This document shows positions 1 to 64,000 of a stretch of DNA of 64,000 bases, in pieces. Position numbers and translations under genes: made by a program. Source of the stretch: Fimicolochytrium jonesii. Its lineage: Eukaryota. Location: positions 682,001 through 746,000 of the forward strand of contig NW_026515675.1 of the NCBI RefSeq assembly GCF_025526975.1, written 5' to 3'. The notes below the pieces were generated by a model. That model was not told the origin of the DNA, ran no database searches, and saw only the letters and a list, made by a program, of their open reading frames with translations. Each line of letters starts with the position of its first letter. The stretch's first letter is position 1.

Positions 1-336
1 CTTGCTGAATAATACACGGGAAGATCGGAAGATGCGTATGGCGTGTTCTGACAGAACTTGACAGGAAAATGGAAGCCCAATTGTTCTCTCTGAGCTCCTT
101 TGCACCACTGTGGTGTTCCATACGATCTGACGTACTCAATAAGAAGTACCGGAGTCCGAGCCATTGGGATTGTTGCGTTTTCCACCGGAGCACTGGAAGC
201 GTGACGCACGCCTGGAATTGACGGTTGGCGCTATACTAACTCGAATAGGCATCCCCGCAAAAGGTGCCATTGGCAAACAGACGCTCACAACCATAAGGTT
301 TTAAGGGGTGGGAACTGTCCGCGGCGCCACATTACG

Positions 337-344
337 TATATAAA
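337..344 (+). promoter_or_regulatory. Putative TATA box of GH9 gene
   Basis: TATATAAA about 170 nt upstream of the ATG at 508. Confidence 0.45.
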
Positions 345-507
345 GGCCTGCTTCGGGTGGGGCTCCTGCTTGCCTCCTATCCCTCTGACCAGCTAGTTCG
401 TCAGTGCGTTGTCTGAGGTGCCAAGCCGCCTGCCTTCTATTCTTCTGACCGGCCAGTCTTCATTGCATTGTCTGAGTATAGTCTGGGTATAAGTTCGGCG
501 AAACGCG

Positions 508-2659
508 ATGGTCTCATTCTCAGTCTTCCCACGACGCTCGGCATGGCTCGCCGGAGCTGTCCTCGCAGCGCTGTCATTCGGGCCCGCCTCCATTCAAGCC
601 CAAGGCAATGTCGGAGACCCCGCGGCCGGGAAAAGGCCGGCTGTTATGGTCACTCCTCCTGCAGGCCCCGTCAATTCGGCGACTTACACGGCACCTCCCG
701 AACCAAAGTACGACTACGTTGATGCGCTTCACAAGAGTTTCCTATTTTACTGGGCCCAGCGCTCGGGCAAGCTGCCTTACCAGCGTCTCGCGTGGCGTGG
801 GGACTCCTTTATTGGCTTGAAGGGCCCCCATGGGGAAGATATTAGCGGTGGATGGTTCGAGGCGGCCAACACGATGAAGTGGGGAGGCCCTTTCGCATTC
901 ACGGCTATGCAGCTAGCTTGGAACGTCTACGAGTTCGGCGACGCGATGAAGCAGACCAACGAATTGAACGAGGCGCTCGCGTGGGTCAGGGTCGGTGCCG
1001 AGCAGCTCGTTGGTCTCTACACGACGGACGGAACGACTGAGAGGTTGATTGGGCTGATTGGTGACTCTGCTCGTGTTGAGAACGGGAAAATAGTCGATGT
1101 GGACTTTGGGTATTTTGGACCACCTGAGGAGTATCAGCAGTGGGTTCCTGGTGGCCAGCCTCCCGGAGTGTACTACTGTGAGGGATCGCCGACGGTCAAC
1201 AAAGGCTGCTCGGGTATCGCCGGTGACTACGCGGCAGCTCTCGCTCTCAGTTCCTTGGTCCTGCGTCCGTACGACGCCCCGTTTGCAGACCGCTGCTTGG
1301 CCGCTGCTCGGTCGATCTACAGCTTTGGGACAAAGTACGTTGGAACTTATAGCGATGCCACAAAGTTCCCCGAACAAGCGTGGAAAAACTATCAAGATTG
1401 GTACGGGGCTGCTACCGCGGACGACGAATTGGCTTTGGCTGCCACCTGGTTATACACGGCGACGAAGGAGAAGGCCTACCTTGATGCTGCCACAGCCTCG
1501 GCTGCGAAGATCGATGCATTTTCAGAGTACTCATGGGGCGACAAGGGGATTGCCGTGTACATCTTGCTCAACAGGATTGCCCCCAGCGCCGCCCTGCAGA
1601 CTCAAATCACCACCACCTTCAGATCGTATCTTCCGGGAGGTAGCGTCAAGCGCACCCCTCGTGGACTGGTGTGGAACGAACCCAAAGGTTAGCAACCAGC
1701 TTACTACATGTATACTCCCGGAAATCCCTGAGTTGACCCCTTCTTCCTTTAGCAAACACAGTGATTTGGGGAAGCTTGAGTTACGCGGCGAATCTAGGGT
1801 TTTTGGGGCTAGTTCACGCTAAAGGATCCCCGGGCGCGCCCACCGACCCCACGTTTGCCACACAGCTACGAACTTTCGCGGTTCAGCAGATCAACTACAT
1901 TCTGGGCGACACCGGTCGGTCGTGGCTGGTTGGGTTTGGCACGAACTTTCCCAAGTCACCCTACCACAAGTCGAGTTACAACTCATTCATCGATTACCCT
2001 ATGGTAAGTAGATAGGAAGAACGCAAGGTCGTACCCTCTGACAGCACTGACGCCTCAACTTGCCCTATCTCTAGCGCGGACAACCGCAAGGAAATGTAGG
2101 CTCCGATTTCCTCAGTGCGACAGCACCGCCCAACCGGTTCATTCTGTACGGTGCGCTCGAAGGCGGCCCCTGGGAAACCGACGAATATGTGGACAATCGC
2201 GCCGACTACACGTTCACCGAAGTCACGCAAGACTACAACGCCGCCTTCACCGGCGCGCTAGCAGGCCTGATCGACTTCTACGGCCCTTCAAAGTTCAAAA
2301 ACGCCTCAGACTGCAACCTCGATCTCGGCTGGAGCCACCCGAACGCGTCCGCTGCAACCCGTCAACCAAAATACACCAAGGGCGATTGTTACCATACCTG
2401 TGACCCGTGCATGGTGGAACTCAGCACGCCTGGTCTCGGTGCGGTTGTTACCAATGGGGTGCCGAGTACTACGTCGATCAACCCTGGAAGTACGCCGCCG
2501 ACGACGGGCACGGCCGGTGGTGACCCCTCTCAGCCTGCGGACCAGCCTGCAAAGGGAAACTCTACGGAATCCGCCGCTGCAGGGTCTTTTTTTAGGACGC
2601 CAGCGGCGATCATCACTGCGATATTGGTGCTTGGAGGAGTTGCGCTGGTGTTGGGGTGA
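508..2659 (+). CDS. Glycoside hydrolase family 9 (endoglucanase-like), secreted, probably GPI-anchored; 3 exons (508-1687, ~1753/1762-2003, 2075-2659)
   Basis: Signal peptide; GH9 motifs LFYWAQRSGKLP..WRGDS, DDELALAATWLY, WGSLSYAAN, QINYILG..SWLVGFG, LYGALEGGP..YVDNRADYTFTEVTQDYNA; S/T/P linker and hydrophobic C-terminus; GT-AG introns keep the frame. Confidence 0.93.
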
Positions 2660-3721
2660 AAGACATTGATGCTGTCAGATGAGGACACTATGCTGGGTTG
2701 GGGACATTCTTTTTTCTTTGCTCTGATTTCTTGGACTTTCTTTTCTATACATGCACTGCATTCTAATCCTACGTAGTGTTGGGTGTGACACTACTATTAG
2801 TACCCCGCTGCATCACACCTATCGAGTAATGCTAATTGATTCATTGGGTTTCTGCCTACAGTTTTTTCGTCGCACTTTGCGCTGCCTCGGTCGAATGACT
2901 GACTCTATCACCCTTGATGAATCGTGAGGCATGCGTACATATACATACTCCTGCATGTACAGTATGCAAACCCCTTGCCAGACTGGATGCAGGTATGGAA
3001 CTGGAGTCTCGACCACCGCTGGTGCCATGAAGCGCGCGGAAAGTTCCAAAGTTCAAAAGCCTGCTGCGCGTTCCGCCGCGTCCGAGAGACTTTGATGAAA
3101 CAAGCGAGACGCGTCAACATGGGCCTTTTCGCAGGGCTGCCCTGTCAGTTCATCAATCTTTCCCCCGTCGCCCCTGACGGACTGTGGCCTTTTCTCATAA
3201 GTAACCGCATCCGTTATTGAAGCCAAAACTCCCGCGCGTAACAGCGACCCGCTCCAAAACACCCAGGCCGCAATGACTTCATTGTTCAGCAAGTTCAAGA
3301 GCGGTGTCCATTTTCCCACCGCCCGGCGAGATCAATCATATCCGCCAGGAGTCCACCACTGTGTGCTGAGCTTTCGTTTCTTTTCAACTCTTTTGAAGAT
3401 CAAGATCAACTCTCGTTTTCCCACACCTGGGTAGTAAAAAAAACCTCCCATGCGCTGCTTCATGCGCTGGTTGCCATTCGACTCCTTGAGAAGTAACGGC
3501 GAGCTGCTCAGTAATGTCCAGATTCTGAAGCTAAACGAAAGTTCTGCCAAACCTTCATCCGGTATATTCATCAGTCTCAACGCATCTTGAAAGCCTTCAC
3601 CAAAAGTTCCCGCCTCAACCGCCGACTTTCCGTCAAGAAGTTACTCCTGCTCTCCGTAAAGCCTCAATCGAAGAAACTTACTCACTCATCCGTATTTCTG
3701 GAAAGTCAAGCGCGACAGAGC

Positions 3722-4924
3722 ATGAAGTGCTCGTCGGTCCCATTGCTGCTTCTCAATGGGCTCCTCTTCGCAGCAGAGGGTCTCGCGGCTCCATCCGTAC
3801 ACATGCGACCGAAACGGCGACAGCTCGCACCCATCGTCGGCGCAGTCGTCTCGTCTCTGCCTATAGCTCTTCCTCCAGTAGTCTCGCCTCTGGTTGCCGT
3901 CAACCCCTCGGCTGCTGCACCAGCCGTTACGGATGGGGCACGGACTGTATTACAGGGGCCCACGCCGACCGCCGCTGCTCCAGATTCAGCGCGGGCTCCA
4001 TCAAGTGCTGCGGCTGCGACAACCGCTCCTGCAGCATCTACGGCCATCGCACAGCAGCAGCAACAACCAACCGAGCAGCGTATTACATCTGAGACTCCAA
4101 CCGCTTCATCTGCACCCACAGTTATCAGCTCAGCAGCAGCCGTCATAGTCAGCGCAACGTCAACCCAGACGCCCGACAATGCACCTGTGACGCCCACACT
4201 ACCAGCATCTACATCCCTACCTCCGGCAGTTCCCACCTCGCAGAGCGTAACTCCTACCATACCAGCAGCAGCATCTCAAACCCCCACCACTCAACCAATA
4301 GCGGCGATTCCCACGACACCGGGGGCCATCAACGCAGCACCAACTTTAGCCGTTTCCGCAGCTACAAAGTCCGGCGCAGCAGGCGGACCCCGCGCAACAG
4401 AGCTAGCCGACAAATCCAAACCCACCACCTCAACCTCCACCCCTTCCCCCGCCGCCAACTCAACAAGCGCACCGCAAGAAACCCGCAAACCCCTCTCAAC
4501 CTCCTCCATCACCCTCCTCTCCATCGCAGGCCTAACCTTCCTCCTTGCAGTCATCGGGATCTACGTCTTTCGCAAACTAGGCCTCCGTAAATCCGAAGAG
4601 TTCAAAAACCGTCTGCGGAATCGGTTCACGGTGTTCAACTTTGCTGGCGGGCATAAAGCCGCCGCGAGGGGACATGAGACGACACCGCAGGGAACATTGG
4701 AGAGACTTAACACTACTAGATCGTTCACGTCGGATGCGTCGTTGCCTATTCCCGGGGAAAGATCGTATGCGCAGATGTCGCCTTACGGACATCAGTTCCT
4801 GGCGCCGTCGCTGCAGCCTCCGGCTATGGCGTATCAGGGGTACCATATGGGCCACGGGCCGTATGCGAACACTGATTACTCTGACTATCCTACTTATGGG
4901 TTGGCGGATAGGAGGATGTTGTGA
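3722..4924 (+). CDS. Ser/Thr/Pro-rich single-pass type I membrane protein (mucin-like, cell-wall-sensor-like architecture)
   Basis: Single 400-aa ORF from ATG 3722: signal peptide, KRR dibasic site, long S/T/P/A ectodomain, TM segment ITLLSIAGLTFLLAVIGIYVF then RK, Tyr-rich cytoplasmic tail. Confidence 0.8.
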   Translation: MKCSSVPLLLLNGLLFAAEGLAAPSVHMRPKRRQLAPIVGAVVSSLPIALPPVVSPLVAVNPSAAAPAVTDGARTVLQGPTPTAAAPDSARAPSSAAAATTAPAASTAIAQQQQQPTEQRITSETPTASSAPTVISSAAAVIVSATSTQTPDNAPVTPTLPASTSLPPAVPTSQSVTPTIPAAASQTPTTQPIAAIPTTPGAINAAPTLAVSAATKSGAAGGPRATELADKSKPTTSTSTPSPAANSTSAPQETRKPLSTSSITLLSIAGLTFLLAVIGIYVFRKLGLRKSEEFKNRLRNRFTVFNFAGGHKAAARGHETTPQGTLERLNTTRSFTSDASLPIPGERSYAQMSPYGHQFLAPSLQPPAMAYQGYHMGHGPYANTDYSDYPTYGLADRRML

Positions 4925-5224
4925 GGCTCTGGCGTATTGTTGTTTGTTTTCTTGTATTGGATTTGGGAAGCCGTACCCCCATCATTTCGAGTGTTGTATA
5001 TAGTGTCTTTGTCGGCGGCTTCCTGGAAGTGGGTGTGAACTCCATCAGGGTGGTTTTGCGAGTGCTTCAAACGCATCTCGATTCCCCTCTCTCACGTTTT
5101 TGCGCATTCGTGTACTGTACATAGCAAATGTTCATAGAGACTTCGCTAGAGATCATTATGGGCTTTGTGTAAAAAGTTGACATGTGGAAACTAGCGATGG
5201 TTTTTCGCCATACCCTTGACCGTT

Positions 5225-5961
5225 TCAACTATCGCGGTATGACCCTGCCCTGGTGGGAACTATCGGCTTTGGCGTGAAACGATCCCTCTGGGCATATCGA
5301 TCATGGCACATTCGAGTTTCTTCTTGTGGTCGAAGAAGTGCACAGGGAGTGAAGGGTTCTCTTTTGTACGGATGGGATCTGACTCTGTTTCTCAGGCGTC
5401 CTCGAGGAGCTGTGAAGGGGATGACCCTGGCCTGCAAGAGTGCCTGAATGCTTGCGGAATCGTAGATTGCTTGCTGTAGGGTGCATCGAAGATTGGCAAT
5501 AGCCTGCGCCTGAGCAGTTGCCGCAGTCGTGATTGCGGTCACTAGGTTCTCCGCATGTTCTGCAGAAGCGGTGACGGTATTCTTTTGAGCGTCTGCGGAA
5601 GCCGCGAGGGCTTTCTCTTGCTGGGTTTCAAGCGTTTGGATGGCTTTTTCATGGGTGATTGCGAGAGTCTTGATGGCTTCCTGTTGAATGTTTGCGACAG
5701 TAGTAAGCGCGGTGACATTGTTTGCAAGAGTGGTCATACTGTTTCCAAGAGTTGTGGGTAAGAGTGCAGCATGAGTGGGTTTCAGTGCATCTTTTCTTTT
5801 CTTTACTTGTCTGCGAGAGCGATCATGGCATTGTCTAGCCTGTCCATTCGCGCGTCTACGGCTTTCTCGACAACGTTCTCGACAATGGCTTTCAAAGCAT
5901 CATGCTTCACCGCAGCCTTGATCGTAAAATAGTGACTTTCGTTGTTTGAGGCCGTTGCCAT
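5225..5961 (-). CDS. Hypothetical coiled-coil protein, 2 exons (5961-5807, 5738-5225)
   Basis: ORFs MATASNNESHYF..LAD and MTTLANNVTAL.. join in frame across a GTAAAG..AACAG intron; Ala/Thr/Gln heptad-like composition; no family recognised. Confidence 0.6.
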
Positions 5962-6518
5962 TTTGATGAATGCGTTAAGTTTTCGATGGAGCGGCAAAGT
6001 AGGCGAGCAACGGATGAGGTCCCTGGCTCAGGTCCCACTGCTTCCCAAAAGTTTTCTGCCGCTTTGTTCCAGCCGACCCTGGGACACGTTTCAAGCCACG
6101 TTGTTTGTGGCGATCGGGGGGAAGAGCGCTGGTGACAGCGATTGACAGGGCGTGTGGGGTAATGAAGCACGTGCAGTGTCGAAATGGCGAGGGATCCGCA
6201 AGATTAAGCCGTTCATCCGGGTGTGGCCCTAACATGAGCTCAGTAAGGACTAATACGTAACTCATAAGTAGTCGTCATTTCGCGCTCTGTAATAACCATC
6301 CTTCATTTCCCATGGGCATGGCCTCCAGACTTTCGACAAATACTTCACAAAGTCCGCCCCCAGAGCATTTCTGCACGGGCCAACTGACTTTCGGCTCACA
6401 GGCCTCGTGAAGAAGACGAGGGAAGCCCCGCGGAGTTCTCTCCAGCTCCAGGAAGTCCTCGTTATAACAGAGCCTGGTCGCTTGTGAAGAAAACTACGAC
6501 TAATTTCGCACTCTGAAG

Positions 6519-8121
6519 ATGGTCCAACCAAAAAACCCGCAAGCACACATCACCGCCGTCATGAACGAACGGGAAGACGGCGGTGCCTCCACCTCCTACG
6601 AGCAGCGCCTGGGTGCCGCGCGCAGACGACGCTCCGTCACTATCGGCGAGGCCGAGTACTCCGCAACGCACCCACCAGCAGCCAAAGGTAAAGGTAAAAA
6701 CAACGCCACGGCGGCAGACCCGCCACTGGTGCCGACAACTCCGAGCGCCGTACTGTCGAGTCTGGACGACTACAAGCCATTACCGGCAAAGGAAGGAGAG
6801 CCAAATAGGTTTACTGTGCCAATAACGGATATCCCCGATTGGTACGTTCGTGTCTCGGTAGTCCGTTGTTGAACGCAGTCTAATCACCATCTGCTCATAG
6901 GTATGTGGACAACGTCTACCTCCTCCGCGGATACCGCCGCATCACAAACTCCTATCTGGGTTGCGTAAAGTCCCTATCCTACCTCCACAACGAGACCGGA
7001 AACGTCCTCTCACACGGCGTTGGCGCGGCCGGGTTCATCGTCCTGGCACAGGTTTTCTACGGGTGGTTGACGGTGGAGACGAGCACGTGGGCGGATAAGA
7101 CTATCATGGGACTGTTCTTTTTGGCTGCGATCGTGTGTTTGGGCTTGTCGACCACGTTCCATCTGTGTTGCTGTCATTCGAGAGGTGTTGCTGCGATTTG
7201 GTTGCGGGGGGATTATGTCGGCATTGTGCTGCTTATCATGTGAGCTTGCCCTCGTATGGGAGTGATGTCGAGACTTGGCGAGTGCATCCTGATTCACATC
7301 TCTGTCGGACATATACAGGGGCTCGTTCGTTCCAAGCATCTACTACGGCTTCTTCTGCAACCCTTCCCTACAAGCGGTGTATCTGTCCATCATTGTCATC
7401 TTCGGAATCACAACGGTACGCCTGGAAATCTCGTACGAACAACATTCAGACGGCAACATCCCGTGCTAAATGAGCCGTCTTTTTCGTAGATCTGCATCAC
7501 CGTATCCCCCAAATTCTTCGCCCCAAAGTACAGATTACTGCGGACGGGTCTCTTTGTCGCTATGGGATTCACGGGAGTCGCGCCGCTGGTACATGCGGTT
7601 GTCAAATACGGGGTATGTATGCCGGAACCCCGTGTGCTGCACTCTCACATCCGGGCAAAACACTCACTGTGCGCGTCTCCACTAGTCACATATGACGAAA
7701 CACGCGTTATCATCCGGGTCGCTGATATCTTCGGGGATAATATACTTCATCGGGGCCGTTGTTTACATCTCCCGGGTGCCAGAAAGGTATGTGTCCGCAC
7801 TGATCCCGCAGATCGTCCGCGTAGCGTCCATCACTAAAAACTCGTCTTCCCCACCTTCCCCAGATGGTGGCCAGGCCGCTTCGACATCTGGGTACGTCCC
7901 TCCCCCCTCCCGAACGCCCCACACAAAACCTAACCCGCCCCTCTCTCCCCATGTAGTTCCACTCCCACCAAATCTTCCACATCCTGGTCGTCGCCGCTGC
8001 GTTCGTGCACTACCTCGGCGTCGTGGAGCAGCAGAAATGGTGGCACGAGCATAACCGCCAGTGCGCGTTGTCGCCGGACCAGATTGTGCGGAATCTTATT
8101 GGAAAGCTTAATTTAACGTAG
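6519..8121 (+). CDS. PAQR / hemolysin-III family membrane receptor (Izh/adiponectin receptor-like), multi-exon
   Basis: DNVYLLRGYR, LHNETGNVLSH, STTFH..CHS, DYVGI, GSFVP, YISRVPER, WPGRFDIW, FHSHQIFHILV motifs across spliced exons; TAG at 8119-8121. Confidence 0.93.
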
Positions 8122-8855
8122 CGGGTATCAGCCATCACGGTACGCCCTTTGACGTACATTTTTCGGGCGATGTGGAAAACATGGGGCAGACACACTGACG
8201 GGGGTGTCATGTCGTCGCATTCTCTAGATCGCATTCTCTAGAGGCACGAAAGGCCCTTCTGTGGCGATTCATCCGATAGGCATTTGCATAGACTCATCAG
8301 CTGGCGCGGGGGACATTTCCTGTCGTGAAAACAAAAACGCAGCTGGACTTTCCGTGTACATTCTTGGGCATCGACTCGATCCTAGTTGAGCGGGTTCTCC
8401 CACTCAATCTCCCCATTCATGCCAAATCATCGCATTGCTATCGATGGGAGGCGTCAACCCGGTCCTCAGCGATGTGATTTGGTAGACGTATGAAGCACGG
8501 ACGGACGCATGTGGATCGAACCATCATGTACTTCCAAATGCCGAGTAGATGTATTTAATTCACAAAGCTCTGGGGCCTCTGCCGAGTGAAGGCAACCCCA
8601 TTCCGGAGTTGGCGCACTCGGGTACATCATCGACCCATAGTACACGCGTTCTCATAGAAGTTCCTCGCGACACCTATATACAAATCGTTCTGCACTACTC
8701 CTTGCCACTCGGCTTTGCAATCCCCATCTCTGTGGCGGTGATGATATGCGGCATCGGATTTGTGGGCATTGTCAGAAATGCAAGCTCTGTTGGAGCTTTC
8801 AGAGTGGGGAATTGACGAAAGCGCCGGTACAATGACTTCGTGGAACGGCAGACGC

Positions 8856-10454
8856 TCACTCCACCGGCGTAGCCGGCAACGACTCACAACTCGAAGTCGC
8901 TGACCTATCCTCGCTCCCCTTCCTCGCGCTCTCCAGCTCCATCCTCCGCATCGCCTGCACCGTCTTGAAAACCGACAGTAACTTCCCCCGCGCGTTGAAC
9001 AGACTATTGCTGTGGGCGGACCATACGTGGTCGACGAGGTTGGGGAGCTCTTCTTCTTCGCGGGTGGTGGGTGGTGGGAGTTTGGAGGCGGTTGGTGGCG
9101 GTGCGGTGGATGCGGCTATTGTAACGTCCTTCTTTTCTTTCGCGGGTTCGATTATTTGGACGGTAGGAGGGACGGGTTTGCCGGCTGCTAGTGCGTCGCG
9201 GGCGTCACGGGCTCGTTGGGAGTGTTGGCAGAGCCAAGGGTGGATCATCGCCTGGTTGGATAGAAAGGGTGTGAGTAGGTGAGCTTGAGAGGAGACGGGA
9301 TGGATGTAGGACCCACCTTTTCCGCTGAAGGTCGATCTTCTGGTTTCACCCTCAGTAGAGTTCGGACGAAATCTTTAGCTGGGGTCGGATGATGTCACGT
9401 TAGCAGGCCCCTGAAAGATTCATGACCGTCTTAAATCCCTTCTTACCTTGCTCTGAGATCGCGCTCCAATACGGCGTATCAAACTCGTACTTTGCATGCG
9501 TAATGGCATCCAGCAGGTCCGCCATATCCTCGGCATAGTCGAACGGCGGATACCCCGCTAAGAGACAGTATGTAATGACTCCTATGCTCCAGATATCTGC
9601 AGGCTTCCCATGTCCGACGCGTTTGATGACTTCGGGAGCTGAAAAGTTGGATAATTATTAGCAGAGAATCACCCCGCCAGATCCATGTCCCGCCCCGTCA
9701 CGCTTACCAGCATACATCGGACTCCCACAAAGGGTACTTAGCAACTCGTTCCCATTCACAAAGTTAGCGACGCCAAAATCCGCAATCACGAGGTCAGCGT
9801 CCTCGTCCATCGTCCTGTACAGCAGGTTCTCCGGCTTCAGATCCCTATGGACGATCCCTTTGTCATGCAGGAATTGGACCGCATGTAGTATCGTGAAAAT
9901 GATTCGCACGGCATCCCGTTCTGTAAATTTGCCGCGTTTGGCTATTCGGTCGTAGAGCTCGCCGCCGGTTGCTAGTTCGAAGACGAGATAGTACTGTAAA
10001 AGTGGTGTGACATCAGTAACCCAGAAGGCAATGAGAGTCACCGCAATCATGGGAGGTTCTCCCAATACCCTGCCAGCTGCACACACCTTCTCCTTCGTCT
10101 CAAACCAGTCCAAAAGCGCAATGATATTCGGATGGCGAAGTTGCTGCAGCACGGCCATCTCCCTATGCACCGCGGCCGCAACTTCCTCGGGAGAGTCATG
10201 CCCCCTCTTTCGTATTGACTTGAGGGCTACCTGCCGACCTGTGGGTGTGAACGTCGCTTCCTGGACACAGTGGAGGAGAATTTAGTGAGCCCCTGATCTC
10301 TCCCTGCGGGAAACAAAGTGGGCGGCGTACACTTTACCCTGACGATGCCGAAGGTGCCTTCTCCGATCACGCATTTCGTTTTGTACAGCTTGCGCTTACG
10401 CGACGTTTCTGGTTCCTTGACGGTCAAGTTCTTTATATGATCCAGGAGGGTCAT
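8856..10454 (-). CDS. Ca2+/calmodulin-dependent protein kinase (Cmk1/Cmk2-like), multi-exon
   Basis: IGEGTFG, HPNII, ELATGGELYDRI, VHRDLKPENLL, IADFG, LCGSPMYA; C-terminal basic amphipathic segment ARGKLLSVFKTVQAMRRM. Confidence 0.92.
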
Positions 10455-11030
10455 TGTCCAGTCGCTTTTAGTGTATTGATGTTCGAGGGGGTAAAGGCTT
10501 AGTCCGAATGAGCGTCGCGATGTTGCGAGAGTGACGGAAAAAGAGGGAATGTATGTTCACTTCCAGGATGGGATGTCTGTGAAGTTCCAAGGGTAAGGAG
10601 ATGGGGTTTGGGAATGCGGGCAAGAGCTCAAGAGGGCCACCGACCGTACCTTTATATGGTGGCTTCCTCCCACGTGGGATGAAGTTCGGAGCCCAGCAAC
10701 GGGGACAACGAGGCTCTGTGCGGTCGCTGGCTGTGCGTTGTGTGGGAAATGCGAGGCTTGGGAGGAGTGCTTGAGGCTGGAAAGGGCTGGGAATTGAATG
10801 AAGGGGCGCCGGCTTGGCACTTCGCGTGTCAATTGATGTGTCAACGTATTCAGGTCTTCCCAGAGGTCTTCCCAACGTGCAATTCTCACGCCCACAGGCT
10901 GCTGTTCCTCCCAAGCGCTTCTGCCCCGCCCCTGTTCAGCTGTTCAAGCTGGGGTTCTCTTGCATAACGTTGTTTCCAGTGAAGAAGGTGCCCCAAGGAT
11001 CTGATATCATCTTCTGTGGATAACCTCACA

Positions 11031-14000
11031 ATGTTCGAATTCGCAAAGTCCGCTATATCAGGAGCGCTCACGTCGAAAGGGCCGGCTCTCCCCTTTTCAG
11101 TCGGGGAGCCCGTTCACTTTGCCCCGCTGTGGACAATTCATGACGGTGTCAAGAAGGTACTCCCTGCAGCGCTCTGCGATTGGTGTCAGTTGCGTTTGAC
11201 TCAGGCCATGGTCTGTCGCCCAGGATGACCGCTCGCCCGTCAGTGTGTTCGTCTTCGACATTCAGAGGAACAGGGATAAACTGCCGCTAGCGAGGAACGC
11301 GCTGAAGAAGTGCCGGACGATACGGCATCCCGACCTATTGAAAGTGTACGAGGGGGTGGAGGTACAAATATTCGTGCAACTGCTATCAGCAGTCGAAACT
11401 CCGCTCACGGTGTGGAGCTTTCCGCAGACAGAAACGAAGATCATCATAGGGACGGAGCACGTCACACCTCTGAATGTGCACAATCCGCTGAGATCGCTGA
11501 ATCCCAATCTGATTGCTTGGGGACTATATAAAGTGGCCGTATGTTGTCGCGTCATCCTTCTGCAACAGTGTGAACGATCTTCTGGTCTTGGCTCTGACGG
11601 CTTCGAATGCAGTGGGCATTGAAGTTCCTGAACGGCGACTGCAAAATGATCCATGGCAACTTGCGCGTGGACTCGATATTCACGACGAAAGCGGGAGAAT
11701 GGAAGTACGTGCTCAAACGATTGGACGCGCGGGAAGGTGTTGGGGCAATCGCTGACCAACTGGACATTTGTTAGGGTCGGAGGTCTAGATCTGCTGAGCA
11801 ACCTGGAGAAGGAGGACAATCCCGTCCTTCTATCGTACGGCGGCCATATGCCAGATTCGCATCGTTACGCGCCTCCCGAAGTGAGGCGGTCTTCGTGGTC
11901 CGCTTGCAGAACGTGAGGGAGCGCGCCATGTCGGAAATGGGTTGTTTGACGCGATCTGATCAGAGATTTTGCAGGCTTCCGCCACATGCAGTCGATTCAT
12001 GGGCATTCGGATGTCTGGTGCATGAGATCTTCAATGGTGTCTTCTCGCGACCGGAGGATCTGGGGGCAAAAGAGAACATCCCATCGGTATGGGCGGAGGG
12101 AGTCTTTGGGTAATTGGCGTCACTCGCAGGCGGGGTCTTTGGATCTGACCGCGGACACTCGCTATGCAGGAACTGTACCCGCTCTTCAAATCTTTCCTGT
12201 CGCCTGACCCAACGGCTCGAATGACGATGGCCGACTTCCTGGAGAAGGGGTTATGGAAACAGGGATATCTTGACAAGGATTTCATATCCGTGACGCTTTT
12301 CCTGGAACAGATTGCGATCAAGGATGCATTTGAGAAAGACCAATTCCTGAAGTAAGGCACAGGGCATGGATTCGGTCCGAACCCGAGATGACCTTGCTCA
12401 CCTCAGCACCCTCACCCCCCCAGGAAGATCGACATGTCCCTCGACACCTTCCCCACCGAATTCTGCAAATACAAGATCCTCCCCGAACTAATCAAAGCCC
12501 TCGAGTTCGGCGGCGCAGGCGCCAAGGCTCTCGGCCCGATCCTCAAACTGGGCGGCAAGCTGGAACAGGAGGAGTTCGACAGTGCGGTGGTCCCTATCAT
12601 TGTCAAGCTGTTTGCGTCGACGGACCGCGCGATCCGTGTTAGTTTGTGTGAGGGGTTGCCGAGCTTTGTGAATAATCTGAATGCGAAGATTGTCACGGAG
12701 AAGATCTTTCCGAACCTTGCTATGGGGTTTATGGATACGAGCGTGAGTAGTCTCCTACATTTGGCCTTGGAGAGTGTGGCCATCGTGTGACCAGTTTGTG
12801 TCTTGAACAGGCCGTAATACGAGAGCAAACCCTGAAGTCGGTCCTCGTTGTCATCCCGAAGGTGAGTTGTCAGTGAGCCTTCCAACATGCCCGGGTAGGT
12901 CCACTAACGTGCAATCCCGTTATGACAGCTAAGCGAAAAAATCATCAACAACGACTTGTTGCGATACCTAGCCAAGCTTCAACAGGACGAGGAGCCGGGT
13001 ATCCGCACGGTACCGTACGCTCGGCTCCAGTATACCCTTTTAGAAAAACGTCAGCTCACCCAAACTCTCCTTGCCAGAACACCACCATCTGTCTAGGAAA
13101 GATCAGCAAAAACCTGAACGAAGCGACCAAGAAGAAAGTCCTAGTCCCGGCGTTCTTGCGGAGTCTTAGCGACCCATTCCCTCCATCACGGACAGCTGGT
13201 CTAGCTGCATTAGCAGGTATGGCTGGGAGTAGTCTCACAGTGGACTCGACTCAGTTTTGCTAAAACACATGTGTACCACAGCAACCATTGAGTCGTATAC
13301 GCCGCAGGATTCTTCGCAGCGCATAATACCTGCGATATCCTTACTCCTGCTCGACCCTGAGCGGTCTGTCCGGAAGCAGGCGTTCAACGATATGGAGTTG
13401 TTTGTGAAGAAGCTTGAGAAGATTGCGGATTCTATGGTATGATTTCACTTCTGCTCTGTATTGAGGTGGGTAACTACGTATATCTCTGACTGACACCTGA
13501 CTCCAGCCAGAAACCGCAACACCAGCAGCAACAGAGGCACCCGGCACCCAACCAGCCGCCGCCGGGTCAGAGGGTTGGGCCGGATGGGCCATGTCCGCAG
13601 TCTCCAGCAAGCTCACGGCCTCCGTCACACCCAGCGGGTCAAATCCCGATCTAAAAGCGGCCAGTGGGACGGGAACACCTCCATCACAAAGTTCAAGACC
13701 GTCGGCTGCCACGCCGGCATTGGTTCCGGAAAGTATTAATAGACCCGCGCCGATGGTCAGCGCCGCTATGGCGCCTCTTGTACCTACCGCGACCGCGACG
13801 CCGGCGTCTAATGGGTGGGATACTGCTACGGATGGGTGGGGTTGGGGTAAGAAACAATCGTTTTCTGGTGCACATACTGCTTCCTTGGAATCTGACATCT
13901 TCGTTTTCGTGTAGGCGCAGATCCGATCCTCCCATCCTCCACACCCCAAAAAGCACCCTCATCCTTCGGCTTCACAGCCGCCCAACCCTTCAGCGCATCT

Positions 14001-14341
14001 CAACCAATCACGAAACCCACCGACAACTGGGCAACATTCCCACCACCATCATCATCTGTCCCAAGCCCAGGCGGGATGGTACTCCAACCCACAAAAGCCT
14101 GGGAAACCGATGGGTGGGGCGCAGATGGGTGGGATATAGATGCACCGGTTGCGGCGCCTGCGATAGCGTCTCCGGCGTTGGGAGGAAAGTTTATGACGGA
14201 GGAGGAGAAGGAGAGGCGGCGGCAGGTACGTGGGGTTTCATGTTCATGGTTGGAGGTTAATCACTTATACTGATGTTCTTGAAGAAACTGGAAGAACAGC
14301 GCGAGGCGCGCAAATCCAAGTTGGGTGCCCGCAAGATTTGA
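11031..14341 (+). CDS. SCYL1: SCY1-like pseudokinase with HEAT repeats (Cex1/SCYL1)
   Basis: LARNALKKCRTIRHP, IHGNL, GGLDLL (degenerate kinase), YKILPELIKALEFG, DRAIRVSL, DPFPPSRTAG; GW-rich tail ending KLGARKI; TGA at 14339-14341. Confidence 0.9.
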
Positions 14342-14724
14342 GCTTATTTACTTTGGTTGCGTTCACATACCCCATTGCTTCGCCTGATACCACCTGGAGC
14401 GTTCAGAGCCATCATCCTTAATTTATCTCATCCGCTTTTGCTGTCATTTACACTGGTGCTGGGTCATCCAGCGCCGGTATTTACCTTGTTCTATACTCAT
14501 TGCATATTGTGGAATGCTCAGTGGGATCTGCTAGCTCACATTGCCAGTACACCTCCTTTGACGATTTTGACGGGTAACGCGCTGTCAAAAAGCCAAACGC
14601 GACTTGCCCCACATCTCCGCTCCCTCACAGATTTACCCATTCCACGCAGATCACATAGCAAGGCGGACGTCCAGATATCAGTTGACGCCCAGCTGTCCTA
14701 CTGCCCTGAATGCACAACTCCACC

Positions 14725-17632
14725 ATGCCAGCTGCGAGACCTTCCTCAATAAAGACCGGGAAAGGTGAGCCCGTGAACAGATGATTGCTGTTAAGATCTT
14801 ATCCTGACAAAGAAGTCGTTCCTCCTCTACCGCAGAAACACGGTGGGCAGAGAAGCGCACACCTACCAGTAAGCCTGCCTATTGCATATAATATCATTGA
14901 ACCGCTTCAATAAACCCTAACACCCCTGTTCCCCCTCCAGCACTAAGCAACTGCGCCCTCCCCCCCGACCTCCTAAACCTCTACGCCAGCATGTCCACCA
15001 AACCCAGCAAGAAAACCACCCGAACACCTTCAGGACCGAGCGTAGAAAAGGAACAGCTCCTCCACGATCTCCAAACCTCCCGACGCAAAGTGAATGAGTT
15101 GTCGGATGAGCGAAAGACGTTGAAGACGAAAGTGAGGGCGTTGGAGGAGGAGTTGGGGCGGATGGATGCCAGATACGAGGAGATGTTGTCTATCAATGTC
15201 CGTGGGACGAGCGTCGGGGGTTCTGAGTTTTGGTATTGATACTTTTGATTTGTGATAGGTTATCACACGGACTGGGATGTCTGTGGGTGCGGCGGCATCT
15301 CCCACAACCCCCGAGATAGTATATCCCGAAGACAGGGTGAGTTGAACGACTTCTCCCGTATTTACACGCATGGAGACAAACGCTGACGTGGTGGGACATG
15401 TGTAGACCATCCGGAACCTGCGGACCGCTTTAAGGAATCTGGAGAAGCGGAACAAGGAGACTGAGAAGGAGTTGAATGAATTGAAGCAAAGGTACGTCAT
15501 CTTGCCCTGCGAAGGAGATCGAGATGCAAAGTGCTAATCGACAGCCACAGCCTGAGGTACAACCAACTGTTTCGTAAAGAGCAAGAGTGCGTCACACTTT
15601 TTCAGGAGGTAGGAGGCTAAAAATCGGAGCATCCGGCTTGCTATGGCGCTACGTCTCACATGCGGCAGTCCCTACGCCTTCGCCGTGCGCTAGCAGAAGC
15701 AGCAGAGACAGCGGCGCAATCGCTAAAACCGGAACCACCCTCGCCGGAAAGCATAGACGAGTCATTACGGAAAGAGCTGACGGATCTGAGGATGGAACGG
15801 GATGATCTGCGGCGTGAGTGAGTATGTGTTATGGATGCCGGGTGGTGGCATGATTACTTACATACGACGTATGCATGCAGAGACTACAAAGAAAACGAGG
15901 CATGAGGTTGTAGAGTTGCAGCGGCAGCTTGCGGAACTGAAGAGTCGGCCGCTGAGTGGGAATGAAACGGCTCGTTTCAGGGGCGGTCATGCCAAAGATA
16001 GTTCAACCGAGTTGCGCGAGCAGATAAAGAAGCTGACAGATCAACGAAATCTCGTCCAACAAGATCTCAACCAAAATCTGGCCGAACGGACGGCCGAAAA
16101 GCAGTCTGCGCTAGATGAATCCTCAGAGCTCAAACGGCAACTGCTAACGGTGCAGCGGGAGCTGAAAGCGGCAAAGGAGAACTTGGCACATGAGCTCGCT
16201 CAGAAAGAGCAGCCGATCATTGAGCTTGATCGACTGCGTAAAGAACTGAGCGATTCGCAAAAAGCTCTTGGACAGCTCGAAGCGCAGATGAAGCTACGGA
16301 CTGACGAGTCTGAAGGTACGACGTTGGAAGGGTTCCGCGGAAACATGACCAGATCTCAAATACATTCCACCACAGAGATCATCAAGAAACTCGAAGAAGA
16401 CATGCTGTCAGAAGTCGAAGTATACCGCACCCGGTGGGAAGACCAGCTGAAACTGAACGAGCAGCTGCAATCGCGGATAGACATTCTGGAAAACACAAAG
16501 ACCTCTGGCGAACCACCGAAGCTCACGTCTGTCAGCTCTCAGGAGAATCTCAGATGTCCCATGGTATTCGAGAACAGCGGTGAACAACGGTCACAGCGGC
16601 CAAGTACTTCTGTACAGAAAGATTCTCCACAAGGGGAGGGAAATGTCATGAAAGGCAGGCGAACCCACCTTGGCGTTTCCAGCACTCCGGGAACGCGAAA
16701 TGGAAGCGCTCGCTCTTCCGTCAAGTCCCGTTCAGTCTCACCCGTTGTCCCTTCGAATAAACCCAATGATGTTATTGATGACGAAGCACCATTCACCGTC
16801 CATGTCTCCCGACCACCTAGCGCCAAAAGCCTTCGATCCCAATCACCTGCCGACCCCACGCCAACACCCGCTACAGAAGATGTCAAATCAGCAAGAGCAG
16901 CAACAAGCATCCAAGCCGCATGGCGGCACCGCAGGAAACGGAAAGCTGCGGAGAACATGCAGGCCCGGAGGGCACAGAAGGAGGCTGAGGCGGCGATCGC
17001 TATTCAGCGGATAGTTAGGGGTCGAATTGCTCGGAGTGAAGTCAAGCGGAGGAATGAAGCTCAGATGCGGAAGGAGGTGGAGGCGGCGGTCAAGATCCAG
17101 CGTTTGGCGCGCGGCCGCATTGCAAAAAAGTTGGTGGAGCAGGAGAGGAGGCGGCGGGAGAGCGAAGGACAGGATAATTCGAATAGAATTGAAGTAAGGC
17201 CACTTTCAGAAGATTTGCGACACGAAAAAGTGCCGCTCTCCAAAGAGGTACGTCGCTTAGCGACTGGGGGTGTTTCGTTCATGGATGTCCTCTCTGATGG
17301 CTATTCCCGTTCAGGACGCCGCGCGGCGAATACAAGCAGCGACGCGAACATACTTTTATCGAAAGAGGCAGTTGATTGCAGTTATTGACGTCGAACGTCC
17401 CGCAGGACACGCGGGTATGGCGACGCCTAGTGCACTCTCACTTGTCACTCGGGGTTGGTATCGTTCGATTCACACGAATCCCATAGATATAATAGGTACT
17501 TCCACATCGACGCCCGGCGTGACAAGGTCGCCGAGCCTGCGTAGCGTTGCTGAGAGCATAGGAGAGAGCCTTGGAGAGGTGGAAGGATTTCAACCAGATG
17601 ACAACAACGACGGAGAAGATGGCTTTTTTTGA
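14725..17632 (+). CDS. Coiled-coil plus IQ-motif protein, IQCE-like (start may be 14710)
   Basis: N-terminal EKEQLLHDL..KTKVRALEEELGRMDARYEEML resembles the IQCE coiled coil; long coiled coil; four IQ motifs (IQAAWR, IQRIVRG, IQRLARG, IQAATR); the first short exons splice in frame. Confidence 0.65.
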
Positions 17633-17886
17633 TGTGGGCAATGACAATCAGCAGCCGAGCGTGGCTTGCGCTGTGAAGCTTATGTGAGCGGAAAGGGTGT
17701 AGGAAAAATACTGTACGTAGTGGTGATACCGCACACGTCCATTATGCAGCGTCGTTCGATCACCGTTGCGAAGAAGCGGTAAAAAAAAATGAATTGTCAG
17801 TGCGATCGGAGCTTTGAGGACGTCCGCTTTCCCGCTCTTGCGACGACGCGTTTGTCACACATCAATTCAATTAGTTAATTAGTGCT

Positions 17887-17933
17887 GCGCATTGTAAGCG
17901 CATTGTAGGCGCAGAGGAACGCAGAGGAACGCA
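17887..17933. repeat. Adjacent short tandem duplications upstream of ADH
   Basis: (GCGCATTGTAR)x2 followed directly by (GCAGAGGAAC)x2.3. Confidence 0.6.
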
Positions 17934-18023
17934 TGGGCTTAGAAACGCCAGAAGCCCCCGCTGAAGGAAAAAGACGACGGCGATAACGTCGATGACAAAT
18001 GATCCCTTATGCAGCTGGCGTCT

Positions 18024-18030
18024 TATAAAA
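18024..18030 (+). promoter_or_regulatory. Putative TATA box of ADH gene
   Basis: TATAAAA about 95 nt upstream of ATG 18122. Confidence 0.45.
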
Positions 18031-18121
18031 GAAGCGACGGTTCCGAGAAAGTTCTCAAATCCCAACTTCATACAACTTCATTCCCACTTCACTCCGACTT
18101 CCAACACTCGACTTCCTTAAA

Positions 18122-19350
18122 ATGGCCAGCACTACCACTGATTACAAGTTCATGGGATGGGTCGCCAAGGACAAGGAGTCCTTCGGAAACCTCGTCTGGG
18201 AAGAGTATGAGCCCAAGCCGTTCACAGACGACGATGTCGACATCAAGGTATTATTTCATTTCAGGATCCCATATGAAAACCTCGAATGCTAACTGAACAT
18301 GTGTCGCAGATTACGCACTGCGGAATCTGTGGATCGGACCTGCACACCATTCGCTCTGGCTGGGGCCCGACGTTGTACCCTGCAGTGGTGGGTCACGAGA
18401 TCGTTGGAACGGTCGTGAAGGCTGGCACGAATGTGAAAAACGTCTCGGTCGGTGACCGTGTTGGCGTTGGAGCACAGTCCGACTCTTGCCACGACTGCTC
18501 GAGCTGCAAGGCTGGTCAGGAGTCTTATTGCGATAACGGGTTCTTCGGTACCTACAATGCTCTGTACAAAGACAACAGCAAAAGGTAATACTACCCGTCT
18601 TTGCGTTGCACCGAAGCGATCGATTGCCATTCTCAATGTTCCAACCCCTTTGCTTGTGAAAACAGCTACGGCGGTTACGCGGATTACGCCCGCCTCCCTG
18701 CTGCCTTTGCCTTCAAGATCCCCGATGCCATTCCTTCCGAGGTTGCCGCCCCTCTACTTTGCGGCGGCGTAACGGTGTTCTCCCCGCTGAAACAGCTGAA
18801 CGCCGGACCTGGCAAGCGTATCGGAATCATCGGCATCGGCGGTCTCGGGCACCTGGGCTTGCTGTTCGCGAAGGCTATGGGCGCAGAGCCCGTGGCCATC
18901 TCCCACAGCAGCCGTAAGAAGGAGGACGCCGACAAATTGGGCGCGGTGCAGTTCATCTCGACCAAGGATGACAAGGACTTTGCCAAAACGTATCGCCGTA
19001 CCCTCGATGGCATTGTCTGCACCGCCAACAACGCCGACATGCCCCTCTACGACTACATGGAGCTTCTCAAGCCTGGAGGACAGATCATCTTGGTCGGACT
19101 TCCCGAAGAGCCTTTCCCGGCGTTGAACATCTTCCCTCTGGTGCACAACAACACATCAATCAAGGGTTCACTCATTGGGGGCTCGGCGGACATAAAAGAG
19201 ATGTTGGACGTTGCCGCGAAAGCAAACGTGAAGACCTGGGTTGAGACACGTTCAATGGAAGATGCCAACCAAGCGGTTATTGATATGGAGGATGGAAAGG
19301 CGCGATACCGATATGTGTTGGTGAACGAGAAGCATGCCAACAAGTTGTAG
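18122..19350 (+). CDS. Zn-dependent NADP(H) alcohol dehydrogenase (Adh6/cinnamyl-alcohol dehydrogenase family), 3 exons
   Basis: CGICGSDLH, GHEIVG, GDRVGVG..C..C..C..C structural Zn site, APLLCGGVTVFSPL, GIGGLGH, ISHSSRK (NADP-type), RYRYVL. Confidence 0.95.
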
Positions 19351-19840
19351 TGTATATGTAGGAAATAGATGATGAGAGGCTGCGGATGTGCGGAAGGAAG
19401 CCGATTTTCGAGAGTAGAAGTATTTATATTTTTTAGGCAATAAGCTCTTATATGGCTTAGGCGTAAGCAAGTTTCCATGAGCATCCCACATGCCGGTGAC
19501 ATCTGCAATTGATTCTGTTCGATGGGTCGTTTCGTACGTCGACAAGACCGAACGTGGTACGGCTCGGAAGCGCGTCCCTCTGCCGTCTCTGTTAGCGTTT
19601 GTCACAAACGCGTTCGGCTGGCTGGTCATGCCAATTGGAATCTGGACAGGGATTTTTGGCGGCAACTTCGTTTTGTTGGCGTGCGGTCCTGCTAGGGGTC
19701 CTGCACTGCTTTAGCGGACAAGGCTCCCATCTCGAAGCTGGAATTCAGCAAAGCAATCGGCCCAATCCCTCGCCCTTCACACTCACTGCTCATCACTCGC
19801 ATTCCACTGCGTTGGCCTTATGTGAGGGTGAGCCGCCGCG

Positions 19841-22800
19841 ATGTTCATCAAACCTCTAGACGTTGCCTCTCTCCCCGCCGCAACCTACCAAGACAAAGCC
19901 GGGAACGATCACTTCGCCCTCCAGTCCCGAAAGCAGAATGCCGTGCGCTCGCTTTTCAGCGGGATAGCTTCCCTGTCGCTGTCAAACTCGCCAGACGCGG
20001 CGTACAGGCGATCGCTCATGGAATACGAGTTCCGGATCATCTTGAAGTGTCCTAGTCGGAAGACGGAGTATGTGGTGGCTGTCGACGAGACGTTTGAGAA
20101 GATACATACGGACTGGAACTGGGTGGAGCAGAATCTGTTCATGAAAGTGCGTGGGAAAGCATCTTCATTTGTGTACGTTATGGGGAGACGACTGGATTCG
20201 GCGACTGACCGCGAGTTCTGAACTTTCAGTTGACGGAACTGGAAGCATCAAAAGCTCCACCCACGCGTGATCAGCTAGATGCGCTGCTGGTCAGGCAGTT
20301 CGATGAGCTGACGGACGAAGTGATAGGTGGGTTGGGTGTGCAATCGCAAAGCATGACACTCCAAGTGCATCGGAACGCTTTGACGCATGCCGATGTGAAT
20401 TGTAGATCCACGGGCAGTTGAGGTCCAAGCCAAGCTGTTCCAAGTCAGAAAAGATCTGCTACCGAGTTTCCCAGTCCTCGCCGATGATGTCCTGCTCAAC
20501 CGTAAGTCACAACTTGAGGAAGATGTTTCCCGTCGCATATGTCCTACTGACAACGTCGCGCAGTATACGCTTGCACGTATTGGATCACTGAAAACACATC
20601 GGCACGCGGGCAGCTATGCATCAGCAGAAACTACGCATTTTTCCAGGGCGTTGACTCGAACATTCCCACAGAAGCACAGGCAAAAGCACCGAAAGTCAAT
20701 CTCCTCGTAGCGTTTCGGGACATGATATCCATCGACATGGTCAACTCCACGCGTGTGTTGATGCCAGACAGCATCCAAATAGGGACCAAGCAGAAAAACG
20801 TAAGTCGCCGACCGTGTCTACCACATCTCGTTTCCTTTCAGGCGCATTCGATGTACCCATGTCCTTATTCTCTTTCTCTATCCATATCCGCTTCTAAGTA
20901 CGTGTTCTCCCTATACTTCCACAGGAAAGAGGTATATCGGGCACTCTGTGTACTCGCCAACGCTGCAATGAACCGGCTTATCAAGGGAGCCGAGAACTCG
21001 ATGTCTGCACTGGCAGATATGTTTGGGAAAGGGAATGTGTCCGGGGACCTGTCTGCCAACGTTGGAAATAGGGGCGCCGGGATATTGACGATGGGAAGGT
21101 CGAGGGACGAGTTTTCGTTCTTCTCGGGCAAATCGGCCAGTCTTATGAGTGAGGGATTGGACGAAACGGATTTCACGGAGCAGCGGATCGACCGGTCGGC
21201 TGCTAGGGATTCACCTGCAGTCAATCAGCCGGATGTGGCGGATGCGGAAAAGGAGGACGCGCTGTCATATGCGGAACTGCAAGCAGCACAATTGGCTGAT
21301 GAGCAGCATCAAACGGCACTACGATATGCACACATGACTGCAGCCACGATCAGAACGATAGATGAGCTGGATCGGCAACTCAGGAACCTCGAGTTCCGTC
21401 AGTTGTTCCGCTTGCCATTGTCTGAAACCGTCTTGCTGGAAGAAACTTCGTGCAATTACCACCACAAAGCCTTGTCCGCAAACGTTACTGGAAAGCTCTT
21501 CCTATCCCGAAACTTCTTCAACTTCGTTGCCCTGGCGCCACTGCCGTCACAACCGAATGCAGCAGCCCTGTCAATGCTCTTCGACTCGCCCCAGGACCCA
21601 ACCTTGTTCCTTATCGTTCCATATCCCCACATCGTCTCCGTCAAGAAGCTACCACCCACAGCCCTTCCTTCATCCGGGAAGATCACGTCATTTTCGCTCT
21701 CAGGCTGGCTGGTGCTGACGACGAAAAGCAAGCAGGAAATGTGGATGTCATTCTCGAATCTGAAAAGCCGAGATCGTGTCAGCGACATCCTCCTGCAAAA
21801 GATGAAGCAGGTCGATTTCCATTTCGATGCTGATTTCATCATTGGCGAACGGAATGGCGTCTCCAGTAAACCCGCTGCCGTAGGGCCTGCGACGCCCGCT
21901 TCGTCCAGTCCCACAACACCGAGTCCGATGGCTGCTATGTTTGCCGCTAGTCCTGGGTCAAGTGGGCATCTCGATGAATACTTCCAGAAAGTGCAAGGAG
22001 ATCCCCTGACAGGAGGCAGTGTCAGCGGTATCAAGATCTTGAAGGTCGGGCTCAAAGCCATTTTTGACGACAGCGAGAGCGAGGGATCCTACCCACAGGG
22101 CATCAGACCCCGAGGCGGCAGTAAAGACTTCGAGAATGAGCTGCTCAGGAAAGCGTTAGTCGGCGCAGCGACCCTGGAGATCCGCGACCAACGGCTGCAA
22201 GCTGAGGCTGCGGCTGTAGCAGAATGGAACGGGTATTTTGAGACGAATGGGAAGGACGTATGCATGATTAAGGATATGAAGGCTTTGAGGGAGCTGATAA
22301 TTAGGACGGGTGGGATTCCGTACCAGTTTCGGGGTGACATGTGGTATGTTAGCTACAGCTCTGGTCGAGTACATGCGTTTTACTGACTATACAGCGTCTT
22401 GTCAGGATGGTATGCGCTGGCGCATGGTTTTCCCGCCCGGACCATGATTATTACGAAAAACTTGTGCGGGATCACGCAGAGGAGACCAGTGTCTTTGCAG
22501 AGGAGATTGAGAAAGATGTCAGAAGGTACGCTTGCACCACAAAGGTTTTCATCGAGAACAGCTCTTCACGATGAGTTTGTCTTTGTAGGAGTTTACCAGA
22601 ACACCCCGCGTATCAATCCCCAATAGGCATTGATGGTCTGCGCCGAGTGCTTACCGCCTATTCTTGGCGTAATCCAGCGATTGGCTACGCTCAAGCGCTA
22701 AATATCATGTCGGCCGTTCTTCTTCTCCACTTACAGGAGGAAGATGCGTTTTGGCTTCTTTGTAAGTGAACAAAACTTCGCTTTCCGCATTCATAAGTCT

Positions 22801-25204
22801 CCTTATGCTATTCACAGGCATCATCGTCGAACGCATTCTACCTGACCACTACACCAAAACCCTCGTCGGCTCCGTCGTCGATCAAAACGTGTTCTCAAAA
22901 CTGGTCGAGCTGCACATGCCAGCACTATGGGCCCACCTCTCCAAACTCTACATGGATCTCTCCACCGTCTCTGTCCCCTGGTTCATGTGTTTGTTTCTCA
23001 ACACGGTTCCATTACGGCTCGGCGTCAAATTCCTGGACGCTTTCTTTGTCGATGGACCGAAGTTCCTGTTCTGGGTGGCGTTGGCTATTCTGAAAGTCAA
23101 CGAGCCGCAGCTGATATCCCAAGGACGTGATGATGACGTGTTTATGAGGATTTTGAAGAACTTTTTCCAGAGGCTGGGGTTGACGGAAAGCGAGGAAGCG
23201 ACGAAGGTGGAGGACGAAGAAGCAGTGTCGCCTACAAAGGACGGTAAAATCGGTAGGAATAGCTCGGATAACCTCGCGCGACGTTTCTTACCGTCCAATA
23301 CGGGTGAGCAGGTGGTTGACCCGTCGACATTATCCGGTCGAGCACTGTTCGAGCACCTGTTGTCTGTGGCGTATGGGACATTCTCGATTATTGTCACCAC
23401 CGAGGTTCTCGACGGCCTACGGATGCGGCAGCGGTTGACAGTGGTGCATCAGCAAGAAGACACGAGCCGTAAATCGCAGATCCGAACGCTGTGTGAGCAA
23501 GTGTCTCTCACGTTTGATGAGGTCGGCGTGGTGTACGACGAAGTCCGGAAGTATGAGTTTGCGCGTGAGGAGATTGCCGAGGATCCGCGAGGCCCAACGG
23601 CGCAGCGGAGGGCTGAGGAAGAAGAGGAAGAAGAGCAAATGCGGGCGGTGCTGATATCGCAGGGCGGGTGGGGTATGTCTGGCGCGCGAAGTTCCGGGCA
23701 CAATCCTGGTACTGCAAAAAAGAAAACGCGCACACGCACGCAAAAGCAGCAGGAAGTCGGACAGAAGACTGTGGCGCTCAGCGATTTCCGCAAAGTATTT
23801 GGGGTCGTGAGCCCGTGGCGGAGTGCGCAGAGTGGGTCGGGGGTCATGGGAAGCGGGAAAGTGAACGGATCGCAGCGGGATCTGTCCCGGCCTCTACAAC
23901 GGCGACCGAGCGCCACGGCGTTCGCAAAGCCGAGTGGTGGGTTTGGAAGCACGCAGTCGCTGAATTCGTCGTTTGGAAGCAATAGCAGTTTGCGGAATAG
24001 CGTGTCGACGGTGACGGCAACGGAGGATCTGCATGTCGGATTGACGGATCGAATCTACTTCTATTGCTCGCTTCATTACAATTTCTTGCATACCGCTAAG
24101 CAACATCGTGCGGCGGATCAGAGCTCACCGTTGGCCCCTGCTCAATGGCTGCAGGGAGGCGACGCGGACAAGGATGCCGGAAAGGCCGCCGAGACTCCGG
24201 ACAGAACCTCGTACATCGTCGATCTTGCAACGATGGTCCACATCTTGGACATCACCATGAAACAACCCTTACATTCGCGGTTGCGTTTTTTGTTTGATAT
24301 CCATGATCTGGACGGGGATGGGTTCTTGAGCAAAGACGAATTGAAAGCTGTCATGGACAGTTTGCTGGAGATGTTTGAGCGCGTGCGGAGGGAAGGCAGC
24401 ATGCCCAGCCCGGATGCCTCTAGCCCGGGCACAGTTGGCAGTCCATCGTCGGTGGATACGAGCGAGAAATCGCGCGAGAATGAAGAGATTTACCTGGGCG
24501 CCGTCAGCTCTTTCCTGAACACCGCCTTGAAACTCGGCAACAGTAAGACGAGTGAGGGAGGGCAGCCATTGCTGAGTAGTGGCGCGGGCCAGTCTCTTCG
24601 CCGATCGCAGAGCTCAGAGATGTTTAGAGGCAGTTCGACTAGTTCGACTGCTGGTGGCTCGTCAACGAGCAGACCCAACAAACCGGCTGGCAGTCATTCG
24701 ACCTCTAGTCATCATCGACACCTTCAACAGCACTATGTACCAAAACTCGGTGCCACGCTGGGCGAAGAGGAATCGGAAGGGGAATTGGGGACAGGGCTGC
24801 GGATCCTCACATCAGATGGTGGTGGACGACGGAAGCCCGACGGGTCAGAATCCCCAGGTGCGATCCGAAGTGGACGGTCGTCCACGTGGCAAAGCGGGCA
24901 CCGACGGAAAAGATCGTCCTCGTTTTCGACTCCGATAGAGCCCGTCTCTGCGAGCCCTCTGGGAGGAGGCCTGGACGGGGAGACGGGCGGGAGTGGGCCG
25001 AATCTGACAGCCGGCGGTGATGCGGCGGTGACGGACACAAGCCAGCCCTTCCGGCTCTCGTTCAACGAGTTCTTGTTGGCGGTGCTTTCGCAGAGCGTCT
25101 TTGTGCAGTATTTCGAGAGGATATGGACCTTGTCGAGACTTGCGGCGACGGATACGGGGCCTGGGAAGGTGGCTATGGAGTGGAGGGAGGTTGCCAAGAA
25201 GTAG
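19841..25204 (+). CDS. Rab GTPase-activating protein with GRAM, TBC and EF-hand domains (Gyp2/Mdr1, TBC1D8/9-like)
   Basis: GRAM ([17 protein letters not shown]); TBC with [15 protein letters not shown] (Arg finger) and GYAQALN (Gln finger); [16 protein letters not shown]-hand [13 protein letters not shown]. Confidence 0.92.
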
Positions 25205-25536
25205 AGGAGAATCTCGTATCATGGTTTGCTCCTTTTGTATTTGTATATATTTGATGGCACCAGCGTCTTGTTTGACCACATCTTTGCCCTCGCTTGTGCT
25301 TTGACAGCGTGCGGTGCTGAACGACTTGTCACGTGAGACACGGCGCGTGAGGCAACAGCAAAAGAGAGTGATGACGAAGGGAAACTCGTTTCCCGTCCGG
25401 CCCCCTGCTGCTGCCCGTTTTTCTGCCTTCCCGCTCCGCATCACACCTATAACTATACCTACGTAGTAACATACTCTGGGTCACACTCAGTAAGCTGTTA
25501 GCGCAGAGGTACATATCGCCTATCCTCGCAACTACA

Positions 25537-26513
25537 ATGACGGACATGGAGGTCGCCGCTCTCGCTACCGATGCTGCCGCCACCGCTGACGAGGCTGTTG
25601 CAAGGAGGAAGCCGGGGGCGAAACGCAATCCGGCCATTACCGACATGGTTATGCACAGGAAGGAGAAGAACCGGCAGGCCCAGAAGGCTTTGCGAGGTGC
25701 GTTGAAATGCTTATCCCCGTGCCTACTCGCTTCTGTGCAATGGCGCTAAACCTACTCTTCCGCACTACAGAGCGCCGCTCTCAACAAGCCTTGGACACGC
25801 AAATGGAGCTCAGAGCACTTCGCGGCGAAGTCACCGCACTCTCGCACGAACGAGGTCAACTATTGCATGAGCATCGTCAATTGCAGAGCTTGCTGGCGTT
25901 GGCCTTCTCCAGCTGGCTGCCGGAGGCAAACTTGGGCAAGGCGCCTATGCCGCTCAACAACCCAAACTCTTATGACGCGGTCATGATAGCAGCCAAAGCA
26001 CTCGCCGAACTTCAAGCCGGTGGTGTCGCTCAACAAACAGCAGCACATCCACCTTCTTCAATGCCTCGGCCGGCCGAGGTCCACGCAGACGTTTCTGGCC
26101 ATCCGCTTCACCCGCAAACCGCGCATCCACTTCCTAGTACGCCCGGTACCCCTACCACGTCGGCCGCGATTCCTGGTGCCATCTCGTCGTCGTCGTCCTT
26201 GGACATGCCTCCTGCGCCCGCTTCTCCGGCAAACCCGCTTCCCGCCACCCCTGGAGAGCCGTCCCCTTTCCCTTCACCACCACGGCGTACTGCTTCCGTT
26301 GAAAGTCTGCAGAGCGTGCAAGACACGGAAGTCAAATGGAGTTCTCCCTCCGTCGTCCTCAAAGAGCGTCTCGGCAAACTCGGTCCTCGTGCCCATCTCC
26401 CAGCAGTGTGCGAAGAATTGGTTCATAGGGCCGTGTGTCGGGGCAACCCTTGGGAGGAAGCGGACTGGCACATCCCGGCCGATCTTTTTGAGCGATCTAT
26501 TGCGATGCAGTGA
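25537..26513 (+). CDS. bZIP transcription factor, AP-1/Yap-like; intron 25697-25770
   Basis: Basic region RKEKNRQAQKALRERR then leucine zipper; C-terminal CEELVHRAVC..PW..DW motif. Confidence 0.85.
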
Positions 26514-26881
26514 TTTGTACTTGTACTATATATCTGGGTGTATTATGTAGTGGAAGCTTTCTTGCGATGTTTATAGATTATTCTAATTCGGACCACCTCC
26601 TCTTCTCGCATAAGCTTGTCCGTAAGATCGCTTTTTTCTTAGGTCGGATCTGCTCTTCATTTGCTCTTCATTGGGCGGATTGTCATGACTCACCAAGGTG
26701 GAGGAGACGCGCGACGCGTACCCGTCAATAAGTTACGCTTGTTTTGGCGGGGCTCTCGATCGCTGCAACCGGTCAATTCGCTGGCGCTCTCTGCGCCTCG
26801 TTTTTCACTTTCTCAACCACTCTTTCTCTGCGCCCCGTTCTTCTAATCCTTCAACAACCCACCAAATACACAAATCCAACC

Positions 26882-28315
26882 ATGCCCGTCCTAAACGCAT
26901 GGCGCATCTTCTCGCTCGCGACCCTCAGCATCGGTGAGTCCCCGTCTTCAAATTGAGTCCTCAGCGGGGGAAATCATCTCTAAACAACGTCTCTTATGAC
27001 CGAATATTGGTTCGTTTTCACAGTGCTGTACTTTGCCTTCTTCAAAACCGACGATGAGAAGAGCGCTGTCTCCCGCAAGAAGAGGGCTCCGACCATGTCG
27101 GCTTGGAACAGTACGGATCCGAGAAGCGTTTCATCAATGCGCTAACATTTCTGGTCTCAAACATCGTCTCATGAATGCGTTTTCCCCCCATAAAGATCTC
27201 CCTTCCACCTGCAACGCCGCAAACCAAATGGCCCTAACCTTCGACGAGGGCGCCACGACCCCGCAGACCCTCGGGCTCCTCGACGGGCTGGTCACGGCTA
27301 ATCTGAAGGCGACCTTCCATGTCATTAGCGCGTACCTGACCACGTCGACTTTTAATGCGACGCTGAAGAGGGTTTATACTGATGGGCATGTTGTTGGGAT
27401 TCGTATGTTTCTGATGCGAAGATCTCATCTTGTTCTGCGGCATGATACATTGTTCAACGGACTTTATACTTGTAGGCCTGAGGCCCGCGTTGACGGCCAA
27501 CACGATGACCATCGCAGCGTTGCAGGCCGAGCTTCTTAGCGAAGCTCAGGCCGTCCGCGATGTGATTGGCGTGTACCCGGTATGTCAAGTTGCCTTTTTG
27601 GTTTTGCATTCCGCTGAAATGTTGGGCTGATCGATGGAACATTTGACAGAAATTCGTCCGTTTCGCGTACGGAGATATGACCCCTGAGATCCTGGCCATG
27701 TTGGATGCCAACGGGTTTGTTGCTACTGGGTTCTCGGTCGACAGTCAGGGTGGGTCCAGCATATTTTCCAACAAACATGAAAACAGCAATGTGCGGAGGT
27801 CAAAATATGATTCTTATAATATTTTGCAAAAATGAATATCTACAGATTACGCCCCCTCCCACTCTGTAAACGAAGCCGACAAAGCCTCCATCGGCACCTA
27901 CATCAACGCCCAAGCCACCGCCAACGGCTACCCCAGCATCTCCCCCATCGTCATCCTCCGCGCAAACCTCGACGTCACAGCCAACAACATCGTCCCCATC
28001 GTCGCGGCCCTGCGCAACGCTAGCGCCTCCCGCGTGTTTGTCACCCTCGATAAATGTCGTGGGATTGCCAGCCCGTACAGGACCAGTAACGACCCGCCCG
28101 GTGGTGCTGCTGCGGCACCCACCACCCCGGCTGCTGCGGCTTCCCCGACTACGACCGCGGCTGTGGCCAATCAGCCTGCCCCGCCTGCGGACCCGGCCCC
28201 GGCTGCCACCTCGACTGGTACCGGTGCGGGCCCGACTTCCGGAGCCGTAAAGAACGCGTTGACTTTGGCGTTCGCTGGCCTGTTGGCCGTTTTTGCGGTC
28301 GCTTGTCTTCTCTAA
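26882..28315 (+). CDS. Polysaccharide/chitin deacetylase (CE4 NodB)-like protein, GPI-anchor-like tail, probably catalytically inactive
   Basis: ALTFDEG, KATFHV, GHVVG, GVYPKFVRFAYG, DSQDY, FVTLDKC; N-terminal hydrophobic segment plus KKR; A/T/P linker and hydrophobic C-terminus. Confidence 0.85.
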
Positions 28316-28336
28316 GCTTTTCGTAAAACTTTGTTT

Positions 28337-31229
28337 TTACGCTACATTCCCCTTGAAGACCTTCATCAGCCACGGCCGCTCATACTTCCTCGCCGGCAAG
28401 GTGGGATACTAGCAGATAGACAAACGCGCCGTGAGAAACAGAAAAAGAACAGGAGTTAACCAGATACATGAAGAGACTTTTTGGAAAACAATCACAAAAA
28501 AATGACATTTCTTTTTCTGCCAATCTTACCTGGAGTTTAGGGATGACTTGGATGTTGCGTCCGAGGAAGAGGGAGTTGAGGATGTCTGTGAGGAGGTAGT
28601 GGGTTCGTAGCCTAGAATGAAAAATGAATTTTTCAGGGAGTTGCTGGGGTAAGGCACGCGGGTACCAGACGGAGAATACCTTGTCCAAAGGTACTTGTAC
28701 TGGTAGAAGATGGAGGAGTAGGATAGGGGTGCGGTCTATGGCGGCGGGAAGGTGAGATCAACAGATCTTGCGATTTCGTGGGTTCTGCCCTTACCTTCAT
28801 CCTCATATACACAGCTCCTTCCCCTGCACGCTTCACCGTTTCCGTCGCGTGGGCTTCAGACTGGGACCCAAACGATTTCCACCATACTGACAGATCAAAC
28901 GCATCCCTCAGAGGCGATGCATCAATTATGATTCCCGCTAATCGAAGCAGTGTAAGAACGATGTCTAATCCCAGAGAACAGAACGTCCTCGCCCTTCAGA
29001 TACCTGGCAACCGCCTCGGATCCTTAATCCTCAACATGATGGCAAACAATGGGAAATGGTTGACGAACGCCAGCACGATTTCGAAGACGGCGTGGGTTAG
29101 GACGACTGAGATGCGAATCTGGGGCCACAAATGGTTTGCTGAGCATATCTGTGCATCGCAATATCTGCATATCAAAAGAGGCATGTGCATCTCACCAGCG
29201 AGAAGAGGACGTAGTACACCGCGACGGTGGGGAATAGGAAGGTGAGGAGGGCAAAGAGTATTGTTCCGAGAAGCAGTTGATCGAGGGTATATTCGGCCGA
29301 GTCAATACGGTTCTTCTCCACGTTCTTCCTCTTTCCTACACCGCGTCCATACCGTAAGCTCGCATGGCGGACATGGAGAAGATGAAAGCGACCAACACAT
29401 ACCTCGAAACAATGTAAACATCGACACAAGTCCCTGCACCTCCCAGTAATAAATCTTGCTCGCAACAATATAGCACAGATGCAAATGGACGGTGATGATT
29501 GCAAGAAGGTCCAGAAAGACGGATATGGACATTGATACGCCCACGACGCTGCAGGCGCTGATTACGCGGATGAGTTGCGGGAGGTGTGGGCAGAGGGCTT
29601 GGGCCCATCCTGGATGAACGGTGGTACTTCAGTACAGTATATGGGGAAAGAACATGGGAAATGCTTACCACTCCAGAGAACTAGTAACTCCATGAATAGG
29701 GTTCCCAGAATTCCGTTCAGATCGGCATTTAACTTCAGTCCGGCTGGTGAGCCCATAAGCCATACGATCATGTCCCGCGTTCTGTCGATTGTATACGTCT
29801 ACTCCGTAAACGCCGTTAGCGCCAGCCAGAGGGCGTAGAAGCACGTTATTCCCAAATTGAAGGACATACTTGGATGAAGCGTTCCATCAGGCTAGCGAGA
29901 TACGGCGCGTTGTCCAGCAATAACGCTCCGACAGCTACACCGACGATGGCGTCGTTTGCTATTAGCCATAGTGTGTTGTAGAACCTGCGATGTGACAAAG
30001 ATTACTCAGAAGCATTCATACCACGGCCAGTGCCACAGCAGACCTACCCAATGTAACGGGCTTGCGCGAGTGGAGACAGCTTGTCAGGGTTTCGGCGCCA
30101 AAGCAGATACTGCTGAGGCCAAAACATCCCCTGCTGCAATCTGAGATCGATTTGCTGGGCTGGTAGGACGAGGTTAGATTTGCGCAAGCTCGTGCAGTAT
30201 GCGCCGATATGGTCCTTTACCCGTCGCAGATATGTCTTTCAATGCCGTCCCCTGAAATAGCCATGGTGGGCATCGTGCGTTAAGGATCCAGATGATGGTC
30301 AGCGGCAAAAGCGACAGGAGCTTGGAGAATACGGTGGATGTTGGGTAGTGGATGTGGTCGAGCAGTTTTGAGAAGTCCGGAAGATAGCTGCGGTCGTCCT
30401 TCACGAACCGCCGAAGTCTAAGTGACAGCACGTAAGCGATGTTGATCTGCTCTGCATCGATTAGCCAGGGACGTCAAGATTCAAGTTCCCAAGTAAGCGA
30501 CGTACCTGATGCAAGACTACATTCCAATCCATTGGCACGACACTCGGTTTTTCAACGATCAGGCCCGGACTTCTCCCATGGCCAAAGCTGGACTGTCTAC
30601 GACGAAAATTTGCCGCTGTCCTCTTCAACTCCGCCTTCGCGACGGCCAGCTCATCGTCGATGGCGGAGAGATCCAGTATCAGCGGGTCCAAGGAGTAATA
30701 TTGCTGTAGTCGTGAATTGGCTTCTTGGAACAGGATGACGTGCTTTGATGTCGAGTGTGGGAGAGGCACCCCGCGCATGTACATACTACGGGATGCAAGA
30801 AGGATGGATGGCTCAGCATGGAGATGCAATATGAACCCATTCCTCGCATAACTCACTCGGAAATTATCAAATCTCGTCCATAAAGAGACACACGGATGAG
30901 AAATTCTGCAGCATGGTCTCGAATACTATCTGCGTGTTTATGATGTGTTCATTATGCCGCTCAAATGCAAAGCTATAAAGTATATACGAACCCCACTGTA
31001 GCTGGGCCCCAGGCTTCCTCCGCGGTCCGCACAACCCAACTATCTGTGGCGAGAGATCGTTCCTCTCGTTCTTCGTCAAGAACTCTTGCAATTCCTTCAA
31101 CCGGCCTGCAGGCACAATGTCGGCCACACACGTTGTGTCCCCATTTGAGACCCATCCTACTAAATATCCCTCTTGCTGCTCCTTCGACGGCTGGAGGAGG
31201 TGCTCCGGCCAGAATATTCTCACGGGCAT
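28337..31229 (-). CDS. GPI1: GPI-GlcNAc transferase subunit Gpi1 / PIG-Q, multi-exon
   Basis: VRIFWP..GYLVGW, WLMGSPAGLKLNADL, LFRG|KRKNVEKNRIDSAEYTLDQLLLGTILFALLTFLFPT, FVNHFPLFAIMLRIKDPRRLPG; last exon 28408-28337. Confidence 0.92.
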
Positions 31230-31904
31230 CGTGCGCTGTCTCAAGATCACTTTCGTGCACTTATTCTCAGAAGCTGTCTCTGCGCACGTGTCGCTTATTG
31301 ACCGGACGGGCTCTATTCTCACGGTCAAGCTGATAGTCCGGCGTGAGAAAACATCGCTTATCGCCTGAGCTTCAGGAACGACATGCAGCGCGACCAAAAC
31401 GACTCTTCTTTCCTAACACGAACCCAATTTACCTTCCGGTTCTTTTCAAACTTGGCCACTTTGTCCAGTCCCGTAGCTATGAGGGCAAACACGGCCAGCC
31501 AGAACAACAAAGGAAGGAACGGGCTGGTTTGCAGGACATCGGCCATAGCAACTCTTCGAGTGGGCAGCTCTCAATCTCCTGGTCCTGCAGTGGGAAACTC
31601 GTCAGGGCTCGGGAGCGTTTTGGGTACGGATTAGGGTACTGTTACTGCACGGATTTGGGCTTTGATGAGTTGCGCCAGTTTGAGCCGTTGGTTCGGAAGC
31701 GCGCTCCGTGATGACGTAGGGCGGCGAGGCTGGCGCTTATTTCAGGAAGTCACCAGGCTGTCTTTCCTTCCTTTCCCCTACGTACATACCTGTACAGACG
31801 CAAACCCGCATATAAAGGACGCTGCCAGAAGGCGGCTCCTGAAAAAACTATAGCCAGCTACACCAGAGACGCTCTTCCCACCCCCCCAGGACTATTCTGC
31901 GACA

Positions 31905-33056
31905 ATGAAGCTTCCTTTCAAGAAGGACCACGGAAAGAAGAGCCATGACCACATCCTCCCAAGCACCTCCGGCGATACGCTAGCCGTCCAGGCAGAAATA
32001 TATAAGCAAGATGTCAAGCGCGGCTTCAAACATTGGGCCCGGGCGATGCAGCAACCAGAGTGTGCGTCGCCATTTTGGGCAAAAGTGCAGAGAATCGTCG
32101 GTCGCATTGGTTTCGGCGCCAAAGGAGTGGTTTACGGACTCGTTGGTGGAATGACGGTGGCCAGCGGGTCGAAACTAAACGACAAAGACTACGAAGAAAG
32201 TCCTAAGGTATGTGATGTTTGAGCTTCTGCACCGACGTGTCCGCCTTGCTGGAATCCAAGTATCTCACGTCGAACACTTCCATCCAGGGTGCTTTTGTGT
32301 TGATTGGAGACGCTCCTTCAGGCTCAGGAGCTTTGTTCATTCTTCTGCTTGGTAAGACTCCGCGTCAGTGCTTATCCAGGGAAAGAAGGCTTGAATGCTA
32401 ATCGAAATCCACAAACAGCTCTGTGGTGCTACTCAATTTGGCGGTTCTGGGAATGTTTCACATATCGAGGCCGAGATGCGACGTTCTCAGCGACAAAGAA
32501 CTTCTTTCGGTTCAGACTCAGCCCCTTCGTTAGCGGCTGTGTCTACATCGCCTACTCCTACTACATCATCACCATGCTTCTCAACAACTACGAAAACAAA
32601 GAGCCAAGCTGCTATCCTAACTGCTGGCGGGATTCGGTCTTGGGCCGCACGATGTTAGTCATCATGGGAATCGCTTTCCTCATTGCATGTATAACCCAGT
32701 TGCAGAACGCTTTCACCGGCAAGTGGCATTCGGAAATCGATTGGCATCGCGCCAACAAGAAGTGGGAGAAATGGCTTCTGTTGACGCTGGGCCACATCGG
32801 ATACCTCGGAAGAGCGGGCATCTTCGTATTCGTCGCCACACTGGAGTTCAAAGCGCTCAAGCACCCTGTGCAGCAATCCGGTGACCAGTTTGCGGATGGC
32901 CTGTCGCAGTTGCTCGGTAGCACGTCGGGGAGGATAGCAATGATATTCACAGGGCTGTGCACGCTGATCTTTGGCGTGTTCTGCTTGCTTTGTGTGATAT
33001 ATCGACAATTCCCTACGCCGCCGCCAAGTGGAAAACCGTACGTTGGCAAAAAGTAA
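31905..33056 (+). CDS. DUF1206-family multi-pass membrane protein, 3 exons (31905-32207, 32288-32351, 32419-33056)
   Basis: Repeated DUF1206-type units GRIGFGAKGVVYGLVG, ALWCYSIWRFWE, GHIGYLGRAGIF, GLSQLLGSTSGR..IFGVFCL; TATAAA at 31811. Confidence 0.75.
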
Positions 33057-33550
33057 GCCGCGTCTTGGGTCCGAAGAAACCCTCACACGGCGATCCTGCG
33101 CACCGTTCGCTGCGACCGAACGATACCAACGCCGACAGAGGATGAGCAAGCATTTGAAGACCATCGCCTCACAAACACCAATCAAAGTGCGTTTGGCAAG
33201 ACACTGGCTCGGTCCCCCCCATCCACCCTTCCCCGCGCCTTCTCTGGCAATAATTTCCTTACTGTTGCGGCGTATAATCCGCCCAGAGGAGCGATTTTGA
33301 TAGCATTTTTCATGTATATGTACTCTCACTACATGGTACTTAGACTCCAACTTGATCCCCGCGTATGTAATATATCTCATCGTGCGCATCTGCCGCACTC
33401 CAAATGAAATTCAGAGGTCGAGATGTCATCCCGCTAACGAATAGTTTATTCGCGAAGTGTGATTATGTAAAGGCGATCGGATGAAGATCGAAGTAGGGGG
33501 CGGCAGTGAATGGGGAACCTGTTCGCCCATAGCGACCGAATGGGAGCTAT

Positions 33551-34634
33551 CTACAGGTACAGATCGGTGTTGCGGAAACTCGAGTTGTCCGCTACAGATG
33601 ACTTATGTGCTGCAAAACAGATGAAAGAAAGTGCGTAAGTTTCAAATAACTCGACCTGGCTCAAGATGACGGAACGAACCTTTATATTCCATTATGCAGT
33701 TAGGTGGCAGGTTCAAAACCCGCTTTAGCGTGTCCCTATCCAAACAATCCATCAGCACACCACCTCTCCGTCATCTCCACGTCAAATTCACACCATATTC
33801 ACACCGCCTTGCATACCTTATACGAAGGTTAACCCTCCCCTCATCCGCCGACAAATTCCACAATGACAAAATATCCTCGCTGTGCCGTATCGATATCACC
33901 GCCCCGCAAATCTCGTTCCCGACATCGAACTGGTCACCGATCATGGCCATGACCAGACTCTCCCAGTATCGTGACGCTAGCCCCTTTTTAAGACGCACGA
34001 TCCACTTTCCGCCGTTTAGGTTGTCCTGTTTCACGAGGTTTCGTTGAACTTTGATGAGCCAAAGAGTGACTCCGTGTGGCTGCATCAGAACCCACCTCCC
34101 AGATTGGCCGGATCCCCTGCTTGAACAGGTGGAAATCGCACACGTTGTTCAGCTCCATCGGCCGCGTCAGTCTGTTGTACACTCCCCAAAATTCTTCCAC
34201 CTATTGAACATGTCCCCAGTCAATCTCTCGCATGTGGTGATTCGAAAATCGAATTCTTACAGTTGAAAACGTTGATATCTTCTTGATAGAATTATTGTAA
34301 TTCTCTATCTTTGCCCCTGCTTCCCGATGCATAAACCTGAGAGGTTTCCCGAGAATCAGCGCCCGTACACAACAGTCCCACATGGGAAACTTGAGACTCA
34401 CCAAAAGACCCAGGGGTATCGCAATGGGTGTGTTGCAAGGGTATTGGGCTTGGTGTTGCTCCTGTTCGTCAAAGCGCTTCGTCAGCAGCTGTTCATGATC
34501 TCCACGTTCCTCCAACAACACTGGAACACGCCGAGACCCGTCCAGCGGCCCTCCACCCTTCCAACCTTCCGAAAAACTGCCCGCCCATCGCCTGCTACCT
34601 ACCATGCTCCTATCGCGGGTGCTGCTGCCATCAT
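33551..34634 (-). CDS. Translation initiation factor eIF4E, class II (4EHP/eIF4E2-like), multi-exon
   Basis: HPLRYPWVFWF, NYNNSIKKI (Tyr at the W56-equivalent cap-binding site), TVEEFW, DFHLFKQGIRPIWE, GGKWIVRLKKG, C-terminal EYKAH..DNSSFRNT. Confidence 0.92.
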
Positions 34635-35088
34635 TTGCTATCGTACAGGTAAAACTGGGAGGCTGGAACGAGCATGAGCATTAGTGACCAGAAACCGTCC
34701 GAGAAAGAAAAAACCATCTCAAATGCATACTTGTCTGAAAACTAGATACAGTGGGTGGATATCACAAAGCGATATGGTACAGGTTGCGATGATGAGCGTA
34801 GAGTGATCGTCGTTGTAAGTGTTGAACAGCTCAATGGGTTGCAGAACGGTGAGTTTCAATTGCAATTGCCGAAAGGTGAGGGCCACGTGACCCGTAATTA
34901 ATTTCGATGTCACAACCTTGATGCAAGGCCGGCGACGACTTCAGTGCTGTTTCAACAACGAAATCCCATAACAACGCAACACAATCAGGGCGGGTTGGAC
35001 GACCTGCAGCATCATCTCATCACGACGCTTCCTGTTGCCGATTCGTTCTGCCTTTCAGCCACCGAGGCTCCAACTGGCCGCCAACAAC

Positions 35089-35563
35089 ATGAAAATCGGC
35101 GCAAAGTTCCCGTCCCGGATGCCCACATCCTACGTCCTAAAACAAATCGCAGCCCCACCACCCGCCGCCGCCTATCACCCCACAACCCTCCTCGACGGCA
35201 AGGTCCGCCCGCCACGAATCAGCTACCGCGACCAGGGACGGATACGGAAAGCCTGCCGGATGGCGGGCATAGATCCGGCCTCCATTGGCCTGCCGCCGGA
35301 GGTTGTGACGTATCCTGCTGTGAAGCAGCCGAAGGGGAGTGAGAAGGAGGTGAAGAAGTATACGCGGGAGAAAAATATTGTGGAGAATATGGCGAAAATG
35401 GATGAGCGGATAGCGGAGTGGAAGGAGGTTTGTGCAGTCATAGGATTTGTCTTATATCAGGATGCCGACGATCGTCGCTGCTCCGATTCGACTGACGCAA
35501 CTATCAATTCTACAGGAGAGACGGAAACTCAAGGAGTCTACAAAGCCAGAACTTCCATTTTAG
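35089..35563 (+). CDS. Mitochondrial ribosomal protein mL59 (Mrpl25-like), 2 exons
   Basis: PPRISYRDQGRIRKACRMAG, KGSEKE..R..I.ENMAKMDERIAEWK, ends PELPF. Confidence 0.8.
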
Positions 35564-35783
35564 AGATGCAGTATCATTGTGAGAATTGTATCTACACACG
35601 CCCAAGAAACATATTTAAATTAAACATGATGGAAGGGAATTGCCCCAGCTCTCTCCCCGAAGTGCGCCCGCTCTCGGTGATATCTAAAGCCTATTCGCTG
35701 TCGTGATGATGGGCTTGATGTAGGGAAGAGGTTTCTGTTGAGGATCCCCGAAATTGCAATCGACTGATCCGTGTGGGACGCAT

Positions 35784-36522
35784 CTACCGGAACGTCACCC
35801 CCTGCGCTGTGTACCCTCCCCCAATCCTCACAATCGTGTGTCCCACTTTCCTCCACCACCTCTCGATATCCCCAAGTCCTACTGTTCTTCGTAAAGCGCT
35901 CATCTCGGCTTGTAGTGCAGGCAAAAGCATGCGGGTATTCTCCTTCCACCACGCCCTGTTGTACTCCGAGTGGCGCTCTAAGGAGTTGTCAAGATATTGC
36001 TTGTAAAATATTGAGAGCTCGTTCGCTGTTGCGGGGCGATTGTGTGTTCGGTGTACTAATGTGCACAAAGGTCAATTCATAATGTCTGAGTCTCTGTTTC
36101 CAGTGTGGCCGCACTTACTCTCAGCCTCATAGTCAGCCTTCTCCCTCTGAAAGTGGAGGTTATTCTCCGTCCAGAATTCATGGTTCCACATCTGCGCTGC
36201 CTCTCGTCGACGCAGGAACGCTACTTCCAGAGCTGGCAAGGTGGAATCGCTGGTTGCCGGGAATCGAATCAACCGAATGTGGGATATGGGATGAGGAGAC
36301 GACACGAGCATCTCCGGCCGGGCTGCGTTTGCTCCGCTGGCTACCGATGCTATCCTTATTCGTTTGGCCGCCAGAGTCTGATCATATAATGGTGAGCTCT
36401 CGAAGTTTCGGGTTCAGACATTTTGCCAACTCCCAACTCACCGACTTGGACCTACACGCGGACATTCTTGGGAAGCAATAGACCGCTGCGGAGACTTGCT
36501 GGGGTATCTTCTGCAACGACAT
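35784..36522 (-). CDS. COA8/APOPT1-family mitochondrial protein, 3 exons
   Basis: PHPISHIR, WNHEFWTENNLHFQREK, ELSIFYKQYLD..H.EYNRAWWKEN; exon 1 splices in frame via GTGAGT..CAG. Confidence 0.82.
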
Positions 36523-36948
36523 GGTGGCAGGGTGCGAGCGGCTTAGCGATGGCAAGTTACCTATATATCACTGCCTCTCAACGATGCTTGTGAGATTTCC
36601 CACGTTCGTTCGAGCTGGGCTGAATTCACAACGGTTGGTGAACTTGTGAGATGCGATTGAGATGTGCTCACTGTGTGCATGTCGACTGCGCCACCCGCTA
36701 CCGCCCTTCTGGTGCGCATCGCACCGCATTCCCGGACTATGGTCATATCCTGCTTGCGTGTCCGTCGCTGGTACTCGCTTCATCCCTCAACGCAGCGCAA
36801 TTGAGCTCGGTTCCATCCAAGCTTGCTAACGTCCATACAAGACTCAGATACAGGTAGGTTACGGAACTGCTGGCGACATAGGTGCGGTGAGAGACGAAAC
36901 GAGCGAATATGCAGAGGCGACGGCTGCCCGAATTCAGCAGACTTCAAC

Positions 36949-36968
36949 GGATGGATGGATGGATGGAT
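36949..36968. repeat. (GGAT)5 microsatellite in probable 5'UTR intron of eL34
   Basis: Five GGAT units inside a GTAGGT..GTCAG segment that ends 5 nt before the ATG. Confidence 0.7.
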
Positions 36969-37050
36969 GCGACTCGAGGGATAGAACGGCGAATGAATGC
37001 AACATTGAGGAATCTAACATTTACTCCGACATCGTCCCTTGTCAGTCAAC

Positions 37051-37782
37051 ATGGTCCAGCGCGTCACATACCGCCGTAGGTTGTCCTACAACACCAAGTC
37101 CAACAAGACCAGGGTCATCAAGACTCCCGGTATGTCGAATGTTCTCAGTGGTGGCATGAGCGGTGGTGGAGCAGCGGGCTGACTTTTCGTGTTGCAGGTG
37201 GCAAGTTGGCTTTCCTTCACATCACCAAGAAGGCGTCTGCGCCCAAGTGCGGTGACTGCGGCAACGTTCTCTCTGGGGTGAGCATCTTTCCCGGATTTCG
37301 AGAGTGAACGTGAAAAGGGCGAAGTGGGTACGACATGTGGGAGGGCGTCGTGCACCCGAAAGGGAGGGGGTTTAGCGAGTATTGGATTGGATGGAAGATT
37401 TGGGGATGAAAGGGCGACACAAACGACGGATCGGCCTGTTTTCGGGGACAACGATATCCCTCCATCGAATATTGAACCATGGGAGCAGAGTACTGAACGG
37501 ACGTATTCTATATAGATCCCCGCTCTCCGCCCCACCGAGTACGCCCGTCTGTCTCGCCGTCAGAAGAGCGTCACCCGCCCCTACGGAGGAAGCCGATGTG
37601 GAACCTGCGTGCGCTCCCGGTAAATACCTTCGTTCCGTCGCTTCTCAGCGTCCCGATTGTCAGTCACTTACCTGTACTATCCTTATAGGATCGTCCGTGC
37701 TTTCCTCATTGAGGAGCAGAAGATCGTGAAGAGGGTGTTGAAGGCTCAACAGGTCGAGGCGAAGAAGGGCGGCAAGAAATAA
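37051..37782 (+). CDS. RPL34: 60S ribosomal protein eL34, 4 coding exons
   Basis: [66 protein letters not shown]. Confidence 0.96.
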
Positions 37783-38699
37783 GCTGGACCAACGCAGCCT
37801 TGCCACACTATTAGGGGCAACCAGACGAGCAGGATCGAAAGATGATTTTGAGCGTGTTTTGGCTGGTGGCTCGTGTACATTTCGAGGTCCGCCAACCTTG
37901 TTACCGAATAGACCAATAAACTGGCACTTTTTGTCTTCTTTGATTCGATGGGATTTCCTTCAGTGGACCTAATTGAAACCGTGGCCCTAACAAGTCCGAA
38001 CAAGGAGGGCGGCATCCGGAGGGATCTCTGCAATGGACATCAGTTATTCTTCCCCGCTAACTCATTTGGGTTTGAAGCGAAAGCCTCGATGTTGAAGAAT
38101 ACATGGGACGGACATTTATCGAATACCGTCCAGGTGAGGGGTTTTTGCTTACCGCCGTAATCGGTATCAAGCATCGATCTCCTCACATCTCCTCACATTG
38201 CCCGTTCCTTCGCACTCCTAATGTGCAGAGGTGATGTGCATATCCCGGTTACCTCAAGCTCTTCTGAGCTGCAGATATCGGATCCTCCAACGGGTATTGC
38301 AAACCTCACCTCATAATATCTTTTCCCATAGCGTCCAGCGGAGTTTCAATACATGGTCTCTGACGGCAACTGCAAAGGTGTGCGTATATGTGTATGCGGG
38401 GATAAGTAACTGTTAACCGACGTGTATCGTGGCGGCAAGCCAATTCAGACGGCTGTAACGGCGACTTCACAACGTCGACTTTCAACCTTGCACGTTTGCG
38501 GAACCCTGCTTGCCATCCATATTGACATCGTCTGTCCACCTTCCTACTCCGCCAGACGGTTCGATTTCTTGTCTGGTTGCGCTTCAGAAGAAGGGGCAGA
38601 CAGGCCACCGACCCACTCGATTTCTCGTACACTGGAGAAGGAAGCGTGAGAACGCGCCGCCAACCATCTTGACCTCGATCAGTAACGACAGACTCAGGA

Positions 38700-41600
38700 A
38701 TGAACGTCGGAAAGAAGGACGAGGACTCCGGTACGATTGCTTTTTACGGCGGAGACGTACTCAGCGTTTTGCTGCCCCTTCTAACGTGCGTCCAATGCTT
38801 GCAGATGCCGGTCTCTTCTACCACATTGACAAGAGCACTGTGCTGCAGGAGGCGCGCGCATTCAACGAAACCCCCATCAACGCGCGAAAATGCAGGCTCA
38901 TTCTGACGAAGCTGGCCTTCCTCTTCTACCAGTCGGAGGTGTTTCAGTCGAAGGAGGCCACGGAGACCTTTTTCTCGATGAACAGGCTGTTTTCGTCTCC
39001 AGATGTATGTGTGTAGTCTTCTGGCGATCAGTTGTGTGGGTGTGGACCTGTCACCGCTGAAGTTACTGATGAAGGGTTTCTCGATTGTTCGTAGACCGCA
39101 CTTCGTCAAATGATGTATCTCCTTATCAAGGAGCTGGCTGGGATTGCAGAAAACAGTTTCATGGTCATGCAGAGTATCATGCGAGACATGAACGCAAAAT
39201 CGGATGTCATCTTCCGTGCAAATGCCATCCGTGTCCTGCCAAAGATCGTCGATGTACGTATGCCCCGTTCGAAAGATTTCAATTCCAGTAATTTAACATT
39301 GGTGTCGTTTGCAGAGCACGATGTTGCAAGCGATTGAGCGATTCATCAAGCAAACGATTGTGGACAAAAACCCTAGCGTTTCGAGTGCTGCATTGGTTTC
39401 TTCCATGCACCTGTTCAACGCCAACAAAGAGGTTGTCAGGCGCTGGGCGAATGAAGTGCAGGAGGCGATGAACAACAGGGGCTCGATGACGCAGTATCAC
39501 GCAGTGGGCTTGCTCTACCAGATCCGACAGCACGATAGGATGGCGGTCATTAAGTTGGTGCAGAACTATTCTCGCGCGTCGTTGAGGTCGCCTCTTGCGT
39601 ATTGCATGTTGATAAGATTCGCATGCAAGATCATGGAGGATGAAGAGCCTGGGTACGCTACTTTCACCCCCTCCTCACCGTCGCGAACCTTGGTGCTGAC
39701 GGAAATTTGCAGACAACGATCCATGTATGAGTTGCTGGAGGGTTGGCTCAGACACAAGCATGATATGGTGGTGTATGAAGCGGCCCGCGCTATCTGTAAC
39801 TTGCGCGGAGCAACATCGCAAGAGCTGCTTCCGGCCGTCTCAGGTAAGCTTTGAATAGCAGGTCGAATAAAGATTTCGTTTGCTGACGAGCTTCGATGCA
39901 GCCCTTCAATTGATGCTTGTGAATAGCAAGCCCACACTACGCTTTGCCGCCATCCGCACGCTCAATAAGCTTGCAATGACCCATCCACAAATGGTCTTCC
40001 CCTGCAACATGGACATGGAGAACCTCATTACGGATACGAACCGTAGCGTTGCGACGTTTGCCATCACCACGTTGCTGAAGGTATTGCATGGCAACATGTA
40101 TGTTTTACGGCTGAACAGTATCTCACAGCGAGTTGCTGCATGCAGACCGGAACGGAAGCCAGCGTCGACCGCCTCATGAAGCAAATCACGGGCTTCATGA
40201 ACGAAATTTCCGATGAATTCAAAGTCATTGTGATCGACGCCATTCGCTCGCTTTGCTTGAAGTTCCCTTCGAAACAATCTTTGATGTTGAACTTCTTGTC
40301 CAACGTCTTGAGGGATGAAGGTGGCTACGAGTACAAGCGCGCCATTGTGGAGGCAATCTTCGATATTGTTCACCATATTCCGGAATCCAAGGAGTTTGGT
40401 AAAGTTCGTCGTTTTGCAGTCACCGGTGCGGAAGCCGTCGGCTCATACATACCCGTTTTAAGCTTTGTCGCACCTTTGCGAGTTCATCGAAGATTGTGAA
40501 TTCAACAAACTGGCCGTTCGAATCTTGCACCTTCTCGGAACTGAAGGGCCAAAGACACCCAAAGCGTCGAAATACATTCGCTACATCTACAACAGGGTTA
40601 TTCTGGAGAATGCTACAGTGAGAGCCGCGGCGGTGACAGCCCTTGCACGCTTCGCCGTGAACCTGCCTGAGCTCAGAGAACGCGTGAAAGTACTACTCAC
40701 GCGTTGTTTGGACGACAACGAGGATGAAGTGCGCGATCGGGCCATCATGTATCTCCGAATCATTGACAGTGACGAGCTGTGCAGGAAATACGTCGCGAAT
40801 GGTATGCGACCGTCGTTGGATTATAATTGTTTGCATGTACTAATCGCCCATTGGGCGTCAGACACGACATACAGCTGGCCTTCCCTGGAGCGCAACCTTG
40901 TGCATTATCTGAACGACCAGGCTGCACACACGCAGAGTTTCGACATCTCCACAACGCCGATAATCACGAAAGAGCAGGAGTCGGCCGAGCGATCTCGTAA
41001 GTTTTTAGATGATAGGGGCTTCAGTGTCGCCATGGCTTCTAAATTGTTTCCCAACAGGTCAACTCACCGCAGCCACCGAGGCGATAACGCCCGCCCTACG
41101 CAGCAACGCCACCCCCACTGCAACTTCCCAACCATCGGCAGCGCGTGGCGCAGATGCATTCAGCGGAGATGCCCAGGCCGGATATGCCGCCGCCATGGAC
41201 AAGGTTCCAGAACTGGCCAATCTCGGCCCTCTTTTCAAATCCTCGACACCAGTGCAGCTTACCGAGGCGGAAACAGAATACGTGGTCACTTGCGTCAAGC
41301 ATATCTTTGCCTCGCACGTCGTTTTCCAGTTCAATTGCCGCAACACTCTTAACGACTCGATTTTGGAGAAGCTAAACGTCCAAATGAAGATCGAGTCCTC
41401 CGATGACGACAACGTGGATGCTCTAGTCCCCGAATTCTCCATCCCCATCCCACAACTCATCTTCGACATTCCCCAAACCGCTTACGTCGTGTACCGGCGA
41501 GAAGGGGGCGCCTGCCCCACCGCGTCCTTCTCCAGCTCGTTGCACTTCTTCGTCAGGGACTGTGACCCGGCTACGGGTGAACCGGACGACGATGGACAAG

Positions 41601-42056
41601 GGTATGAGGATGAGTACCTCATCGAGGCCGTAGACCTTGTCGTGGCGGACTACGTGCTACCGACCTACGTGTCGGACTTCAGGAGGAACTGGGAAGATAT
41701 GGGGCAGGACTCCGAGGTGGTGGAGACGTATCAGTTGACAAATATGGCCAACATCAAAGGTATGTCGCTTCATTGCGGCCCACTGGTATTGTGTTACATG
41801 AAGCTAAGGCATTGTTCAATTAGCCGCGGTCACCAACCTCATCCAAGCCCTCGGTATGCATCCCAGCGAAGGGACAGATAACGTCGTCGACAAGGCGACC
41901 ACCCATACGTTGGCAATGGGAGGTATCTTTGCTGGAGGTCACAAGGTCTTGACCCGGTGTAGGATGTTGATTGGAGGGGAGGGTGTGACCGTTGAGATTG
42001 CGGCGCGGTGCAAGAACCCGGAGGTTGCGCAGAGGATAGTGGACGCCGTATGCTAG
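38700..42056 (+). CDS. SEC21: Coatomer subunit gamma, multi-exon
   Basis: [94 protein letters not shown]. Confidence 0.97.
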
Positions 42057-42202
42057 GACAGCCAGTCGCCCGATCCGTCCCTCTTTCCTGTAATCGATGT
42101 TTTCCAGAAATGTTTCTTCTGTCGCACAATGCGTTTGCGGATTGCGTACTTTGAGGCCTTCTCATCACAATATATATAAGCGTTGTACCTCTCCTCACAA
42201 GC

Positions 42203-42660
42203 AGGTGGTTGACCACCTTCATAGGACTCACGAATTCAGAACTCGAGGATGGAATTACAAACAAGGCACCGTATGTATTTATTTCACGAAGTGCCTATTA
42301 GCTCGCTCCAGGAGCGGCCTACATGCAAACGTATTCAAAGGCTTCTCCATGCCCTCCAGGTGCGAGGGGGGAAAGGAGCAGGGAAGGGGAACAAGCTTTC
42401 GCGGAACCAGCGCCAGTTGCGCCTTTGGTCCCGACGGCCGACCGGAAGCGCAGAACTGAGGAGCCATCTGTCCGGCATGGCATATCCCCATGCTCGGCTA
42501 ATGCGCATGCTCGTCTGATATACGGACCGTCAGTTTGCGGCGGTCCGAATGGCGCAAACTGCGCTGGGTTATTCGCGGCTGAATGTCCGCTTCGCTGAGT
42601 TAGCGCCCAGTCATGTGCTGGTCGTCCTCGTTCTGATTTTTCAGTGAATTTGTGTTTCGA
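42203..42660 (+). ncRNA. Candidate structured non-coding RNA of unknown family
   Basis: Nested long-range helices (42229-38/42645-54; 42244-51/42623-30; 42400-23/42551-77), several local hairpins, G-U pairs favouring the + strand, TATATATAA at 42171. Confidence 0.45.
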
Positions 42661-42744
42661 AAGTTCGAGGGCAGTGAGCCGTGCGACTTTGGTAAGCCAT
42701 TTTGGTAAGAAACGCAGATTGAACTGCTCGACGCAACACTCCCC

Positions 42745-45700
42745 TTAGCCCCACAAATTCGCATTGCGAGACGGCCCAGCCGCGGCGCTGAACCCCAAAA
42801 TGGGCGGCTGAGGCTCGTATTCAGGCTTGGACCGAGTATTGGCGCTCGCTGCGCGAGCCATTGGCGATACGAAAGCATCCCTTCCAGCCCCCATCCAAGT
42901 GAGTCCGCTGGACGAGGGGCCTTGAACTTTGTGGGCTTCTGTCCAAGCGGGAGCCGACTGTTGCCTTGCGGCTTCTGCATCTACAGGCTTGCCGAATGGA
43001 TAGGTGTACTCTCCTGACCACGCCGGTGTGAGATGTCCTGGAGGAGCTGAGTGAAGCTGACTGTGTGCGGTCACTCCGTTGTTTGACAAGGGAAAAGCAA
43101 CCGCGGATGTCGATGGAGGCGATGCATGTGTGTTCAGTCTGCAACAAGAATCAGAAAGATATGTTACTGTCATCCTTACGGAGAGAATAGACGGCACGTT
43201 CGCACCTCGGGAGACTTGGAGGCCCCATGCCGGGCGGGAAGAGTGGTACAGGGAACGTGTCCGCGTTCTCACATTCATCCATCATGTTTCCAAGCGGCGG
43301 CTTCATTCTAGCGTGGTCCCGGATGCCGGACTGTGCACTGCGGGATGGACCCAGACCCAGGAACGCCAAAGTATCGACGGCATCGGAGCTTGTTCCGAAT
43401 ATGCGTCCGGTATCAGGCGACTGGCTCACTTGCGGGTGTGCGGGCGACTTTCGGGGTACAGACATCGGTTGAGCTCCACGGGCACCCTGGAATAAAAACG
43501 ATGAGGAAAGTCTCAAACAAGAGCGAGGTCATGGAGCGCGACTTACAAAAGCGAAGTTGATATCGGCCTCAGTTGGGAGAACAATTTTATGACCAAACGC
43601 GTCTTCATCTACCCGGGCTTCCTGATGGTAAAAGGTGGCCGACGGGGAGAGGCTTTCTTGCAAATCCCCGCCTTGTGGCAACCATATTTGGGCTTGCGAA
43701 GCAGTAAGTGGAGTGGTAGGAGACGCCAAATGGCCAGAATGTGGTTGTACGTTTGTCTTGGAGGTATGACCAAATGATGAAGGTCCAGTGGAAGAAGTCC
43801 ATATGCCATCTTGAGACAGAGCCCGACCACCCGTAGTGCCAGTGGTTTGCGGGCCTTCTCTCGACATTTCCGAGAATCCGCTTCCTTGTGTACTGTTGGG
43901 ACCATTGTTGGACCGATGATTGGTTATAGCTGTATCGAGAGGTATCCCGCGGACGACATCTTTCAGAACCTCCACCGGAAGGACATGCTGCGGCACCGGG
44001 GCCTGAGGACTAACTACGAGAACCACTGTTTTGGAGGATTTCTTTGCAGTCAAGAAAAGCACCTGGACGAACGAGTCGAATCAGTATCCGTCAAGTCACG
44101 CAAGATTCAATGATCAATATACCTGGTGCTCGATCCAGAAAGAACAATCATTAACAATGCGCAGAAGCAATTGGCCAGTGCCCGAGATCGGGCTATGGGT
44201 GATGTCACGAATCTTGGCAGCGGGAAGAGACTTGAAGTATGGTCTGAATGGCAAATAATGTTCCAACGCCGCTTCTTCCGTGGTCATCCTCTCGGGATCC
44301 AAACGATCATCGTCAGAATGGATCGGCAAGCAAGATATCAAGGCTGAATAAAGTGAGGCCAGGCCCCTCCGGAGTGCGTGATTCGACGAGAGGCGCTCGG
44401 AATTCGAGCAGAACTCCGCCCTCACCCAAGCCATAGCAGTCAAGATAACGTTCAATCGGTCATCCCAACCCGCTGGAATCTCCCGTAAGACTTCCCCATT
44501 CGCGTCACCGAGCTCCATAATGTCCGATGTGGTTTGATCCGCCACCATGTTGATGAACTCCATGAAAAAAGATCGTACGGCTGAGTAGAGTTCTTTCTCG
44601 CCTTGTGACATCTGTACCATGCCAGCCCCTACGATCATCATCTGATGGACACTTTTGTGATCCAATTGTGACCTGATGACAGAAGATCGCATCGAATCAA
44701 GCCAAACTGCTTGTACAGCCAGAAAACTGCTCAAACTATGGGATCATAATAAGTTCGTCAGCGCCTGTACTTTGTTATGAACGACTTTGAAGTGATTACC
44801 TTCGGGTCCGGCCGACAGCATTGGCAACCAGGACAACAAACTGATCCAAAACCGCTTTCGGTCTGTCGGACGCCGCGCCAGACAAGGGAGACATCTTGAC
44901 ACGTTTCTGCACTTTATCGAACAGTATTTCCAGATTCTCCAAAGCTGTCGCGAATGGTCGCTCGATCAGAAGACTAGTAGGACATTGAATGAGTTCACTT
45001 GTTCAACTCAAATTGGCCATAGTCAGACCAACCTTCGCATGTAATTTTCCACAGCCTCGGGCTCGCTGCCCTCGTAAGAGGAGATCACAGCAAGCTGATT
45101 GTAGGGATTCCCATTCGTAGGGAGTACCAGAGCGGCAAGATTGTAGAATAGCTTGGCCAATCCCCACTTTGACTCCTTTCTATCCGCGTGGATCTCATGA
45201 TAACGAGCTAGACATTGAAGGTCGAGTTGAGTGAAGGGCGTCGCCAGGGATGGATCAGACGCGCAAGTTCAACTCACACAAATCGCCGAGATAAATCAAC
45301 GTTCGTTGTCCAGTGGACACCATTCGCTCCAAAGTCCCTTCTGCTAGCTGGAGTCGAGGTTCCGTGGAATCTGCAAGATTACAACGGTCAGATTCTGGGC
45401 CTCATTCTTGGCATGCTGGAATATCACCCCGTTACATTCTTGGCCAGTGATGATTAGAAGCTCCTTCATAACCTTCCGAAATCTTCCCTTCAAGTCATAT
45501 CGCTGATCCAATTTAAAGATCATCTGAGCATAGAACGCCGAAGCTTCAAACAAGAACGCTCGGAAGGCCGCTGTTAAGTTTCGTAGCTCTTTCTTGTCTT
45601 CTGGACGTCCAGATCGACGGACGCGCCCATTTACCTGTGGAAGGGCAGTTAGACTCCGACCCAAAGCAGTTTTGCAATGAGGGATCACTGAAACACTTAC

Positions 45701-46012
45701 ATCACGGTGAAGACGGCGAAATTCCTCGATGGCTTTGTAGTGCACCAGCTTCCACAACGTGCCTTCAACGTCTGTTTTCGAAGCCAGGTCATAGTCAAGC
45801 AGAATGATCTGTTCCAGGCGGTCTCGCAGCTCGAGTCGAACTTCTACGACGTCATCTTCGAACAAGCTGCCGCCTGGGCGTTTCAGGAGCTGCTTATATT
45901 TCCGTTCTAGCTCAGCCGTCGAGCTGCTGGCTCAAAGTCAGTAACGTACACGCAAATAACTCAGCGAGACGCAGGTTCCAAACCTTGGAATTGTCGGTGA
46001 CAAGCGGTTCAT
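42745..46012 (-). CDS. Est1/SMG7/Ebs1-family 14-3-3-like (TPR) protein with low-complexity C-terminus and no visible PIN domain
   Basis: EQIILLDY..DVEGTLWKLVHYKAIEEFR, LIYLGDLSRY, FYNLAALVLPTNGNPYNQLAVIS, PFATALENL; start at 46012 inferred from an in-phase first exon. Confidence 0.85.
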
Positions 46013-46170
46013 TCAAGCGGCCTCTGTGCCGTTTCTTTTCTGTAGGAGTCGACAGGACGCCTCCCACTGCTGCAGCCGATGCGAAGGAGCTGAGGGTTTC
46101 CAACTCACCAAGTTCACCAAACTGCCCTTCACAAGTTCCAATGGCCAATGTCTAAGCAATGTGCAAGCAG

Positions 46171-46259
46171 GCGCGGACGTGACAGAGGCTTTCTGTAAGC
46201 TTAACAACCTTGACATGATCATCCGAAGTCACGAAGTGAAACAGGATGGCTATGAAGTT
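46171..46259 (+). pseudogene. Isolated fragment of PPP-family (PP5-like) phosphatase exon
   Basis: GADVTEAFCKLNNLDMIIRSHEVKQDGYEV; begins just after a CTAAG..CAG intron end; no other phosphatase motifs nearby. Confidence 0.75.
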
Positions 46260-46600
46260 GGACTCGCCGACACTACTTTCTCGGACGAAAGTCGAAAGAT
46301 TTTGTTTCGTGCCATCTATGACAAATACCCCTCCCCTCTTACCACATACAACCAGCATCCCTTTTATTCTTTTCAGACGTTGTTTTCCCTCAACGAATAA
46401 ATATCATTATTGACTTGAGTCTTACCCTCAAAATTTGTCGTCTCCCTTGGTATGTACAAACACTCAGTACGCTGGATATGTGGGGAGCCCATTGGCTGCG
46501 TTTCGGCCCTTCTCCATTCCGGTCTTTTTAGCAGATCTTCGGCACTACTCCCCAGTGGATTCTCCGTCCCTCGACTTTGACTACTGCGAGACCTCGATGC

Positions 46601-46933
46601 TCAACGAGCTTCGAACTGCACCACTGCAAGTGAGTTGGTTACAGTTCGTCCACTTGGGCAAGCCGCATAGGCTTCCTATATCAGTCAAACTTACTCCTCT
46701 TTGTCCGCTTCTTATACATGATCCTGTAACCACAGTCCTTACACCGTATCGGTTCGCGGGGTTTGATTGTGTTATCCGCCCCACATTCTGGAAAAGAACG
46801 CTCGTCAGACCTTGTAAACTTCAGGATGGTCACGCAGAGATCAGGTGTCCTGACGGACTCAAAGCATGCAAGACATACCACCACAGACGTAAGTGACGTC
46901 CACACGAGGTTGTTGTGCGCCTGGTTGGTCCAT
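46601..46933 (-). CDS. RPC10: RNA polymerase I/II/III shared subunit Rpb12 (Rpc10/POLR2K), 3 exons
   Basis: [42 protein letters not shown]. Confidence 0.96.
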
Positions 46934-47044
46934 TTTGAAGCGTCGTTTGCCGTTTGCGAGAACGCTTGGGAATTGTCAAATCTCCAGCTGCAGGAGAGTT
47001 GACGGTCAGGTTGACGGTGAGCTTAGAAAGTTGGCGAGGCACGT

Positions 47045-47400
47045 GACCGCCGGACATCATTCTGGTGTGTCCACCTTTCAATTTGTCTGAGCCCCCACCG
47101 TTGAGATATAGGAGCATGACGAATTTGCTTTGCAAGTATCCATCGATCGCCGGTATTATGTAGGGAATATCATAATGAGCTCGGAACGGACCGCGAAACT
47201 CCTCCCAGTCTGTAAAGCCAGAGATGAAGGGTCGATCGAATTTCCCAATACCAGATCGGTTCGCCGTATTTGTTGCGTGGGGTGCCGTAACCGACCCTCT
47301 CCGGAAGCGCCCGCAGTTGCGAGATTTCCTCGGCGTCCACCAGAGGATCGATGACGACAGTGCCGGCGGTATAGATGCTTTCCGTTGTGAAATCACGGAG
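47045..47400 (-). pseudogene. Truncated, frame-broken prolyl-4-hydroxylase-like 2OG-Fe(II) oxygenase remnant
   Basis: VIDPLVDAEEISQLRALPERVGY in one frame and FRAHYD..SKFVMLLYLN..LKGGHTR in another; the distal His/Lys part is absent. Confidence 0.55.
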
Positions 47401-47880
47401 CGCCTCCGTCAGCGCCGCATTCAATACCGGTCGATGAAGCACGTTCGCAAGGAAGGGTGGGTGGCCCGGGAGACGCTAGGGTGCAGCACCATCAGTGACG
47501 TCTTGTGAAAGTCAGAGTGGGATTTGCGTGCAAAAGACAGTCCGTGCACCGTTGTCATCGCGGAGGATAGCATAAGAAGCCACAGTGAGTTAACCGCCCA
47601 AGCTGCGACAGCATTGCACCATCTTGGTATTTGATCAGATGATGTGAACCAGCGATGAAGCATGGTGTGCTTGCGTTCTAAGACGTACTATTCCTTAGTC
47701 GTAAAAGAGGAAGGGTGCGACTGCGAAAGAGTAATGGTGTGGCCGGACGTCCTTCGACGCGTTGTACATGTAGTATCATCGATTTCGGATCAGAACGCGT
47801 TTGGTACTGTACATAGAAGGTACTAACATCCATATCTGGAATTGTATGCGTGGAGGGCGAACGAGGTTAGGAGTGAATCT

Positions 47881-48140
47881 TGTCGTAATGCCCCCATGTC
47901 TTCCCTTTCGAAGTGTATCTTGAGGTCTTTCTTGGTAGCTTCCCTTTCTGCAGCGTCTGATGCGACGATTTGTGAGGTCGTCAACGTATACGGCGATGAT
48001 CACAAATCCTGTCGCCGTGCGCTTGTAGTACAGCGCCGAGTCGTAACTCGATACCGTGAATCCTCTTTCTTGTAGGTAGGTGTCGAGGACTTTGTTCCAT
48101 AGTCGTGGGGATTGCCCTTCCGACTGTACAACGAGCGCTT
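47881..48140 (-). mobile_element. Degenerate Ty1/copia reverse transcriptase fragment
   Basis: KRSLY /fs/ QSPRLWNKVLDTYLQERGF..DSALYY..IIAVYVDDL /fs/ ..KKDLKIHFEREDMG; two frameshifts; no LTRs seen. Confidence 0.9.
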
Positions 48141-49254
48141 CCTTTGACAGCTTCGACAGCTCAGGAATGCGAGTGATTGCATTGACGGGGCTTGGAGAGC
48201 CTGGCGAACAAAATCACCATTCCCATCGTCTCGTACCCAATCGTTGATATCCTATATAGCATCTGACTACATTGTGAGAGCAGATCCAGCGCCGGTTACC
48301 ATCCACTTACAGAGTTTGAGAACTCTGCTATCCTGAGGGAAACGGCGATCGTGAAACTCTCATTTCTAGCCTACCATGACTCGGCAGCACCGACGGCGGT
48401 CTGTCGGTATTTCAACAAGTGAAGCGCTAACGCATCTATGGCATGACAATGCTGATGAAGGTCGGGGCTCTTTCGTATCGCATAGAGTAAAATTTTGGTA
48501 GTTTTGAATTGCAGAGAGTTTCATTACGAGCTCATCGTAGCAGCGATGCGGGCAAGGAGCTGGGAGAAAAGCGATGATGGGAGCGTGGTCAAACTCCTTA
48601 CTATGATCAAGAAAAGTCGAAGAGTGTTGTATTGAAACTGAACATTGACTGTATCGCATCGCGTGCTCCTCAAAATGGAGGCCTCAGGTAGGAGGTCGGG
48701 CCAGATCCCGAGTCCAAAAAGCTAACTTATACGCCATGCCCACGGTCACCCGGCAACTCAAAAGGAAGACGCAGCCACGGGCTCTCAATATTCTGTAAAT
48801 GTCAGTCAAAATCCTGTTCCTGCTCTTTCGAACACCGCAATCACCAGCTGGCATAAGAGAACTGCGCCATAGTACCTGACCAACCCACGTCAGTATATCG
48901 GACCATGCGTCTAACGCTTTTTATGGTGGCATGGAAATCCTGGAAGGTGGACCTGAGAATTTTGGAACGTTCTTTGTGATGATGTCTTCGAGGCTTCGCT
49001 GGTGTGAAAGTTTGATGCGAATCCCACCGCGTTGACATGACGTTTCTTGTGGACAGCGACGGAGGACGGTGAACACACAGCCGCCAAGGTGAGAGCAAGG
49101 AAGAGAGAGGCTTGACCAACTCTACAAAAGCACTCATCGTTCCCATCGTCCTTCATCGTTCAGTGATTGTCATTCCACGCTCAGCAGCACTGTAGATACC
49201 CAACGTCACACTCCCACACGCTCAGTTCACACTTGCATCCCGCACATCACAACC

Positions 49255-60724: not shown

Positions 60725-62771
60725 ATGACCGTCGCTGCCCCACAACAATCAGCAGTGCTCCCGCCCGAACTGGAAGACCTCAGCAGGTCTGTGCTCCAGT
60801 TCCCCATCACCACCCCTTCACCCCTTCCACCCCCAACCACTCACCCCTATCCCATCCCCACAGGTTCACAACAGAACTCGCAAAAACCGAATTCTGGTTC
60901 CAACAACAACGGACCGACTGGGTCAACAAATACGCCGACACCAACAACCACAATGACAACTCCAACAATGATGACGACGAAAATGTAGTCTTGGGCAAAG
61001 GCACCTCCTTCCCCGACACAGACCGCACGGAGCGGCTGGATATTCCCGCGCTGTTGAGGGCGCAGCCGAGGAATGTCGAGGCTGAGTGTCGGTTTCACGA
61101 GGTTAGGTTTGGATGGGGGAGACGAGGGATGTTATTTGCGGAGGTGTGAGAAATGGGGTATTGAACGCGAGATGGGTATGGGATGATAGGAACTGTTCAA
61201 GAAACTCAAATTCACCTATGTGGAGCAAAAAGCGAAAGACGGGTTCTTGAAACGGGTGCTGGATGTTCCGCCGAAGTTTCCGACTGAGGAGGAGGTGCAG
61301 ATTTTGGGTAAACACAATACCATCATTTTGCAACAACTTACTTCGGGGTGAAGAGGGGAACTTACGCAAACGGATTTTTTGGTGGTGTAGAGGCACGCGC
61401 GGCAAAAGAGAAGGAGCTGTTGAGGGAGAAGAAGGCGTCGATCAAGAAGATGCGGGAGGAGGTGGGGAAGCTGGTTGAGTTGGCGTATGATGGTGGGTCT
61501 GCGTGAACGTGTTTGGAGAGTTGAGAAGTACGGCCTGGCTCAATCTTCCGTTTGGGTTGATAGGGCAAGCGGCGTTGATTGAGCAGAGTGTGGCGGCTGC
61601 GGCTACGGTGGATGACTTCACTATGCTGGTACGTGTTTTCCGTCGCTAAAAATGTGTCACATCAGGTATACTGAGTGTTGTGTTTTATTCGGCAGCAACG
61701 GGAGCTGCAAAGTTTGAATGCGAGGACTGAACCACGAGTGGATGCGATCGAAGAACAGCAGAGCATAGTAGATTCTCAAGTGAGGACCAACATCGCCGGC
61801 TGTAGCAGCTGGAAACTTATGTTCTAAACTCACACTCAACCCGGCACGCAGGCCAAAACCCTCACCGAACTCCGCGACCAACTAATCCACTGGCAGTCCA
61901 CCCTCACCTACCGCCAATCCAAAAACGACACAACCCAATCCCACGTCTCGCAACTCGCCACGCAACGCGCATCCGCCGACACCGCCGCCGCCGAAGCGCT
62001 ACGGATCGCCCAATCCAAAGACCCGCAACTCGAGGAGCTTGGACGATTCTACAAGGAGCAGACGGCCTTCTTGAAGACGCTGCAGGGGGTCACGGATATA
62101 CGCCACCCGAGCGCGGAGGGCATCGAGGTTGTCTGGGATCGGGGCGAGGATGCGTTTGCGGTGCTGGTGACGTTCAGGAGGGATGCGGGGAGGGCGAGTG
62201 GGTGGGTTGTTGATGCGCAGGTATGATTTTGTCATTTGTTTTTCTTTTTTTTTCGCACGATTGTTAACTCTTCTTGATCGTAGTTCACAAACACACCCTA
62301 CCCCTATCCCCTAACCGCCCTCCTCCAAACCGCCAACACCCATCCCACCCTCGACTCCACCCTCCGCTACCTCACCGCCACGATCCCACTGCGCACACGC
62401 AACCACATCGCCCGTGAGCGCGAACTAGCCCATCTCACAACCGACGGTCTCCACCCCGACATGCATATCAGCTACGACTCGCACACGCGGCAGGTGGTTG
62501 TGCATGTCGACACAACTGGACGCACGTTTGTGCTGTTTTTGGGGGAGGGATATCCGGGAAGTGGGATGGAAGGGGTGGAAGTTGTAGGCGTGGAGCCGAG
62601 AGTGAGTGAAAGTGAGGGTGTGGAGGGGTGGACGGTATGTATCGTGTTTGGTGTATATAATGAGTGCGTGGGTGATTCATTCATTGTGTTGACTAACTTC
62701 ATGGTTTCTAGGACCGGCTGAGAGCGAGTGGGGCAAGGTGCTTCAAAGATGTCTTGGGTTTGTTGCAGTGA
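60725..62771 (+). CDS. Kinetochore protein Sos7/Kre28/Zwint-like with C-terminal RWD-like region, multi-exon
   Basis: ELFKKLKFTYVEQKAKDGFLKRVLDVPP (Sos7-type motif), coiled coil, then beta-rich segments including FVLFLGEGYP; TGA at 62769-62771. Confidence 0.7.
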
Positions 62772-63551
62772 GGAGGGGATGTGGGATCAGGGTTTGATTA
62801 GGATGGAAAGGAGTTGTTGCAGGTGTACCGTATATGTATGTGTAGATGGCCTCGTGTGGTGTTGACGAGTGGGGCGACGTGCTTGGCAGTCTTGCCATTG
62901 TTGCGGTGAACTGGATTGGGAGTAGGACGGAAGCAGGGACGGAAGGCCGTCCTTCACGCGTACTTGGACAGACACTCCTTCGTTCAACCGCATATTTGGA
63001 TCGAGCTACGACATCCTGAATACAATGCTGGAAAAACTTTCTCATGGCTGTTGCTGAGGAAAAGATAACATGTTTGTTGGCGCGGAATGTTGAGGTGGTT
63101 GCCCCCCATCAGCGATGCCCAACACATAGTGACTCCTGCAATCCAATTTATGGATTTGATGATACACAACCCCTATCCAGCAAAGTTGCCCGGGATATAT
63201 GTGATAGAACCCATCGAAACATGAATCGATATGACCAATCCACGTACAAGCAAGAGGGAAGCGGTTCCACCCAGGATGTAATGGATGCCAGTGCTTGCAT
63301 ATTGCATCATATCTTTTTGGAGGAACATCCACGATTTGCGAACGGATGTTTTGTATGGCCCGTGTGAAATGATGAAAGAGTGGAAGAGGAGTTCTTTGTC
63401 CGAAAACAACGGAGACGCTTCTTCCAACGCGTCCCTGCTCACGCCGAACTTGCTCTCACACGATCTGACATTGAACACCCACCACATTGCAAGAGAAGAT
63501 ACCCATATATACACACCCCTTCAGACAGCAAGCAAACGGCAGAGCATCGGC

Positions 63552-64000
63552 ATGATCAGCGACGCCACCAACAGAATGACCAACACCACGCGTCCCTCAC
63601 CGACACCCGTCAACTTGCAAACCCCCTCCCGCTCCCTCCGCGCCCGTATTACCCGCGTCGATTACAGCAATTCCGGCACGGGCAAGTCCGCGCGGCGGCG
63701 CGGGACGAGTAGCAGGGCGTCGAGTGTGTTTACGGATGTTGGGGAAGGGCATGAGGGGAATGAGGAGAATGTTAATGTCGGGAGTCCATTGCCTGGTATG
63801 TGTGGGTGCGTTCTTGATAACGATAACGGGGGAAAGAAGAGGAATGCTAAAGGGGGGTTTTGGAATGGCAGTGAAGACACCAGTGACACCGGCGTTCCGA
63901 AAGGCGGGATCGACGGGGAGTAACCATACGGCGTTCAAGCTTGGCCCTGCGGACGATATTTTCAGCAACATCGAGGTGTCGGCTGAGGATACCATCATAG
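63552..64000 (+). CDS. 5' part of an unidentified gene running off the window
   Basis: ATG 63552 ORF; a GTATGT..GCAG intron (~63796-63871) continues in an open frame to the window end; S/T/P-rich N-terminus. Confidence 0.55.

What the first reader, a model, noticed from the sequence alone, without database searches (positions are those of the whole stretch)
42203..42660. ~430-nt highly base-paired intergenic element: candidate unannotated ncRNA between SEC21 and the Est1/SMG7-like gene
Seen on the + strand: closing stem CACGAATTCA(42229-38)/TGAATTTGTG(42645-54) continued by CGAGGATG(42244-51)/CGTCCTCG(42623-30). A long inner helix 42400-42423/42551-42577 extends imperfectly to 42383-96/42578-93. 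It is capped by a multibranch of hairpins (TTTGGTC/GACCGGA, GCATGG/CCATGC, CGGACCGTC/GGCGGTCCG). Further hairpins are AGGTGGT/ACCACCT (42203-18), AGGCAC/GTGCCT (42264-96), CGCTCC/GGAGCG and CCAG/CTGG. Several pairs are G-U on + and would be A-C mismatches on -, which favours a + strand RNA. TATATATAA lies at 42171, and T5 and Sm-like AATTTGTG / ATTTTG-GTAAG lie at the 3' side. I could not match the diagnostic motifs of SRP, RNase P/MRP, U1-U6, U3 or hammerhead, and there is no CTAACCC telomerase template. Inference: a divergent or new structured RNA.
Basis: partly seen in the sequence, partly recalled or inferred. Interest (0 to 1): 0.7.

Follow-up and report, generated by a model that had tools for sequence, protein, structure and literature searches.

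The report
Unclassified folded RNA candidate, chytrid fungus
A 440-base stretch between two genes of a chytrid fungus codes for no detectable protein, is predicted to fold unusually tightly and lies between a TATA box and a run of T's, so it may be a separate RNA gene of no catalogued family, but no transcript or relative was found and chance is not excluded.

Summary
The helices are in the sequence. The region folds better than shuffles (z -4.69) and is the most stable of 552 same-length windows per strand. It sits in the 688-nt non-coding gap between the stops of convergent SEC21 and EST1/SMG7-like genes of a Spizellomycetales chytrid. With ends fixed blind to structure (TATA+28 to first T4) it still gives z -4.09 and ranks first of 27 such units. 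The signal is modest, however: a protein-coding stretch in the same window reaches z -4.41. Rfam and motif tests for telomerase RNA, U3, RNase P/MRP, SRP, snRNAs, hammerhead and A/B boxes were negative; a small-protein model was rejected. No relative and no expression data were obtained. Best reading (0.42): a stand-alone, probably Pol III, ~440-nt scaffold RNA; main rival: ordinary 3' ends plus chance (0.28).

The parts
38795..42056 (+). SEC21 / coatomer gamma gene (9 introns), stop at 42054-56
   Evidence: protein P0001 maps 38795-42053; introns from spliced match; Pfam COP-gamma
42171..42179 (+). TATATATAA; likely TATA box, or a 3'-end signal of SEC21 (115 nt after its stop)
   Evidence: only TATATATA on the + strand of the window; TATATA-like words also lie in 3'-end-like contexts
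42203..42218 (+). 5' hairpin, 6 bp, about 30 nt after the TATA box; predicted start about 42199-42203
   Evidence: pair probability 0.75-0.98; start site inferred
42236..42636 (+). Closed core: 15-bp closing stem 42236-52/42622-36 with a 2-nt bulge
   Evidence: MFE and centroid agree, z -4.22; probabilities 0.85-0.90
42253..42263 (+). Unpaired A/C-rich linker directly inside the closing stem
   Evidence: unpaired
42264..42296 (+). Hairpin AGGCAC/GTGCCT with U-rich 13-nt loop
   Evidence: probability 0.97-0.98
42298..42603 (+). Inner domain: helix 42298-304/42597-603, a two-hairpin branch 42305-79, and the long arm
42383..42593 (+). Long G+C-rich arm (61% GC) capped by three hairpins
   Evidence: z -3.84 on its own, 0 of 200 shuffles; GC
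42607..42621 (+). Small hairpin just before the 3' strand of the closing stem
   Evidence: probability 0.8
42637..42641 (+). T5; first run of 4 or more T after the TATA box; candidate Pol III terminator
   Evidence: T-runs in the gap at 42100, 42637 and 42700 only
42645..42654 (+). 3' strand of the alternative outer stem, holding the Sm-like AATTTGTG
42688..42709 (+). 13-nt tandem duplication with two donor-like GTAAG words (42692, 42705)
   Evidence: donor scores 8.7 and 7.1 against the window's own introns
42745..46012 (-). EST1/SMG7-like gene (899 aa, 9 introns), stop at 42745-47
   Evidence: P0121 maps 46012-42748; Pfam EST1 and EST1_DNA_bind

Best explanation
The non-coding gap between the two convergent genes likely holds its own RNA gene, predicted to be read on the + strand by RNA polymerase III from the TATA box to the run of five T's, giving an RNA of about 440 bases that would fold into one end-clamped branched domain and likely act as a protein-binding scaffold. 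Shown: the gap, the TATA word, the T5, the absence of any earlier T4, the helices and the folding excess. Inferred: transcription, polymerase, ends (about 42200-42640) and a La-protected oligo-U 3' end. A scaffold role is chosen by elimination: no template, catalytic core, guide boxes or usable Sm site was found. Cutting of the long arm by Dicer, as for Neurospora milRNA precursors, is a less likely use of the same transcript.
For: Gap of 688 nt between stops, negative coding score in all six frames. Lowest z of 552 windows of 458 nt on each strand, on a grid in register with the element; shifting by 115 nt gives -0.6 and -1.8. Ends fixed blind to structure (TATAWA+28 to first T4): lowest z of 27 folded units out of 40 (13 outside 60-600 nt not folded), z -4.09 with 100 shuffles. 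Core prefers + strand (z -4.22 against -2.39). TATA-only Pol III promoters with T-run terminators exist in a fungus (milR-1, PMC3547838, passages).
Against: A coding control reaches z -4.41. Ensemble diversity and number of firm pairs are no better than in several other top windows. A long-range pair just before the T-run also occurs in 6 of the other 26 units. G-U asymmetry not seen. No A or B box beyond chance. TATATA-like words also occur near gene 3' ends here. No homologue in 80 SEC21 loci, none close, nor in phage or plasmid records.
Confidence: 0.42

Rival explanations
1. No separate RNA: the gap holds only the 3' ends of the two genes, the TATA word is a 3'-end signal of SEC21, and the fold is the upper tail of chance, sharpened by boundaries picked by eye.
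For: Coding stretch with z -4.41 in the same window. Other top windows are as well defined. T5 and Sm-like words occur 0.8 and 0.5 times per 700 nt. No conservation seen.
Against: Still first of 27 with structure-blind ends. Only 2 of 13 refined competitor windows reached z -3.5. The fold fills the gap without entering either gene.
Confidence: 0.28
2. The structure lies in a long 3' untranslated region, most plausibly of the EST1/SMG7-like mRNA (- strand, ending near an AATAAA at 42283-78), and serves feedback control by nonsense-mediated decay; or of SEC21 on the + strand.
For: The - strand also folds (z -3.77). AATAAA lies 461 nt after the stop on -. Plant SMG7 is controlled through its 3' UTR (PMC3711448, abstract and section list).
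Against: AATAAA occurs 18 times in 128 kb, about what base composition gives, mostly not after stops. The core is weaker on - (z -2.39, 3 of 100 shuffles).
Confidence: 0.12
3. A Pol II, Sm-class RNA of 455-505 nt: either telomerase RNA with an unusual template or another snRNA-like RNA, its 3' end made at the Sm-like site or by spliceosomal cleavage at GTAAG as in fission yeast TER1.
For: Terminal stem followed by U-rich words. Donor score 8.7 and a possible 57-nt intron 42692-42748, within the 57-70 nt range of 17 of 18 real introns. Sm site plus 5' splice site in TER1 (PMC4299874, passages). A ~500-nt fungal TER with Sm site exists (PMC12506658, passages).
Against: No + strand match of unit+1 length to the complement of TTAGGG, its single-base variants or 12 other listed repeats; no U-rich pseudoknot (0 found; 31 of 40 shuffles had one or more). 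No P6.1-like hairpin on +. The chytrid Batrachochytrium uses TTAGGG (PMC11797018, passages). Acceptor at 42748 scores under 3. The Sm-like words are imperfect.
Confidence: 0.09
4. A decayed fold-back or MITE-type mobile element whose terminal inverted repeats give the closing stems.
For: About 24 nt of interrupted inverted repeat at the ends (42229-52/42622-54). Both strands fold. A retrotransposon remnant lies 5 kb away.
Against: No second copy in 64 kb. No target-site duplication seen by eye at either end. Nested inner branches are not needed by such elements.
Confidence: 0.06
5. A small protein gene: TATA, first ATG at 42249, intron 42271-42359, 86 codons.
For: First ATG after the TATA box has A at -3 and G at +4, and the spliced frame stays open to 42598.
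Against: Best donor-acceptor pair is matched or beaten by 366 of 500 shuffles, and the codon score is negative. No homologue in 5.8 billion proteins or 1.84 billion representatives, none in Pfam, and only weak Atlas scores.
Confidence: 0.03

Closest known systems
Neurospora milR-1-type Pol III genes (PMC3547838, passages)
   Same: TATA-like promoter without A/B boxes, T-run after a folded body
   Different: Here about 440 nt and multibranched, not a short hairpin; no small-RNA data; polymerase not shown
Compact fungal telomerase RNAs (Malassezia, about 500 nt, PMC12506658; fission yeast TER1, PMC4299874; passages)
   Same: Size, terminal stem, U-rich words and donor-like sites at the 3' side
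   Different: No template, pseudoknot or P6.1 found; Sm-like site imperfect and paired
RNase P / RNase MRP RNA (features recalled, not from a call)
   Same: Ends clamped by a stem before an oligo-U; hairpin after the stem; small hairpin before the closing strand; long branched arm
   Different: No CR-I or CR-V on +, so no P4 catalytic pseudoknot; no Rfam match
Fungal U3 snoRNA (PMC5832005, first of three parts read)
   Same: TATA-driven; 5' hairpin; a CTTCATAGGA word that recalls the U3 5' end (resemblance from memory)
   Different: Boxes A', A and C absent; C' only with a mismatch; no Rfam match

Membership tests
Any Rfam 15 family | Covariance-model match | tested here: not met
   0 at gathering score in 64 kb; only chance-level hits (E 0.33-8.8) in the gap
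Telomerase RNA | Template of more than one telomere repeat | tested here: not met
   None on + for TTAGGG, its single-base variants and 12 other listed repeats; this organism's own repeat is unknown
Telomerase RNA | Pseudoknot with U-rich loop and A-rich strand | tested here: not met
   0 found by a simple scan; 31 of 40 shuffles had one or more
Telomerase RNA | P6.1-like hairpin (4 bp, NUNGN loop; pattern recalled) | tested here: not met
   None on +; two on - outside the element
Telomerase RNA | Unpaired Sm site or spliceosomal 3' end | tested here: inconclusive
   Imperfect Sm-like words, good donors, weak acceptor
U3 snoRNA | Boxes A' TACTY, A GYATCW, C' WYGATGA, B AGYGA, C RTGATGA (PMC5832005) | tested here: not met
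   A', A and C absent on +; B only beyond the T5
RNase P / MRP | CR-I and CR-V forming P4 (patterns recalled) | tested here: not met
   No match on +; a CR-V-like word on - at 42616 has no fitting CR-I
SRP RNA | Helix 8 motif with GNRA loop; Alu UGUNR (patterns recalled) | tested here: not met
   No helix-8 pattern and no GNRA- or UNCG-capped hairpin on + inside the element
Spliceosomal snRNAs U1, U2, U5, U6, U11, U12; snR30/U17 | Invariant functional words (recalled) | tested here: not met
Hammerhead ribozyme | CUGANGA, stem II, GAAA | tested here: not met
   CTGAGGA at 42456, but neither GAAA (42371, 42659) closes a stem II (and inspection); no Rfam hit
tRNA or tRNA-derived SINE | tRNA fold; A and B boxes | tested here: not met
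   ARAGORN 0; boxes no more than chance
Pol III TATA-type gene | TATA about 30 nt upstream, no internal T4, T-run at end | tested here: met
   sequence pattern only
Pol III TATA-type gene | Pol III occupancy or inhibitor sensitivity; discrete transcript | not testable with these tools
   No RNA holder listed
Conserved structured RNA | Covariation among homologues | not testable with these tools
   No homologue obtained
MITE | Many copies, TIR and target-site duplication | tested here: inconclusive
   Single copy in window; whole genome not held

The most novel reading that the evidence does not exclude
A new class of mid-size structured RNA in chytrid fungi, conserved across Spizellomycetales and forming an RNP with no counterpart in yeasts or animals; within it lies the small chance that it is the unfound chytrid telomerase RNA with an unusual repeat.
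Probability: 0.2. Interest if true: 0.75.

Novelty: new variant of a known kind. Interest (0 to 1): 0.38.

Why it matters
Non-coding RNAs of early-diverging fungi are thinly catalogued; my paper searches (listings only) showed no paper describing a chytrid telomerase RNA or this locus. A 440-nt RNA outside every Rfam family would be a new fungal RNP, and the predicted ends make it cheap to test. If it proves to be a structured 3' UTR of the SMG7-like gene, it would bear on feedback control of nonsense-mediated decay in fungi. Until a transcript or covariation is shown it is a lead, not a discovery.

Tried and rejected
No whole genome is held for this window, so genome-wide copy number, the telomere repeat and the presence of the standard RNAs elsewhere were not tested. 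Sequencing runs: no RNA holder listed. Three low-share runs of one study (X1-X3) cover 41883-42109 with 4 differences in 227 nt and a 36-nt partial match at 42110-45, and nothing of the element; this says nothing on expression. Metagenome scan with a SEC21 alignment: 80 loci kept of 133, best segments 22-55% identity, no match to the gap (best E 0.81); Rfam on 19 of those 80 loci: 0 hits. Phage and plasmid records: no match. Earlier findings: no look-alike. Small ORF and inner intron rejected; a Pfam YoeB hit on the unspliced frame is below cut-off (17 against 27 bits) and taken as chance. Removing the putative intron in a script weakened folding (z -4.78 to -3.04). A crude gene finder could not give reliable gap sizes for comparison. 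The bacterial promoter/terminator scan found nothing and does not apply to a fungus. At 200-nt scale the element ranks only sixth of 319 windows. Supplements of the papers were not opened; those of PMC4133162 and PMC5832005 may hold basal-fungal RNA alignments that bear on the family tests.

Full report
Setting. The flanking genes match annotated proteins of the Spizellomycetales chytrid Fimicolochytrium jonesii (coatomer gamma P0001 at 100% identity; EST1-domain protein P0121). Mapping them on the window puts the SEC21 stop at 42054-56 (+) and the EST1/SMG7-like stop at 42745-47 (-), so the gap between two convergent genes is 42057-42744, 688 nt. The element fills most of it and scores as non-coding in all six frames under a Markov model trained on the window. 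It has no second copy in the window.

Observation. All 14 helices checked pair as written. The + strand folds at z -4.69 and the - strand at z -3.77. Pair probabilities give this outline on +: a 5' hairpin (42203-18); a 15-bp closing stem (42236-52/42622-36); an unpaired A/C-rich linker; a hairpin with a U-rich loop (42264-96); an inner domain with a two-hairpin branch and a long G+C-rich arm capped by three hairpins (42383-42593, z -3.84 alone); and a small hairpin before the closing strand. The 3' signals therefore exclude one another.

How unusual. Against a regression on 690 shuffles, the element is the most stable of 552 windows of 458 nt on each strand; the grid was set in register with it, and 115-nt shifts give -0.6 and -1.8. 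Refining 13 other top windows in 10-nt steps brought two to -3.5 or below, one of them to -4.21; that one is alcohol-dehydrogenase coding sequence with z -4.41 by shuffles. Ensemble diversity is better than 90 of 93 shuffles and all 40 random windows, but no better than several other top windows. To remove the choice of boundaries I defined units from every TATAWA+28 to the first T4: 40 units, 27 of 60-600 nt folded, 13 left out for length. The element had the lowest z (-3.03 with 25 shuffles; next -2.36) and -4.09 with 100 shuffles. A long-range pair just before the T-run also occurred in 6 of the other 26, so that feature alone carries little weight. The G-U argument failed a Watson-Crick-only test (3 G-U, 3 A-C); the core still prefers + (z -4.22 against -2.39).

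What it is not. Rfam gives nothing at gathering score and only chance hits in the gap. Motif scans were negative for U1, U2, U5, U6, U11, U12, snR30, SRP helix 8 and RNase P/MRP CR-I and CR-V on + (patterns recalled), and for U3 boxes A', A and C as given in PMC5832005 (first third read; scan). ARAGORN finds no tRNA and A/B boxes are at chance level. Telomerase RNA was the most attractive candidate: compact fungal TERs with an Sm site exist (PMC12506658, passages), TER1 ends at an Sm site plus 5' splice site (PMC4299874, passages), and two donor-like GTAAG words lie at 42692 and 42705. But no template, pseudoknot or P6.1 was found, and the one chytrid repeat I found in print is TTAGGG (PMC11797018, passages). 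This organism's repeat is unknown, so an unusual template is not excluded. The EST1-domain neighbour is not evidence. A small-protein model was tested against the 18 real introns of the two neighbours and four protein resources and rejected.

Relatives and expression. None were obtained. No genome is held; the one metagenome scan returned only distant SEC21 loci with no match to the gap; no RNA holder is listed and the three runs found do not reach the element. These blanks are not evidence either way.

Most likely working. TATA at 42171-79, a hairpin starting about 30 nt later, no T4 for about 460 nt and then a T5 right after the closing stem fit a TATA-driven Pol III gene; such promoters without A/B boxes are shown for Neurospora milR-1 (PMC3547838, passages), although no Pol III promoter motif was found in a Mucorales survey (PMC4133162, passages). 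The product would be a ~440-nt RNA with an oligo-U end. With no template, catalytic core or guide boxes found, a protein-binding scaffold is the role left (inference, 0.42). Rivals: ordinary 3' ends plus chance (0.28); a structured long 3' UTR, for which plant SMG7 is a precedent (PMC3711448, abstract; 0.12); a Pol II Sm-class or telomerase RNA (0.09); a mobile-element remnant (0.06); a small protein (0.03).

Verdict. A real, well-bounded folding signal in a non-coding gap, with plausible gene punctuation and no family. It is worth a cheap comparative or Northern test, but it is unproven. Interest 0.38.

Noticed in passing
window 18463-18920 (+): Coding exons and an intron of a zinc alcohol dehydrogenase gene fold at z -4.41; used as a control, but a structured mRNA element is not excluded.
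   Followed up: partly
window 45960-46400 (+): An open frame holds a short stretch that looks like the C-terminal part of a Ser/Thr protein phosphatase (resemblance from memory; no Pfam hit), antisense to the start of the EST1/SMG7-like gene.
   Followed up: partly
window 47170-48213 (-): Broken retrotransposon remnant; RVT_2 match just under the cut-off (E 3.3e-7).
   Followed up: partly
window 42688-42709: TTTG+GTAAG occurs only twice in the 64 kb, both here as a 13-nt tandem duplication; a 57-nt + strand intron 42692-42748 would overlap the stop codon of the - strand gene.
   Followed up: partly
window 43139-43205 (-): The annotated last intron of the EST1/SMG7-like gene has an atypical donor (GTGCGA, leave-one-out score 0).
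   Followed up: no
window 38459-38800 (+): The open frame upstream of the annotated SEC21 start holds a KKDEDSG word shared with the N-termini of related chytrid SEC21 proteins, so the annotated start may be too far downstream.
   Followed up: no
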